Shown piece by piece: positions 1 to 64,000 of a stretch of 64,000 nucleotides of DNA (the first letter of the stretch is position 1; each line of letters begins with the position of its first letter). A program made the position numbers and the translations under genes. The notes under the pieces were generated by a model that searched no databases, was not told the origin of the DNA, and worked only from the letters and a program-made list of their open reading frames with translations. Source of the stretch: a virus; IMG/VR virus record IMGVR_UViG_3300021513_000001, positions 32,001-96,000 of that record; one strand, written 5' to 3'.

Positions 1-546
1 TATGGAGATTCTGATTCGTTCTCTTCTCCATACGAAATAACAGTAGCAGGAAACTCATATAAATATGCGCTAACAGTTAGCAGCTGGGAAAATAGAAAAA
101 AAGAAATAACTCAGCTACCTTCATCTGGTCTTTATATTTGGGGAAATAGTAACTTAACTTTTGAAAATACTGTTAGAATAAATATAACTTTTGGAGAAAT
201 ATACAATTGTTACTTAACTGCTTGGGACGATTCATCGCATACCTCTACAAATAATATCTTACTTTCAAACGAATGCTATAGAATAGCCGCTGTAGCTTTT
301 GCAACCAAAGAAGATACCACACTTACCGAGCCAGATATTAAAGCGATGTACTATAAACCAGAATTCAATAAAATATTAAAAGGAAACGATAGCTATTACG
401 GTAAATTTTCAATAAATTATGAAGCTTTGCCAAATAGATATGGCGCATATGTTATATTTAAACCAATACTAATAAATATACCAGAAAGCCAACTAAACAA
501 GGGTATTTATGAATTTAAAACTGCTTTTCATTATCAATATACTTAA
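1..546 (+). CDS. 5'-truncated putative virion structural protein, paralogue of the 43881-45455 product (AWDDxxH...FHYQYT family)
   Basis: Frame +1 is open from base 1 (YGDSDSFSSPYEIT...), so the tracked 346..546 ORF is only the tail. It contains FGEIYNCYLTAWDDSSH, KGNDSYYGKF and terminal FHYQYT, matching FGEAYNCYVTAWDDATH, KGNELYYGKF and FHYQYT in the 43881-45455 protein. Confidence 0.85.
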   Translation, partial: YGDSDSFSSPYEITVAGNSYKYALTVSSWENRKKEITQLPSSGLYIWGNSNLTFENTVRINITFGEIYNCYLTAWDDSSHTSTNNILLSNECYRIAAVAFATKEDTTLTEPDIKAMYYKPEFNKILKGNDSYYGKFSINYEALPNRYGAYVIFKPILINIPESQLNKGIYEFKTAFHYQYT

Positions 547-554
547 ATACTAGC

Positions 555-617
555 AAAAAGGGGAGAGCGTTTCTTACAAAGGCTAAGGTCTTTGAGCTTT
601 TGACGCTAAAATTTTTA
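555..617 (+). promoter_or_regulatory. SD-like GGGGAG followed by a 42-nt hairpin upstream of ATG 618
   Basis: GGGGAG at 560-565. AGCGTT (566-571) pairs with GACGCT (602-607), and AAAGGCT (578-584) with AGCTTTT (595-601). A 10-nt spacer follows to the ATG at 618. Confidence 0.45.
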
Positions 618-854
618 ATGAATACTATTAAAAAAGAAAATTTAAAAAAAGCATTATCAACAACTATAACCGTAGCCTCTCTTATGGAAATATTAGCACA
701 ATATGATGGAAGATTTCCAGTATGTTTTATAGATAAAAAAAATAACATGCTGCCTATTACAAAAAAAGACATTGCTATGAAAAAAATAAACATACTACTT
801 CCTAATCATTCACATATTTTTGATATAGCAGCTTTAGTAATTAATAAAAACTAA
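618..854 (+). CDS. small hypothetical protein (~78 aa; ATG 618 preferred over TTG 600)
   Basis: Fills the gap between two plus-strand genes and ends in TAA. No motif recognised. The tracked TTG start lies inside the upstream hairpin. Confidence 0.55.
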   Translation: MNTIKKENLKKALSTTITVASLMEILAQYDGRFPVCFIDKKNNMLPITKKDIAMKKINILLPNHSHIFDIAALVINKN

Positions 855-904
855 ACTTTCTGTTTTATTATAGTAAGCACTCTAATATTGGAGATAATAA
901 TACC

Positions 905-1792
905 ATGTTTAATTCTATAAAAATACAAAACACATTAATCAAGGGCGGTTGGATACCACAACTTCCAGATATTCGAGACTACACGATGGAAAACCCGAAA
1001 GTTTTTAAAGCCTACCAACGCGCTGGTATTTTCTGCGGAGATGACGAGGGTTTAACAATACCGCCACAAGTAGATATAAGTGAATTTGACAGTCCTATAG
1101 AAAATCAGGGCTCCCAAGGAACTTGCACAGCCAATGCCGGAGCTTCTTTATTAGAGCATTTAGAACGTAGAACATATGGTACTTATATAGAACATTCAAG
1201 AAAATTTTTATATAAAATGTCCAGACAATTACTTGGTCTAACTGGAGATGTTGGATCTACAATTCCGGCTACTCTTGGCTCTATAGTAATATTTGGTATG
1301 CCGCCAGAAAAATACTGGCCTTATACCAAAGGTGTTGATGACCAGCCTACTGCGTTTGTACATGGTTTAGCACAAAATTACCAAGGAACAAGCTACGTAA
1401 ATCTGTCTAAAACAGGTACAACTACAGCACAAATTTTATATAATATGAAAGTAAATTTAACTTCAGGATTACCAGTAATCTTTGGATTTTCTATGTATTC
1501 ATCAATAACCACCTGTGATGATGGCTACATAAAATATCCACTACCGGGTGAAACAACAGAAACAGGCCACTGTGTTTTAGCTGTCGGATTTAATGATACT
1601 GTTGAAATAAACAATGGAAGCTATACTTCTGTTGGTGCTTTTTATATAAAAAATAGTTGGGGAACTGGTTGGGGAATTAACGGGTACGGCTGGTTACCTT
1701 ATGATTATATTACAAACGGTATAGCTACTGACTGTTGGGTATTAATAAACAGCGAATGGATAGAACTTGGTCAATTCGGAATTTACCCCTAA
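905..1792 (+). CDS. papain-family (C1A) cysteine peptidase, bacterial xylellain-like type
   Basis: Oxyanion Gln and catalytic Cys in NQGSQGTCTANA, His in GHCVLAVGF, Asn in IKNSWGTGWGINGYGWLPY. N-terminal GWIPQLPDIRD pro-segment. GGAG SD upstream. Confidence 0.93.
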   Translation: MFNSIKIQNTLIKGGWIPQLPDIRDYTMENPKVFKAYQRAGIFCGDDEGLTIPPQVDISEFDSPIENQGSQGTCTANAGASLLEHLERRTYGTYIEHSRKFLYKMSRQLLGLTGDVGSTIPATLGSIVIFGMPPEKYWPYTKGVDDQPTAFVHGLAQNYQGTSYVNLSKTGTTTAQILYNMKVNLTSGLPVIFGFSMYSSITTCDDGYIKYPLPGETTETGHCVLAVGFNDTVEINNGSYTSVGAFYIKNSWGTGWGINGYGWLPYDYITNGIATDCWVLINSEWIELGQFGIYP

Positions 1793-3936
1793 TTAGGAAC
1801 AGCGGATATATTACATTTTATATCTTGAATTCCACTAAAAACGCTTGTTCTTGATTTATGCAGAACATGATTAATACATGTTCCCATAAAAGATACAGAC
1901 CCAGATTTTAAATATGTAAACGGAGAATCTGAATATATAGGTTCTTTTACTATACCTTCTATTTTTGCATTTAGTTTTAAGTTTTTAACTACTGGTTGAA
2001 TTTTAGCTGTAAGTCTTTTGACACCAACTTTTCCTGATACCTTTAAAAGACCGTATCTTATAGCAGAATCAGTACTATCAAAATATAAATCATGTCTTAA
2101 ACTATACTCATAATTAAGACCTATATTAGAATTACGCTTAAACAAAAATGAAATTATAGGATCATTATAATTTTTAGAAAATACTTTACCATCTGAATAA
2201 TAAAGAGGTTTTTCTATATTTAAATAAACATCAACATAGTCAGACCATCTTTTTTTACAATCTTCAATTTCAACAAGCTCCTCAGTTAAAACTTTTTCAT
2301 TACTTCTTCCGTGTATTATTAATAATTTAGATCTTATAGTCGCACCTAAAGATAAATTATGAGGTTGTGCTTTTAGTAAAGCTTTTAAATTTGTCTGACC
2401 ATTAATTATTTTAAATGTAATATTTAATAAATTCTTAGAAAAAGCAGGCTTATATCTAACGCAATCAGAAATAGAAGTAGACATTTTAAAAGATAAAAAC
2501 TTAAACAACATGCTATATTTATTAGAATAATTTATTAGAACACCGAGGTTTTTTGTCCCACTATACATAACTTTAATTCCGTTTATTAATGCTTTCAAAT
2601 CATAAACAGGTATCGATAATATAGAAGACATTAAAGATTTATATGCTGATCTTGGAGTTCTTAATGTACACAAAGAGAATCCAACATATGCTCTAAGGTC
2701 AAAAGTATTAGCCGTACTAAACCTGTAAAACTCATTAAATATTATTTCCTTTACTTTAATATCCGCTTTTAAATCTATAGTTCCACCAGTAGATATTATG
2801 CTCGCCATAAGAGAAACGGCGCCTATAGAAAAAACAGATGATATTAAATCAAGACTTCTCCAACCAGATACTATCGCATATAAATTTTTATTTTGTTTTG
2901 TTCCAAACAAACCTAAAATATCTGCATCTAAATTCTTATACCCGCCACCGGATATTATCTTAGCATTTAAATACTGCGGCAACGTTTTAGAACTTATCAC
3001 TGCATAAAGATCTCTATTTGCCCAACCTACAATTGAACCTTTCAACAAATAAATAGGATCACATACAATAGTTGACACAAAATTAGAATAACTACGATTA
3101 AAACAATTAATCTTTGAAGTAATATCAAAAATATGCTGATTAACTATACCAGCTGATAAATTATAACTACCAAACTTAATTGTTTTAATAATAGTATGAA
3201 GATCTTTTGGATAATGACCCGCTATAGTTACAAAAAGACTACGTTCTTCTCTTACTGCTATTTTTGCTAAAAGATCAAAAACAGCCCAACCCTGTAAACT
3301 CGCTAACAAATCTTTATAAGGCCACACTTTAATATATGATGATAAATCCTTTGGCAGCACTGCTTTTATATTAGCACTTATGTATTCTTCAACATAAGGT
3401 TGAATTAAAGTATTTAAATCTATATCATCGTAATACCAGCCTCTTATTATACCTTTATATTGGTCTGTTCCTTTTCTACTCGCCCTTAAAGCCCCTATTA
3501 AATTTAAAGGCTCAATCATGTCTATGTTTGTAAACAAATCTACGCTATCTGCCTGTTTCCACATTCTTAAAAAAGAGTTTAAATCAAAAAAATCTAACAT
3601 AAAATTTCTTATAAAACTTTTTAAATTTTTTTCTCCAAGTAAAAAAGTATTAATATAAGCTCTAAGATTTTCATTAAAAAACAAATCTTCAGACACAATA
3701 AAAGCATTAAGATCTTTAATTGTTTGTTCAAAACTTCTTAAATTAGCTGCTAAATTTAATGGTTGCCCTGTACTATATCCAACAAATAAAATCTTTGTAA
3801 GTTTTTTAAGCCCCTTAGAAGTTCCAATTATTACATTTTCTACTTTCCATAGACCGGTTTTATGCTCAGCACAAGCCCTATCTTTTGGGTTTACAGCATC
3901 TATTAAGCTTTTTAATATACTCGTTCCGCTAGACAT
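1789..3936 (-). CDS. 715-aa protein built largely from ~12-13-aa xDLxAxI repeats (putative virion fibre/solenoid protein)
   Basis: Long ORF. Recurrent units include KDLNAFI, KNLKSFI, KDLSSYI, RDLYAVI, KNLDADI, IDLKADI, YDLKALI and LKLNAKI. The stop overlaps the peptidase stop convergently by 4 bp. Confidence 0.8.
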   Translation of the reverse strand: MSSGTSILKSLIDAVNPKDRACAEHKTGLWKVENVIIGTSKGLKKLTKILFVGYSTGQPLNLAANLRSFEQTIKDLNAFIVSEDLFFNENLRAYINTFLLGEKNLKSFIRNFMLDFFDLNSFLRMWKQADSVDLFTNIDMIEPLNLIGALRASRKGTDQYKGIIRGWYYDDIDLNTLIQPYVEEYISANIKAVLPKDLSSYIKVWPYKDLLASLQGWAVFDLLAKIAVREERSLFVTIAGHYPKDLHTIIKTIKFGSYNLSAGIVNQHIFDITSKINCFNRSYSNFVSTIVCDPIYLLKGSIVGWANRDLYAVISSKTLPQYLNAKIISGGGYKNLDADILGLFGTKQNKNLYAIVSGWRSLDLISSVFSIGAVSLMASIISTGGTIDLKADIKVKEIIFNEFYRFSTANTFDLRAYVGFSLCTLRTPRSAYKSLMSSILSIPVYDLKALINGIKVMYSGTKNLGVLINYSNKYSMLFKFLSFKMSTSISDCVRYKPAFSKNLLNITFKIINGQTNLKALLKAQPHNLSLGATIRSKLLIIHGRSNEKVLTEELVEIEDCKKRWSDYVDVYLNIEKPLYYSDGKVFSKNYNDPIISFLFKRNSNIGLNYEYSLRHDLYFDSTDSAIRYGLLKVSGKVGVKRLTAKIQPVVKNLKLNAKIEGIVKEPIYSDSPFTYLKSGSVSFMGTCINHVLHKSRTSVFSGIQDIKCNISAVPN

Positions 3937-6900
3937 TTATCTTCCAATAGAATCCAAGGTAATAGGAACAAAATCAGAAAAACTACCATCAGTTAAACTT
4001 ACCAAAATAACATCATTAATTTTTATTTTATTATTTAAATCAAATTCAAGTAATCTAATCCCAGCAACGTCTCTATAAATATAAACTACATGGTTATTAT
4101 TTATATAAACATGATAACAGTAATTTGACACAGGAGCAAAGTCCTTTAATATACCTTCAATCCCGACAAGATTAATCCTAAACTCATCAAAAACGTCATC
4201 AAAAATATAAAAACCAGATGAAGAACTAACAACAAGAAAATCACCATAAGAAACATCAGTTATTTTTTCACTAATAGTCAATATAATTTTATCATCTTTT
4301 ACTCTTTTTATATAATTATCATAGACAACTAATACATCATTATTGTAATTAAACAAACCATTAGCTTTTCCACAATAACACACCTCAACACCATCTGTTA
4401 TATTAATTATTTTCTCATTAGATAAAATATATATTTTAGAATTACACTGTATAACAGATTTAATAACAGAATCACCACTATATACAGGAATAACTTTACG
4501 AACAATAACCCCATCTAAAATATCTTCTAAATATTTTATTTGAACAAAACCAAGCGACTTACCAGATGCTATATAAACATTATCATCCGAAACTAAAATG
4601 TCATTTACACCATTATCAAAAAGCCAATACTGTTTCATTAAATTATCATCAAAAATATTATTTATTTTTACTACTCCACCAATAGTTCCAAGTAACACAA
4701 AATTATTTAAATATTTTATCGTAGTAATATACTTCAATTTATCTATATTTGATATATTTTCTAAACTATACTCTATTTCATTGTCTTTTGTTATACTGTA
4801 TAAACCGCCCACACCGTCATATGCAAAATCAGAGCACCCAGTAAAAGAATGTAAAACATAATCTAAAGTATCAACATTAATTTTTATAACTTTTTTTAAT
4901 AAAGCCCTAGAAAAAATAGAATTTTCTTCAACGGAAGATACTTCACAAATCCTGTCACTGCCTATAAAGTAAAAATCATACAACCTAAAAAACCTCGTAA
5001 GTGGATTACTAGGAGATGAATAAAAAGTTGACGCTATTTTAAAAGTAGTATTATCAACATTATAATACTTATCCAAATTTACAACTTCATCATAAAAATT
5101 CTCATTAACTTTAGAAGTTATATATATAGAATAATCATAATTAATTGATACTAAAGACCCGGATTTATTTATATCGAAATATAACATATCACCAACAAAA
5201 TTTGAAGCCCTATTATTCAAAGAAATACCAAAACCTACATACACCTCGCTCTCTACTACATCAATAATACCATAAAACGGAATTCTTTTATAAACACCAT
5301 CAACAAGAATATCAATATAAGTATCGCTCACATAAATAGCAACAAACACCCACCCACCAACATTAATAGATGTGTCTAAATCTAAAACAGAATTTATACC
5401 ATTCTGCCCAAATAAAAATTTTAATTCGCGACCATATAAAGCTAACCCATAAGAAAGTTTAGATTTAGTTGATTTAGAAAAAATTGGATTAAATTCTTCA
5501 ACAGAAGTTAAACGCAATACAAACTCTGCACTAAAATTATATACCGGAGTATCATTAAACTCGTTATTTATAAAATAAGCATTCCCATCAAAAGTCCCAA
5601 AAACAAAACCGTCTTCAATTCTATGTTTAACCCCGTTTCCTAATCCACCACGAAAATCATAAGCAAATCTGGATGAAGATTCTATATAATTTTCTAATAC
5701 TTTTGTTTTTCTTTCCTTTAATAATTTAAAATTATCACTAGAAACTTCAAAACAAAATTTTATTCTTGATAAATTAAATAATGAACTTTCAGAATGGTAC
5801 AACCTACACGGAGATATTCCTAAAAACCCGGCCAAACTTTCTGCAATGCTAATGGAAACAGGTTCATAAGGATAATTTATAACCCCATGCCTTCCAATTA
5901 TAAACTTATAAGTATACTCATATGGATTTTGACATAACAAAACATAGTTTAATTCCACAAGTATATCAAATAAATTTACAAATACATTGCTTTCGTTTTG
6001 ATATTTTATATCTAAAAACAAATCATAAAAACTTCTAGTAATATCATTGTAATATAAAATAGAAGACATACAAACATCTTCTGCATAGGCAGAGCTACTT
6101 CCCCACTCACTAGTACAACAAGCTATAGCTTTATCACTAAGTATAGAGTTAGCATAGGTATCTCCAAGTACTACATCGTTCTTTTCGTCATACCCAAATT
6201 CACCAACAAGTTGTATTTCATTGTTAAGAGAATCAATAGAAAATTTACCTAAATTATAATAACCAACATTAGTATTTTTTCCAAAATAATCACTTACGTC
6301 TATAACAAAAGCACTTCCATTTACTAACTCAACATAGGTATTTCCATTATAAATACAGGAATTACAGGCTTTATTACCTGATAAAAAAATTTTTCCATAT
6401 AACTCCTCGTTTATTTTTACAACATTTCCTGGTAAACCTACTAATTCTCCCGAAGCTGGAATATCTATTAAATTTGCAAAAACATTATCATTAAATTTCT
6501 TTAAATCTAAAACAGCACTGCCAGCACCAAGAATTTTAATTAATTTAAAAGAAGTTGTTTCATAAATATATAAACCATCATATGTTCCAACAAACATTAA
6601 TCCGTTTTCATATAATAAATCAGTTACTCCAGCAGCATCTATGTAAGTATTATATTCAGAAAATGTTTTAGGATCTCTAACGCCGTTTTTATTTAAATCA
6701 CGCACTACCGTTTCATTTACAAATGACCTTGAAATAAAACACTTTCCTCTAATAAAACCCTTAAACTTATATGCAGAATAAGAATCAAAACCGTAACCAC
6801 CTATAGTAATATATTTCTGTCCTAATGTTCCTCCCGTATCATAACTAAATTCTTTTTTACCAGCTTCATTTCCATTAACATATATATAAATACCAGTACT

Positions 6901-8790
6901 AGAATGATAAGTTATATATATATCGTACCACACATTAACATTAAACAAACAAAAACACTCTACTGAAACTTTTGTGTTTACACAGCATAAATCTACTTTA
7001 AATTTTCCATCTTCCATATACACATCTAAAACTTCTGGTATCCTTACTATATATCTTTTAAATTCTAAAGACATGGCTTTAATACTGACAAACAAAGTAA
7101 AACACTTTAAACCGTCCTCAATGGGGTTATTAGCAAAAATTCTATAACAAGCTAAAGTATTAATACCAGTAAATTTTGTAGCATTTTGAACCAAGTCATA
7201 TTCAAATAAAAGATTACTTTTAGTATTAGAATCAATTGTATATGTCCTAATATCAAAATAATCATACAAAGGCCTATATCCAAAAACACTCTGCTCCTTA
7301 ACAACCGAAACATAGTCATTATTAACAACAGAAAAAGGCCCACCAACTTGACATATTTTATATTTTGTATCAAAATCAACATTCATTAATACAGACGGTA
7401 ATTCAAAATTTCTAAAATCATTAGAATAAATCCTATAAAGCCTAGCTCGTGTTTTATCATAAAATAAAACATAATTATCTATATAAAAAAGTTTTGATAT
7501 ATTTTTACAATAAATATATCTAAGAACAACCCCAAACTTATCTATTATTACTAATCTATCTTCAAGAAGAAGTATAAAAACACCATTGTTATACAAAACA
7601 TCAACAATACGATACCTATCTAATGAAAATCCATACGACGTTGTTATATAATTATCATGGGCATACATTAAATTATTATAAAGACTTGATATTGTACTTC
7701 TTTTAAGCCTGTCTCCGTATAAAACCATTAACGTGTTATTATAATAATCTAAAACCCACACAGCATAATCTGTTTTATATATAAAAATATTATCATTATC
7801 GTATATATTAGATTTTGAAATTGGATAATTTATAGACCTACAACATATATCATAAACAGAAGCTGGACATGGTTTTTTACTTACAAACAGGCCGCAACTA
7901 TACATTTTTGACGAAAACAAAGTACTTTGTATATTAATAGAAGATATATTAATATTTATTGGTTTTTCTTTATTTAAATGAAAATTAATAAGCTTACCGC
8001 TACCAATCAAAAAATAATTACAATAAATAAACACATCTGTATCTTCTTTATTTACGAAATATTCAAAATCTAAAACACAAGGGGTATTAATAGGAAGTTT
8101 AAAAGGGCCTATCTTTGTATTTTTTGAATACATGTATAAACCTTCTGCTGTGGTTTTAACTAAAAACTCACCAGCACCAATAGATCTTAAATAAATTGTT
8201 TCTGTACCAGATCCTGAAAAAGTAATAGTTGTATTTCTTCCGGCATAAAAAACTATTAAAGACTCTGTATAAACATCCGATTCTCCATTTCCATATTCAA
8301 TAGTAGTAGTAGGAGGATTATTAGTGTTGATATATAAAACATAATAAGCTTCTGGAATATTACCAGACCACACCTGCCCACCAGCAGACACCGCCTCCTT
8401 ATAAACTATATCCCACTTATCATCCCAAACAAAAAATAAATAATTATATACATTTGTTAACTCTAAAACAAAAGTAACTGTATTATAAACGTTTGTAGGC
8501 TTGATAATTAAGTTGGTTTTATTATTCGAATCAAATTTTAAACAACCACCAAGACTAGAAGATATAACAACATAAGCGTCATCTATAAAATATGAAACTC
8601 CAACGAATTTACACAAGTTTTCTTTTATATAAAATCCTTCGTTTATTGTATCTATATACCTAGAAAAATCACCAATAGGAAAATCAGAGACTAGTACATT
8701 GTTTTTATATATTCTACTGGAACTGTTAGTTACAAAATTAACAGCTTCCCCATTAATTTTTGGAAATATGTCATAATTATTTTTTATCAT
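3937..8790 (-). CDS. 1,617-aa putative virion fibre/adhesin with beta-propeller-like repeats and LamG/ConA-like domains
   Basis: LamG-like segments NVNVWYDIYITYHSSTGIYIYVNG and NVGGWVFVAIYVSDTYIDILVDG. Propeller-blade-like segments VTDLLYENGLMFVGTYDGLYIY and ITTIKYLNNFVLLGTIGGVVKI. Confidence 0.7.
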   Translation of the reverse strand: MIKNNYDIFPKINGEAVNFVTNSSSRIYKNNVLVSDFPIGDFSRYIDTINEGFYIKENLCKFVGVSYFIDDAYVVISSSLGGCLKFDSNNKTNLIIKPTNVYNTVTFVLELTNVYNYLFFVWDDKWDIVYKEAVSAGGQVWSGNIPEAYYVLYINTNNPPTTTIEYGNGESDVYTESLIVFYAGRNTTITFSGSGTETIYLRSIGAGEFLVKTTAEGLYMYSKNTKIGPFKLPINTPCVLDFEYFVNKEDTDVFIYCNYFLIGSGKLINFHLNKEKPININISSINIQSTLFSSKMYSCGLFVSKKPCPASVYDICCRSINYPISKSNIYDNDNIFIYKTDYAVWVLDYYNNTLMVLYGDRLKRSTISSLYNNLMYAHDNYITTSYGFSLDRYRIVDVLYNNGVFILLLEDRLVIIDKFGVVLRYIYCKNISKLFYIDNYVLFYDKTRARLYRIYSNDFRNFELPSVLMNVDFDTKYKICQVGGPFSVVNNDYVSVVKEQSVFGYRPLYDYFDIRTYTIDSNTKSNLLFEYDLVQNATKFTGINTLACYRIFANNPIEDGLKCFTLFVSIKAMSLEFKRYIVRIPEVLDVYMEDGKFKVDLCCVNTKVSVECFCLFNVNVWYDIYITYHSSTGIYIYVNGNEAGKKEFSYDTGGTLGQKYITIGGYGFDSYSAYKFKGFIRGKCFISRSFVNETVVRDLNKNGVRDPKTFSEYNTYIDAAGVTDLLYENGLMFVGTYDGLYIYETTSFKLIKILGAGSAVLDLKKFNDNVFANLIDIPASGELVGLPGNVVKINEELYGKIFLSGNKACNSCIYNGNTYVELVNGSAFVIDVSDYFGKNTNVGYYNLGKFSIDSLNNEIQLVGEFGYDEKNDVVLGDTYANSILSDKAIACCTSEWGSSSAYAEDVCMSSILYYNDITRSFYDLFLDIKYQNESNVFVNLFDILVELNYVLLCQNPYEYTYKFIIGRHGVINYPYEPVSISIAESLAGFLGISPCRLYHSESSLFNLSRIKFCFEVSSDNFKLLKERKTKVLENYIESSSRFAYDFRGGLGNGVKHRIEDGFVFGTFDGNAYFINNEFNDTPVYNFSAEFVLRLTSVEEFNPIFSKSTKSKLSYGLALYGRELKFLFGQNGINSVLDLDTSINVGGWVFVAIYVSDTYIDILVDGVYKRIPFYGIIDVVESEVYVGFGISLNNRASNFVGDMLYFDINKSGSLVSINYDYSIYITSKVNENFYDEVVNLDKYYNVDNTTFKIASTFYSSPSNPLTRFFRLYDFYFIGSDRICEVSSVEENSIFSRALLKKVIKINVDTLDYVLHSFTGCSDFAYDGVGGLYSITKDNEIEYSLENISNIDKLKYITTIKYLNNFVLLGTIGGVVKINNIFDDNLMKQYWLFDNGVNDILVSDDNVYIASGKSLGFVQIKYLEDILDGVIVRKVIPVYSGDSVIKSVIQCNSKIYILSNEKIINITDGVEVCYCGKANGLFNYNNDVLVVYDNYIKRVKDDKIILTISEKITDVSYGDFLVVSSSSGFYIFDDVFDEFRINLVGIEGILKDFAPVSNYCYHVYINNNHVVYIYRDVAGIRLLEFDLNNKIKINDVILVSLTDGSFSDFVPITLDSIGR

Positions 8791-8798
8791 TATACAGC

Positions 8799-11700
8799 CT
8801 AAACTAACAAAGACGAACCATAAACTTCATTTACAGATAATTTTCCATTTAAATATACAGTTATATTTGTGATAATATTTGTTTCATTATTCTTTATATT
8901 TAAAACTATAGTTCCTTTTAATATCTTTTCCAACACATCCTTATTAACATTAAAATAAAATATAGATTTTTTATCATAACAAGTACCTATTAGATTATAA
9001 TTAAATACTAAAGAACCCTCTCCTATATTACCAAAAGAATCATAATAACTATGACTTACATTATATTCCGTAGCAACTACTGTTATTGATGTAACTTTTT
9101 TTCCAGACAAGTTGGAATAATCACACCTTATCACTATATTTGAAAATACAACAGCCTGTAACATATTTGGATTAACTAAAATCTTCATATCTAAACTATT
9201 TCCAAAAGATAAACTACACGCTATTGTCTTTAAAACAGACAAATATGAAGGGTTATCGTAACTATAAATTGTTGATTCAGGATTTAAACTTGTAACCATA
9301 TTATTACCAAAAACTTTCCTCCCGCAAAAATCAAAACCAACATACCTTGAAAGATTTGATACTCTAAAATTATAACCAGTAGTATCAAAATCACCATAAT
9401 ATCCACAAAAATAAACTACTCTTCCGCTAAAATTATTACCTATTGGATAAAAATGATAAGGCAAACTTTTTGTAAAATTTGTATCATATACAAACACCTG
9501 CTTATTAATACGTAAAACAGTTTCAGGATTTCCTATTGACACAGCTATATATATATAATTATTAAAAAACTCTGATATACTATCTGTTATTATATGATCA
9601 TTATCTCTCATTACAACATACAAATATTTATCTTTAACATCTATATTAATCCACGGAAATAAATCTATTATTTTTGTATCATCATAAGTTAAATAAACAA
9701 GTATTTCTATATTAAAAATATCATAATTAACATTATCAAAAATATTATTATTTAAAGTTAAAACATGCGAAATATCTAAATTTCCATTTATAAACTGCAA
9801 TGAATGAATACAATTGTCACCAGAAAAAGAAGAATCTATTTCAAAGACATCATTATCCAAAGTTAAATTCGCAACGTTTTCAAATATTTGACTATAAAAA
9901 GCGCGACCATAAGGTATAGAATCATAAAATTGTGCTGTTACTCCATCAGAAATTGTATCACAATAAAGTTTAGATGAAAAATTAGTTAATTTAGCAACAA
10001 ACCAAGAATCCCAATCATCGTTATTTAACATTACCTCTAACCACCCACTTGTTTCAACGAATAAATTCTGAGGTGACTTCCATAGAGTATACCAAAACCC
10101 ACTATTCCCCATTTGTGCATAAGTATACCCACTATAATCTGTAAAAAATCTTATACCGCACGGAGAAATAACAAGTCTTTCTTCCATTGTATTGTTTTTA
10201 TAACCATCATAATAATATTCACACTTAATATACATATAATCATATTTAACATAATTTATAATTATATTTATATAATTTCCAGAAATAAATTTATACTTAA
10301 ATTTTATAGACCAATCTCTATTAATACTATATTCTAAAAATTCGCAAAATATAGACACATCAAATATAACATTATACGATATAGCCTTCGATTTAATTTT
10401 TTTCGTTAATCTAGAATCAAGAACAAGACCTTCTTCAGCTTGTGGTTTTATATATGACCTGTACTCCCATTTAGACACATCTATCTTACCATCCGATTCT
10501 ATAAATCTATCAGATGGAGAAACCTTAATAGGTTTGTCGCTTGAAACTACTACGTTATTAATCTTTATCCAAGGAGCACTATCACCACCACTTATCTTAT
10601 TCCAAGTATTTATTATTTCATTTTCTGTTTTAATTGTACTTGTTATACACAGCTCTTCAATACAAACTTGTTTTTTATAGTGATAGCCGGAATAATACCC
10701 AGACACTATGTTTAATCGTTCTGAATTATTTACTATTGTTAATTTATCTGTATATTTAATTCCTGCGTTTTCACCATTTATATAAAATGATACAGTGTTT
10801 GTTCCAATAACAACACAAAGATAAGTTATATCACCAATCCGTATTTGTCTATTAGCATAAATTATATTATCACCTTCCCAAGACCATTTAAAATAAGGTA
10901 TATGCTTATCACTTATACCAACACAATATGCTATATTATAAGCAGCAGTTCCCTTTGTTAAAAGAGTTCCATCAAACCCATTATCATCAAAATGTGTAAA
11001 TAAAAACTCAATTGTAAAATTATTATTTAAATTTAATACACTGCTATGCTCAATATAAAAATAACTTCTCCCCCAGCACTCTATACATTTATGAAAAATA
11101 CCATTTTCATTGTACATAACTCCATAATATCCATAATACGCATTACATATTAAATGATTAGGCCCTATGTCCTGAAGTGCTGATAAATCAAAACTAAGCA
11201 TTATAATCGAAGAAGATGCGTCAAAACAATAGTCTGAACGTTCTATCGCAGGTAAAGGTAAAGACAAATACAAAGCAACATAGCCGTAGGGATCTATAAT
11301 ATCACAATATCCAAATGTGTAATTATCTATTTTAGCAGCACTAAAAGTTATAGAATCATACCTAGGTGGAGATATATATATAGTATCAGACTCATTAACA
11401 CAATTACCATGTACATCTTTTATTTTATAAGTACCAATATATTTTTTTGTTATATTATTATATGTTTTACATGACTTATTAGCCTTAAAATAAATATATT
11501 TATATTCATAAGAACTCGTATTAAAATAAATACCAACACCTGTACTATATGCAGAATATCCGTAATAGTTAGTAATACCATGATACTCAGTTAACATTGG
11601 AAAAATATCAAATTCCATATTAACTCTTATTTGAACAGAACTATTAGATCCTTTTTCTTCAATATGAGTACCTAACAAAAAGTCTATACATTCATACAAA

Positions 11701-14700
11701 ACAGCGCCCTTTAATAATAAACCATTTCCATCACATACAAACTTACTATCATCAAAAAACAAAATAGAGTCATCTAAATAAGAAGAAGGATCATTGAAAT
11801 CTACAACAATAATATATTTAGTAGCCAATTTTGCTCCATTTAAATAAATAGAAATTGAACCACCATCAAAAACAACAGCAACAACAGCTAACCTAAAAAC
11901 ATTCGAATGGGATATTGGAACGGACATGTCTACGGCAAGCCCATATATCCTCATTATAAGATGAATCCCACAACTTAAGTCATTAGAATTAATAGTTAAT
12001 ACAAAGTCAGAAGAGTTTTTAATTTCCATAGATCCATCTAAATCTTGAACAAACAAATACATTGAAAAAGAATTTAATTTTTTGAGATCTCCATAAAAAT
12101 AGACACTATATGCATCTTCTCCTGTTATAAATTGACTACATAAATCAGACCCTATTGCACTTTGGTTATATAACGGAAAATGATTATATATAAAATTATA
12201 ATAAAAACTCAAAACTTTTACACTTTCAACATGGGATAACCCAGATATAACTCTAACTCTATTAAATTCTGGACCATATCCATAATACCCTCGTGTAGAA
12301 TATGTAGATCCATCAACCACAGTAATATAATAACCATGTAGTCTATCAAAAATACTTCTATATACTATACATTTACATAATAATGCTGTTGAATCATGGT
12401 AACTCATATGACTATAATTATATAAATCACAATTATAAAAATTAATATTAGAAGTTGTATACAAAAGTATAACATGTGATCCTCCCGATCCGCCATCCCA
12501 AGGTAAAACATAACAATTATACATATTAAACACACCAGAACCGTTACATTTTGTAGTAGTACAATTAATAACAGTTATTCCTGCACTGGCGTTATCTATA
12601 CTTATATATATATCTGTAGAATGTCCAACTCCTATAATGCATATTTGTTTATCTGTTATTACATTATAATTACCTGGATAAAAATAAACCTTATCCCCAT
12701 GTTGAACTAAACCTGAAACATTAGAAAAAGAAGTATACTTTTGGTTTTTACCTACAAGATAAATCTTATAAAGAGAGGTTGGAACAAACAAATAATCAGA
12801 AAACAAACTTATCCTATTAAATTTAGAAACCTGCTGTATACCACCTACTACTTGTTCAAAAGTTTTAACAGAAATATTATTATCTACCAAATCAGAAGAT
12901 AAACAAAAACCAGAAGACGTAAGCTCGTAACAAGCCTTGTGTGATTGTCCTACGTAACTACCTGCAACTTTATCAATAAACAAGTTTGGTGGATAAGTAT
13001 TAAACCCAACACCGGTTTTAACAAGATTATCAGTACCATCAAGCGCAGTATATTTATAACCAACAGCTATAGAAGAAAAATTAACAAAATAATCATTTGC
13101 TTCAAAACCAAACAAACACCCAGAACCAACAGCATGCGGAAAATTTTTATTATAAAATATAAGCTCAAGACCTAAACAATCAGAAGAAAAAGAATAACTA
13201 CTATATATATTTGTTCCACTACAAGCATCAACATAACCAGTTAGAGTAATAACATCTAAAAATCTAGAAACACTAAAAATGTATTCAACAGTACCAGAAA
13301 TACCAGACATGCTGGTACTTATATCTCCATATAAAGAACTTGCTATTATATTACATCCAGAAGAACTTACCCAATCTGTTTTTATATAACACTCATTTCC
13401 AGAATAATCCCTTAAATATAGTTGTGAATTAAAAGGATAATAATTAATACCAGAAACAGACAAACTAAATTTATCTTCTAACATGTACTCAGAATACACA
13501 TATAAAACATCATCTAAAGCAACATGTATACAAGTTACTCCACTCGTTGTACAAACAGCAGTTCCTCCGTAATAATAAAAAGAAGAAGGCCTTATTTCTG
13601 TTGGTACTGTTTGATCCCAATTGCTATTTACATTTAATCTTATTCTTGAACACCTTGTTGGTGGTACTATTATAGTATGTCTAATTGGCCAAGAAGTGCC
13701 AGACAAAACAGGAGAAACATAATTGTTTAATACTATATTCCAACTGCTGTCATAATAAGCCAACACATCACAAGAAATACTGAACCCGTCTTCGGGATTT
13801 ATATAATCTGACGTAATATATACATCTACAGAATCAACAAAAGAAACCTCATTAAACTGTAACCTAAAATAATCACTATCTGTTAAAACATCCCCATAAT
13901 TACAAATACGTTCAGAAATATTACCATCAAACATTTTAGTAATACTACCAAAATTTGTATAAGTATCTCCACCGTTATAAATAGGTATCCACCCAGGCTG
14001 GTTACAAATATAAACACCGTAAGGATCACAGACTAATCTCCACCTCTCTATTATAAAACCACGTTCAAAATTATCACTTATACCTAAAAAACTATAATTA
14101 TTAATATTAAATATTCCACTAATAGAGACATCTTGATATGAGCTAAAGGAACATTCTAAATCATAAAAAGCACAATCATACAAAACTATTTTATTTGACA
14201 GAACATTACTACTTATGTTATAAAATAATTCATTATAACTATCATCCAAGTTATAATATTCAGGTAATGAATAATCAAAACATTTATTAGTTAAGGTTTT
14301 TATATTTTTTTGTGCCGTAGAAATATATACTTTATCTATAAAAGCCCACGTTTCACAATCGTTCTTTATAAAATATCTCATATAATCGTAATCAGAAGTA
14401 ATAACACCAGAAGCCAACACTCCTACATTAGATCCAGATATCAAAACATAAAAACCATCAAAATAAAAATATATTGAATCATTACTATTTATGTCCAAAC
14501 CAGAAAAAGTTGTCTCACCTATATATAAAATCCCACTACTATCAACTGCCGTACTATTTATATTTGGAAATACTGGTATAGACTCAACACCAAGTAAAAC
14601 CCCAAAACTCAAAGAATTCACCCAATCAATGTTAGAAAATTCTACAACACTGGCTGGACTAATAGGATCAAACACTTTTGAATAATTACGTATATATAAA

Positions 14701-16238
14701 CCAGAATTTGTAGTAATAAAATTATCATTTATATAATTATAATTGGTAAAACTTTCTGCTACTATTTTCCTTGATAAAACTGTTATATCTGAAAAATAAG
14801 TTAAAAATGTCTTATCATTTTCACAAACAAAACAATTATAAACATCTTCTTTAAACGGCGGTCTACTGACATAAAAATAGTCAGAAGTTAAACAAACTTC
14901 ACCGCCAGCAATAGAATAACCAACATAATAATCAAAATTTGAAAAAATAATTGGAACATTGTTTATACCAGAACCTGTACCAATATAATTATAATCTTTT
15001 GGATAAAAATTATCAACACCAAACAAAACCTTATTAACTTCATGTGATTTTATAAGGGCTGTACTAGAAATAACGGATACATACTTATCCAAAATTACAT
15101 CATAAGATTCTCGTGTTGGATACTTGTCTTCATATAAAGCAAACGAATCTATAATTAAAGTATTATTTGTTATTATATTTAAATATCCACCAGAAATTGT
15201 AACACAATCACAATCAACATAAATATCCTCGCCGTTTAATATAATCCCAAACTTATTATCTTTATAATAACACCTCATAAAATAATAATTATTTATTGAA
15301 GAAACCGTACCACTAACCGTTATTACGCCGCTTGTTGTTACAATTCTACCATAAAAAATCTCATTAACTGCGTCGATTTCTGTCCATATATTAGGGTTAC
15401 TCATAATAAAACTAAAACCATCAAATATTGCCCCATCAGAAATACTAAAAGGAATAGAATTACCAACAGCCCTAAAAGCAATATCAAAAACAAAACCACC
15501 ACATTGTGTTAATATATTACTAGCTTTAGATTTTAAATATCCTAAATCAGATTCTTGTGCTGTTATACAATAAGCATCTCCATAAATATCATCTATAACC
15601 TTACCAGTACCTTCTAAAATCATCGGAATAAAACATTCGGAATTAATATTTATATTTTCAAAGTTACCATATATAAAAAAATTATAAGGTAAAAAATAAC
15701 TATCAGTTATATATATTGTTTCAGAATTTATTATTAATTTACCATTATAAAATTTAAAACTAAAACCTGCTTCTTGTAAAAAACAACTATACAAAGTACT
15801 CTCGTTATTTTTTATATATAAATTACTGTCATCAACATAAACCCAAAAAGAAAATACAGGGTTATAAACATCTATAAACGTTACTTTAATTCCAAAATTA
15901 CCATTAAAACTAATTAAAACTTCTGAAGGGCCTAAAAAATTAAAAGTAGATTTATAACCAGACATTATATCTAAATTATGATTAATATCAAAATCATTAT
16001 AAAAAGTTTTATTTGAAAAAGATACACCGCTGCTTTTATATCTACCTGTTGGGAAAAGAAGATCACCAACATTCTTATAAAAACAAAAACAAGCACTACT
16101 ATTAGTATAATCTGACACTATAGATTTTTCTGTAGCAAAATCACAATTAAAATTAAAAACATCAACATAATTAATATCAGAAATATTGCTAATGTTCCCT
16201 GTATAAAAATTGTCATCTGAATATTTTATTGTATACAC
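8799..16238 (-). CDS. 2,479-aa putative virion fibre/receptor-binding protein (discoidin-like, beta-helix-like and LamG domains)
   Basis: GTG start. F5/8-type-C-like MFDGN...FRLQFNEVSFVDSV...CSRIRLNV. Pectin-lyase-like cap YTSFSNVSGLVQHGDKVYFYPGNY. LamG LNLNNNFTIEFLF...TVSFYINGE...IEELCITSTIKTENEI. Confidence 0.72.
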   Translation of the reverse strand: MYTIKYSDDNFYTGNISNISDINYVDVFNFNCDFATEKSIVSDYTNSSACFCFYKNVGDLLFPTGRYKSSGVSFSNKTFYNDFDINHNLDIMSGYKSTFNFLGPSEVLISFNGNFGIKVTFIDVYNPVFSFWVYVDDSNLYIKNNESTLYSCFLQEAGFSFKFYNGKLIINSETIYITDSYFLPYNFFIYGNFENININSECFIPMILEGTGKVIDDIYGDAYCITAQESDLGYLKSKASNILTQCGGFVFDIAFRAVGNSIPFSISDGAIFDGFSFIMSNPNIWTEIDAVNEIFYGRIVTTSGVITVSGTVSSINNYYFMRCYYKDNKFGIILNGEDIYVDCDCVTISGGYLNIITNNTLIIDSFALYEDKYPTRESYDVILDKYVSVISSTALIKSHEVNKVLFGVDNFYPKDYNYIGTGSGINNVPIIFSNFDYYVGYSIAGGEVCLTSDYFYVSRPPFKEDVYNCFVCENDKTFLTYFSDITVLSRKIVAESFTNYNYINDNFITTNSGLYIRNYSKVFDPISPASVVEFSNIDWVNSLSFGVLLGVESIPVFPNINSTAVDSSGILYIGETTFSGLDINSNDSIYFYFDGFYVLISGSNVGVLASGVITSDYDYMRYFIKNDCETWAFIDKVYISTAQKNIKTLTNKCFDYSLPEYYNLDDSYNELFYNISSNVLSNKIVLYDCAFYDLECSFSSYQDVSISGIFNINNYSFLGISDNFERGFIIERWRLVCDPYGVYICNQPGWIPIYNGGDTYTNFGSITKMFDGNISERICNYGDVLTDSDYFRLQFNEVSFVDSVDVYITSDYINPEDGFSISCDVLAYYDSSWNIVLNNYVSPVLSGTSWPIRHTIIVPPTRCSRIRLNVNSNWDQTVPTEIRPSSFYYYGGTAVCTTSGVTCIHVALDDVLYVYSEYMLEDKFSLSVSGINYYPFNSQLYLRDYSGNECYIKTDWVSSSGCNIIASSLYGDISTSMSGISGTVEYIFSVSRFLDVITLTGYVDACSGTNIYSSYSFSSDCLGLELIFYNKNFPHAVGSGCLFGFEANDYFVNFSSIAVGYKYTALDGTDNLVKTGVGFNTYPPNLFIDKVAGSYVGQSHKACYELTSSGFCLSSDLVDNNISVKTFEQVVGGIQQVSKFNRISLFSDYLFVPTSLYKIYLVGKNQKYTSFSNVSGLVQHGDKVYFYPGNYNVITDKQICIIGVGHSTDIYISIDNASAGITVINCTTTKCNGSGVFNMYNCYVLPWDGGSGGSHVILLYTTSNINFYNCDLYNYSHMSYHDSTALLCKCIVYRSIFDRLHGYYITVVDGSTYSTRGYYGYGPEFNRVRVISGLSHVESVKVLSFYYNFIYNHFPLYNQSAIGSDLCSQFITGEDAYSVYFYGDLKKLNSFSMYLFVQDLDGSMEIKNSSDFVLTINSNDLSCGIHLIMRIYGLAVDMSVPISHSNVFRLAVVAVVFDGGSISIYLNGAKLATKYIIVVDFNDPSSYLDDSILFFDDSKFVCDGNGLLLKGAVLYECIDFLLGTHIEEKGSNSSVQIRVNMEFDIFPMLTEYHGITNYYGYSAYSTGVGIYFNTSSYEYKYIYFKANKSCKTYNNITKKYIGTYKIKDVHGNCVNESDTIYISPPRYDSITFSAAKIDNYTFGYCDIIDPYGYVALYLSLPLPAIERSDYCFDASSSIIMLSFDLSALQDIGPNHLICNAYYGYYGVMYNENGIFHKCIECWGRSYFYIEHSSVLNLNNNFTIEFLFTHFDDNGFDGTLLTKGTAAYNIAYCVGISDKHIPYFKWSWEGDNIIYANRQIRIGDITYLCVVIGTNTVSFYINGENAGIKYTDKLTIVNNSERLNIVSGYYSGYHYKKQVCIEELCITSTIKTENEIINTWNKISGGDSAPWIKINNVVVSSDKPIKVSPSDRFIESDGKIDVSKWEYRSYIKPQAEEGLVLDSRLTKKIKSKAISYNVIFDVSIFCEFLEYSINRDWSIKFKYKFISGNYINIIINYVKYDYMYIKCEYYYDGYKNNTMEERLVISPCGIRFFTDYSGYTYAQMGNSGFWYTLWKSPQNLFVETSGWLEVMLNNDDWDSWFVAKLTNFSSKLYCDTISDGVTAQFYDSIPYGRAFYSQIFENVANLTLDNDVFEIDSSFSGDNCIHSLQFINGNLDISHVLTLNNNIFDNVNYDIFNIEILVYLTYDDTKIIDLFPWINIDVKDKYLYVVMRDNDHIITDSISEFFNNYIYIAVSIGNPETVLRINKQVFVYDTNFTKSLPYHFYPIGNNFSGRVVYFCGYYGDFDTTGYNFRVSNLSRYVGFDFCGRKVFGNNMVTSLNPESTIYSYDNPSYLSVLKTIACSLSFGNSLDMKILVNPNMLQAVVFSNIVIRCDYSNLSGKKVTSITVVATEYNVSHSYYDSFGNIGEGSLVFNYNLIGTCYDKKSIFYFNVNKDVLEKILKGTIVLNIKNNETNIITNITVYLNGKLSVNEVYGSSLLV

Positions 16239-16240
16239 GA

Positions 16241-19200
16241 TTATCTCACAATATCTTCAGATAAAGCAATGAGTTTTACAGAATAAATATCTTCTTGATC
16301 ATCAAGTGGTACATTTAATTTCACAAAAAAATCCTTAGCAGAATGTGGTAATATAGGCCCCACCCTAACTGGCAAACCAAAATAAATCCTATTTAATATT
16401 GGAGTAGCGTTTCTATTAGAACCGGCTTTAAAAACCGCTTTCAATTGAACATACCTTTTTCCTATAACAAACCCAGAACTTTTTGATCCTAATGGAACCC
16501 AATCAAGCAAATCAGACCACACCAAATCATTATTAGATAAATAATCCAAAGTATAATATGTTGTTTTATTTGTAGGATTATAATCAAAAAATACAACATT
16601 ACCGCTATTTATATAAGGGAGTGGATAATTAGACACTGCAATAAAACTATTCTTAGTATAAATAGATAAATTAGAATCTACAATTAAAATTACATAATCA
16701 TAAGTAATCTTATATATATCATTAACTTTATCAATTCCTGTGTCTAAAAATTCAAGCTCATATCCCGAATTTGACTCAACAAAGCGCATTCTCTTTAAAT
16801 TTCCACCTAACGTTACATAATACATCCACTCTGTGACATAATCAAATTCTATACATTTACTGAAATCGATATCATCAACTGTATAATTATAATATACACC
16901 ATCTTTATTAAGCAAAACAGAACTGTCGCTATTCTTTATAACAACACTGCCATAATAAATACTAAATATACGATAAGCGTTAATAACGTAGTCTTCTTCA
17001 CCTAACATATAATTATAGACATAAACACCTTCATCAACAGCAACCGACAATCTTTGTGCATATTTATCCCAAGAAACGTGGTTTACTGAACTATAAACAA
17101 CACTGGCCCTCATACATGGTATTCCGAGATGTTGTGGAAAACCAACAAGATATTTATCAGAAGTATAATACAAAATATAAGAACCGTTGTAAGAAAACCA
17201 GGTTTTCACTACATTTGCCAAAGTATATCCGGTTAAATCAAAGACATTTATAGGAGTAATATAATTAGTACTATTATAAACAGAACCATCGACTGTTACT
17301 TTAATTACATCATTATCATAATAGACATCACAAGACTTAGAAAGATTAACACTAAACTCGTTAAAAACTTTTCCCGTAGCCAAAGACAACTCTATAAAAG
17401 TATTAGTATTATCAATATAATAAATATGACAAAAATCAACAGGTTTATCGTTGGCGTAACGTATATAAAATTCTAAGTAAGCATCTCTTGTAAGACTATA
17501 CTCAAAATTATAAGCAATAATTCCAATTTCTCCAACATCAATAACAGGAGAAACAAAGGTTCCAACGTCATAATATTTAGTTGAAGTATCAAATACGTTA
17601 CTTCCTATATAAACTAAACCATACACTGACTGCCCAGCAACAGTATTAAGTGTTGTTTCCACAAAACAATTTTTAATTATTTGAGTCTCAAAATTATAAT
17701 CACAATTATTGTTATAATTCTTCCTCAAATTTGTAACTTGCGGTGTTGAGGTAATAACATCAAGTTTAATCATAGTATAATCAGATAAATAATATATATA
17801 ATCAGAAATATAATCATATATACTATAAACACGTTTTACACCATCATAGCGATAATCTGGTGGATTAGGTGGAATTGAAGTATTATAACTACTTTGTGGA
17901 AGTCTTGATTCATTAATCACATTATAATCCATTAAAATTCTAGCTATTAATTTCCCAGAAGCATTATAACTTATATCAAAAAATTCTTGATTAGATAAAA
18001 CCCTATTAAAACAGGTAAATTCTGTAAGCCTACCTTTACATCCATTATGATAAAAACCGGTGCTATTTTTATACGGAGACCCTGTAGTATACATAAAGTG
18101 TAATATAGAATTAGAATTATAACCAGAACATGAAGTACTAATACTAGACGATGTAATATTCTGGCCATTAATATATAAATTTATACATGTACCACTAGCA
18201 CAAGACAATGAAGCACCAAAATCTACCCAATCTCCTTTAGATACTCCAGCAGACGACATCGGATAAACTAAAGTTAAACTTGTTTCACCTTTTCTGCAGC
18301 AAGAAATAATATCATTATTATCAAAACCAACTTCAAAACCATCTTTACCTCCATTCGGACTATCAAGCACAATTGGCATATACGTATCCCTATCTGGTAT
18401 TTTAACCCTAAAATTTAAAGAAAACTCATACCCTGTTTTAAAACCAACACTACCACCAAGCCACCTAAAATTATAATATTGACTAACACTACAAGCATAT
18501 ATAGATCCTCTTTCTGGTATATCTGAATCGTCAACATTAAAATAATAACCCGTATAAAAATAATAATTATTCATTAGGTTGTTAAATCTACTATTAGTAC
18601 AGGGGTTATATATTATACAACCATAATCATATAAATCTTCCAAAGAATCAAATACATAATCAACCGAGCCAGAAGGTGTAGGAACAGTCATATCAAAAGT
18701 ATAACTTAAAGCCCTAGAGGTATACTGAGAAACAGCCAAAAATAAAAATTTATTAATAACATTATAATTTAAATCACATGTAAAAGAAGTACCTCCTAGC
18801 GATAAGTTTTCTCCAGAATTACTTTTACCAACAACAGATGAATAAGGCAAATAATATAAACTATGTATAATATCTGTATCAACATTTATATATCCAAAAA
18901 AAGAATAATACCTATCAGGAACCTCATCATAATTTTGATGTACATAGCCACCTAAACTTTCCCCAGCAATATAAATTTTTTTATCTAAATCCCAAACCGC
19001 CGATATAATAGTACAATTAGAAACACTAGAATATGTCTTTGGAGAAGAAATAGGAATCCAAGTATCTATAGATATTATATATTTATAATAATGACCTTTA
19101 TTAAAATTAATATAATAAACATAATCATAAGTTTCTACTAAAAACCCGTGTTCCACGTCAATTATATTATTTGTAACTACAGAAGATAAATTTGTATACT

Positions 19201-21451
19201 TCTTTGTAATAGAATTAAAAGACATGAAAACAGACATCGTACCTATTGACGGTGTAGTATCCCTAGAAAAACCATATATAACAGACTCACTTAAACTAAA
19301 TTTAGACATTAAATAAAAATCAGGCACACCCTCTTCAGTATCTAACCACGCCCAAACAATCTTATACCTTGGTGTAGAAAGAGGCAATAAAGATAAAGTA
19401 TTATTATAATTATTAATAATATTAACATCTTTGTCTGTGTATCTATAATGAAAAAGTCTTGCTAAATAAACTACATTAGACTTAACAAATGCTATATTTT
19501 GCACACAACTGTTAACATTCGATATACTAAACGAAGAAGAAAAATCATAAACTTTTAATAATAGACCCCATTCTTCTTGAGAATAAGATAGGCTGTATAC
19601 TGCAGAAGTAGTTACTATTGAAATATAGCCACAAATATCTTTAATCTCAGATACATTTTCCAAACCGATATGTTGTGACACAGATATAACATCTAAAGTA
19701 TCAACATCATATTTAAACACAGTATTACCGTTAAATACAAACAATACATTATTGTTACTTTCTATTTTCAAAGAAGATACATTAAAACCAACTACACTAT
19801 CAACCACACCAGTATTCAAGTCATATCTGAACACTTCGCTAACAGGTGATTGATAATAAGCATAAAAAACATATTTGCTAGAAATTGAAACACAAACATT
19901 ATTAGAAGTAGAACAAGACTGCAACAAAGACCATGCATCTGTAATTATATTATATTTATATAAACCTGTTTTATAATATATAAAATAAATACAATTATTT
20001 TCATTATCAAAATCCCAGTTATGTTTTTGGTTTACTATACTTGTTTCTGAAATAAAATATGGATAAGTCCTATCATAAAAATAACCAGTTTTAAGATCAT
20101 AAAAACCAAAATTATCTTTAGATAAATACCACAAACATTTTCTACTATTATCGTGCAATACTATAGCGCCGGTACAATCTATCTTTGTATTATAAACATT
20201 ATTAATAACTATCTCATTATTTACTCCAGAATTAAACTCTCCAACAGTAAAAGATACATCATTAGGTAATGATATCTGATTAGAATAATAATTTATAGCA
20301 TCATTAGAAATAGATAAAGCTTTATATCTATTTGAATCATAAGCAAACATATAAGCATACGTTTGATAATCTGTATTATTATAAAGAGAAATTGGATAAT
20401 CTGTAGAAGTATACCCCCTAACAACTGTACCACAAAACAAAGTATCAACACCAGAAGCTAACACATAATTATCATCATAAGTATTTACAGTTATACCTGT
20501 TATTTTATTTACCGCAGGAAAATCAAACTCTAAATATATTCTACTAGGATAGTTTTTACCTAAATCAAAACTGACACCAGAAGAAGTTATTGTTGTGTTT
20601 ACTTGTCTGCGTTGTCCATTCAGAGCAACAAATGGATCAGATATTGCATTTTCTATAAATATATTATCACAACAAGCAGACCACCAAGTAAAGTCAGACA
20701 AAACCCCATTAAAATATCCTACTCCTGGAGCCCCACCAAGATAAATTACAGAACTTCCTCCAAGAAAAGTACAAGGTTTATTTACCTCAATAAAAGCATC
20801 GTTACATCCAACCCTAAGTTTAGTTTTTGGTTGACATCTTAAAGATATTAAATTCCAAATTCCAGATACAACCGTAATGCCAGTATTATATAGTTCTTCG
20901 GATGTACCATTATATAACATTAAAGATAAATTATTATATTGATTTATTCCTAAACTTAAAATCTCATCATTAGGACCTTCCGCTCTAAAAAACATATTAT
21001 CCTGCGTAACACCGCTTAAATAATCAAAAGGCTTAACATACAATAAAAAAGTATAAGAACAGCCAAACAAAAAATAAGGTTCTGATTTTAAATAAGATGT
21101 TCCACTACACAGCATCCCACTACAAACAACCCCATGAGTAGGTGTAACCCCATAATTTTCAAAATCTAAATCTAAATAATTTTCATTAACGAAATCGAGA
21201 CAGCGACTAAAAGAATAATGACAACACGGATAGCCAAGATCTGTAATATTACCATAATATCCACTAGCTGTTACACCGCTTGTTGTCGATAAACCAACAT
21301 ACACAGATGCAACATTTATATTAAAATCAAAATTTAAACGAAATTTTTTACTTCCCGCTTGTATTGGAACGTTTACCAAATCCACATACGGTATTATTGT
21401 ATCACTGTCTGTTTGATATATAAAACTATCATTTAAAATATCAAGTATCAT
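16241..21451 (-). CDS. 1,736-aa putative virion fibre protein (LamG domains, Kelch-like propeller blades)
   Basis: LamG-like IYLGGAPGVGYFNGVLSDF and CKGRLTEFTCFNRVLSNQE. Blades GLYKYNIITDAWSLL and HYYKYIISIDTWIPI. C-terminal GTFVSPVIDVG...KRYVQLKAVF...TPILNRI module. Confidence 0.72.
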   Translation of the reverse strand: MILDILNDSFIYQTDSDTIIPYVDLVNVPIQAGSKKFRLNFDFNINVASVYVGLSTTSGVTASGYYGNITDLGYPCCHYSFSRCLDFVNENYLDLDFENYGVTPTHGVVCSGMLCSGTSYLKSEPYFLFGCSYTFLLYVKPFDYLSGVTQDNMFFRAEGPNDEILSLGINQYNNLSLMLYNGTSEELYNTGITVVSGIWNLISLRCQPKTKLRVGCNDAFIEVNKPCTFLGGSSVIYLGGAPGVGYFNGVLSDFTWWSACCDNIFIENAISDPFVALNGQRRQVNTTITSSGVSFDLGKNYPSRIYLEFDFPAVNKITGITVNTYDDNYVLASGVDTLFCGTVVRGYTSTDYPISLYNNTDYQTYAYMFAYDSNRYKALSISNDAINYYSNQISLPNDVSFTVGEFNSGVNNEIVINNVYNTKIDCTGAIVLHDNSRKCLWYLSKDNFGFYDLKTGYFYDRTYPYFISETSIVNQKHNWDFDNENNCIYFIYYKTGLYKYNIITDAWSLLQSCSTSNNVCVSISSKYVFYAYYQSPVSEVFRYDLNTGVVDSVVGFNVSSLKIESNNNVLFVFNGNTVFKYDVDTLDVISVSQHIGLENVSEIKDICGYISIVTTSAVYSLSYSQEEWGLLLKVYDFSSSFSISNVNSCVQNIAFVKSNVVYLARLFHYRYTDKDVNIINNYNNTLSLLPLSTPRYKIVWAWLDTEEGVPDFYLMSKFSLSESVIYGFSRDTTPSIGTMSVFMSFNSITKKYTNLSSVVTNNIIDVEHGFLVETYDYVYYINFNKGHYYKYIISIDTWIPISSPKTYSSVSNCTIISAVWDLDKKIYIAGESLGGYVHQNYDEVPDRYYSFFGYINVDTDIIHSLYYLPYSSVVGKSNSGENLSLGGTSFTCDLNYNVINKFLFLAVSQYTSRALSYTFDMTVPTPSGSVDYVFDSLEDLYDYGCIIYNPCTNSRFNNLMNNYYFYTGYYFNVDDSDIPERGSIYACSVSQYYNFRWLGGSVGFKTGYEFSLNFRVKIPDRDTYMPIVLDSPNGGKDGFEVGFDNNDIISCCRKGETSLTLVYPMSSAGVSKGDWVDFGASLSCASGTCINLYINGQNITSSSISTSCSGYNSNSILHFMYTTGSPYKNSTGFYHNGCKGRLTEFTCFNRVLSNQEFFDISYNASGKLIARILMDYNVINESRLPQSSYNTSIPPNPPDYRYDGVKRVYSIYDYISDYIYYLSDYTMIKLDVITSTPQVTNLRKNYNNNCDYNFETQIIKNCFVETTLNTVAGQSVYGLVYIGSNVFDTSTKYYDVGTFVSPVIDVGEIGIIAYNFEYSLTRDAYLEFYIRYANDKPVDFCHIYYIDNTNTFIELSLATGKVFNEFSVNLSKSCDVYYDNDVIKVTVDGSVYNSTNYITPINVFDLTGYTLANVVKTWFSYNGSYILYYTSDKYLVGFPQHLGIPCMRASVVYSSVNHVSWDKYAQRLSVAVDEGVYVYNYMLGEEDYVINAYRIFSIYYGSVVIKNSDSSVLLNKDGVYYNYTVDDIDFSKCIEFDYVTEWMYYVTLGGNLKRMRFVESNSGYELEFLDTGIDKVNDIYKITYDYVILIVDSNLSIYTKNSFIAVSNYPLPYINSGNVVFFDYNPTNKTTYYTLDYLSNNDLVWSDLLDWVPLGSKSSGFVIGKRYVQLKAVFKAGSNRNATPILNRIYFGLPVRVGPILPHSAKDFFVKLNVPLDDQEDIYSVKLIALSEDIVR

Positions 21452-21497
21452 TTAATTTTTTCCAATTTTTAGATATAAATTAAATATATTTTCCATT

Positions 21498-24400
21498 CTA
21501 ATAAACACCTGACCATTTTATTTTCAAATTTAACTGATTTAATTCTTTGCTTTTTCCCTCATAACGTATTGGAATTTTTATATATTCAGCTGGTTGTATT
21601 TCCCCAACATATAGTGGTGAGCTTTCTACTAAATTTTTATATTCATTTCCATGCTTAACAAATAGTTTATCGTTTACTAATAGGTTTTCTCTATTCCTTG
21701 AATGTATCTTTATATAATTAACTTGTCCGCATAAACCAAGAGAATTATAAATACTTGTTATATATACAGGACTTCCACCTACCATAACACCAAAAACTTT
21801 TAGTTTCATTATTTCTATTATATTAAACTGAATTCTTCCAACCATAAACCCGTTAACATATAATTCTGACCAAAAACACCCGCCTTTACAAAACCAATCA
21901 AGTTTTAGCTTTATTCTATCATTTACATTAAACTTACATGCCTTACCAAATTTTTTAACTGTTCTAACATCATGCTTATAAGAGTACACACCCAATACGA
22001 ACTCACCTGATAGCTTGTTCACAAGAGAAAAACATAACTCGTCACTAAACACTGATAATAAGACCTTATCTGATAATATATTTCCAAATATCTTACCATC
22101 ACTATCCCAATATGTTATATAATCTAACTGAACACTACCCGAATCAGACTCATAATACAAATGCATACAAAAAGCATCTTTATTAGACGACAAAACATTC
22201 TTAACAGAGGATTTATCAACAAAAATATTATCAAGTACTAAAATTCCTAATTCATGTAAATAAATTCCACCAAACCATACATTAAATATATCTAAATCAT
22301 TAAATAATAAACTATCTGTAACAACATTAAATACATACTTAATAACATAACTACTATAAAAATTAAGTCTAATAGTATTCCACCCGCTCATTAAACTTAA
22401 ATTCCATCTATAGTAAGTGCCGTTTCTTTTATCTCCAATACATAAATAAAAGTTATCAACGTTATTAGATGAATATATTCTTAATACTAATTCGTCTGTA
22501 ATAGACCATTCTTTATCCATTCCAAATTTTTCATAATAAGTACCTACTTCAAAAACAGTATTCTTAAAAAACCTTACACCTATAGAAGTAGAACATCCTT
22601 TTATATAAAAAAATTCTTCATAAAGTTCTACATCTCCAAAATATACTCTCCAAGAATCAACCGAGGCTGTTATAAAATCCTCTGAAACACTAACAGTATA
22701 TTCGTCTATAATGAAACCACAGTCATACAAACCGTCAGTTTTAGCTAATACAGAAGTAAAATTACCCGCAGGCAAACTATCTAAATCTAGAACAGAATAC
22801 GACACACATTCGTTAACAAACTGCTTACTGAAATAATAATTTGGTTGGCACACCCCTGTTTCAGAATAATTAATAGACTCTAACGCTAGCGTTTTATCTA
22901 ATTCATAAATATTACAAAAAGTATTATCAAATTTTCTAACATTAGAAAATGATAAAATCTTAATATATTCTATAAATACTACATTACCCGAAAGCAAATT
23001 ATTATTGAAAAAAAACTCTGATACTTGTTTGGTTTCATAAATTATTAAATCAATAGTAGTAAAAGAAACAGAATCAAACTCAGCAATTATAGTAGAATTA
23101 ATATTATCTTCTATATCAAATACAGTAACTGAATCCATAACTATACTACACTTTGTTATATATCCAGCATACTCAGTGCCAACATTATATCCAGATTTTA
23201 TAACAATACGATCACAAACTCCACCGCCAAAAAGTTTCAGATGTATTACCAAACTATCAGAAAAACTTGATACCATATAATCATTTATATCTGTTTTATT
23301 TCGTTTCCATTTAACATTATAAACATCTGTCAAAGTTGAACTAACACTTAATACTGAAGCCGAAAGAAGATCTATATATTTAGAATCTCCTGTATATTCC
23401 CATCTCGAATCCTCACAGCCGCTAATTGTTGGAAAAACACTAAATACCCCAGGATCTAAATTAAAAGCATCTTTACTAACGTTATTAGACAAGACATACC
23501 ACCTAGCATCAGACAAAGAACATTGAGTAGTCAATAAACAAGGATTATCAATGTTATCTGAGTAATACATAACATTTGAAAAGTTATGCGCTTGTTGCTG
23601 GGTAAGAAACCCAACCCCCACATTAGAACCAAAATCTATAAAAAATTTATATTTTATATTACAGTCACTAATACTACAACTAGTATAACCTAATTTTTCC
23701 AAATAGGAATTATAATATAATAATAACTCTGAAGAACTTGTTTCTATATTTGACCATATAAATTCGTCTATTATAGAAGGTGTATTACGTCCAAATATTA
23801 AACTAGAACTATATTGATTTATTGGTTCATAAATTTTATAATCTACTATTGTATTATTATGTGCCAACTTTAAACTAATACCCAGATTATCTATAATATT
23901 AATATTATTTAAAGTCTCATTATATGTTTGATACCTATCAAATACTCTTATTGTATCTACATATCCCTGAATAAATAATTTAAAACTAGCGTCAACCGGA
24001 GGCATGAAATATTCAGAAAAATAATAGTTATTATCACCGCCATAAAAAGTAACCCCGCCAGGGGTATTACCAAAAGATAAATAATTAAATGCATTCTTTT
24101 TACTTCTTACTATTTTTTCTAAACCGTTAGGTGTATTTAAATAAATATTCGTATCATTATGTGGAGAAAATAATACAAAAACAGGAATTGTATCCATGAT
24201 TATGGGTTCATATAAAGAAGAATCTGAATAAATCTCAGATCGCATTTGATATCCATTTCCACTCTTCAATAAGTAATCTCTAGAAAGATTAATTCTACAA
24301 TTCAATATATCAAACATTATATCAAGATAACCACTAGCAGTATAAGCCAAACGATAAGAGGAAAGACCAGAAAAATAACACTTTCTTAAATAAACATAAA

Positions 24401-27400
24401 AAGACCGCGTGCCTTCGATCTTAAACACGTACGTACTTGATGTAGCAACATACCTACAATTATCCATTGTAAAATAACTAACTTTGTCACCTTGTGTTCT
24501 AAAAGAAATATTATTAGTCGGCAACTGCTCTGTTATTGTTATATTCTTAAATATCACCTCACATCCATTTAATTTTACTGAACTTCCACTTATAACTATA
24601 TTTATATCACTATAATTACCAACACCAATTATTATAATATTTTTACTAATTGTATAACCACCTATGCTATAAGTACCAGGCAATACATAAATAATTTCCC
24701 CATTCGAAGCTTCAGATATAGCAGAAGTTAGAGTAATATAATTATCACCAACTACTTTTGCCCCATCAAATTTTACCAAATCTTCATTTATTTCAATATA
24801 AGACAAAAATATTGAATTGTCTATTTTAACAACAGAATCAACAAAAAAATATCTACACTTATCTACTAACTCATTCAAATTAACATATATAATATCTTGA
24901 TATGCTTTATTTGTTGGTGAAAATTTCCATGCTGTAGGAACTAATGCTACAGCATCTGCTGGTGTCATAAATTCTTCACTATCAACAGTAATACTATCCA
25001 AATAAGCTATAACACCTGGACCTGTTCCTTCCACAGACACTTTATAATAATATTGTTTAGCACAATCCTGCGATAATATAACTATCCAATCATCACCATC
25101 ACTTAAAAAATATTGTATATTATAACCGTCATTTATTATTTTCAATTTTCTATTACTAACATTTGAAACGTGGTAAATAGAAGAATTGCCGGATGATCCA
25201 CTACAATAATAATTTACCCAAGAAGCAGTCCCATCATTATACCCAACTTTAAATTTAGATACACCAAATATCCTATCTTTATAACTATCATACGCTTCTA
25301 CATTTAAAGACAGAGCTAAACCGTTTACAAAATCAAACGATAAATCATTATAGCTTAAAACTACTTCAAAAGGAGCACAGAAAAATATATTTGACTGTAT
25401 TTTATCTCCATTAACTGACATTAGCTTCAAAGAACTATTATATATTCTAGGATCACCGCTAACTGCCCACCTTTTTAAATTTGGAGACCTACCATCAGAA
25501 AGATTAAAATTATCATTAGCCCCAACAGAAAACAACCAATCTCTTTTTAATTCTCTATATAAAATTCTATCTTCAAAACATCTAAATCTATGAACTGTAG
25601 TAACTTGATTACCGTAGGTTCCCTTGCCATACAAATTACCCCACCAAGCATATAAATCACCATTTATAATATAATCTAATACTAAATAACCATTAGTAGG
25701 ACCTTGCCAATAAATTATAGTCCCAGTTCCTGGTACAAATTTAACACCTATCATATAAGGCCGACCATATACAGGATAAAACAACCTATTATCGCCATCA
25801 TATATACGACTATAAGAATAACCATCAATATAAAGTCTAAATACACCGGCATCATAACTAATATAAATACTTTCCCCAGTATGATCATAATAAGCACTAC
25901 GAAAAGGGGTATTACAAACAACAAAACCAGCACTATAACTATTATTATAATCTTCTATAGTAAAAGAACATTCAAATGTAATAACACCGGCTGAACGTAT
26001 TATTTTATTTGTACGAATATTTCCACCTTCTAACTTTATATAATTATCATTAACATACGAATAATTTCCATCTATAACAACATCACAATATGAATTCAAG
26101 TCATCATTAATTACAAAATTATCAAAATAACATTCTAATTTCGAGCTACCATCCCAAGAACTGTGCTCTAATCTAATATATGATACATTAACATCCTCTG
26201 GCACCATCCAATCAACAAGACGAAACCACTGATTTTTTTGCAAAAAATATGAAGAAAATATATTTTCTTTTTTAATTATTCTAATTTTTCCAAAATCATC
26301 ATTTTGTGCTGCATATTGTGCCAAAGTAGTCCAGTCACCATCTATACAAATAGTTGTTTTATATCCACAATTAGAATGAGTCCCCTGTCTTCTAATATCA
26401 AAGCGGTTTCCATTCTCAAAATAAATAACAAGTTGCTGAGACAATTCAGACGAATAGTAATAATTGCCTAACTCAAAATCTACCTGAACATTAAAATCTC
26501 CAACAGGCGTATATTTAGTATCAATATAAATATGTTCAGCACAATATTTTACATGAAGCTTATTATTTTTTATCTCTATATTAGAAGTTGAACCAGACCA
26601 CAAGGTTTGATCATATAAATCGCCATCATTACCTGTAAAATCATCACTCATATACTCTACAAAACCAGATCCGCTAAATGAAGTATTAAATGTTCCTTCT
26701 CCGGCTTTAAAAGTTTCATCAATAATTGTATTTACATCATATCTCGATTTATAAATTGCTTTTATTGTTTGGTCAGATGTATTAGTAAACAGCTGCTTAT
26801 CTATATTATAATTTCCTACTGATACACTAGATACAGTATTAACATCACTACTATATGATAAAACACTATCTATTTTAAGTTCAACAAAATACTCACTAAA
26901 CCAACACAAAGATAGATCCTTCTCTTTGTATGTTAAACCTATACTATACGGTTTATTAATTAAAAATCCGCCAGCGGGGATTGAAGAACTAACACCTCCT
27001 ATCCATGAAAAACTAAAAGGATAGTCGAGTTTAGAAACCAACTCACTATTAACAACACCGTAACTATCTTCATTAATAAATTTTCTACCACGTACAAATA
27101 AAGTACTAATACCGGGAGATTCTAACAACTCTAAATCAGTATCTGCTATACCTACCCCCTTTGTTAATAAAATCTTTTTTATTCTTAAACTAAAACTGTT
27201 ATCACCATAAAGATAAACTTTCACATCTACAGGATAAATATAATCATAACCATAATCATATGAACCAATTTCACACCAGGTAGTTCCGTATTTTCTATAA
27301 TAAAAATAAAAAACAGAATCTGTTCTTTCTATACGTAATCCTCCTGATACACTACCAACACCGCCGCTTTTATAACCATGAGAAGCATAAACATAGTGAT

Positions 27401-30400
27401 TATCAAACCGATGTTTTACATAAACATCATTATAATAAGTATTATTTTTAAACACTGCTTTTAAAACTACTGAAGCTTCTCCACTAGAATAGTCGCTAAA
27501 ACCATCAAAATATACATCTATAATAAAAGCCCCATCTATCGAAAATCTTGAACGTAAACTTTCAGCACTTCCCAAATGCTCAAGCCAAACTCCGCCGCTA
27601 TCTACCTCATACGGAGAAGATATAATCCACTTATAGTCTAAAACACCTTCTTCAGAAAAATCAGTACTGTACTGATCATTAGATGTAAACTTATAAGCTA
27701 TTTCATTTTTAGATTTATAACCAACGAACTCATTAAAAAGATAATGGGCTGTTGTATATGCATTTTTAGAAAACAAAGAAAAATTATCATAAACATCATA
27801 ATAAGTAATATTGTCGTAACTATACATTAATGTGCACGGTTCGTATGAGCCTGTTTCACTAATATAATAAATAACAGCCCTATTAACACCACAATTACTA
27901 CCAAGATCCACCCCAACAGCAGACAAAACATCATCTCCACCCTTTTGTATAGAATGTGACAAATCATAATTTATAACTACGTTGTCATCAAGATAAGAAG
28001 TTTTTCCAGATAAAATACCAAAATATAAATCATCAGAATAAGAAACATACCCCTGCCGTATAGGAATAAGAACATCATCAATATAACACTTTATCTCAGT
28101 TACTTTTATACTTTTTGAAGATTCGTTTACAAACTTTAAATATCTTAAACTTATATTATTAAAATTATATACAAACTTCTTAACAGTATAATCTCTACAA
28201 AAAGTTAAACTTTTGTTAAAGTTGTCTAAAATAGTAGAATTGTCCAGAACATTACCAGAATACACATAACTTAATCCATCGTTTACAGTATACCAAATCT
28301 TTTTTCCAGAAACAACTTTAGACGCTTTAATCTCACAAGATATAAACTCGGCTATTATATTACCTTTAACATGCGGAGCATTAAAAATAGTTGAAATAGC
28401 TACTAATACCTCAGTATCAAATAAAGAAAAGGTTGTTAACTCATGCCATTTGTCACTATAAAAACAATAAAAAGTCCAAGCATTGTCACGCTTCTTTATT
28501 TTTAATCCAACATTTCTTCCTAAAACATTACTAAAATTATAATAAGTAGGATCAACTTGATTTTCTAACTTAAATTCTAAACCATACTCCGGACTGAGTT
28601 GAAACGAAGAATAAAATCTTAAATAATTATTGTAATTCCGATCACAACAAGCCAGCCCTATATATACAAAATCTTCTATATTGCCTACATAATTAAACCT
28701 CAGTTCTATATCTATATCATTATAAAACTCATTAACATTTATATAATTAAACCATCTTATCGCTTCATTTTTTAATGGTCTTAATTTTAACCCCACATCT
28801 ATATAAACAAATTCACCATCTTTACCAGGAACTAAATAATCATAAGGAGCGTACCAATCATCATAGACAGTAGTCTTAAAATTATAATATTTACTTACAA
28901 AAAAATTTTCTAAGTTAAGCAAATTTTTTAATGAATATGTATTATATTCACTATTTATATAATTACTAGAAACAAAATAAAACTCAGAATGTGTATACTT
29001 AGTAGGAACAAAACCTTTATGTACAATGTCGTTATCAAAATCATATTCATACACCAAACTGTCTAACAAGTCTGCAGTATAATCTAACAAATAACAATTT
29101 AATGGTTTAATTCTAGTATTATATATTGTTAAAACACCTTCTCCTGATTCGTTACTGGAGACAAAATAATCATCTGGAACAAAAGACGAATATACATTAA
29201 TATTATCAAGGTTAAAAACCCTGTCATTAGAAATAAGACAAACATTTATAACTAAACTTTTTATATGGGTACCTATATAAATATCTTTTTTATCGCCATT
29301 ATTATTTAAATCAAACATTACCATTTTAGAACAGTCTAAAAAACCACACACATCAACAACATAAGCTAACATATTACCTGTTTTTGTACATATTTCTATT
29401 TCAGAAAAACTTATATTTGGAAGATTCTTGTTATTATAAACAAAAACACCAACCCCTTTAGTTTTTACCTCATTTTTTATATCAAACTTCCAATTATCAA
29501 TTTGATATTCTGAAATTATAACATCTTCTATATTAGAAAAACTCGGAGAAGTTTTAGTATTATCCAAAATTTCTAATAAATAATTATCAAAACTTTCTTC
29601 TTCAGTGCTATATATTAAAACACTACATATATCTATTGCTACCGGAAACTCATAATAAAACAAAACACTTCCTGGTATAAAAGAACATGTATAATTATTA
29701 TACTCATATACATTAATTATATAATCATTCCAACTATATCTTAAAATATTTTTATTTTTTATTGATGTTAAATCTATAGGAGGACTATAATCATAATTAT
29801 CTAACTCTATTTCAGTAACATCTGCATAAAGTATATTGTCAGATAAACAATCTATACCTACAATCTCGCCAGGAATTTCTGTCACATTTCCTTGATCGTC
29901 TTTAACATTAAGTTGACAACCAAGTATTTTATAATTAAAGTTATTATTAAATATTATATTAAATTCTTTATCATAAGAATCGGAATACTCTAATAAAAAT
30001 GACAGTTTATCTACATAAGAGGTTTCATTATAAACAGCAAGTATTGGAATATCATTATTTGTCGGTGCTTTAAAATAAGCATAAAAAGAAACAGAAGAAA
30101 ATGAAGTTTCCTCTATATCACTTTTATTTATACTATCAGAATACCCAGAAACTACACCGTAATAATTTATAACAAAATCAGCCTTTCTAGATATACCTAT
30201 CTTTAAATTATAAAAACCTATTACATCTCCTCTATATACTCTACATACCCAATCTAGTATATGTTTTGACATCTTATTTGTTTCTGATAAAAAATAACTA
30301 TTAACTACCTCATAAACATCTTTATTTTTCCTATATATTAAAATTTTTCCACCGCCAGAAAGAGCTTTACAATAAATTTCAAAACAATTAAGATATCCAT

Positions 30401-31460
30401 CAAAATTAACACCAATTGTATAAAAAATAACAGTTTTATTCAAAAATTCAAAACTAGATTCTGGATATAGATCCTTACTATCTGAGAACCCAACACTAAA
30501 CACTTTATTAAAATCTAAACTTTTTAAATCAGACGTCTTATATATACCCTTTAAATTACCAGCAACGTCTATATAATCAGATTTACCACTACTTTCTACA
30601 ATATAAGTATAAGAAATAGAACCATCGCTATTAAAAAATCCAAGCTTTTCTGATATATCCGTATAAACAATTTCTGGTTTTGTATAATCACAATTTAATC
30701 TTATTTTATTTCCATCTTTTAATATTTTAAGACACGGAATCGGCATAGAATCAAAAAAAGAATTTAATTTACTTAAAATCTCATCTAAAAAGTAATAACC
30801 GCGCACAAACTCTACAACAAAATCTATACCATATATATTAAACAAAAAACTAGAATCCTGACTAATATTTATATTATTACTGTTAATAAATTTACCCAAT
30901 AATATATGTAAATCTTTCCCGCCGCTACACATATAGCTATACTTACTATAATAAGGACACGTAGGCTTAGAACACCTGTATTCAATAGGAGAATATACAG
31001 AAAAATATCTTATAAATAAAGGAACTATCTCGTCATTAAAAATACAAAGCCTTATATTAGTAATTTTTCCCACCCAGGCAGCATTTTGTCTTAAATCTAT
31101 ATCAGAATACAAAAATCCAGTAGTTAATTTTTCTAAAATTACATTTTCATAGCACTTATCACAAAAATCAAAATCTCCATCCTTCTTCCAAGCAATTTTT
31201 AACTTTAAACTGTCAACATTTTTAATATAATAAACCAGCCTTAACATATAAAAACTACTAGAATCAATAGAATCATCAAACAAAACCTCTAAATAAGAAG
31301 ATGTATCCATAAAAACACAACAAACATTATCATGCTCAGTAATATACAAACTACTTATTGTATTAAAAGATTGTTTGGGAAACTCAAAAATTTTGTTAGT
31401 TTCATAAGCACATCTTCCACCAACAAATATATAATCAAAAGCTGCTTTAGTTCCATACAT
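21498..31460 (-). CDS. 3,320-aa giant putative virion fibre/adhesin (repeated ConA-like modules, LamG, beta-helix)
   Basis: Uninterrupted ~10-kb ORF. Recurring module starts DDFTGNDGDLYDQTLW, NDNFNLSDGRSPNLKRW and STDFSEEGVLDYKW. Beta-helix cap YITLTSAISEASNGEIIYVLPGTY. Confidence 0.75.
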   Translation of the reverse strand: MYGTKAAFDYIFVGGRCAYETNKIFEFPKQSFNTISSLYITEHDNVCCVFMDTSSYLEVLFDDSIDSSSFYMLRLVYYIKNVDSLKLKIAWKKDGDFDFCDKCYENVILEKLTTGFLYSDIDLRQNAAWVGKITNIRLCIFNDEIVPLFIRYFSVYSPIEYRCSKPTCPYYSKYSYMCSGGKDLHILLGKFINSNNINISQDSSFLFNIYGIDFVVEFVRGYYFLDEILSKLNSFFDSMPIPCLKILKDGNKIRLNCDYTKPEIVYTDISEKLGFFNSDGSISYTYIVESSGKSDYIDVAGNLKGIYKTSDLKSLDFNKVFSVGFSDSKDLYPESSFEFLNKTVIFYTIGVNFDGYLNCFEIYCKALSGGGKILIYRKNKDVYEVVNSYFLSETNKMSKHILDWVCRVYRGDVIGFYNLKIGISRKADFVINYYGVVSGYSDSINKSDIEETSFSSVSFYAYFKAPTNNDIPILAVYNETSYVDKLSFLLEYSDSYDKEFNIIFNNNFNYKILGCQLNVKDDQGNVTEIPGEIVGIDCLSDNILYADVTEIELDNYDYSPPIDLTSIKNKNILRYSWNDYIINVYEYNNYTCSFIPGSVLFYYEFPVAIDICSVLIYSTEEESFDNYLLEILDNTKTSPSFSNIEDVIISEYQIDNWKFDIKNEVKTKGVGVFVYNNKNLPNISFSEIEICTKTGNMLAYVVDVCGFLDCSKMVMFDLNNNGDKKDIYIGTHIKSLVINVCLISNDRVFNLDNINVYSSFVPDDYFVSSNESGEGVLTIYNTRIKPLNCYLLDYTADLLDSLVYEYDFDNDIVHKGFVPTKYTHSEFYFVSSNYINSEYNTYSLKNLLNLENFFVSKYYNFKTTVYDDWYAPYDYLVPGKDGEFVYIDVGLKLRPLKNEAIRWFNYINVNEFYNDIDIELRFNYVGNIEDFVYIGLACCDRNYNNYLRFYSSFQLSPEYGLEFKLENQVDPTYYNFSNVLGRNVGLKIKKRDNAWTFYCFYSDKWHELTTFSLFDTEVLVAISTIFNAPHVKGNIIAEFISCEIKASKVVSGKKIWYTVNDGLSYVYSGNVLDNSTILDNFNKSLTFCRDYTVKKFVYNFNNISLRYLKFVNESSKSIKVTEIKCYIDDVLIPIRQGYVSYSDDLYFGILSGKTSYLDDNVVINYDLSHSIQKGGDDVLSAVGVDLGSNCGVNRAVIYYISETGSYEPCTLMYSYDNITYYDVYDNFSLFSKNAYTTAHYLFNEFVGYKSKNEIAYKFTSNDQYSTDFSEEGVLDYKWIISSPYEVDSGGVWLEHLGSAESLRSRFSIDGAFIIDVYFDGFSDYSSGEASVVLKAVFKNNTYYNDVYVKHRFDNHYVYASHGYKSGGVGSVSGGLRIERTDSVFYFYYRKYGTTWCEIGSYDYGYDYIYPVDVKVYLYGDNSFSLRIKKILLTKGVGIADTDLELLESPGISTLFVRGRKFINEDSYGVVNSELVSKLDYPFSFSWIGGVSSSIPAGGFLINKPYSIGLTYKEKDLSLCWFSEYFVELKIDSVLSYSSDVNTVSSVSVGNYNIDKQLFTNTSDQTIKAIYKSRYDVNTIIDETFKAGEGTFNTSFSGSGFVEYMSDDFTGNDGDLYDQTLWSGSTSNIEIKNNKLHVKYCAEHIYIDTKYTPVGDFNVQVDFELGNYYYSSELSQQLVIYFENGNRFDIRRQGTHSNCGYKTTICIDGDWTTLAQYAAQNDDFGKIRIIKKENIFSSYFLQKNQWFRLVDWMVPEDVNVSYIRLEHSSWDGSSKLECYFDNFVINDDLNSYCDVVIDGNYSYVNDNYIKLEGGNIRTNKIIRSAGVITFECSFTIEDYNNSYSAGFVVCNTPFRSAYYDHTGESIYISYDAGVFRLYIDGYSYSRIYDGDNRLFYPVYGRPYMIGVKFVPGTGTIIYWQGPTNGYLVLDYIINGDLYAWWGNLYGKGTYGNQVTTVHRFRCFEDRILYRELKRDWLFSVGANDNFNLSDGRSPNLKRWAVSGDPRIYNSSLKLMSVNGDKIQSNIFFCAPFEVVLSYNDLSFDFVNGLALSLNVEAYDSYKDRIFGVSKFKVGYNDGTASWVNYYCSGSSGNSSIYHVSNVSNRKLKIINDGYNIQYFLSDGDDWIVILSQDCAKQYYYKVSVEGTGPGVIAYLDSITVDSEEFMTPADAVALVPTAWKFSPTNKAYQDIIYVNLNELVDKCRYFFVDSVVKIDNSIFLSYIEINEDLVKFDGAKVVGDNYITLTSAISEASNGEIIYVLPGTYSIGGYTISKNIIIIGVGNYSDINIVISGSSVKLNGCEVIFKNITITEQLPTNNISFRTQGDKVSYFTMDNCRYVATSSTYVFKIEGTRSFYVYLRKCYFSGLSSYRLAYTASGYLDIMFDILNCRINLSRDYLLKSGNGYQMRSEIYSDSSLYEPIIMDTIPVFVLFSPHNDTNIYLNTPNGLEKIVRSKKNAFNYLSFGNTPGGVTFYGGDNNYYFSEYFMPPVDASFKLFIQGYVDTIRVFDRYQTYNETLNNINIIDNLGISLKLAHNNTIVDYKIYEPINQYSSSLIFGRNTPSIIDEFIWSNIETSSSELLLYYNSYLEKLGYTSCSISDCNIKYKFFIDFGSNVGVGFLTQQQAHNFSNVMYYSDNIDNPCLLTTQCSLSDARWYVLSNNVSKDAFNLDPGVFSVFPTISGCEDSRWEYTGDSKYIDLLSASVLSVSSTLTDVYNVKWKRNKTDINDYMVSSFSDSLVIHLKLFGGGVCDRIVIKSGYNVGTEYAGYITKCSIVMDSVTVFDIEDNINSTIIAEFDSVSFTTIDLIIYETKQVSEFFFNNNLLSGNVVFIEYIKILSFSNVRKFDNTFCNIYELDKTLALESINYSETGVCQPNYYFSKQFVNECVSYSVLDLDSLPAGNFTSVLAKTDGLYDCGFIIDEYTVSVSEDFITASVDSWRVYFGDVELYEEFFYIKGCSTSIGVRFFKNTVFEVGTYYEKFGMDKEWSITDELVLRIYSSNNVDNFYLCIGDKRNGTYYRWNLSLMSGWNTIRLNFYSSYVIKYVFNVVTDSLLFNDLDIFNVWFGGIYLHELGILVLDNIFVDKSSVKNVLSSNKDAFCMHLYYESDSGSVQLDYITYWDSDGKIFGNILSDKVLLSVFSDELCFSLVNKLSGEFVLGVYSYKHDVRTVKKFGKACKFNVNDRIKLKLDWFCKGGCFWSELYVNGFMVGRIQFNIIEIMKLKVFGVMVGGSPVYITSIYNSLGLCGQVNYIKIHSRNRENLLVNDKLFVKHGNEYKNLVESSPLYVGEIQPAEYIKIPIRYEGKSKELNQLNLKIKWSGVY

Positions 31461-31466
31461 AAAATA

Positions 31467-34400
31467 TTATTCTTCTCCTATAGGTTCTCCATTTTCATCA
31501 TAAAAAAAATAAGCCGTTGGTTTTGTTGGCTGTTCAATCCAAGTTGAAACATCTACTACATCAGGATAACCAAACATTCCATGCTCTACATGTGTTACAA
31601 AAAGAATATTATAAGGAATTACAAAATAATTACCAACAGCGGAAGTATTAAAAGAAACATTACACCAATTTAAAAGTTCTAAACATGTTTTTTCTTTTTC
31701 GCTTGGAACTTCAGCAAGAATATTTAAGTTATCACTATACATATCCAAACACCCACTACAGAAAGCTTTAACTAAATAGGTACTATTACAAGCCGCGAAA
31801 TGATATGTTGAATAAAAAGAATCTGGATACAAATCTAACTTATGACCCGGAGCTACCCACTGCGAAATCGGAACATAACCAAAAGCTTTATATAAATCTG
31901 GAACTAAACCCGCATTAAAAATAACATATTCTTCCGTTCTTGTATTAAAAACTTCGCTTTTCAAACAAAATCGAATAAAAGAAGTAGAATAGTGTATTAA
32001 CTTAAAAATATCTTTTTCCACAGGTAATACAATTTTATCTAACAAAGCCTGTTCCTTATCGTTGTATTCTATATTTTCACATTGTTCAGAAAACTCACCT
32101 CCATATCCCTCTTTAAATTCTACATCTCTATCGGATGAAATACCCCCACTAAGTTTGTATACAAAACCAAAAGGCATAGCATAAAAAACAGAGTCACCAA
32201 CTTTTATTTTATCATTTAAATTTTCTTTATATAAATTAATACCTTTAACTTGTCCACTAATAATATTATCTATATTTCTAGAATAAGTTATAGCTTTTAA
32301 AGAACTAACCTTATTAAACGTAACCTCACACAACTTTCCACCAGTAAATCTACCACATTTCACTTTAACTTGCATATCATTATAAACATCACAAAAAAAT
32401 ACAACATCATTAAAAACAAATCTATACTTAGTACCACAGTACATTATCTTATTATAGTTATCATATGCTTCAAATCTTAACATATAACGGTACTTTCCGC
32501 CATCTTCTTTATTTTCGCCACTTGTATCATATTCAGGATCTGCCACTAAATTTCCAATACCATAAAATTCCTCAGAGGTTTCTAAACAAACATGTCCAAC
32601 AGTTGTTGAACAGCTGTATTTCCCAGATAAAAACACCCCAAAAGTAAAATCTATAATAAAACAGTCAAAATCAACTTCTATATATACAGATTTACTAGCA
32701 TCCTTAGCAACCCCATAGCAACAAGAACTGCTTTCATTGGAACTACCCATAGTTACTGAAAAATTAGAAGAATGAAAACCTTGCAATCGACAATAAATAT
32801 TACAAGTTTCGTGACTTAAAAACATGTTATCAAATTCCAAATAAAAACCTCTGTTAATTTTATATTTTATATTTCCCTTTTGTATTACATCATAATCGTT
32901 TAACGACATTTCGTCAGTATCATCTTTTTGAACCAATGTACCAACACTGTAACAATCAAAATATTTCAAATATACTTTCTGCAATTCTACAATTTTAGTT
33001 TCTACTTCCCCATCATTATTTACAACACTCTCTTCTAACTCAACATAAAACATCCACGGTGGTCCAGAAATATTAGAAGGCCGTTCCTTAACTTTAATAT
33101 CTATATAACAGGGGTGTGTTATCGAACAAACACCAACCCCAGTTAACTTTAATCTTATAGAATCCCCGTACAAATAGCCATTACTATAAGTACACGGTAA
33201 ATATTCTATTTTAACTTTTTCACCAAAAGGAAAAGGATCAACAACCGCCCCCATATCACCAACTACCGGCTCGGCTATAGATACAGAAAGACCAACATCG
33301 CTATAATAATTATACTTATCTGATGCCGAAACTCTAGTATCATATATAACAATTAAAGCAGGTCCAGAAATAACAGGCTCTTCATTACCAAAATTACTTA
33401 TTTCAATATCCCCGCCTTTATATTTATAATAGCCTTTTTCTCCCTCTCTTTCTGATTCTATATACTCAATCAAATCATTAAAACAAACACAATCATGTGT
33501 TTCAAAAGTAATACTGTCATCATCTGTAAAACTAATTATAGAACCAAACAAACCAAAGTCATCAGTAACAAAAACTGGATCTTTCTCTGGTAAATACCCA
33601 TACTCAAAATTATTATTAAACACAGCGTCATTATCAGAATAACCAGACAATTTATAAACATAATTATCATCATTAGGATTAACACCGCTAAGCGTACTAA
33701 ACGGGACTCTTCCATAATTACTAGAAAAATAACACAACCTAAAAAACTTCCCTAATCCGCCAAAAACAGGCAGTACTCCAACATTATTAACTTCTTTTTC
33801 TTTATCAAAAATAAAATATGATTTTTTTAAGTCATCATATGTTTCAAACATACGTAAAGCACCATCACCATAAAAAATAGGTTTAGATTTTATAGAAGCA
33901 CCCAAAAAAACATAATCATATGCCTGCCGCCAAGCTGAAGCAAAATGATAATACAACGGAGCTGTTTTTAAATTTATTGCGTTATGCTCATCGTCCGAAA
34001 TAAAAGACGAAGAACAACAATCAGAATTTTTATCAATTATTATAGCACCTATAAAATGAGTAGCCCCGGGTTTGGTTTTAGTATATTCATTTAAACATAG
34101 CTTCATAAGTTCAGGACCGTCTGTTTCACATTCAAGCTTATCATAATGTTCCCAAAAACTATAATTTCCTTCAACCCAAGGTATAACGTACGGTTCTGCA
34201 ATAAGACTATAAGGTCCAGTAGTTCTACACCCAAGAGATACATAAGGAGTTTCCTTACTAAGATAATCTTGCGCAAATAATATAAGCTCACAACGACACG
34301 GCATATAAGCAGGACGTTTACAAATAAGACTAGGAAAAAATACAGAATTACTCACAATCATTTCTGCGTCAGTTGTTATCGGCAAAACACTAGGTAAAAG

Positions 34401-37400
34401 TGTACCTTCTATAGGGCCGTAAGCATCTTTTCCTTTATTTTTATAATCAAAAACACACTTACAACCCGGTAAATAAGTATAATTATGATGATAAGGATAT
34501 AAACATTGGTATATAAAATTAGCGTCTCCAGCACGCATACGTTCATATCCGCATATATATTTATTTCTATCATAATTATAAGGCAACATCGGTGGTATAT
34601 CTATCAAACAATTATATAATATAGATCTAATTTCACCTGGTTTCGGTTCAACACTTCTATTAACTACAAAACCAGTATCTAAAATGTCAAAATCTCTATA
34701 AGAACTAACATCTAAAACAACACATTCATCAATCCCTTCTGAATTTTCTAATGTTCCAGACGTAACAGGCCCTATAATATATTCTCGTGGTTTAACAATA
34801 ACTATTGAATCATTCTCCCCATCCTTGAAAATTATTGGTATAGATCTCCACGGAACAGATGCATTTGACGGTAAATATGTAGGAGCAACTTCAAAAGTAG
34901 TAGTAGAACTTGCAGATTTATAATAATTTAAGACGTCTATACTATAAAAAGACGATGAATACCTATAAGGGTTTATAGAACCAAAATAATCATCTATAAA
35001 TAAATACTTAAAATCACTAAACTCAAAATCATCCCCACTATAGGGTTTAAAAATTAAATCAGTACAGCTAAATCCTCTAATATATCTTCTATAAATATTA
35101 TTCTGACCATCTTTAAAATGTTTAACCCCTGGATAATCAGCAAATTCGTTATACCTAGATACCTCACATGCTCTAAACGGAAACCACATAGGACCTACAA
35201 ACCTAGAACACGGTCTTGCCCTTCGCATACCAATACCATATTTATCATAATCTCCTGTATAATAAACACCATCAAAAGATCTACCTTCAACAACAGGATC
35301 TTCTATTTCACCAGCTAAAGGAAAATCTGAAGCCCTATCGTACAGATATGGAGTAGTGTTTCCTAAAACAAAATCATGATCTCCACAGTAACTGCAATAT
35401 ATATAATCTATTGAATCTAATTCAATATATAAAATACTTTTCCCTTGTGCAAACCCTTTAATTATATCTTCTTCACTAATTTCTGATAATTGAGAGTGCG
35501 CTAATGTTCTATACACGTCCAAAAATAAATTACGAGCTTTTACCATAGACTGTAAACCAATGAATCCGTAATTATCCATTGTTTTTTTATATTTAATCCA
35601 CCAATTAGATGTAAATAAAAAACCGTAATCAATAGATGCAGTTCTATTATCTTGATTTGTTCCTCTATTCCTATACTTAGTATCTCTATATTTTTCATGA
35701 ATTATAACATAAAAAGGATTAATAAAAAAATCTAAATTATTACTATCTATAACTTTTTCAAAAGGATTTAATCCAGTATTATACGAATATGTATAAACAT
35801 CATATTTTGATTTCCATTTATACATCACCTCTGGATCTGGTAACCCAACCTGCGATACTACTACTGGTATTCTTTTTAATATTGGTATAATATTTTCTTT
35901 ATATTTTATAAAAAATAAATAATCTTGAACAAACTTGCTTACACCTAAAATATAAAAATAAAAAAACTCATTAAACTTACAATTAAAATTATCAAAAACA
36001 ATCTTATCAAAAATAGATTCTTCTTCGTTTTCTGGATATTTATTATCTAACTCAAGTTTATCTTTATTGAATCCACAAATAGGAAGACCAAAAAACCTAC
36101 AAACTTCTGAAATATGTGTCAAATTATGTTTTATTTCTACATATTTCTCCTCTTGCTCTTCTTGCTCTTTTTTCTTTTTTAATTCTAATGCTATATAAAA
36201 ATCAGAAATACTATTACTAAATAAACGAGCCCAAGGGTTATTTTCTTTCCCCTCTAAAAAACTAATAGAAAAAGGCTCATAAAATTTATTATTTATATAA
36301 GATCTTACAGTTTTTTCATATAAATATTTAAAATTATATTCTTTCTGTCCCAAAGCTCCATGAGCACCTTCTCTTTTTTCTTGACACTCATTTAAATCTT
36401 CAACAGCAGTTAAAGGCTTTTCACCTCTAATAAGTTTTTGAATATTAGAGTTTTCATAATCCCTTTGTTCCTCTTCTTGTTTTTTAATAACGTCTTCAAA
36501 AAGAAATTTAAAACTTAAATAAGAAAAATAAAAATAAAAAACACTCTTTATATCCTCTTGTTTATATGTAGCACCCGTCCCTTCGTCTACTTCCAAATCG
36601 CAAGTTACTTTGATATAATACGGACTATTAAATGGGTTCTTAATAAGATTAGACAATGATATATTTGTTTCAGTATCCCCATCGTCTTCCTCACTACATT
36701 TTTGTTCAACTTTAATAGGATCTTCACAAACACCTTTATCTTTTGATAAATCTTTCATATCAAAAGATTCTACATTATCACATTCTTCAGGTATAAAAAG
36801 ATTTTCTTTCTTACACCCTTCAGTTTTAGTAAAATATTCTACCTTATTACCGATAACAAGAGTAAATTCTAACTTAACTTCATCAGCAAAATCACTATTA
36901 TATTCTTCTACATCTGGTATTAGTATAACAACACCGGCTGGAAGAGATCTTAAAAGTATAATAGTTTCTTCTTCTAAAACTTCTTCACTTTGTGGTTGGC
37001 TTCTATTCGGATTTGGCTGTCTTTCATCAGATATATCCTCTTCAATTAAAACATTTTCTGCCTTTTTAACTGAAAAAGAAAAATCAGAATTTATATCATA
37101 GTATTCAAACATCGGATGATATGCTTGATACTTTGTTTTATATTTATATGAATTATACGTACAATCTTTAATATAAAACGGATATACTTGATTTTTTATT
37201 TTTAAAATTATTACATTTTTAAAAAATATTACATCGCCATCTTCAAACTCTGTCTTTGTTTTATTAACATTTATATCAATTTTATATTTTTTCTCTTTCT
37301 TCTCTAATGTCCATAAATATTTTCTTGTTTCTTCATTAAAATAATACCACTGTAATGGTAAAGAAGTCATTGTAACTTCTTCGGTTAAACCAGCATTCAA

Positions 37401-38555
37401 AGAAAAAACCCTTGCACCAAACGATAAATCTTGACCTTTATAATCAGCATGTATTTTAGGACATTCATCTATATTTACATTTTTATATGAAACATCCAAA
37501 GTATAATTTGTAGCAAGATCATAAATACAATTTGATGCAAAACTAATATCATTATAAAACATTTCTAAGTTTACACAAACAGCTTTATTAGCATCAAACA
37601 TACCAACACTAACTTTACTTAAAACAAACATACTATTATTAAATACTATATTACTATCTGAATATACAATTAAACATTTAGATAAATCAAATCTCGAACA
37701 TAAAGTTGCTAAAGATACTCCAAAACCAATCTTGTCACATTTAATTAGAAGATCGCTATTTTGTTTATCTGACAATTTATGAAATATTTCTTCAAAAACA
37801 ACAGATAAGTTTTGATTCCCTTCATTAAAAACACCTGTTTTAAAAAAATCATTTATAAGTGTAAAAGTATTTTCTGAAAGATTCAATTCAGAAATACAAA
37901 TAACATAAGTATCACCATTACCAGGAACATCCAATAAAACAGATATATAATTTCCTTGATAAATTATTTCATTAACATTTAATGGATAAATAGCTCTCGG
38001 TAAAAAAAACTCAAAAAAATCATCTGTAACAAAATCGACATAATCTTTATACTCAACAGAGGGTGGATGGTAAGGCAGAGAAACAATTTCATTATCTTTA
38101 ATATAAACACGCCTAGGTAAAACAACTACAGTTCTCAAAGGATCTTCATCTATTCCCCAATACGAAGATACCCCTTTTTCATAAGCTAAAACATTAACTG
38201 CATCATAAGTACACTGGTGTTTCAAATAAGCACTAAATAGTTCTACAATATGCTGAGCTAAAATATACCGACCATCTTTTACATATTCTTTATTTAAATA
38301 TTTAAACACACCTGTATAATATCTACACCTTACTTTCGCACCAACACACGGGGTTTTTAAATCTTCTCCGGGATTTTCTGCTTCTTCGTCACTGCTATAT
38401 TCATCTGCCTTTAATTTACACTTACCTTCAAAATAAAACAAACATGGGGACACCCTAGCCATAGCTCTTTCTAATAAAACTCTTACATATTGAGAGCTAT
38501 ATAATTTTTCAAAAAATAAACCAGACTTTCCAAAAAAACGATACTCATCAGCCAT
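31467..38555 (-). CDS. 2,362-aa Cys/Tyr-rich giant protein, probably virion (baseplate-associated); function unknown
   Basis: Uninterrupted ~7-kb ORF within the structural operon, with many Cys clusters and acidic low-complexity linkers. No family motif recognised. Confidence 0.7.
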   Translation of the reverse strand: MADEYRFFGKSGLFFEKLYSSQYVRVLLERAMARVSPCLFYFEGKCKLKADEYSSDEEAENPGEDLKTPCVGAKVRCRYYTGVFKYLNKEYVKDGRYILAQHIVELFSAYLKHQCTYDAVNVLAYEKGVSSYWGIDEDPLRTVVVLPRRVYIKDNEIVSLPYHPPSVEYKDYVDFVTDDFFEFFLPRAIYPLNVNEIIYQGNYISVLLDVPGNGDTYVICISELNLSENTFTLINDFFKTGVFNEGNQNLSVVFEEIFHKLSDKQNSDLLIKCDKIGFGVSLATLCSRFDLSKCLIVYSDSNIVFNNSMFVLSKVSVGMFDANKAVCVNLEMFYNDISFASNCIYDLATNYTLDVSYKNVNIDECPKIHADYKGQDLSFGARVFSLNAGLTEEVTMTSLPLQWYYFNEETRKYLWTLEKKEKKYKIDINVNKTKTEFEDGDVIFFKNVIILKIKNQVYPFYIKDCTYNSYKYKTKYQAYHPMFEYYDINSDFSFSVKKAENVLIEEDISDERQPNPNRSQPQSEEVLEEETIILLRSLPAGVVILIPDVEEYNSDFADEVKLEFTLVIGNKVEYFTKTEGCKKENLFIPEECDNVESFDMKDLSKDKGVCEDPIKVEQKCSEEDDGDTETNISLSNLIKNPFNSPYYIKVTCDLEVDEGTGATYKQEDIKSVFYFYFSYLSFKFLFEDVIKKQEEEQRDYENSNIQKLIRGEKPLTAVEDLNECQEKREGAHGALGQKEYNFKYLYEKTVRSYINNKFYEPFSISFLEGKENNPWARLFSNSISDFYIALELKKKKEQEEQEEKYVEIKHNLTHISEVCRFFGLPICGFNKDKLELDNKYPENEEESIFDKIVFDNFNCKFNEFFYFYILGVSKFVQDYLFFIKYKENIIPILKRIPVVVSQVGLPDPEVMYKWKSKYDVYTYSYNTGLNPFEKVIDSNNLDFFINPFYVIIHEKYRDTKYRNRGTNQDNRTASIDYGFLFTSNWWIKYKKTMDNYGFIGLQSMVKARNLFLDVYRTLAHSQLSEISEEDIIKGFAQGKSILYIELDSIDYIYCSYCGDHDFVLGNTTPYLYDRASDFPLAGEIEDPVVEGRSFDGVYYTGDYDKYGIGMRRARPCSRFVGPMWFPFRACEVSRYNEFADYPGVKHFKDGQNNIYRRYIRGFSCTDLIFKPYSGDDFEFSDFKYLFIDDYFGSINPYRYSSSFYSIDVLNYYKSASSTTTFEVAPTYLPSNASVPWRSIPIIFKDGENDSIVIVKPREYIIGPVTSGTLENSEGIDECVVLDVSSYRDFDILDTGFVVNRSVEPKPGEIRSILYNCLIDIPPMLPYNYDRNKYICGYERMRAGDANFIYQCLYPYHHNYTYLPGCKCVFDYKNKGKDAYGPIEGTLLPSVLPITTDAEMIVSNSVFFPSLICKRPAYMPCRCELILFAQDYLSKETPYVSLGCRTTGPYSLIAEPYVIPWVEGNYSFWEHYDKLECETDGPELMKLCLNEYTKTKPGATHFIGAIIIDKNSDCCSSSFISDDEHNAINLKTAPLYYHFASAWRQAYDYVFLGASIKSKPIFYGDGALRMFETYDDLKKSYFIFDKEKEVNNVGVLPVFGGLGKFFRLCYFSSNYGRVPFSTLSGVNPNDDNYVYKLSGYSDNDAVFNNNFEYGYLPEKDPVFVTDDFGLFGSIISFTDDDSITFETHDCVCFNDLIEYIESEREGEKGYYKYKGGDIEISNFGNEEPVISGPALIVIYDTRVSASDKYNYYSDVGLSVSIAEPVVGDMGAVVDPFPFGEKVKIEYLPCTYSNGYLYGDSIRLKLTGVGVCSITHPCYIDIKVKERPSNISGPPWMFYVELEESVVNNDGEVETKIVELQKVYLKYFDCYSVGTLVQKDDTDEMSLNDYDVIQKGNIKYKINRGFYLEFDNMFLSHETCNIYCRLQGFHSSNFSVTMGSSNESSSCCYGVAKDASKSVYIEVDFDCFIIDFTFGVFLSGKYSCSTTVGHVCLETSEEFYGIGNLVADPEYDTSGENKEDGGKYRYMLRFEAYDNYNKIMYCGTKYRFVFNDVVFFCDVYNDMQVKVKCGRFTGGKLCEVTFNKVSSLKAITYSRNIDNIISGQVKGINLYKENLNDKIKVGDSVFYAMPFGFVYKLSGGISSDRDVEFKEGYGGEFSEQCENIEYNDKEQALLDKIVLPVEKDIFKLIHYSTSFIRFCLKSEVFNTRTEEYVIFNAGLVPDLYKAFGYVPISQWVAPGHKLDLYPDSFYSTYHFAACNSTYLVKAFCSGCLDMYSDNLNILAEVPSEKEKTCLELLNWCNVSFNTSAVGNYFVIPYNILFVTHVEHGMFGYPDVVDVSTWIEQPTKPTAYFFYDENGEPIGEE

Positions 38556-38561
38556 TGTCTA

Positions 38562-38879
38562 CTAATCCACTACGCGCATTTTCATATTACCTGTATACTC
38601 ATCTACAACATATTCAACTTTAAGGTTTCCCTCGTAATACCCTATTATTCGTTGTTCTATTATTGGTACTTTTTCTCCTGGAGCAATAGACGCTCTTTTC
38701 CTTTGTATATATGCTTGTTTATTTTCTAATTTCCATTTTCTTCCTTCAAAAATCAAAGTCAAAGATTTTATTTCTTTTTTTGGAACACTTGCCCAATCCG
38801 TATCGCACTCCCACAAAGTAGTTCCATCATAAAGTTCTACTATCCAACCTCTTCGCATCTTTCCATTTAAAACACTCAT
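38562..38879 (-). CDS. small hypothetical protein (~105 aa, start MSVLNGKMRRG)
   Basis: GGAG SD 7 nt before ATG 38879 favours this start over the tracked TTG 38936. Tandem TAG TAG stop. Confidence 0.75.
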   Translation of the reverse strand: MSVLNGKMRRGWIVELYDGTTLWECDTDWASVPKKEIKSLTLIFEGRKWKLENKQAYIQRKRASIAPGEKVPIIEQRIIGYYEGNLKVEYVVDEYTGNMKMRVVD

Positions 38880-38978
38880 ACAATATCTCCAGATTTTTGT
38901 ATTTTTTATTATCTCTATTTTAAAATTAGTAGACAAATTGATTTATCTCTCAATTAAAATGTACACAATTATCATACC

Positions 38979-39010
38979 AAAAACCCGAAGGTTCCAAACC
39001 TTCGGGTTTT
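38979..39010. terminator. strong, potentially bidirectional intrinsic terminator
   Basis: Perfect 14-bp stem AAAACCCGAAGGTT-CCA-AACCTTCGGGTTTT with U-tracts on both strands. Confidence 0.8.
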
Positions 39011-39295
39011 ATCTTCCATAATATCTATACACAAATTATACAAGTAATTTATTCCAAACAGCGTTTGAAGCTTCTCAAGCTATTCTCAATCTAATAATTC
39101 ACGTTAATGCTTGAATACTTTATCCGAACACGCTTTTTTTGTTAAAACTTACTGTTTAGCAGAGATCTCTTATTATTTGAATATCGAGAGCTAGTGTCAG
39201 GTTTTGCTTTCACAAAACATATTATATGCATTTTCTGTGCCAAAATTTGAAAGCCTGTATCTCCGACCAGCGAACGAAGATCTACGCTCTAAATG
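39011..39295 (-). ncRNA. candidate structured RNA / long 3' UTR between the 511-aa gene and the terminator
   Basis: ~285 nt without a credible ORF in an otherwise gap-free operon, and GC-richer than other spacers. Minus-strand hairpins GTTTTGT-GAAA-GCAAAAC and AGCTT-GAG-AAGCT. Long-range pairing CTGACAC..GCT / AGC-GTGTTCGG. Confidence 0.45.
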
Positions 39296-40831
39296 TTAAC
39301 TATAATCAAAATAAACTCTATAATTAATACTTGAGTTACTCCCCGTTTCATCTGCTCCCAACCTAATACAAACAAATATAAAATCACTAACTAAAGCCCC
39401 ATTATAGTTACCTATAGGCTCAGAATCATCTGCAGTAGCAACAACACTTAAATTGGCCTTATTAGCATACAAATAATTAGGAAGCGTTCCGCTAAGATCT
39501 GAAGCAACAACATTCGTTCTCCATTCTTTTCCTGTAGTAGGACTAGCTCCAGCTGTATTTTTTGCACCAATTGTTCCAAACCGAAAATACGTATCACCAG
39601 TACCATGATAACTAAATGACCCGTGATTTTGTAATCCAAATTTAACAGAATTCATCATTACAGCGCCACCAATAATCTCAAACAAAACACATTTAACCGG
39701 GGATTCAGTAGTAACTGTAACATTTCCGTAATTTAAACTACTTATATTATAATTTGTAGGTTGAGGACCTACATTTACTATCCTAAATTCATCTCCGGCT
39801 TCTAAGTTGTTAGTTCCGTTAATAAACTTTATATACAAACCCCTTGTTCCAACACGAACCCAGGAAGAAGAAGAAGTAGTTATAGGAGAACTACACTCAT
39901 CGCCCCTATTAGAAGTCCAAACATACTTAGCCGTACCAACAGGAGCTGTTGCATTACCTTCAACAGCCTGCACCGGTTTAGTACATGTAATAGACCAATT
40001 ATCACCATCACCAAATACAGCATCAGACCATTTAACCTTCAACCCATGAGTACCTACATTATACCAATGATCTGGGTATAATATTTCAACAGGACCGCCA
40101 TCATCAAAAGAATCAGTACTGGTCCAACTAAACTTTGGAACATTTCCTGTACCACCGCCCGCAGTAAGGCCGTTGGTACCATCTATAGTTATCGTATACG
40201 TAGGATCAGATTTAGAATGATTATATTGCCCACCAGCAGTAAAAGTACCAGAATACTCATTAGACCCACCAGGAGTTGGAGACCCTATAGTTGTTTCTTT
40301 GTTTATAATTATGCTATATTCTTCATCAAACATCCCCTCCCAAGTTCCAGATACTGCTATACCGCCATTAAAAAAATTACTTGCCTTGTATGTATTTCCA
40401 GCACCCTGCGTAGGAGTATTAGATGTAAATCCTAATGTATCAAAAACAGTATTAGTACCTGAAGTAACAGCTACACTAGAAGCTGCTCCAATATTTCCAG
40501 AGTAAATATTAAACTTATTATTTTCCCATAAACAAACAGCATGCACCCAACTATCATTTGAGGGTTGTGCCGCGTGCATTTTCTCAGTTATATCTTTAGC
40601 AACAAATCTTGCATCTAAATTAACTCCAGATGTAAGTGTAATATTATGATATCCAGAGCCGTCTATATTTATACCCAATATGTTATTGGTTGGACCTATA
40701 GTAAATTTATCTCCAACACTGCTATTAGCCTTTACTTTACCTCTAGTTCCAACACCACTTGTTGTAGCTCCCAAATATGTAGAAGTAGCAGCAGCTACTG
40801 AATATTCAACCCACCTTGTCTCGGCTGCCAT
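39296..40831 (-). CDS. 511-aa Gly/Thr/Ser-rich putative major virion structural protein
   Basis: Best SD in the window (GGAGGT). Internal repeat HWYNVGTHGLKVKW...FGDGDNWSI / SWVRVGTRGLYIKF...LEAGDEFRI. C-terminus YRVYFDYS. Confidence 0.8.
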   Translation of the reverse strand: MAAETRWVEYSVAAATSTYLGATTSGVGTRGKVKANSSVGDKFTIGPTNNILGINIDGSGYHNITLTSGVNLDARFVAKDITEKMHAAQPSNDSWVHAVCLWENNKFNIYSGNIGAASSVAVTSGTNTVFDTLGFTSNTPTQGAGNTYKASNFFNGGIAVSGTWEGMFDEEYSIIINKETTIGSPTPGGSNEYSGTFTAGGQYNHSKSDPTYTITIDGTNGLTAGGGTGNVPKFSWTSTDSFDDGGPVEILYPDHWYNVGTHGLKVKWSDAVFGDGDNWSITCTKPVQAVEGNATAPVGTAKYVWTSNRGDECSSPITTSSSSWVRVGTRGLYIKFINGTNNLEAGDEFRIVNVGPQPTNYNISSLNYGNVTVTTESPVKCVLFEIIGGAVMMNSVKFGLQNHGSFSYHGTGDTYFRFGTIGAKNTAGASPTTGKEWRTNVVASDLSGTLPNYLYANKANLSVVATADDSEPIGNYNGALVSDFIFVCIRLGADETGSNSSINYRVYFDYS

Positions 40832-40902
40832 AATTAAATAACCTCCAAAAATAATCTTATTAAAATTTAAGACATTACCTACTAACTAAACAGTTAGTTA
40901 AC

Positions 40903-43869
40903 CTACAATCCATCATTTCTTATAATAAATTCAAACTCAAACGGGTCCATAACATTTCCAGATAAATCCTTACATTCAATACGAACAGTATAACTACCTC
41001 CATTATAAAAATTAGTCGTTATTGGATTAATGCTTGCTAACAAATCATTACGATCAAGACCAATACCAAAAATAGAAGCACCGAGATTTTTACGCTTATA
41101 TTTTTCAATTCTTACATATATGCTTTCAGAAGAAAAGCTTGGAAAAATATCAACATTGTTTTCTGCAATCATCAGCATAGGTATTAATTTTTCATACTCA
41201 TGTTTAACTATATGATAAATATTATAATAATATCTTTTTCCATATTTCAAAAAATAGGAAGAAACATTTATATCACCTCGCGTATTAACAACATATACTA
41301 TAATTTCAACATACTCTAATGGTTCAAGGAGACTAATGTCATAACACCAAGAAACAGAATATCCTCTGGAAATTTTACTAAACTGTAAAACATCAACATA
41401 ATTTCCAGTTATTATATTAGTATTCATATATATATTTATTCCACTTTCTGTTACGCCATAATGTTTATCATAGACATCAACATTAAAACAAAAATCAGGA
41501 GTACCAAAACTAAAATTATCTACATTTATATTGAAATTTTCTATTATAACGGTATTAAGTTTTACCTCAAAACCATAGTCATCAACATCTAATAACGAAC
41601 AACAAGTATTACATACATAACTCGATAATGCACCACTAATAACTTGAATATCGGAAAAATAATAAGGAAAAACACCAGATACACTACAAACTATTGAGGA
41701 ATAAAAATCATTATATACTTCATCAGAAACTTTTACATCTGAAAAAAACCTGACTAAACTACCCCTATCTGTTTTCGTTTCTGTCTTTACGTCACAACGA
41801 CTTGCTGTTGAACATATTACATTCACTTCATGTGGAAAATATTTCCAATTTGACAAAACAAAATCAACATCAACATTTGTATACATATCGTTTTTAGACT
41901 CAACAACAAACTTAGTAGCAACATCAACATAGTATCCTTGATATAACTCCCCTAACCAAAAATCAATATAAATGTCATCAAACCAAGAATCAACTATAAC
42001 ATCAAAACAAAATTCTACCTGCTTAGATATAATTCCACTACCTGATAAATCTCCCCACAAAAATTCCACGGGCTTTTCTAAATACATCGATTTTAAGTCT
42101 GCAATATCGTAATAACCATACTCTGTAGTAGTCAAACTCACACTATCCTTATCATGCAAAGCAGTTTTAAAATCAGATATAACATCTAAATATCCATCTT
42201 TTTTATTACCAACAACAAAATCTATTTCATTATTTATACTAAACTTATTAAAATCATTTACTTTTATTACATAATTTTTGTTTATAATTCCAGAACTATG
42301 TGTAAGTTTTAATACAGTATAAAGCTCCGAAGGAGAACCAAAATATTTAGTAAAAATGGAATCGTATTTTAAACCAGAAACATGCCAATGACCCCCATTA
42401 TCAAAAGAAACTGAGTATACAACACCAGAACAACTATTAGATTCGAATATTACCTCATCTCCTGAAAATATAACTTCTGGCCAATTGGTTAAATAACCAT
42501 TAATCATATTATTATCATACCCGGATTCTCTAAAAAAATTACTATTATCATATATAGTATTATGTAAATAATATGAATACAAAGGAGGTTTTGGCGGCAA
42601 CAAAAATAAATCAAAAAAATAACATTCAATAGAATATCCACTAGAACCGCTTCCACCCAAACGTATTTCAGAAATACTAAATGTCCGTTTTATTACTAAC
42701 TTAGTTAATCCATTTATAACAATATATGTATTAGACCCGTCACAAGTTATACTAAAAGTAGAACACTCATTAAAATATAACTTAGAACTAACACTATATT
42801 CATTTCCATTAATTTTAGCAACCAAAGACCCGTCTGAATATACATATACGTAATTATCAGACGAAAAATAAACGAGATAACCTTCTCCAAATAACAAATA
42901 ACAATTAAAAAATAAAGTAAAAGAAGATTTACTTATACTGCATGACACATATGTAGTACCGCCAAGAATTTTAACAGCATAAGTATCGCAAATAGGTTGA
43001 TGAAGTGCTGCACTATGATTAGAAAAATTCGGCCCTATTTTAGAAATTAAAGAAGTAGTATCTAAAAAATTCACAATATAAGCATCGTCAAAAACATACT
43101 CTAAAAATCCAATACCTGTATGAATTATAACATCATCTATATGCCAATAGTCACTAGAAGCATTTCCACGTGTTTGTCTGAACCTTATCCTAAACTCATT
43201 ATGTAAAGAATCCTCAAACAACGTATGAATTTTATCATAAATTTGTCCAGGAGTACCGTTACCATAAAAAATATCCAATTGAACCCAATCGCTCTCATTA
43301 TTTAAATACTCGACTATAAGATTTTCATTTGAATCAGGATCTTCACTAAAAGAATCACTTCCTCTTCTAATCCAATAAAAAACAACTATAGGAACTACAA
43401 CATTAATAGCCTTTGATGTTACACAAACAGCACCAGACCTGGTATACATTGAGTAAATCCCTGATTTAGCAGTATGACTGCCAACACCAGCAACACCATT
43501 ACCGCTTTTTACCCACCCGTTTGTATCTAAACTACCGCTTTCAAAATCGTCTTCAAATAATTTTATATTATTTTCAATTTCAACACCATCATAATAAATA
43601 AACAAACTAGTATAATTTATATCATCAATAAATATAATTTTAACATAATATTCTATTTTATCCACTTCTGGAAAAAATGTTTTACAAGAATAACAAAGAA
43701 TATTACCATCAACATCAACAAAACTTATATAATAATTTTTCTCAATTAAATATGGAATTACTTGGTTGGGTATTCTAACAACTATGACCTGGTTATAAGC
43801 ATTATACCCAAAATTAGAAGGCTTTATTAGTAATTCTAGTCTTTTTGAAAATTGAGGTAAGTGCCACAC
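40903..43869 (-). CDS. 988-aa virion protein: DUF2341-like N-terminus, reelin-like insert, LamG, C-terminal Ig-like strands
   Basis: GTG start. DUF2341 pattern W...KRLELLI...ISFVDVDGNIL...YYVKI...LFIYYDG. FRIRFRQTRG...DYWHIDDVII. C-terminal GGSYTVRIECKDLSGNVMDPFEFEF. Confidence 0.72.
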   Translation of the reverse strand: MWHLPQFSKRLELLIKPSNFGYNAYNQVIVVRIPNQVIPYLIEKNYYISFVDVDGNILCYSCKTFFPEVDKIEYYVKIIFIDDINYTSLFIYYDGVEIENNIKLFEDDFESGSLDTNGWVKSGNGVAGVGSHTAKSGIYSMYTRSGAVCVTSKAINVVVPIVVFYWIRRGSDSFSEDPDSNENLIVEYLNNESDWVQLDIFYGNGTPGQIYDKIHTLFEDSLHNEFRIRFRQTRGNASSDYWHIDDVIIHTGIGFLEYVFDDAYIVNFLDTTSLISKIGPNFSNHSAALHQPICDTYAVKILGGTTYVSCSISKSSFTLFFNCYLLFGEGYLVYFSSDNYVYVYSDGSLVAKINGNEYSVSSKLYFNECSTFSITCDGSNTYIVINGLTKLVIKRTFSISEIRLGGSGSSGYSIECYFFDLFLLPPKPPLYSYYLHNTIYDNSNFFRESGYDNNMINGYLTNWPEVIFSGDEVIFESNSCSGVVYSVSFDNGGHWHVSGLKYDSIFTKYFGSPSELYTVLKLTHSSGIINKNYVIKVNDFNKFSINNEIDFVVGNKKDGYLDVISDFKTALHDKDSVSLTTTEYGYYDIADLKSMYLEKPVEFLWGDLSGSGIISKQVEFCFDVIVDSWFDDIYIDFWLGELYQGYYVDVATKFVVESKNDMYTNVDVDFVLSNWKYFPHEVNVICSTASRCDVKTETKTDRGSLVRFFSDVKVSDEVYNDFYSSIVCSVSGVFPYYFSDIQVISGALSSYVCNTCCSLLDVDDYGFEVKLNTVIIENFNINVDNFSFGTPDFCFNVDVYDKHYGVTESGINIYMNTNIITGNYVDVLQFSKISRGYSVSWCYDISLLEPLEYVEIIVYVVNTRGDINVSSYFLKYGKRYYYNIYHIVKHEYEKLIPMLMIAENNVDIFPSFSSESIYVRIEKYKRKNLGASIFGIGLDRNDLLASINPITTNFYNGGSYTVRIECKDLSGNVMDPFEFEFIIRNDGL

Positions 43870-43880
43870 GACGTTGGCCT

Positions 43881-45455
43881 CTAAGTGTACTGATAATGAA
43901 ATGTAATCACAAAATCATAGTTACCCGGATCAAATATAGAACTACTTATAGTAGAAATTCTCGGTCTAATAGAAAGCATGTCACCTATTATATTAGGCTC
44001 TTTAACATAGTATACTAAATTAAATTTTCCATAATATAACTCATTTCCTTTTATTGGAAAATCAGACACGTAATCATATACAGGATCTATAGTAGTACTT
44101 TGCTGATCTTGACTAGGCCAACCACCAGAATCAGGAGACCTATAAACACAGGCAGATAACTTACATAATTCATTTTTAAGAACAGTGTTTAAAACAGAAG
44201 AGTGCGTTGCATCATCCCACGCAGTTACATAACAATTATAGGCTTCGCCAAATTTCATAAACAAATGTAAAGTATCACTAAAGTGACAGTCCTCTTTATA
44301 GATAGGAAACTTATAAAATAAACCTTTATTTATTTCAACAGGATCTGGGCTCACATCAACAATATAATCTCCAACAGAGGAACCAAACATACAAATAGGA
44401 TAACTATCTAACTGATCAATTAAACCTATTTCATTTACATCATCAAAACACAAATAGCTATTCCAATATTTTATATCATTAATACAACCCCTAAAAGTAG
44501 AAGTATAACCAAAAGAAGTATTACCTATACAAATATTACCAGACCCGACGGTTCCACTTACCATAGAATTATGTAATAAAAGACTATTATTCTTATACAA
44601 ATAAAATCCACTATTTTGATCATAAGAAACAACTATATGATTAAAAACCCCAGAAGATACAGTACTACCTGTATCAGATTTATATTCAGCAACATCTGTC
44701 TTAATAGAATACGTTATAGTATTATCTTTTGAACAACCTACAGAAAAATATGTTCCACTAGTTACAACATTAATAAAAGTAGAATTATAACCAAAACTAT
44801 CAATTCCAGAAGAAACCGCCCCATAATTATCAACATAAAAAGAAAAACAAAAATCACCATCCAATGAAAAATCAGCATTACTGTATATTAAACTGTCAGC
44901 ATCACCATCAAATTCTGGAGCATAAAATTCAAAAGAAGGGTAATAAACAGGAACAACGCCGCCAGAAGAAACTAAAGCAAAAGAACCAACAGAATCAGAA
45001 AAATCTGGATAAGATGACCCTTCTTCATTTAATTTCCACCAACTATCAACTGCTGGGGTTATTGATGTTGCTTCAAACCTTTTTCCACTTACAGTAGGAT
45101 TTGGAAACCACTGACCTTGCACAGCAGAAGGCCTCTCAGATAAATATATTTTATTAAATGGGCTTATTGCCTTTTCCGCCACCTTAACGCGGTTTGCCTT
45201 ATAATCATCATAATCATAAACATTTACGATCGCAGAATACTCCATACTCTCGTCTTGCGCACATGCAATCTTATGCATTTTATTTCTAATTTGATCTTCA
45301 ATCCAAGTACCAACATTAACCTCACCTGCAACTATATGAGACCGTGTCCCGGCTGGACTTTGATCGTCCATATTAGGACTAGTGAACACAAACTTTGGAT
45401 TGTTGATATCCTTCCAACCGTTTCTGTTAAAATATAATGTGAACCCTACTGCCAT
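43881..45455 (-). CDS. ~524-aa virion protein with a LamG domain and C-terminal AWDDxxH...FHYQYT domain
   Basis: AGGAG SD before ATG 45455 (MAVGFTLY). LamG SWWKLNE...FNHIVVSYD...FRGCINDIKYWN. C-terminus paralogous to 1..546. Confidence 0.8.
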   Translation of the reverse strand: MAVGFTLYFNRNGWKDINNPKFVFTSPNMDDQSPAGTRSHIVAGEVNVGTWIEDQIRNKMHKIACAQDESMEYSAIVNVYDYDDYKANRVKVAEKAISPFNKIYLSERPSAVQGQWFPNPTVSGKRFEATSITPAVDSWWKLNEEGSSYPDFSDSVGSFALVSSGGVVPVYYPSFEFYAPEFDGDADSLIYSNADFSLDGDFCFSFYVDNYGAVSSGIDSFGYNSTFINVVTSGTYFSVGCSKDNTITYSIKTDVAEYKSDTGSTVSSGVFNHIVVSYDQNSGFYLYKNNSLLLHNSMVSGTVGSGNICIGNTSFGYTSTFRGCINDIKYWNSYLCFDDVNEIGLIDQLDSYPICMFGSSVGDYIVDVSPDPVEINKGLFYKFPIYKEDCHFSDTLHLFMKFGEAYNCYVTAWDDATHSSVLNTVLKNELCKLSACVYRSPDSGGWPSQDQQSTTIDPVYDYVSDFPIKGNELYYGKFNLVYYVKEPNIIGDMLSIRPRISTISSSIFDPGNYDFVITFHYQYT

Positions 45456-45466
45456 TATGACTCCTA

Positions 45467-45901
45467 CTAAAAAATAGACCATTTCCAACTGTTTGTTATC
45501 TCAGCCGGAATCGGTTCCGTATATAATTTTATATCACCTATTCTTTCTCCAGAAATAGGATTAGTCCTTAATGCTACCCTATGTACATATACGCAATTAT
45601 CGGCCAACCCCTTAATATACGTATAATGATAGTTTTTATTATTTAACCAGCCGTTTTTATCAATACTTAAACTTACTTCTACCAAATGCAAATAAGCCTT
45701 ATAACGAGGTATGTTTATAATTTTTTTTGTTGATAAGTGATAGCTGAGCCTAACAATTCCATGATTTAAATCATCCCAGCCTGTTATATCTAATCCTGTA
45801 CCCTTAACTACCTTATCAATATACTTAGCAACAAAATAAGTTTCCCTTTGATCTACTTGAGTTATTTTGTTATATTTTCCATACTTTGTTATATCTTCCA
45901 T
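45467..45901 (-). CDS. 144-aa hypothetical protein
   Basis: AGGAG SD, tandem TAG TAG stop, operonic position. Confidence 0.8.
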   Translation of the reverse strand: MEDITKYGKYNKITQVDQRETYFVAKYIDKVVKGTGLDITGWDDLNHGIVRLSYHLSTKKIINIPRYKAYLHLVEVSLSIDKNGWLNNKNYHYTYIKGLADNCVYVHRVALRTNPISGERIGDIKLYTEPIPAEITNSWKWSIF

Positions 45902-45990
45902 AAAAATCTCCTAAACCCAATCCTCTAAATATAAATTAATGCTGTTTTTGTTTTTTAATAATTTGTTATTTGTCATTATTACTAACCCTA

Positions 45991-46632
45991 TTATGAATAC
46001 AAGTATCGAAGACTTAAAACCGGAATAGAAACAAAAGTTGACGAATCATGTGGTATCTCTATACATATATTAAAATATAAAACAGTATCCGAAACAGATG
46101 AAACATTCGATAGCTCGATACGATTACTATACCCTCTTAATGATGTAGCAGAAGTATGCCAAAAATCCCCTGGGTAATCATAAGTAGTTGTCTTTGCTTT
46201 TATAAAAGATGTATAATTATTAGACAAAGTACCTGATAATACAGGCAAATTAGTTGTAGTATGAGTCATATCATCCCAAGCTTCAAGGTATAACTTGCTT
46301 GTAATTGTACCACCCACATATACAGCAAACGCATACCTATAATTATGACACCCTGCCAACGGTACCCTATACATATAATCATCATATTCAATAAAAGTAT
46401 ATGGAACAATAGTACTTCCAGATTCAGGTCTTATTGTAGCAGATCTTGTTCCAGAAGCATATGTACCGCTGCACATATCTTCTATACCACCTCCTGTAAA
46501 AACAATAGTACCATTGCATGTTCCACTAATTACAGGATAAAATGTTCCGTCAGAATTTCCACCAGCTGAAAAATTATATTCTACATCGTTCGCTGTTGAG
46601 TTATACAAAAGTTTTATGGTTGGCTGTGACAT
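45991..46632 (-). CDS. 213-aa putative virion structural protein (AWDDxTH family)
   Basis: LYLEAWDDMTHTTTN motif, terminal LRYLYS, Ser-Gly rich. Confidence 0.8.
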   Translation of the reverse strand: MSQPTIKLLYNSTANDVEYNFSAGGNSDGTFYPVISGTCNGTIVFTGGGIEDMCSGTYASGTRSATIRPESGSTIVPYTFIEYDDYMYRVPLAGCHNYRYAFAVYVGGTITSKLYLEAWDDMTHTTTNLPVLSGTLSNNYTSFIKAKTTTYDYPGDFWHTSATSLRGYSNRIELSNVSSVSDTVLYFNICIEIPHDSSTFVSIPVLSLRYLYS

Positions 46633-46639
46633 ATTTTTT

Positions 46640-49063
46640 TTACCTAATTCTCTTAATAACAGGCTTCACTATAATTTCGGCAAGCTTATTATCTAAAAAT
46701 AATTTTACTGTATCATATTTAACACCGCCTCCAGTATCAAAAACATCAAAATAAAAACTAAATCTATTATCAACAATATCAGCACATATGTCTTCTGGAA
46801 ATATCTCTGGCTTATCAGATTCTTCAATATAAAATTTGCAAGATTTTGACATTAAATTTCCGCTATAATCAAAAGCTTTAATATTCAAAGAAACACCAGC
46901 TCCACTATTAAAATCTACAGCAGGATGATATGACAACGCATACCCACCAGAAACAGTATAAACAGTAGGTATTACTGGTACCCCATCTAATATTAATTCA
47001 ATAGTATCTGGATTAATACCTATACCTTCACCATCACCAATAACCGCATAAATATCTATATTTTTTGGAACATCTGTAGCACTACAAGCAGGAGAAGTAG
47101 TTATAACATTAGGAGGAATATAATCGTCAATTACATCAAAATAACAATTAAATCTAAATAAATTTTTAGGAGAATCTGTATCATATATACTCAAATAACA
47201 ATATATTCGTGAAGAAAACTTATACAATGGGTCTGGAAAATAAATAAATTTTATTGAATATCTTCCACCTCCAAGGTCTATAAGTGTCATTGTACCAACG
47301 CTAGATACATCTTTAAAACCAGAATCATAGTTAAAAATACTATTTATCTCCCTAATTTTAAAAGAAAAAGAAGAAACATCAAAAGCATGAACTTGCGGAG
47401 AAATAAGAAACTCTATAACAACGCCTCTAGAGTTTTTTGTGCTATAACATTCCGGTAAAAAATAACTCAAAAAATCAAATATAGAAACAACAACAATACT
47501 ATTTATTGGATCGTTAATATATGCAGATTCTGTATTAAAAACCAAACCATTAGATTCTATAGAATGCCCAGCATCTAAACTTACCTTATTTTCACCTAAC
47601 TTGCTTGATATGCTAGTAACCCTCCCACCTGATACAATACTTGCAACACTTTTAACTTCTATATCTTCTTGACAAAATCTTTCTAAAAAACCAACAGCCC
47701 CATCAGATTTAAGATCATTAGAATAAAAACTTTCTACAACCTCAGAAACAACATCACCGTAACTAAAAACTAAACCCTGTGATACAGAATCACTAAGAAT
47801 TTTTATATAATTATTTCCATACACATAATCGGAACTTCTCCAAGCAAAAGTAGAATCAGCGTAAGCCGTTACAGTCTGAGTTAAATCGTCCCCCAAAGTA
47901 TAGATAGTATGTGCTTCTCCACTTACATTTGTAGAAACATCGTTAACGGAAAAACTTCCATTTAAATCTGATGTTTTGAATCTAGCTATAACATTACTAA
48001 CCGGAATTGCATATTGATCTAAAATTTTTGCTGTAACTTTTATTTTATTCTCCTCAACATAACCTCCAAACCTAACTTGAGAACTATTAATATATCTAAC
48101 AAAAGAATTTTTAACTAAATTATAAGTACTTAAACTCTCAATAGAACAATCAAAATTATTAAAAGTAACTAAATCTTTTTGTAAAGTATAAAATAAATCA
48201 TTAGATACAATAATAATACCATAAACTCCCTTATAATTACCACATCTCTGATAAGAATACAAAATATTTGACACTTTATACGTATCTAAATCAACTATAT
48301 ATATACCATAGTTAGAACATAAATACAGCTTACCGTTATAAAAATCAGAACAAGAAACAGCTCTAGCCTGATATATAGCTCTATAATCTTTAACAAAAAA
48401 CTTTTTACTATCCAAAACATAAACAAGAGGAACAGGTCCGTTACTTATACCTGTAGCACTAGCTACAAACAAATCTCCAACAAAAACAATATAATTTCCA
48501 GCAGCAAAACTATTATCTAAAGAATCCTTGAGATAAACGTGATTACTTTCTATATAATCAACTTCAGTAAATGTTACATTATTCAAATGTGTTCCTATAG
48601 TAGACGGCCCTATAATACATTCTTGTCCTGGTCTTATATTATTTGTATCATCAACATTAACATAGTTTTGCCCTGCCGGAGCAGAAGCACTAACAGTTCT
48701 TACATATTTTTCTATAGAACACCCTCTAATATCAAAACTATAATAACCAACAGTATCATATCTTACAGATTTTATTTCTTTTAAAGAAATAGTATCTAAA
48801 TCTAAAATCCAACGTCTAAATGTTACACTCGATAAACCACATTCAACTGTAAAAACTAAAGCACCATCATAATCAAAACTAGCTTTTGAAGAACAAGCAA
48901 ATGTAATAAATTTTACAGGGTCTGTATAACTTGATTTAATATAAGAAGATATAACATCTCCATTATAATTTAAAGATACTAAACCAGACTCATCTATATA
49001 ATAAAAAAGGCCCTCAGTTGGACCTATAGAACATGCTTGTGTAGAAACATTTATATTAGCCAT
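46640..49063 (-). CDS. 807-aa virion protein with Big_1-like and tandem C-terminal Ig-like domains
   Basis: Invasin/intimin Big_1 pattern VTAKILDQYAIPVSNVIARF...TNVSGEA. Ig-like DDYIPPNVITTSPA...IKAFDYSGN. N-half paralogous to 49072-50322. Confidence 0.78.
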   Translation of the reverse strand: MANINVSTQACSIGPTEGLFYYIDESGLVSLNYNGDVISSYIKSSYTDPVKFITFACSSKASFDYDGALVFTVECGLSSVTFRRWILDLDTISLKEIKSVRYDTVGYYSFDIRGCSIEKYVRTVSASAPAGQNYVNVDDTNNIRPGQECIIGPSTIGTHLNNVTFTEVDYIESNHVYLKDSLDNSFAAGNYIVFVGDLFVASATGISNGPVPLVYVLDSKKFFVKDYRAIYQARAVSCSDFYNGKLYLCSNYGIYIVDLDTYKVSNILYSYQRCGNYKGVYGIIIVSNDLFYTLQKDLVTFNNFDCSIESLSTYNLVKNSFVRYINSSQVRFGGYVEENKIKVTAKILDQYAIPVSNVIARFKTSDLNGSFSVNDVSTNVSGEAHTIYTLGDDLTQTVTAYADSTFAWRSSDYVYGNNYIKILSDSVSQGLVFSYGDVVSEVVESFYSNDLKSDGAVGFLERFCQEDIEVKSVASIVSGGRVTSISSKLGENKVSLDAGHSIESNGLVFNTESAYINDPINSIVVVSIFDFLSYFLPECYSTKNSRGVVIEFLISPQVHAFDVSSFSFKIREINSIFNYDSGFKDVSSVGTMTLIDLGGGRYSIKFIYFPDPLYKFSSRIYCYLSIYDTDSPKNLFRFNCYFDVIDDYIPPNVITTSPACSATDVPKNIDIYAVIGDGEGIGINPDTIELILDGVPVIPTVYTVSGGYALSYHPAVDFNSGAGVSLNIKAFDYSGNLMSKSCKFYIEESDKPEIFPEDICADIVDNRFSFYFDVFDTGGGVKYDTVKLFLDNKLAEIIVKPVIKRIR

Positions 49064-49071
49064 ATTTTCAC

Positions 49072-50322
49072 TTAACTTTGATGAACAGTTGCTGTTATAG
49101 TTGCATCTCCAACAGAATCACCTGCTATATAATTTATACTAGCTATACCATCTTGATCAGTAGTAGCATTACCTACTGATAAAGATCCAGGACCTGTTAA
49201 TTCAAAATAAACAATTTTATTTGGAAAAGGCCTATTATATTGATCCAATACCGAAGCTCTTATATAAGACGTACTCAAACTATCAGCCGGCAAAATTGCT
49301 GGAGCAGAAGTAACAGATATAGAATTAACCATTTTATCAAACTGTGCAACTTGATAATCATAACCGGTTTTTAGCATATAAATTGTAGATCCATTACTAT
49401 TAGGATCTGGAACAGCAGAAGTATCCCTACCAAGAGTAAGATCATAAACTGTTTCCGGCGAACCGCCATTAATTAAATCCAAAACCATTGATCCATAAAT
49501 AGCGTGTGTAGGAGAGTCAACATTAGAAAAAAACATAAGAGTACCTTTCACAAACATAATACATGACACAAGATCGTTGTTGTTCACAATACCATCATCA
49601 TTAAAATCATAAACAGCATTTCCATCCCTATCCTTTACTTGACCAAAAACAGCAGCCTTTACATTTTTAAATTGAGTTCCTGCATTTCTAGATATAACAG
49701 AACCAGACTCAAGATCGATCTCATATAAAGATCCTTTAGAAGAATCTGTACCATCAAAGTCATTAAAATAATAACCACTTTTATAAAACCTAATTAAATC
49801 TCCAGAGTTATATGAGTACGTTAAAGGTGTTTTTACTGTAACAGTACTAGTAGTAAAACTATCAACAATTTTATCCTCGCTCTGTCCTAAAGAATTAGGA
49901 CCAATAACAATACGTAAATCATTTGCTAATCTACTACCATCAACTATAGATAGCAGTGTCTGACCAGCCCCCTCGTTAGAAGATAACTTTGTTGTATAAT
50001 GTTCTACAGCAAAAGCACTACCGCTTATTGTCTCAGATGCTGTAGATATAATTTCAAATTTAGCCATTTGAACACACACCAAATCTATTATCTTCCATTT
50101 ACGTATTATTACTCTAGAAGAACCCTGCTCCAAACTCCAAAAATATATACCGTCATAATCTAAAGATAAGACTTGGCTTGATACTGGAACATCTAGAATA
50201 TAACAAAAGGCGGTTTCACCATCAAAAGTTTTTTTAACTAAAAGCTGCAAAGAATCATTTATAGTATAAAAATAGTTATCAAAATAAACAAAATTTGGAT
50301 CTTGTAATGATATATTAGCCAT
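49072..50322 (-). CDS. 416-aa virion protein with a C-terminal Big_1 Ig-like domain
   Basis: AILPADSLSTSYIRASVLDQYNRPFPNKIVYF...TTDQDGIASINY...ATITAT. Also a DFNDDGIVNNND Ca-binding-loop-like motif. Confidence 0.82.
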   Translation of the reverse strand: MANISLQDPNFVYFDNYFYTINDSLQLLVKKTFDGETAFCYILDVPVSSQVLSLDYDGIYFWSLEQGSSRVIIRKWKIIDLVCVQMAKFEIISTASETISGSAFAVEHYTTKLSSNEGAGQTLLSIVDGSRLANDLRIVIGPNSLGQSEDKIVDSFTTSTVTVKTPLTYSYNSGDLIRFYKSGYYFNDFDGTDSSKGSLYEIDLESGSVISRNAGTQFKNVKAAVFGQVKDRDGNAVYDFNDDGIVNNNDLVSCIMFVKGTLMFFSNVDSPTHAIYGSMVLDLINGGSPETVYDLTLGRDTSAVPDPNSNGSTIYMLKTGYDYQVAQFDKMVNSISVTSAPAILPADSLSTSYIRASVLDQYNRPFPNKIVYFELTGPGSLSVGNATTDQDGIASINYIAGDSVGDATITATVHQS

Positions 50323-50323
50323 T

Positions 50324-50812
50324 CTACTTTAACACTCTCTTTTTAGGATTCCATATTAATTTTATATCTTTATAAGTGCCTTCAATAAACAAATCATCAG
50401 TAACTTCTATATTATTAATATACATTTTTATAGAATCCACATCTATACCTGAAGAAGGATAATCATCTTTTAATTTAACGACAACAAAAGAAAACAAACT
50501 AACATTATCTCCCTCTGGACTATAATAACTAACATAAGGTTTAATGTTGTCTGTATTTACATTCCCCCAGTCTATTTTATCACATATAGATTCTATAGCT
50601 TTTGGCAAAGAATCCCAAAAACCATTAATAGCTGTAGTGTGCACATAAATAGGCTTAATACTGTTTCCATCTTTGTCCTTATACAAAGTAGATATAGTAA
50701 ATACGTATTTATGATCACCAACTTCGTTTAATGGAATAATAGACTTTAAATCAACGTTTATTGTTATAGCCCCGCCATCAGAATTAGGATTAGTAACAAT
50801 TATATCAGGCAT
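50324..50812 (-). CDS. 162-aa virion protein with an Ig-like C-terminal domain
   Basis: DNIKPYVSYYSP...SSGIDVDSIKMYINN resembles the C-terminal domains of the 807-aa protein. The N-terminus resembles that of the 312-aa protein. Confidence 0.75.
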   Translation of the reverse strand: MPDIIVTNPNSDGGAITINVDLKSIIPLNEVGDHKYVFTISTLYKDKDGNSIKPIYVHTTAINGFWDSLPKAIESICDKIDWGNVNTDNIKPYVSYYSPEGDNVSLFSFVVVKLKDDYPSSGIDVDSIKMYINNIEVTDDLFIEGTYKDIKLIWNPKKRVLK

Positions 50813-50823
50813 TTTTTTTATTT

Positions 50824-51762
50824 TTATCCAGAATAATCTATTTGATTAGCTAATGACAAAATACCCCAAGTTAAAGCATCATCAACACTATTTAAACAAG
50901 AATTCGGAAAATATTCTGGATCATTATATCTAAGCTTTTGTACTTTAGATCCTTTAGCATAAGAATTTTGTATTCCGTTAAACCCATGCACACCGGCTGT
51001 TGCTACCTCTATAGAAGTCGATGTTCCAGACACCATTGTAAAATAATCACCAGGAATCTTATTACCACTAGCAGTTATACACAAAGAATCTCCAGCAACA
51101 GCATCCAACCCAGATTCAACATATAAAGTGCTAGTTCCAGCTGTATACGTGCTAGAAGTAACAACCTCACGAATATCCGTACCAGAAAGGCTTTTAGAAT
51201 CTATTGGAAGATCAAAACCCAAAACACCACTTGCTGTTCCAGACGGATCAACTTCAACAGAAGAAGCCGAAGCACCAGCTAAAGTCTTAGATATCGTACC
51301 TGATTTTATAACAAACCTGCTATTAGTAAAAGAACATCTGCAATTCTTATAACCAAGAGTTTTTCCAGCATCAACAGTCTCCATAGTAACTGCCCGTAAT
51401 TTTGTCTGAATATCAGATGCTACAGCATCACCAGTTAAATTTATACCCTCATCAAGCGTTATACTATAAAACTTACTAGCATTATCTATTTTAACTTTTA
51501 ACTCTTTATTGCCAGAATTTATAGTAAAAACAGCACCTTTAAACCCAGAACTTTTACACCAACCACACAAAAATTCTTGTATAAATATATCGTCTATTGT
51601 TGTTTTATTAACATAATCAGAATATGCATTTGTCCTACATGTAAGTACAAACTTTTCGTCACCTTCTGCACCAACAGGTACTATTTTTAACAAATCCAAA
51701 GTAACAGTTTTTGAATTCTCAGAATAACCTTCCAAATCATATACAGTAGCATTTATGGCCAT
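50824..51762 (-). CDS. 312-aa putative virion structural protein
   Basis: FTINSGNKELKVKIDN...ITLDEGINLTGDAVASDIQTKL matches FTIGPTNNILGINIDG...ITLTSGVNLDARFVAKDITEKM in the 511-aa protein. Confidence 0.8.
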   Translation of the reverse strand: MAINATVYDLEGYSENSKTVTLDLLKIVPVGAEGDEKFVLTCRTNAYSDYVNKTTIDDIFIQEFLCGWCKSSGFKGAVFTINSGNKELKVKIDNASKFYSITLDEGINLTGDAVASDIQTKLRAVTMETVDAGKTLGYKNCRCSFTNSRFVIKSGTISKTLAGASASSVEVDPSGTASGVLGFDLPIDSKSLSGTDIREVVTSSTYTAGTSTLYVESGLDAVAGDSLCITASGNKIPGDYFTMVSGTSTSIEVATAGVHGFNGIQNSYAKGSKVQKLRYNDPEYFPNSCLNSVDDALTWGILSLANQIDYSG

Positions 51763-51769
51763 TTTTTTT

Positions 51770-51936
51770 ACCGATGCTTTTTTGTTAACTTACGTTAACA
51801 AATGCACCACTCTCCTTTTTTTAGAATGATGGGGGCATCTCCCAAAGCTCGCAATAAAATATTGCGAGCGCCGTTGATATCTCTATCGATCCTGTTTCTT
51901 TTAAAATGTTAATGTATTAACAACAGTTAATTATCC
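51770..51936 (-). repeat. 167-bp structured element, copy 1 (candidate cis-regulatory leader RNA)
   Basis: Identical by my base-by-base reading to 52664-52830. Contains several hairpins and ends 7 nt before ATG 51762. Confidence 0.95.
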
Positions 51937-51953
51937 TCTTTTGTTAATTTTTT

Positions 51954-52259
51954 CTAAACTTCAAAATATCTTCTACCTATAAATTCAGTGGTATAATATG
52001 GACAATTATCGTCCATACATATCCACCCGCTTACTCTTCCTTTTTGATAAAATCTCATTCTTCCAAAAGTTTGTGTATGGTCTGCTTTTGGATACGAACC
52101 AGACACCGTACTTTGCGTAGAATACTTACATAATTTATATCTATACCCTGCCTTATTTGGATCAGATCCATCATTATACCTTTTATTCGTAGGTAAATTC
52201 CCACTACAAGTAGTACCAAATCTCTGCTCCCAAGTTAAAGCACAACGATTAAAAGACAT
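51954..52259 (-). CDS. 101-aa basic, Cys-containing protein (possibly metal-binding)
   Basis: Five Cys, including WICMDDNCPYY. Start overlaps the upstream stop. Lies between the two 167-bp repeats. Confidence 0.75.
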   Translation of the reverse strand: MSFNRCALTWEQRFGTTCSGNLPTNKRYNDGSDPNKAGYRYKLCKYSTQSTVSGSYPKADHTQTFGRMRFYQKGRVSGWICMDDNCPYYTTEFIGRRYFEV

Positions 52260-52659
52260 AACTCTCCCTTAAAGATGAAAACGTTCTTGCTGGGTAATTT
52301 AAATACATTACATGTATATCTTCCTCATGACAACTAGTATCTATAACTAAAAAATCATCACATAAAAATTTAGGAACTTTGCAAGAAGAGTCTATACTTA
52401 TTATAGCGTCCTTTAAATAAACAATATTACCTGCATATATAACATCGCCCCAACTTAATGTAGCTATATAATAATTTTTAAGAAATATGACGTACTGGTC
52501 CGTAAAATCTAACCTTATAGACTCATTACACGCTATCCTATTAGCTATACGCAAAGCCGGGCCAGAAAAATAAGCACCGTCTAGACAGGCCTTTAAATCT
52601 TTCCCTGTCTTAACATACCTAACATTTATCCAATGTAATTCTAAAATATACTTATCCAT
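52249..52659 (-). CDS. 136-aa hypothetical protein
   Basis: ATG 4 nt downstream of repeat copy 2. No motif recognised. Confidence 0.75.
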   Translation of the reverse strand: MDKYILELHWINVRYVKTGKDLKACLDGAYFSGPALRIANRIACNESIRLDFTDQYVIFLKNYYIATLSWGDVIYAGNIVYLKDAIISIDSSCKVPKFLCDDFLVIDTSCHEEDIHVMYLNYPARTFSSLRESYVF

Positions 52660-52663
52660 AAAA

Positions 52664-52830
52664 ACCGATGCTTTTTTGTTAACTTACGTTAACAAATGCA
52701 CCACTCTCCTTTTTTTAGAATGATGGGGGCATCTCCCAAAGCTCGCAATAAAATATTGCGAGCGCCGTTGATATCTCTATCGATCCTGTTTCTTTTAAAA
52801 TGTTAATGTATTAACAACAGTTAATTATCC
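52664..52830 (-). repeat. 167-bp structured element, copy 2
   Basis: Direct repeat of 51770-51936 at an offset of 894 bp. Fills nearly all the space between the 210-aa gene stop and ATG 52659. Confidence 0.95.
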
Positions 52831-52838
52831 ACACAAAC

Positions 52839-53471
52839 TTACAACCACAAAGGTTGGTGCTTAATAGTTACGTTAGCATTTGCTGTTTTCCCATTATCAA
52901 TAGCAGAAGGATTATGTCCAACAGCAGAAACTATACCATATGCTGTTTCATTGGCATTCCCAATACCAGGAAAACCAGCACTAACAGAGCCCTGAAAACC
53001 AGTAGCATCAATAGAACTAAAAACAACACCAGTAATATCATAATCTGTTGACTTTGTTCCCTCGGCACCACCACAAAGTACATAACTAGGGTGTGGCTCA
53101 GAAACCCACTGTTGTCCATTATATGTACATTGACCTGCACCCTGTGCACTACCCTTACTATAAGTATATCCAGTCATATAAAAGTCACCACTGGGGCCAG
53201 AAACAGCAGAACCGCACGCTGCAGGATTAACAGTACAGTTAAATTTAACTGTAGAATCTTCACAACCAGCGGCATTAACAATTTGAATTTCAGGACCACC
53301 ACCTCCATAAACAACCACAGAGAGTGTTTGAGTAAAATTCTTTATAGTATCATATGGCGTAAAACTACCCAACTGCCATAATCTTTGTACGTTAGGAGAC
53401 AAATTCCAATTAACAGATACTACCCCTGTAAATCCATCTACTGTTGTAGCCGACCCTATAATTACTGACAT
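52839..53471 (-). CDS. 210-aa tail-tube-like structural protein
   Basis: VVSVNWNLSPNVQRLWQLGSFTPY...FYMTGYTYS pattern resembles tail tube proteins. Lies near the tape-measure and hub genes. Confidence 0.5.
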   Translation of the reverse strand: MSVIIGSATTVDGFTGVVSVNWNLSPNVQRLWQLGSFTPYDTIKNFTQTLSVVVYGGGGPEIQIVNAAGCEDSTVKFNCTVNPAACGSAVSGPSGDFYMTGYTYSKGSAQGAGQCTYNGQQWVSEPHPSYVLCGGAEGTKSTDYDITGVVFSSIDATGFQGSVSAGFPGIGNANETAYGIVSAVGHNPSAIDNGKTANANVTIKHQPLWL

Positions 53472-53520
53472 TTTTTTATATCCGCCTTTATCTATTATTT
53501 CTAATTATAAAACATTAAGT

Positions 53521-53805
53521 TTAAAAAAAACTTATATCATCAGTATCCTCAAATTCGACCTCAAAAGCTTCCTTTCCTTTAAAAACATAATCTCCCTGCA
53601 TATCCTTATATGTACTCGCACTATAATTTGCAGAAGAATATTTTCCATTTACATCATAACCAATAAAATCCACACTCTTCTTTAACTCTTTTGTACTATC
53701 AAAAGAATCAACATTAAATACATCCACCCCAAACTTTTGAAATATTACAATAGGCCCTATAGTTAATGGAGCAGACATTCTCGATTTTCTAGATATTAAT
53801 CTCAT
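53521..53805 (-). CDS. 94-aa hypothetical protein
   Basis: Start is 1 nt after the upstream stop (TAG T ATG), consistent with translational coupling. Confidence 0.7.
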   Translation of the reverse strand: MRLISRKSRMSAPLTIGPIVIFQKFGVDVFNVDSFDSTKELKKSVDFIGYDVNGKYSSANYSASTYKDMQGDYVFKGKEAFEVEFEDTDDISFF

Positions 53806-53806
53806 A

Positions 53807-54631
53807 CTATTCTCCTATACCAACCAATGAAACATTATATTTATATACATCGCTAAAAGGAACCTGACTCAAATCACATGAAGCACCTGTAAGCTTAAAA
53901 GTAACACCACCAAAAGTTCTTGGCAATTTAGAAATATCTAAAGTTTTAAAAGGACTATAAACAACCAAATTCAACGTTGCAACCCCATGCACATCATAAT
54001 TTATAGAAATAGAATCACATTGAACAATTTGATCATCTAATATTTCTGCATCAGTAGCCTCAAATGTATAATTAACCGTAGGCACGTTAGTACCTAATCC
54101 ACCTGTATAAGAAAAAGACATTAAAAAAGCACGATCTGCTATATTTCCTATACTCATAACCATGTCTTCTCTATTGGCAGAATTAAAAGTTATTGGATTC
54201 CCAAAATACTCAATACTAAATGCGCTTTTAACAACATCCCCAATATAATAACTATAAGGACCAGCCGTAGAAGAAGCATTATAGCCAACTCCTTGATCAA
54301 AAATCTCAGAGAGTTTAATTAAACCTTCAGGAACATCTCCCAATACAGAAATATTTCCAATATTCTGATACACATAATAATACAAATCATCATCGCACGA
54401 ATATACTTTAGTCCATTTAAATTGACTGTTTATCTTTGTAGCACAGCCTGTTTTGTCAGACTCTCCTGGCATAAAAGGATAAGCAGAAATGCTAATAGTC
54501 TTTTCCTTTGGCCCCTTAACAATATCTCCTTCCAAAGTTTTCGATATTTTTGAATTAGCAGATACGTTTATACTAAAAACACCATTAAGACCAATATCTA
54601 AATCTCCAACTATTCTACACTCACACGGCAT
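53807..54631 (-). CDS. 274-aa putative tail-tube-initiator/baseplate protein
   Basis: Operonic position after the hub genes. AFLMSFSYT...VNYTFEA echoes FYMTGYTYS...CTYNGQ of the 210-aa protein. Confidence 0.5.
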   Translation of the reverse strand: MPCECRIVGDLDIGLNGVFSINVSANSKISKTLEGDIVKGPKEKTISISAYPFMPGESDKTGCATKINSQFKWTKVYSCDDDLYYYVYQNIGNISVLGDVPEGLIKLSEIFDQGVGYNASSTAGPYSYYIGDVVKSAFSIEYFGNPITFNSANREDMVMSIGNIADRAFLMSFSYTGGLGTNVPTVNYTFEATDAEILDDQIVQCDSISINYDVHGVATLNLVVYSPFKTLDISKLPRTFGGVTFKLTGASCDLSQVPFSDVYKYNVSLVGIGE

Positions 54632-54633
54632 AG

Positions 54634-55326
54634 CTACTCTCCCTCTGTTTCTTCCTCATAAAGAGTGTAATCACCAAAAACACCAACAGCTGGACCGCCT
54701 TCTGCCCAATCAGAATGTGAGTGCACAAGAATTCCACCATCAGGACCTACACCCCTAGGTGAAGAATCTCCAGGTTCTCCGGTTGGTACATTAACTTCTC
54801 CTTTTTTTGAAGTAGAAAGTTCATTTTTTGCCTCTTTATCTAATGGATCGTAGTTAGGATCTCCTGTTGTTTTACTAGAAACAACAGTTTTAATACCCCA
54901 CTTAATAGGTTCAAAACGAGAAGAAGTTGATTCTCCAACTTTCCTTGTAACACCAGTAATAGCACACCAAACATCACCCGGACTTGTCTGTACTCTTCTA
55001 TTAACTTTTAACAATCTTAATTTATACATTTTATCATAAGCAGTTATATTAAGTATAAGCCCACCATACTTAGACATAGAGGGTGTAATATCTAATGATT
55101 CGACATAGCCAGTAAATAATAATTTTGAATTCCCATCAACACTAACATATATTTTTATATTATTACCAGAAGTTATATTACTAGAACCTCTCGGTAATTC
55201 TACTGTTATAGAGGCAGATGCCCATAAAACACCGCGCTGTCTGGTAACACTAATAGATTTTACATAAGGTGTTTTTAATACAACATCTCCAATTTCCACC
55301 TTTGCCCTTACAGACTGTACTTCCAC
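54634..55326 (-). CDS. 230-aa baseplate-hub-like protein (gpD/gp44-type N-terminal barrel) with a C-terminal HxH motif
   Basis: AGGAG SD plus GTG start. Hub pattern VKSISVTR...SASITV...IKIYV...LLFTGYVE...NITAYDKM. VHSHSD near the C-terminus. Confidence 0.6.
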   Translation of the reverse strand: MEVQSVRAKVEIGDVVLKTPYVKSISVTRQRGVLWASASITVELPRGSSNITSGNNIKIYVSVDGNSKLLFTGYVESLDITPSMSKYGGLILNITAYDKMYKLRLLKVNRRVQTSPGDVWCAITGVTRKVGESTSSRFEPIKWGIKTVVSSKTTGDPNYDPLDKEAKNELSTSKKGEVNVPTGEPGDSSPRGVGPDGGILVHSHSDWAEGGPAVGVFGDYTLYEEETEGE

Positions 55327-55335
55327 TTTAAACTC

Positions 55336-57351
55336 CTATTCGTAATATGCTTCTGCCGGATTATTATAAATAGTAACATTAACAGCATCTCCTACTTCAA
55401 TAGTAGACATGGTCATGTTTAAAGCAGTGTAAGTTCCTATATTTCTTACATATACTTTAAACTCTAAACCATTTCCATAATCTCCAGTTACTATGCCCTC
55501 TCTACTTAAATTCTGATCAGTACGCCTTATCCACATAGAAGTATTAAACGAATCAACTCCAGTTAAAAAAGGACCTGAAGTAATAGTAGCTTTATAAAAT
55601 GATTTATCCTGATAAGACCATACTATTTTATTTATTATACCGCCGTTAAATCTTTTTCCCAAATCACTAGCTGATACACTATGCCCAGGAACAGTAGACA
55701 CACTTTGTTTATAACTAGCTGAAAATTTTTCCCCTAAAAGAGAAGCAGCACCTTCTATTTCTTCGTCTGTTTCTAAAAAAGGTAAAGTAACATCTATAGT
55801 TGCTTTACCTGAAGACATTTCTGCCATAATTTCACAAGGAGTATTTTCTAAGTCCTCTTCTGTTGTAGGATCATTATCTTGTATACAGTCTTCCATTTTT
55901 ATTAGCGTTGTAAAACCGTTTACATAATAAGCTGTATTTGATGGTCTATCTAATGTAACTACCGGCGTTGCACATAAAGTTATATCTTTTGCTATTTCTT
56001 TTATTATTTCTGTATGGTCTTCTACAAGAGCCTCCCCTGCTTTACTCAACTGACCTATTGCTGTATCTGTTTCTTTTTTTATCTGTATTGAAGGTTTATC
56101 TATTGACACCAAAGCAACCCCTTTAAAGGGAACAAATACATGACTAGATGAGCCTGCAAATTCTATTATACTAGAATAAAAAGCCCCATAAACGGCCTCA
56201 TAAGGATGTATATAAGGTATTCCAGCCTTTAAAGTATATTTTATAATCTCAGATCCTACCGTATTTACTCCACCAGGCTCCGACTCTATCTTATAATAAA
56301 AATCTTGTCCAATATTTAATTGTCGAACAACAATATTTTCATCAAACAAATCACATATTTTAGAAGAACTCAAATAACTATGTTCTCTTGCTGTTTTATA
56401 ATTATTTATTCTATGATATGTAACTATTACTTGATCAACACTTAAAATAGCGGTATCAGACTCATAAAAAATTACCAAATTTTCTGGTTCCAGAAACATA
56501 CAAGGCTGGCACTCATCTTCTAACATAGTTTTATATTCGCTTGTAATATCTATACCCAAAGATACACTGCCCTCCTCAACCTCAATATCTAAATCTTTAA
56601 CAAACCCCTGCCTATCGATACCTACATCAAAATTTAACATAAGTTGTGTAGTATCTGAAAAAACTACATCTACATCTTTCGGTTTTTTACATGTATATGC
56701 ATACCCTATTAAACTTTCAAAAGGTTCCAACTCAAAAGCACTATCCATTTCATCTTTAGTTGTATCCTGTAAATTTGGATCTCCGTAACTTATGCACCCA
56801 TGATAATCAAAAACCTTATTACCGCACGCTGTATATTGAAATTTCCCCAAACCTATTATTTCAACACCATTACCAACACCGTTTACAACTAATGGTATCG
56901 AATCCTTTATTATTCTTCTAGGCATTGGATCTAAACCTTTAACAATAACACAATAATCAATTTTTTCAAAATCATGAATAACAGAATAATAAATAACTTC
57001 TGGAACAAAATCCTCCTCTCCAACAGAAAGTATAAACGGAACACCATCCTCACTCAAACAAAAATCATAAAAATGTCCATTTTTTATCCCTTCTAGTAAG
57101 CCAAGCTTTAATACCTGTGAAGCACTCATATTATGAATATCATATTTTGGTAATTCTCCACACGGAATATAATCCAAAACTAGGCCTATAGTATCAAGAA
57201 CAACTTTTATTACATTTAATTTTTTCTTTCTTACTTCTGATTGCAACTCTGTTACATTATAAAATTTAGGAATAGATAAAACAGTATCTCCTACACCACA
57301 ACTAACACTATTCATCGTTCCTTTCTTATTTCTCATATAAAAACAAGACAT
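55336..57351 (-). CDS. ~671-aa putative baseplate hub protein with a C-terminal OB-fold-like segment
   Basis: GGAG SD before ATG 57351 (MSCFYMRNK). Immediately follows the tape-measure gene. YDFCLSEDG, CVIVKG, GIINKIVWSY and terminal EGIVTG...FKVYV...IEVGDAVNV. Confidence 0.55.
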   Translation of the reverse strand: MSCFYMRNKKGTMNSVSCGVGDTVLSIPKFYNVTELQSEVRKKKLNVIKVVLDTIGLVLDYIPCGELPKYDIHNMSASQVLKLGLLEGIKNGHFYDFCLSEDGVPFILSVGEEDFVPEVIYYSVIHDFEKIDYCVIVKGLDPMPRRIIKDSIPLVVNGVGNGVEIIGLGKFQYTACGNKVFDYHGCISYGDPNLQDTTKDEMDSAFELEPFESLIGYAYTCKKPKDVDVVFSDTTQLMLNFDVGIDRQGFVKDLDIEVEEGSVSLGIDITSEYKTMLEDECQPCMFLEPENLVIFYESDTAILSVDQVIVTYHRINNYKTAREHSYLSSSKICDLFDENIVVRQLNIGQDFYYKIESEPGGVNTVGSEIIKYTLKAGIPYIHPYEAVYGAFYSSIIEFAGSSSHVFVPFKGVALVSIDKPSIQIKKETDTAIGQLSKAGEALVEDHTEIIKEIAKDITLCATPVVTLDRPSNTAYYVNGFTTLIKMEDCIQDNDPTTEEDLENTPCEIMAEMSSGKATIDVTLPFLETDEEIEGAASLLGEKFSASYKQSVSTVPGHSVSASDLGKRFNGGIINKIVWSYQDKSFYKATITSGPFLTGVDSFNTSMWIRRTDQNLSREGIVTGDYGNGLEFKVYVRNIGTYTALNMTMSTIEVGDAVNVTIYNNPAEAYYE

Positions 57352-57368
57352 ATATACTCCAAAATACT

Positions 57369-60300
57369 TTATGTTTGTGAAGCAAATACACGTGCTGACC
57401 ATGCTAAATCTTTAGCTTCTGCTACTTCTTCTCGTAGTTCATTAATCGCATTAGTAAACTTAGCACCCATAGTCCCCAAATTAGTTTGAAGTTGAACAAG
57501 AGCACTATCGTGATCATCTAACTTTTTATTTATTAACTCAAATCCAGATTCCATTACCAAAACAGATGCTGTATTGTTAGCTACGTCTGTATCTAAATCT
57601 TCAACTAACCCTTTTAATTCTTTAATTGTTTCAGAACAACTAACTATTTCTTCTTTAAAAGCAATAAAATCAGTACTTTCTATTTCTTCTGTTTCTACTG
57701 GAACAGTATTTTTAATAATTTCAACATCTTCAGATAAAATTCTCGTCTTTTCAACTAATTCAGCTACTGTCTTCGAATCATTAGAAAGCTGATCTATGCT
57801 TTCAGATAATTCTTCTTTAACATTGTTTATCAAGTTTAATGCTTCCTCTTCAGAAATATATTCAACCACTTCTTTTTCTGCAGCTGCTGTCGGTCCTGAT
57901 TCTTCTTTAGCTACATCAATTGTATTTATTTTAGTAGAAAGTGTATCTAACGAGATGGCTGTTTTAGACGCAGATTCTCCCAAATCGTCTATTAAATCTT
58001 TTGAAGACTTTGATGCCTCACCAACACTATTCACGTTTTTTAAATTATCAGAAAGATCTACAAATAATTTATTAACATCAATAACTGATTCTTTTAACAC
58101 CTCTATTTCATCTTTTAAGTTAGATACTTCTATGTTTAACTTTTTGTTTTTCTTTAAAATTTCATCTGATTGCTTTACTTCTATATTTTTTTGACTATCT
58201 AGTTGAGCTTTTGGTTTCACTGCAAATTCTTTAATCTTATCTCTTTTAGTAGCAATCTCTTTACCTGCTTCTAGTACACTAGGTAAAAACGTTACATTTT
58301 TTTCTTGTTCCGGGTATGTAACAAACATTCCCTTTTTTTCCAAACTTTCCTTAATCTGTCTACGATTCTCCTCTTGAGAAAATTCTTGCCCAGGATACCT
58401 TACTGTAATTCCAGTCGTTTCAAAAAAACTTTTATATTTTTTTTGTCCTTCAGTTAATAAAGGCCGTTCATACGATGCGCCTACTTTATCTCTTTTATCA
58501 ACAATTATAGGTTGTGATTTAACATTTTCACTTCTATTTATAGCATCAATAATACTTGCCCCAACATTTTCACCAGAAATAATTAATTTTCCTATATTAT
58601 TTTTTATAGAATCCAAACGATCATTAGAAGGAGATATAGCACCCCTTATAGCTGTAGCATATTCTTCTGCCTGCACATCTCTAATCCTTTTTTCTTTAGC
58701 TTCCACCGCAACGCTTAAGTTTTTTTGTATTGCTTCTAAAGGCCCGCCCCTACCAATAAACGTACCAAAAGATCCTCCATATTTAGTAATATCCTCTCCT
58801 CTAGACGCTCTCTCCATTATATTATAAAGTTCCTTTGGATCAATTCCAGTATCTACTCCCTGTGCTCTCAAGCTTAAATTTTGACTATATAAATTTTTTG
58901 CAAGATCAAACTGCATACGCCTATCTGCTACCCTTTCTTGGGATAATTCTGACGTTCCTTGTCTTTTAGCCCATTTAGAAAAATCTATCTCTAAAGGCCT
59001 TATATTACGAGCACTCTCTATACCAGATAACCCTGTTTTTATAGAATCAATTATAGATTTCATCCCACTTACAGATTGCTGTAATGGTTCTAAAATCTTC
59101 CTTTTTTCTAACTCAAAAGTAGCACGCGCTTCCTTTTCTGCTTCATATACCTCAAGTAATTTTCTATTCCTTTCTTTTATTTCAGAAGGAACACGACCAA
59201 GCGTAGCTCTCAACTCGTTTTCTTCTCTTGTTATTTGATCTAATGATTTACCCCTCCCAGCAGCAATATCCATTCGAGTCTGTTGTCTAATATTTGGAAT
59301 ACGTAATTTTTCTGCTTCTTTTCTAGCCTTATCTTCTTCAACTAATGCCTTAGCTTGGTATTGTGAATAAAGTTTTTGTAGTTTTTCCAACCCCGGTGTT
59401 GTTTTATCAACAGCTTCTTCAGATTTTACATCAAATTCTGATCTTTTACCACTTGTACGTTCAACACCTTCTGCTGTTTTTGCAGTATTTTTTGCAATTT
59501 CATTTAAAACACTTATAACCGGCCCAAGCTCTACAGAACCTGTTTCTAAAGCACCCTCAATCATACTATTTAATCTTTCATTAGATATGCCTTGTTGTTT
59601 AAGAAAGTCAACCTGTCCCATAATACCAGCCATTATATCTGTTTTACTACGAACGGCTTTAACTTTTTCCAACTGTTTCAAATAAGAAATAGTATTTTCT
59701 CTATATTCTTGGTCTCTATTATATAATATCTCATGAGGACTATATCTAGCAGTTGTAGATACATCAACTCCTATAGGTAAAGCTTCACGATATAAAGGCC
59801 CACCTTTTACATTCAATCTTTTAGCCCTTGATTCAATAAGTTTTTGACTCTTTGCCGACTGCATATCTAAATTCTTAAAAGTAAATGAAAGATTTTCTAC
59901 ACTTTTAATAAGAGGATCAGTTACTTTAGTAAACAAAGTAAAACTATTTATTATATTTTCTAAACTTTTACCAGAGTTGATTAATTCATCATTTAAATTT
60001 TCTATTTTTTCTTTATTTTTATTAGCGCTTATTCCAATCTTTTCAAGTACTTCCTCCATAACTTTTTCCGGTGTTGCAATTTTGTTTGTAATAACACCAG
60101 TTTCAATTTTACTCTCCTTTTGTTGTCTCTTTTCTTCTTGTAACCCCTCAAAACGATTTTCAAGTAAATCAATAAACGTTCTTACTATTTTTTCATTATT
60201 TTTAATTCCAACACCAAAACCCATTGTGCTAACTTCTTTACCGGCTATTTTTTCTTGTTCTGGTGTAAGTGTAGATGTTGGGTTGTATGGTAAATTTTTT

Positions 60301-63300
60301 GCAGTAGCAACGGCTGTAACAAGACCTGCCGGACTAGGAATCATAATAGAAGGTAAAAGAACTTTTGTAAAATCAATCAGAGATTCACTATTTTTTAAAC
60401 TTTCTTGTACTTCAGCTGGTGATTTTTTAGTACTTTTGACAAGCGTAAGCGCTTCTTTAGAAGTAGCCTGTTCATAAATAGCCGACACATCATTAGGTGA
60501 TAATTCCTTATACTTAGAACTTTGTTGTGCTGCTGTAACTAAATCACCAATACCGGGTATAGAAGAACCCAACTCAGTAACAGCTCTTATAAATAACTTG
60601 TTACCTTCCTTTTCGCCCAAAGTTTCTTTCAGTGCAGCAAGATATTCTTTAGTACCCTTTATATCCCTATTAGAAATAAAACGTCCTATATCTGCTTTAA
60701 CCTTTAAACTTGCACCCCTTACAGCAATATCTCTATTAATCTCCCCTGTTTCTTTCATAGCCTGGGATAAAGCAGTTAATCCTGTAGGCTTATTACTCTC
60801 AAGAATAGTTTTAATATCACCAAGAGTATTTGCTGTTTTTTGTTCCAATTTAGTTTGTTTTTGTGTTTCAGTTAATAAAACAGCAGTTGATAACTCACCA
60901 GTCTTTAATATGTTTTCTGAAACGGCTGCAAATTCTTTTTTATCAAACCCTTTCTGTTTAGATAAATCTTTTATATATTTTAAATCAACTTCAGCCGTAA
61001 CAATTTTTTCCCCTCTTTTAACATATTTCATATATTCTAATTCTTTTACATTATATTCTTTAGCTTTTTTTGCATATTCAGGTATAATAAAAGCCCTCTC
61101 AGCAATAGGTAATTCGCTCATTTTTCTCATATTAATTTTTGGAGTAGGTATCAATTCCATACCAGCTAACGGTCCAGTTAAACGCTTCATAGTTCTTGTT
61201 CTAAATTTTTGTACAAGTTCCTGTTTTTCGTAAGTCACATCAATTTGTTCCAAAGCTTTCTTAAGATTCATAATAACACGCGCATCTTGTATAGCTACAT
61301 TTGAAAGACCTGTTAAACTATTAATTAATTCGCTAATATTTTTAGATGTCTCTTCAGCAACATCACCGTGTTTTTCATTAACAGCAAGCGCAGCTTTTTG
61401 TGCTTTACGAACTTCTTCTTGACGTTTAACATATTCATTAATAAAGCCCATAGTTTCTTTAGAAAAAACCTTATAAGCATTATTTTGAATCAATATAGGA
61501 GTTTTAATTTGATAACGGTACATACTACCTAACTCTAATTTTCCTTCTTTTATTGGTTTATACATACCAGCTTCAGCACCAACAAAATAACGAGATATTT
61601 TTCTAAGACGAACCTCTACATCAGTTAACATACCTACAGCATTTATTACACCAATAAATTTATCAGAAATAACTGCTGTTTTCTTAAAATTTTCTAAAGT
61701 ATCTGTAACAAATTTAAGCCCTTTTTCTTGATTTTTACTAACTTCAACAGAATACTTAACCCATTTTTCACTAGCATCGCCTACACCTTTTTCAAAAACA
61801 GAAACCATATCGCCTAAATAACCTGAACCTTTCTTAAACATAAAAACATCTTTAGCTATAGCTTCTTCTAGTACGTTACGACGCTCCTCTTCAGTACTAA
61901 CACCTCTAAAAGGAATACCCTGTTCCATTGCAGCTTGTTTTGTAAGTTCTGCAGAAGCCCTTATATTAACTCCACTAAGCCTTTGAGCAAAAGACGCTTG
62001 AATATCTTCAACAGATATTCCCTTATAAAACTGTTTATTTTTTTGCTGCTCTAGTTCAGCTAATGCCCTGCCTGTTGCTCCAAATGCAGCCTTGCCTGCA
62101 AGCTCTGGAGTCATACCAGGACCAGCCATTGTAAAGAAATCTCTTTTGATTTCTAAAAACTTATCATTAAACTCTGTCATAATATTAAGATGTTCTTTTT
62201 GTAATGCTGACCATCTTTTAAATCGATCCTCTTGTCTGCTGTACTCTTCTGGATTAATCTCCTTTAAACGTGTTAATGGAGCACGTATGATCTCCCCCTT
62301 CTGTCCAGCTTCATAACGCATTTTATTAATTTTTTCTGAAGAACGAATCATTCGTTCAAACAATGTTCTTCTTTTATCAGCATACTTTTCAAGAGATTTA
62401 AAACCAGTCATCTCTCCTAAATTACCAATACCTTCTCTAAACATGTATTGAAGTTTTTTCCAAAAACCTTTTATTTTTACAGCTTTCATCAAATCATCTA
62501 ATTCTTCTTTTTCAATATGTAATTTTAAATTAATCCTAGCATTGGCAGCAATCTCCTCAAGTTTAGCTATAACAGAATCTAACTTATCAGTCGATGAAAC
62601 AATAGATTTACCAAATTTATCAAACCCAATAAAACCTTCAGAAGTTAAAGAAACAACAGCAGTAGCATATTCTCTAATGCTTTCTATCTGCTCTTTCTTC
62701 ATTAATAATGGACTCTTGTACGATCTCCCTTTTACCTGACTAGCAATCTGTTCTTCAGTTAATTCTTCTAAAGCTTTTATTCTTCCACCTCTAATTTCTA
62801 CTCTTGAACGTATCATCTTAACATTAGATATAGATTTTATTTTTTCCTCAACAACATCCAAAGCCTTTTTATAATCTTTAGTTCTATCCTCAGCAGAAGC
62901 AAAAGTTTTAGTCACAGCTTTATTAAACAAATACATTCCAACACCAAGTGACGCTATAACACTAATAAAAGTACCCAATGCCCCTAAAGAAGTCACTAAC
63001 CCTAAAACAGAAAGAGATGCTTTACCTGTAGCTTTTACAAGAGAACTCATAGACTTTACAGATTTCTCTATCATAGCACCAGAAAATGCAAAGGAAGCAC
63101 CAGAAACTAAACCCCTTCCAATACCAGACACTCTTGTTCCAACTTTTGGTAATAATGCCTTTGGAGACATCTGCCTAACCTTTTCAAAAACCTCTCTTCC
63201 TTTTTCTTGCTTCCCTCCAAATAGCGCCCCAACAAGTTCTCTTGGTGTTCTTCGTTTTCTTTTAGCACCACCAATACTAGGCCCCAACAATCCAAACATT

Positions 63301-64000
63301 GACAAATCAAAATATTTACCAAGAGCAGTTGCACCTAAATAAGCACTCGTACCAATAGTTGCTAAAGCACCACCATGTATGCCAGCAATTGCTTCAGTTA
63401 CCGCTTTCAAAGAATCTGTAAGAGCTTTTAACCCAGTTAAAATAGGCCCGCTAGCAGAAATAGCCAAAGCATTAAAAGAAGCCTTTAATTGAGCCGATTT
63501 CTTAGCTAAAGTCTCCATAACTAATTTATTTTCTTTTTCTGCCGACCCAACCGAATTAATACTAACAGCGCTAGCAGCCAAAGCTCTGTCATAATGCTCC
63601 ATTAAAACCATAAGAGCATTATAATGTCGTATACCACCCATAGCTTGTGCTGTTGCTAATTTTTGAGCTCTAGTTAAACCAACCCATTTTTTAGCTAAAT
63701 CATCTAAAACATCAGAACCTCTCCTAAGTCTTCCACCCTCAATAGTCTTAACACCAATAGCTGTTAATGCTTTTGGTGCTTTCTGTGTACCCATTCTTGA
63801 AAAAATAAATTTAAGAGATGTACCCACCTCCTTACCCGTTTGTCTTGTAGCTTCTCCAATTGCAGTAATAATACCATTAAGCTTATGAACACCTATACCC
63901 ATTACCTTAGCAGCAGTACCAGCTTTTTTAAAACCATCAGCTAAATCCTTTGCTGTTATAGCAAATTTATTTTCAACTTCATTCCAAGAATCAAGAATAG
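57369..64000 (-). CDS. phage tail tape measure protein (5' end outside the window, >2,200 aa)
   Basis: The frame stays open upstream of the tracked ATG 63902: ILDSWNEVENKFAITAKDLADGFKKAGTAAKVMG...AIGEATRQTGKEVGTSLKFIFSRM is a TP901/SPbeta-type TMP core. Hydrophobic Gly/Ala segments and long K/E-rich helical coiled-coil follow. Confidence 0.9.
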   Translation of the reverse strand, partial: ILDSWNEVENKFAITAKDLADGFKKAGTAAKVMGIGVHKLNGIITAIGEATRQTGKEVGTSLKFIFSRMGTQKAPKALTAIGVKTIEGGRLRRGSDVLDDLAKKWVGLTRAQKLATAQAMGGIRHYNALMVLMEHYDRALAASAVSINSVGSAEKENKLVMETLAKKSAQLKASFNALAISASGPILTGLKALTDSLKAVTEAIAGIHGGALATIGTSAYLGATALGKYFDLSMFGLLGPSIGGAKRKRRTPRELVGALFGGKQEKGREVFEKVRQMSPKALLPKVGTRVSGIGRGLVSGASFAFSGAMIEKSVKSMSSLVKATGKASLSVLGLVTSLGALGTFISVIASLGVGMYLFNKAVTKTFASAEDRTKDYKKALDVVEEKIKSISNVKMIRSRVEIRGGRIKALEELTEEQIASQVKGRSYKSPLLMKKEQIESIREYATAVVSLTSEGFIGFDKFGKSIVSSTDKLDSVIAKLEEIAANARINLKLHIEKEELDDLMKAVKIKGFWKKLQYMFREGIGNLGEMTGFKSLEKYADKRRTLFERMIRSSEKINKMRYEAGQKGEIIRAPLTRLKEINPEEYSRQEDRFKRWSALQKEHLNIMTEFNDKFLEIKRDFFTMAGPGMTPELAGKAAFGATGRALAELEQQKNKQFYKGISVEDIQASFAQRLSGVNIRASAELTKQAAMEQGIPFRGVSTEEERRNVLEEAIAKDVFMFKKGSGYLGDMVSVFEKGVGDASEKWVKYSVEVSKNQEKGLKFVTDTLENFKKTAVISDKFIGVINAVGMLTDVEVRLRKISRYFVGAEAGMYKPIKEGKLELGSMYRYQIKTPILIQNNAYKVFSKETMGFINEYVKRQEEVRKAQKAALAVNEKHGDVAEETSKNISELINSLTGLSNVAIQDARVIMNLKKALEQIDVTYEKQELVQKFRTRTMKRLTGPLAGMELIPTPKINMRKMSELPIAERAFIIPEYAKKAKEYNVKELEYMKYVKRGEKIVTAEVDLKYIKDLSKQKGFDKKEFAAVSENILKTGELSTAVLLTETQKQTKLEQKTANTLGDIKTILESNKPTGLTALSQAMKETGEINRDIAVRGASLKVKADIGRFISNRDIKGTKEYLAALKETLGEKEGNKLFIRAVTELGSSIPGIGDLVTAAQQSSKYKELSPNDVSAIYEQATSKEALTLVKSTKKSPAEVQESLKNSESLIDFTKVLLPSIMIPSPAGLVTAVATAKNLPYNPTSTLTPEQEKIAGKEVSTMGFGVGIKNNEKIVRTFIDLLENRFEGLQEEKRQQKESKIETGVITNKIATPEKVMEEVLEKIGISANKNKEKIENLNDELINSGKSLENIINSFTLFTKVTDPLIKSVENLSFTFKNLDMQSAKSQKLIESRAKRLNVKGGPLYREALPIGVDVSTTARYSPHEILYNRDQEYRENTISYLKQLEKVKAVRSKTDIMAGIMGQVDFLKQQGISNERLNSMIEGALETGSVELGPVISVLNEIAKNTAKTAEGVERTSGKRSEFDVKSEEAVDKTTPGLEKLQKLYSQYQAKALVEEDKARKEAEKLRIPNIRQQTRMDIAAGRGKSLDQITREENELRATLGRVPSEIKERNRKLLEVYEAEKEARATFELEKRKILEPLQQSVSGMKSIIDSIKTGLSGIESARNIRPLEIDFSKWAKRQGTSELSQERVADRRMQFDLAKNLYSQNLSLRAQGVDTGIDPKELYNIMERASRGEDITKYGGSFGTFIGRGGPLEAIQKNLSVAVEAKEKRIRDVQAEEYATAIRGAISPSNDRLDSIKNNIGKLIISGENVGASIIDAINRSENVKSQPIIVDKRDKVGASYERPLLTEGQKKYKSFFETTGITVRYPGQEFSQEENRRQIKESLEKKGMFVTYPEQEKNVTFLPSVLEAGKEIATKRDKIKEFAVKPKAQLDSQKNIEVKQSDEILKKNKKLNIEVSNLKDEIEVLKESVIDVNKLFVDLSDNLKNVNSVGEASKSSKDLIDDLGESASKTAISLDTLSTKINTIDVAKEESGPTAAAEKEVVEYISEEEALNLINNVKEELSESIDQLSNDSKTVAELVEKTRILSEDVEIIKNTVPVETEEIESTDFIAFKEEIVSCSETIKELKGLVEDLDTDVANNTASVLVMESGFELINKKLDDHDSALVQLQTNLGTMGAKFTNAINELREEVAEAKDLAWSARVFASQT

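What the first reader, a model, noticed from the sequence alone, without database searches (positions are those of the whole stretch)
51770..52830. Perfectly duplicated 167-nt multi-hairpin leader with switch-like alternative pairing over the Shine-Dalgarno site
Seen: two identical copies (51770-51936, 52664-52830), each ending 4-7 nt before a minus-strand ATG. In transcript sense the element holds TGTTAA-TACA-TTAACA, GATA-GAGA-TATC (GNRA loop), GCTCGCAATA-TTT-TATTGCGAGC and TTTGTTAAC-GTAA-GTTAACAAA (GNRA loop), the last closed by TGGTGC/GCATCG. The segment AGAGTGGTG, which overlaps the only AGGAG, can instead pair with upstream CATCATTCT (9 bp, two G-U). That helix excludes the TGGTGC/GCATCG helix, and an upstream GATGC could then capture the freed GCATC. 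Inference: an uncharacterised cis-regulatory RNA (riboswitch-like, or a protein-binding translational operator) setting the stoichiometry of virion proteins. I could not match it by eye to SAM-I, TPP, glycine, cobalamin, c-di-GMP, c-di-AMP, ZTP or fluoride riboswitches, or to hammerhead ribozymes. Caveat: two stems (GTTGATA/TATCGAT, GGGGG/CTCCC) pair better on the plus strand, so a ssDNA-hairpin or non-autonomous mobile element is an alternative.
Basis: partly seen in the sequence, partly recalled or inferred. Interest (0 to 1): 0.82.

Follow-up and report, generated by a model that had tools for sequence, protein, structure and literature searches.

The report
Gene-less IS607 mini-transposons with TnpB guide-RNA scaffold
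The two identical 167-base "leaders" are two insertions of a gutted jumping gene (IS607 type) that keeps only its ends and the guide-RNA scaffold of the RNA-guided nuclease TnpB; each landed in the ribosome-binding site of a phage gene, which is a clean example of a known kind of element and not a new riboswitch.

Summary
Window 51770-51936 and 52664-52830 are 100% identical, and the described hairpins and alternative pairings are present. The repeat belongs to a family, though. The 114-kb phage contig has 7 co-oriented copies: 3 full, 1 attached to a tnpB gene at the contig end, and 3 truncated.

A metagenome contig that overlaps our contig end (L017) carries the parent. It is an IS607-type unit with a MerR-HTH serine recombinase (TnpA) and TnpB.

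The 167-nt element is that unit's ~30-nt left end joined to its last ~137 nt, which hold TnpB codons 496-529 and the right end. The "Shine-Dalgarno" GGAG is codons K-G-E.

GAUGC/GCAUC is the pseudoknot and CAUCAUUCU/AGAGUGGUG is stem-loop 2. Across 14 TnpB loci from phages and cyanobacteria, the pseudoknot is paired in 100% of cells and 3 of its 5 pairs covary.

The ends carry GG and the scaffold ends in UCGG, as published for IS607. Reconstructed empty sites place each insertion at the GG of the native ribosome-binding site. Related phages keep the same gene order without the element.

Verdict: a new member of a known kind. This scan has already found similar IS607/TnpB mini-elements in ribosome-binding sites of other phages. 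One open question is whether the truncated remnants now serve as hairpin-bridged ribosome-binding sites.

The parts
51771..51936 (-). Mini-IS607 copy 1 (gene-less derivative), bounded by GG at both ends; the exact repeat runs one base further, to 51770
52665..52830 (-). Mini-IS607 copy 2, 100% identical to copy 1
51907..51936 (-). Left end (LE) of copy 1, containing the palindrome TGTTAA-TACA-TTAACA; matches the LE of the full IS in L017 (36/43 including flank). Copy 2 equivalent: 52801-52830
51795..51899 (-). Remnant of the tnpB 3' end (aa 496-529 plus the TAA stop; 97% aa identity to L017 TnpB), including the RuvC-III motif DRDINGARNI. It has no start codon and is non-coding here. Copy 2: 52689-52793
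51847..51869 (-). Copy 2: 52741-52763
   Evidence: (I4)
51835..51839 (-). Pseudoknot 5' strand GAUGC, in the loop of the small GGG/CCC hairpin (the nexus-like stem-loop). Copy 2: 52729-52733
   Evidence: architecture as in 10.1101/2023.11.20.567912
51805..51831 (-). Copy 2: 52699-52725
51781..51802 (-). Stem-loop 3 (UUUGUUAAC-GUAA-GUUAACAAA); it contains the tnpB stop codon and shares the TGTTAA..TTAACA palindrome with the LE. Copy 2: 52675-52696
   Evidence: (I3)
51771..51777 (-). Pseudoknot 3' strand GCAUC followed by the terminal GG, so the scaffold ends ...UCGG. Copy 2: 52665-52671
51751..51770 (-). Predicted guide of copy 1: the 20 nt just outside the right end, spanning the start codon of the 312-aa gene. 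Inferred, not shown
   Evidence: position relative to the right end; the omegaRNA guide rule
52645..52664 (-). Predicted guide of copy 2, spanning the start codon of the 136-aa gene. Inferred
   Evidence: as above
50824..51762 (-). 312-aa gene (unknown function) downstream of copy 1. Its native ribosome-binding site AAGAGG now lies at the LE junction, 167 nt away
51954..52659 (-). 136-aa and 101-aa genes between the two copies. They are syntenic in related phages, so they are resident genes and not cargo
52839..53471 (-). 210-aa gene upstream of copy 2

Best explanation
Each 167-nt copy is an insertion of a gene-less, internally deleted derivative of an IS607-family insertion sequence that lives in the same phage. 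The parent (LE - tnpA serine recombinase - tnpB RNA-guided nuclease - RE) is complete in the overlapping contig L017 and is cut by the right end of our own contig.

SHOWN. The mini-element is about 30 nt of left end joined to the last ~137 nt of the parent, which hold the final 34 tnpB codons plus the right end. That part encodes a structure shared with distant TnpB loci: a hairpin in the RuvC-III codons, a small hairpin whose loop forms a 5-bp pseudoknot with the scaffold's 3' end, two further stem-loops, and a terminal ...UCGG. One deletion derivative has spread, because four loci share the identical deletion junction. The ends carry GG, with no inverted terminal repeats and no target duplication.

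INFERRED. (1) TnpA from a full copy mobilises the mini-element in trans. It recombines at a GG inside purine-rich, Shine-Dalgarno-like sequence, and the polarity of that GG fixes the orientation to gene sense. This explains why copies sit a few nt before start codons and all point the same way. (2) Read-through transcription from the upstream phage gene produces scaffold plus about 16-20 nt of flank, which is the start region of the next gene, as an omegaRNA. (3) TnpB from a full copy binds this omegaRNA in trans. It cuts element-free alleles (LE-flank motif xRGG followed by the guide match) in sister or co-infecting genomes. Recombinational repair then copies the element in (homing or retention). 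The occupied site is spared because it presents TCGG in place of the target-adjacent motif.

My odds: identity as an IS607-derived mini-element with an omegaRNA scaffold, about 0.9; past mobilisation as a unit, about 0.85; omegaRNA still working today, about 0.5.
For: Family and placement. There are 7 co-oriented copies in the contig. Six lie within 4-19 nt of a start codon.

Parent element. PF07282 (TnpB zinc ribbon) hits over its cut-off immediately 5' of copy c114098, with faint hits inside both 167-nt copies. L017 has TnpA with MerR HTH plus Resolvase domains. It also has TnpB with HTH_OrfB_IS605, OrfB_IS605 and TNB domains, whose frame runs through the element to a TAA in the last hairpin. 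tblastn finds TnpB aa 496-529 at 97% identity in both window copies. The element's 5' 30 nt match the IS left end and its remaining part is 94% identical to the IS 3' end. The homologous loci all have a serine-recombinase tnpA directly upstream of tnpB.

RNA structure. On 14 TnpB loci at 35-52% protein identity, 89.7% of cells are paired, against 37-44% when the partner is slid. Twelve pairs change on both sides, and 0 of 500 shuffles reach the observed value. The pseudoknot is 100% paired with 3 of 5 pairs compensatory. In 12 of 14 sequences the inter-pseudoknot segment folds on its own into two stem-loops. Substitutions among copies are G-U-compatible only in gene sense.

Literature. IS607 has GG at its termini and target, no TSD and no TIR (PMC6188088). 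The IS607 omegaRNA has consecutive stem-loops with a nexus-to-3'-end pseudoknot, and its scaffold ends UCGG. TnpA_S and TnpB share the target motif (10.1101/2023.11.20.567912). [quoted passage not shown] Gene-less PATE-like IS605 elements that encode omegaRNAs used in trans are known (PMC10055086).

Target sites. Reconstructed empty sites are AAGAGG|TAAAAAAAATG, TAAAGG|ATTTAATTATG and AGAAGG|CTTATTATG. In L022, L024 and L025 the homologous right end also stops at ATCGG, 6-10 nt before an ATG. Related phages L035 and L036 keep the order g210-g136-g101-g312 and have a plain AGGAGG 7-8 nt before the g312 start. Only 25% of sense-strand intergenic GGs lie 3-20 nt before a start, yet 6 of 7 copies do. 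So the target is more specific than GG alone, or selection acts on placement.
Against: There are no expression data.

Only about 30 nt of the left end survive. For IS1535, left-end positions 21-54 and beyond were needed for paired-end complexes. Present-day mobility is therefore not assured, although the shared deletion junction at four loci shows past spread.

The 5' limit of a functional scaffold in this clade is unknown. The ISFba1-type scaffold is 187 nt, whereas at most ~137 nt are retained here.

A local helix (UGGUGC/GCAUCG) competes with the pseudoknot and itself shows compensatory change in a truncated copy.

The native motif at copy 2 (GTGTGG) is a poor Shine-Dalgarno or TAM-like sequence. 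Copy c114098 is not next to a start codon, with about 190 nt of non-coding sequence downstream. Gene starts used in the statistics are longest-ORF guesses.
Confidence: 0.9

Rival explanations
1. Exapted split ribosome-binding site. The right-end terminal ~50 nt is an A-rich tract plus GGAG, then a 15-bp hairpin, then 4-11 nt to the AUG. In this reading it works as a T4 gene 38/25-type translation initiation region, where the hairpin brings the distant GGAG to within 8-11 nt of the start codon. It would replace the native site that the insertion displaced. This would be a second function layered on the transposon origin, and it fits the truncated remnants best.
For: Genes behind the copies have no GGAG-type motif in the 40 nt before the ATG, although many other genes in the genome have AGGAG at -10 to -14. 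All truncated copies retain at least the GGAG plus hairpin, and no shorter remnants were found. The one copy whose upstream GGAG has decayed (c107844) has its own AGGAGG 7 nt before the ATG. The outer helix is kept by compensatory changes in truncated copies that have lost the pseudoknot partner (GGUGC/GCAUC to AAUGU/ACAUU and GGUGU/GCACU). The inner stem is 99% paired and all its one-sided changes give G-U. T4 precedent: spacing of 22 reduced to 5 nt and 27 reduced to 11 nt (PMC3014915).
Against: GGAG, the hairpin and the G-U pattern are all explained already by TnpB codons (K-G-E) and omegaRNA constraints. The divergence among remnants may have arisen while they were still active IS subfamilies. 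BLAST-type detection is biased against very short remnants. The shuffle control on the 12-copy alignment shows no covariation beyond relatedness. A 42-nt insert between the Shine-Dalgarno site and the AUG is longer than in the T4 cases. There are no expression data.
Confidence: 0.25
2. Dead relics. The copies are stranded leftovers of IS607 activity with no current activity of any kind. They do not transpose, make no working guide RNA and play no role in translation; they are merely tolerated between genes.
For: The left end is very short at ~30 nt. Truncated copies have clearly lost the pseudoknot partner and stem-loop 2. Follow-ups of similar mini-elements elsewhere in this scan mostly judged them relics (unchecked notes).
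Against: Two copies are 100% identical and a third is 92% identical. All share the same deletion junction at different loci, which points to recent spread as a unit. The scaffold from the RuvC-III hairpin to UCGG is intact, and every covarying pair is formed in the full copies. A TnpB with intact RuvC motifs (IDPG......FET..., DRD) is encoded in the same phage.
Confidence: 0.3
3. One reading: a riboswitch-like or operator-type cis-regulatory leader. Ligand or protein binding toggles two folds to expose or hide the Shine-Dalgarno site, and this tunes virion protein levels.
For: Mutually exclusive pairings do exist. The 3' strand GCAUC can pair with GAUGC (the pseudoknot) or with the local GGUGC, and AGAGUGGUG can pair with CAUCAUUCU. 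The element lies in 5' UTR position.
Against: The sequence is homologous to tnpB coding sequence and IS607 ends. The 'alternative' pairings are the conserved omegaRNA architecture, also found in cyanobacterial IS607 copies that are not gene leaders. There is no Rfam match. Downstream genes are functionally unrelated. Orthologous genes in related phages lack the element and have plain AGGAGG sites.
Confidence: 0.03
4. Assembly artefact or simple tandem duplication. One of the two copies, or the 894-bp unit, arose from mis-assembly of a repeat or from a local duplication of a gene cassette together with its leader.
For: Metagenome contigs of this phage do break or branch at the element. Our contig ends inside an IS copy, and L017 shares 234 nt with it and then diverges right after the right end. 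L010 and L014 differ by a 137-nt deletion at a copy.
Against: The sequences between and beside the copies are unique. The genes between them (g136, g101) and around them (g210, g312) occur in the same order in two related phages, so nothing but the element is duplicated. Each copy sits at a different gene's start with a different flank.
Confidence: 0.03

Closest known systems
IS607-family insertion sequences with TnpB and omegaRNA (e.g. the C. botulinum IS607 elements/IStrons of Zedaveinyte et al., 10.1101/2023.11.20.567912; H. pylori IS607 and IS1535, PMC6188088)
   Same: The parent in L017 has an N-terminal MerR-type HTH serine recombinase TnpA followed by TnpB. It has GG at both termini and at the target, no inverted terminal repeats and no target-site duplication. 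Its omegaRNA overlaps the tnpB 3' end and right end, has consecutive stem-loops with a pseudoknot to the scaffold's 3' end, and ends ...UCGG. It inserts next to G-rich, Shine-Dalgarno-like motifs.
   Different: The window copies carry no genes: they are ~30 nt of left end plus ~137 nt of right-end side. There is no group I intron in the element. The host replicon is a large uncultivated phage. The target-adjacent motif appears to be xRGG (GAGG, AAGG, GTGG), not the TGGG determined for Cbo, and it is untested.
PATE-like gene-less IS200/IS605 derivatives that encode omegaRNAs used in trans (Geobacillus stearothermophilus; Meers et al., PMC10055086)
   Same: These are minimal non-autonomous elements that keep only the transposon ends and the omegaRNA. 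They are presumed to depend on TnpA and TnpB supplied in trans by full copies in the same genome.
   Different: They belong to a different transposon family and use different chemistry: a Y1/HUH single-strand 'peel and paste' with AT-rich TAMs, against a serine recombinase acting on dsDNA at GG here. The present element has no subterminal ssDNA guide hairpins of the IS605 type.
ISFba1-type IS607 TnpB guided by RAGATH-18-derived reRNA (Ren et al., PMC11061315)
   Same: IS607 TnpB, a guide RNA encoded at the right end, pseudoknots essential to the scaffold, and a Shine-Dalgarno-like TAM (5'-AGGAG).
   Different: No RAGATH-18 match, even at E <= 10, in the window copies or in the full IS. The scaffold here is much shorter than 187 nt.
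Split ribosome-binding sites of T4 genes 38 and 25 (Nivinskas et al. 1999; Malys and Nivinskas 2009; reviewed in PMC3014915)
   Same: A Shine-Dalgarno motif far upstream of the AUG (about 50 nt here) with a stable intervening hairpin. The hairpin would shorten the effective spacing to 8-11 nt.
   Different: Here the arrangement is a by-product of a transposon right end. The hairpin insert is about twice as long. No functional evidence exists.

Membership tests
IS607 family (parent element and its derivative) | Serine-recombinase TnpA with an N-terminal MerR-like HTH domain | tested here: met
   L017 7345-7935(-): PF00239 Resolvase 4.7e-17 and PF00376 MerR 4e-08. tnpA homologues lie directly upstream of tnpB in 9 related loci. 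It is absent from the 167-nt copies themselves, which are non-autonomous.
IS607 family (parent element and its derivative) | Accessory tnpB (RuvC-type RNA-guided nuclease) downstream of tnpA | tested here: met
   PF07282 1.6e-14 and PF12323 2.4e-08; PF01385 scores just under its cut-off at 28.5 bits. The last 34 codons are retained in both window copies at 97% aa identity.
IS607 family (parent element and its derivative) | GG at both termini and at the target; no target-site duplication; no terminal inverted repeats | tested here: met
   All full copies end ...GCATCGG. The left-end junction is GG in 4 of 5 (L014 has GA). The flanks share no direct repeat, and the ends are not inverted repeats of each other. 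The rule is from PMC6188088 and PMC13565253.
IS607 family (parent element and its derivative) | Mobility: the same unit at different loci, and sites without it | tested here: inconclusive
   Four loci share the identical deletion junction, and orthologous junctions in related phages lack the element. However, no exact empty allele of this phage could be looked for.
TnpB omegaRNA (guide-RNA scaffold) | Encoded across the tnpB 3' end and right end, in gene sense, with the guide taken from the flank | tested here: met
   Position shown. The strand is shown by G-U-only substitutions and covariation. The guide is inferred from position only.
TnpB omegaRNA (guide-RNA scaffold) | Consecutive stem-loops, with a pseudoknot between the first (nexus) loop and the scaffold's 3' end; IS607 scaffolds end UCGG | tested here: met
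   The pseudoknot is 100% paired in 14 loci, with 3 of 5 pairs compensatory. Two further stem-loops fold independently in 12 of 14.
TnpB omegaRNA (guide-RNA scaffold) | Transcribed, processed and bound by TnpB; directs TAM-dependent DNA cleavage | not testable with these tools
RAGATH-18-type IS607 reRNA | Match to the Rfam RAGATH-18 covariance model | tested here: not met
   No match at E <= 10 in window 51000-53500 or in L017 6100-8200.
MITE in the strict sense | Terminal inverted repeats and target-site duplication | tested here: not met
   The ends are not inverted repeats and there is no duplication. 'Mini-IS607' or 'PATE-like' is the better label.
Riboswitch / known cis-regulatory RNA families | Match to a curated family; conserved leader position in orthologues | tested here: not met
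   Rfam gives only a chance hit, SSRC8, at 17 bits against a 80-bit cut-off. Orthologous genes in L035 and L036 have no such leader.
Split (hairpin-bridged) ribosome-binding site, T4 gene 38/25 type | A distant Shine-Dalgarno site, a stable intervening hairpin, and short effective spacing | tested here: met
   The sequence layout is GGAG + 2 nt + hairpin + 6-9 nt + ATG, giving 8-11 nt effective spacing. This is layout only.
Split (hairpin-bridged) ribosome-binding site, T4 gene 38/25 type | The hairpin enhances translation initiation | not testable with these tools
   Needs reporter fusions with compensatory mutations.

The most novel reading that the evidence does not exclude
The right end of this IS607 clade doubles as a portable translation-initiation module. 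Because the element lands in the GG of a gene's Shine-Dalgarno site, it carries its own A-rich GGAG (codons K-G-E of TnpB). It also carries a hairpin that can fold in two ways: with the pseudoknot (guide-RNA form) or with the local outer helix (mRNA form, GGAG exposed and brought 8-11 nt from the AUG). On this reading the same ~50 nt would decide between 'make a guide' and 'translate the host gene'. After the transposon decays, this piece would be kept by selection as a hairpin-bridged ribosome-binding site in front of at least three genes of this contig (clamp-like 363 aa, 126 aa, 244 aa) and four or more in sister contigs.
Probability: 0.2. Interest if true: 0.6.

Novelty: new member of a known kind. 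Interest (0 to 1): 0.35.

Why it matters
This removes a false lead: there is no new riboswitch class here. It also gives a tidy natural example of guide-RNA-only satellites of a TnpB transposon inside a large phage. The autonomous parent sits in the same genome, the scaffold is intact and supported by covariation, and the insertion sites are precisely reconstructable inside ribosome-binding sites.

Gene-less omegaRNA elements are documented for IS605 (PATEs). In my limited literature search I found no description of IS607-derived ones. In phages they could act as homing or gene-drive elements against element-free co-infecting genomes.

The system is small and fully specified: TnpA of 196 aa, TnpB of about 380 aa and a 167-nt satellite. 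It could be used to test trans-mobilisation, trans-guiding and the cost of splitting a Shine-Dalgarno site from its start codon. The TnpB clade also links phage copies to cyanobacterial IS607 copies.

Tried and rejected
1. My first working model was a repeated promoter/leader cassette like the T4 PeSLs, with a terminator-like hairpin. The consensus scans found no terminator, and promoter-like sites were at the shuffle level. I dropped the model once the tnpB frame was seen.

2. A promoter plus 5'-stabiliser hairpin (-35-like TTGnnA, -10-like TAAGAA). Those 'boxes' are TnpB codons (L-G-D / L-K-K). Rejected.

3. Insertion of the element into a cold-shock gene, suggested by L010. L010 is a 137-nt deletion variant of L014, not an insertion.

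4. A 'cassette' carried between the two copies, or a composite transposon. Rejected, because g136 and g101 are syntenic in L035 and L036.

5. IS200/IS605 or ssDNA-hairpin element. The parent's transposase is a serine recombinase, and PF01385 alone gave no hit in the contig.

6. blastn of the element against 50,697 phage records found no match.

7. The pattern hits L012 and L013 look like chance or very remote matches.

8. A search for remnants shorter than 40 nt found none beyond the seven copies.

Consequently there is no read-level test of the assembly, of empty sites or of transcription.

10. The shuffle control on the 12 paralogous copies alone had no power. The covariation evidence comes from the 14 distant TnpB loci.
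Full report
**1. The observation**

The window holds an exact 167-nt direct repeat at 51770-51936 and 52664-52830. All neighbouring genes are on the minus strand. In gene sense the copies end 7 nt and 4 nt before the ATGs of a 312-aa and a 136-aa ORF. The 201-nt RNA folds better than shuffled controls on both strands (z = -3.9 and -3.5), as expected for palindromic stems. Folding energy alone therefore does not identify the functional strand.

**2. It is a family, not a duplication**

The window is bases 32001-96000 of a 114,332-bp IMG/VR phage contig. The contig has 30% G+C, is about 54% complete by CheckV's estimate, and carries nearly all its genes on one strand. BLAST and nhmmer find seven co-oriented copies, given here in contig coordinates:
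- the two exact ones (83770 and 84664);
- a third full-length one at 14581 (92% identical);
- a 144-nt one at 114098, running into the contig end;
- three fragments at about 19972, 27746 and 107844, which keep only the start-codon-proximal 40-75 nt.

The genes behind the copies include a glycosyltransferase and a sliding-clamp-like protein. So the set is not a virion regulon. Further copies occur in two IMG/VR contigs and five metagenome contigs. Apart from contig-end overlaps, these share nothing else with our contig at the DNA level.

**3. First model, and why I abandoned it**

The conserved core reads: A-rich tract, GGAG, a 15-bp interrupted hairpin, then 4-11 nt, then ATG. There is no other Shine-Dalgarno motif before the ATG, although the genome otherwise uses AGGAG at -10 to -14. 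That looked like the hairpin-bridged ribosome-binding sites of T4 genes 38 and 25 (PMC3014915).

On 12 paralogous copies the hairpin is 93% paired, against 28-55% when the partner is slid. The unpaired outer-stem cells come from a one-column shift in two rows that carry an extra A. All one-sided inner-stem changes give G-U in gene sense.

**4. The parent element**

PF07282, the TnpB zinc-ribbon domain, hits above its cut-off at contig 114186-114332. That is on the gene strand, immediately 5' of copy c114098. Both 167-nt copies give faint hits to the last 12 positions of the same domain.

Contig L017 is 100% identical to the last 234 nt of our contig and continues beyond it. It carries two genes of a complete unit:
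- a 196-aa TnpA with MerR HTH and Resolvase domains;
- a TnpB with HTH_OrfB_IS605, OrfB_IS605 and TNB domains.

The TnpB frame runs through the element. It reads ...NRIDRDINGARNILLRALGDAPIILKKGEWCIC and stops at a TAA inside the last hairpin.
- the GATA-GAGA-TATC and GCTCGCAATA/TATTGCGAGC stems lie in the RuvC-III motif codons;
- the GGAG is codons K-G-E.

tblastn finds TnpB residues 496-529 at 97% identity in both window copies. The first ~30 nt of the element match the left end of the L017 unit. The rest is 94% identical to its 3' end, and there is microhomology at the deletion point. Four copies at four different loci (two in the window, c14581 and L014) share exactly this junction. So one deletion derivative has spread as a unit.

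**5. Family assignment**

According to Chen et al. (PMC6188088) and a 2026 review (PMC13565253), IS607 elements have these features:
- a serine recombinase with an N-terminal DNA-binding domain;
- GG at both termini and at the target;
- no terminal inverted repeats and no target-site duplication.

All of these hold here. Zedaveinyte et al. (10.1101/2023.11.20.567912) add three points. IS607 omegaRNA scaffolds end in UCGG. They consist of consecutive stem-loops whose first loop forms a pseudoknot with the scaffold's 3' end. TnpA and TnpB recognise the same G-rich motif. Our right end reads ...GCAUCGG.

**6. The RNA structure, tested on independent sequences**

TnpB relatives at 35-52% identity were fetched from five other viral contigs and from eight genome contigs, seven of them cyanobacterial (Brasilonema, Prochloron, Limnoraphis and others). 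All of those checked have a serine-recombinase tnpA directly upstream. I aligned the stretch from the D-R-D codons to the right end for 14 loci and counted pairs:
- 89.7% of cells are paired, against 37-44% in the slid controls;
- 12 pairs change on both sides;
- 0 of 500 shuffles reach the observed score.

The 5-bp long-range pairing is paired in all 14 sequences, and 3 of its 5 pairs are compensatory. The observed versions are GAUGC/GCAUC (ours), GAUAC/GUAUC, GAUUC/GGAUC and GACGG/CCGUC.

Folding the segment between the two pseudoknot strands separately for each sequence gives two consecutive stem-loops in 12 of 14.

The 'switch' is therefore the native fold of a TnpB guide-RNA scaffold. Rfam has no model that matches it, RAGATH-18 included. 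So this clade is not of the ISFba1 type (PMC11061315).

**7. Why the copies sit in front of start codons, all in one direction**

Joining left and right flanks at the GG reconstructs three pre-insertion sites:
- AAGAGG|TAAAAAAAATG (copy 1);
- TAAAGG|ATTTAATTATG (c14581);
- AGAAGG|CTTATTATG (L017).

In each, the GG is the 3' part of a Shine-Dalgarno-like motif 7-9 nt before the ATG. Copy 2 is weaker (GTGTGG|TTTTTATG). In the unrelated phage contigs L022, L024 and L025, the right end of the homologous IS also stops at ATCGG, 6-10 nt before an ATG. In two of these the junction forms GGAG or GGAGG.

The two related phages L035 and L036 have the same gene order: g210, g136, g101, g312. They have a plain AGGAGG 7-8 nt before the g312 start and no element. 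So the two window copies are independent insertions before two resident genes, not a duplicated cassette.

In this contig only 2.7% of the DNA is intergenic. Sense-oriented GGs outnumber antisense ones 123 to 30 there, and 25% of the sense GGs lie 3-20 nt before a start. Six of seven copies do lie there. A binomial calculation of my own from these numbers gives about 0.001. The preference therefore goes beyond GG alone. It fits a Shine-Dalgarno-like target or TAM, selection, or both. Gene starts in this count are longest-ORF guesses.

**8. Mechanism (inferred)**

- TnpA from a full copy moves the mini-element in trans to GG in purine-rich sites. The polarity of the GG sets the orientation.
- Read-through transcripts give scaffold plus the first ~16-20 nt of flank as guide. 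That flank is the start-codon region of the next gene.
- TnpB from a full copy, whose RuvC motifs are intact in the sequence, uses this guide to cut element-free alleles in sister or co-infecting genomes. Repair then copies the element in.
- The occupied site is protected because it presents TCGG.

This is the published logic for IS607/IS605 transferred to this case. None of it was observed here.

**9. What remains open**

The three truncated copies in this contig, and four in sister contigs, have lost the pseudoknot partner and stem-loop 2. They keep GGAG, the hairpin and a local outer helix with compensatory changes. The only copy with a decayed GGAG has its own AGGAGG next to the ATG. That pattern fits exaptation as a split ribosome-binding site with effective spacing of 8-11 nt. 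It can also be explained by inheritance from diverged, formerly active IS subfamilies and by detection bias. I give it about 0.2-0.25.

**10. Limits**

No reads could be examined. The assembly, empty alleles and transcription are therefore untested. Contigs of this phage do break or branch at IS copies.

**11. Standing**

This is a known kind of element: an IS607/TnpB unit with a gene-less, omegaRNA-bearing derivative analogous to IS605 PATEs. This scan has already reported similar IS607 or TnpB mini-elements in ribosome-binding sites of other phages (unchecked notes, not used as evidence). The case is clean and complete, but it is not a new class.

Noticed in passing
L005:1588-1602 (contig 27838-27852, minus strand); also contig 65-79, 2312-2326, 15061-15075, 20466-20480, 24400-24414: Six co-oriented intergenic matches to a sigma-54-like GG-N8-TTGCA/G motif (several as GGCA-N7-TTGCA). 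One lies about 17 nt upstream of the truncated copy c27746, so that remnant's GGAG would sit near the 5' end of a transcript made from it.
   Followed up: partly
L017:8481-9551 (minus strand): A second TnpB-like ORF (356 aa; TNB domain 3.7e-23, only 28% identical to the IS607 TnpB) lies just upstream of the IS607 left end. It has no adjacent tnpA and no recognisable copy of this right end.
   Followed up: no
L010:2430-2600 versus L014:7864-8002: Two assemblies of the same locus differ by a 137-nt deletion. It removes the 3' end of a cold-shock-protein gene together with the left end of a mini-element copy, which is a population-level rearrangement at the element.
   Followed up: partly
contig 114099-114332 (L004:1502-1735) versus L017:6258-6491: Our contig ends inside tnpB. 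L017 is identical for 234 nt and then diverges exactly after the right-end GG. Either the full IS sits at two or more loci, or the assemblies branch at the repeat. In our contig this right end is followed by about 190 nt of non-coding DNA and not by a start codon.
   Followed up: partly
window 51937-51965 (minus strand), left flank of copy 1: The flank ...AAGTTTAGAAAAAATTAACAAAAGAGG resembles the 3' end of the element's own right end (AAGTTAACAAAAAAGCATCGG). It may be an older decayed right end, or a sign that TnpA prefers end-like targets.
   Followed up: no
L035:4976-6055 and L036:4976-6061: Related phages have about 1 kb of extra sequence between the g312 and g162 orthologues that is absent from this window. 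This is an indel in an otherwise syntenic block.
   Followed up: no
window 57369-64000 and beyond (contig 89369-106060, minus strand): A single 5,563-codon ORF, and several others of 1,600-3,300 codons in the window. These are giant genes typical of this phage; other notes of the scan discuss them.
   Followed up: no
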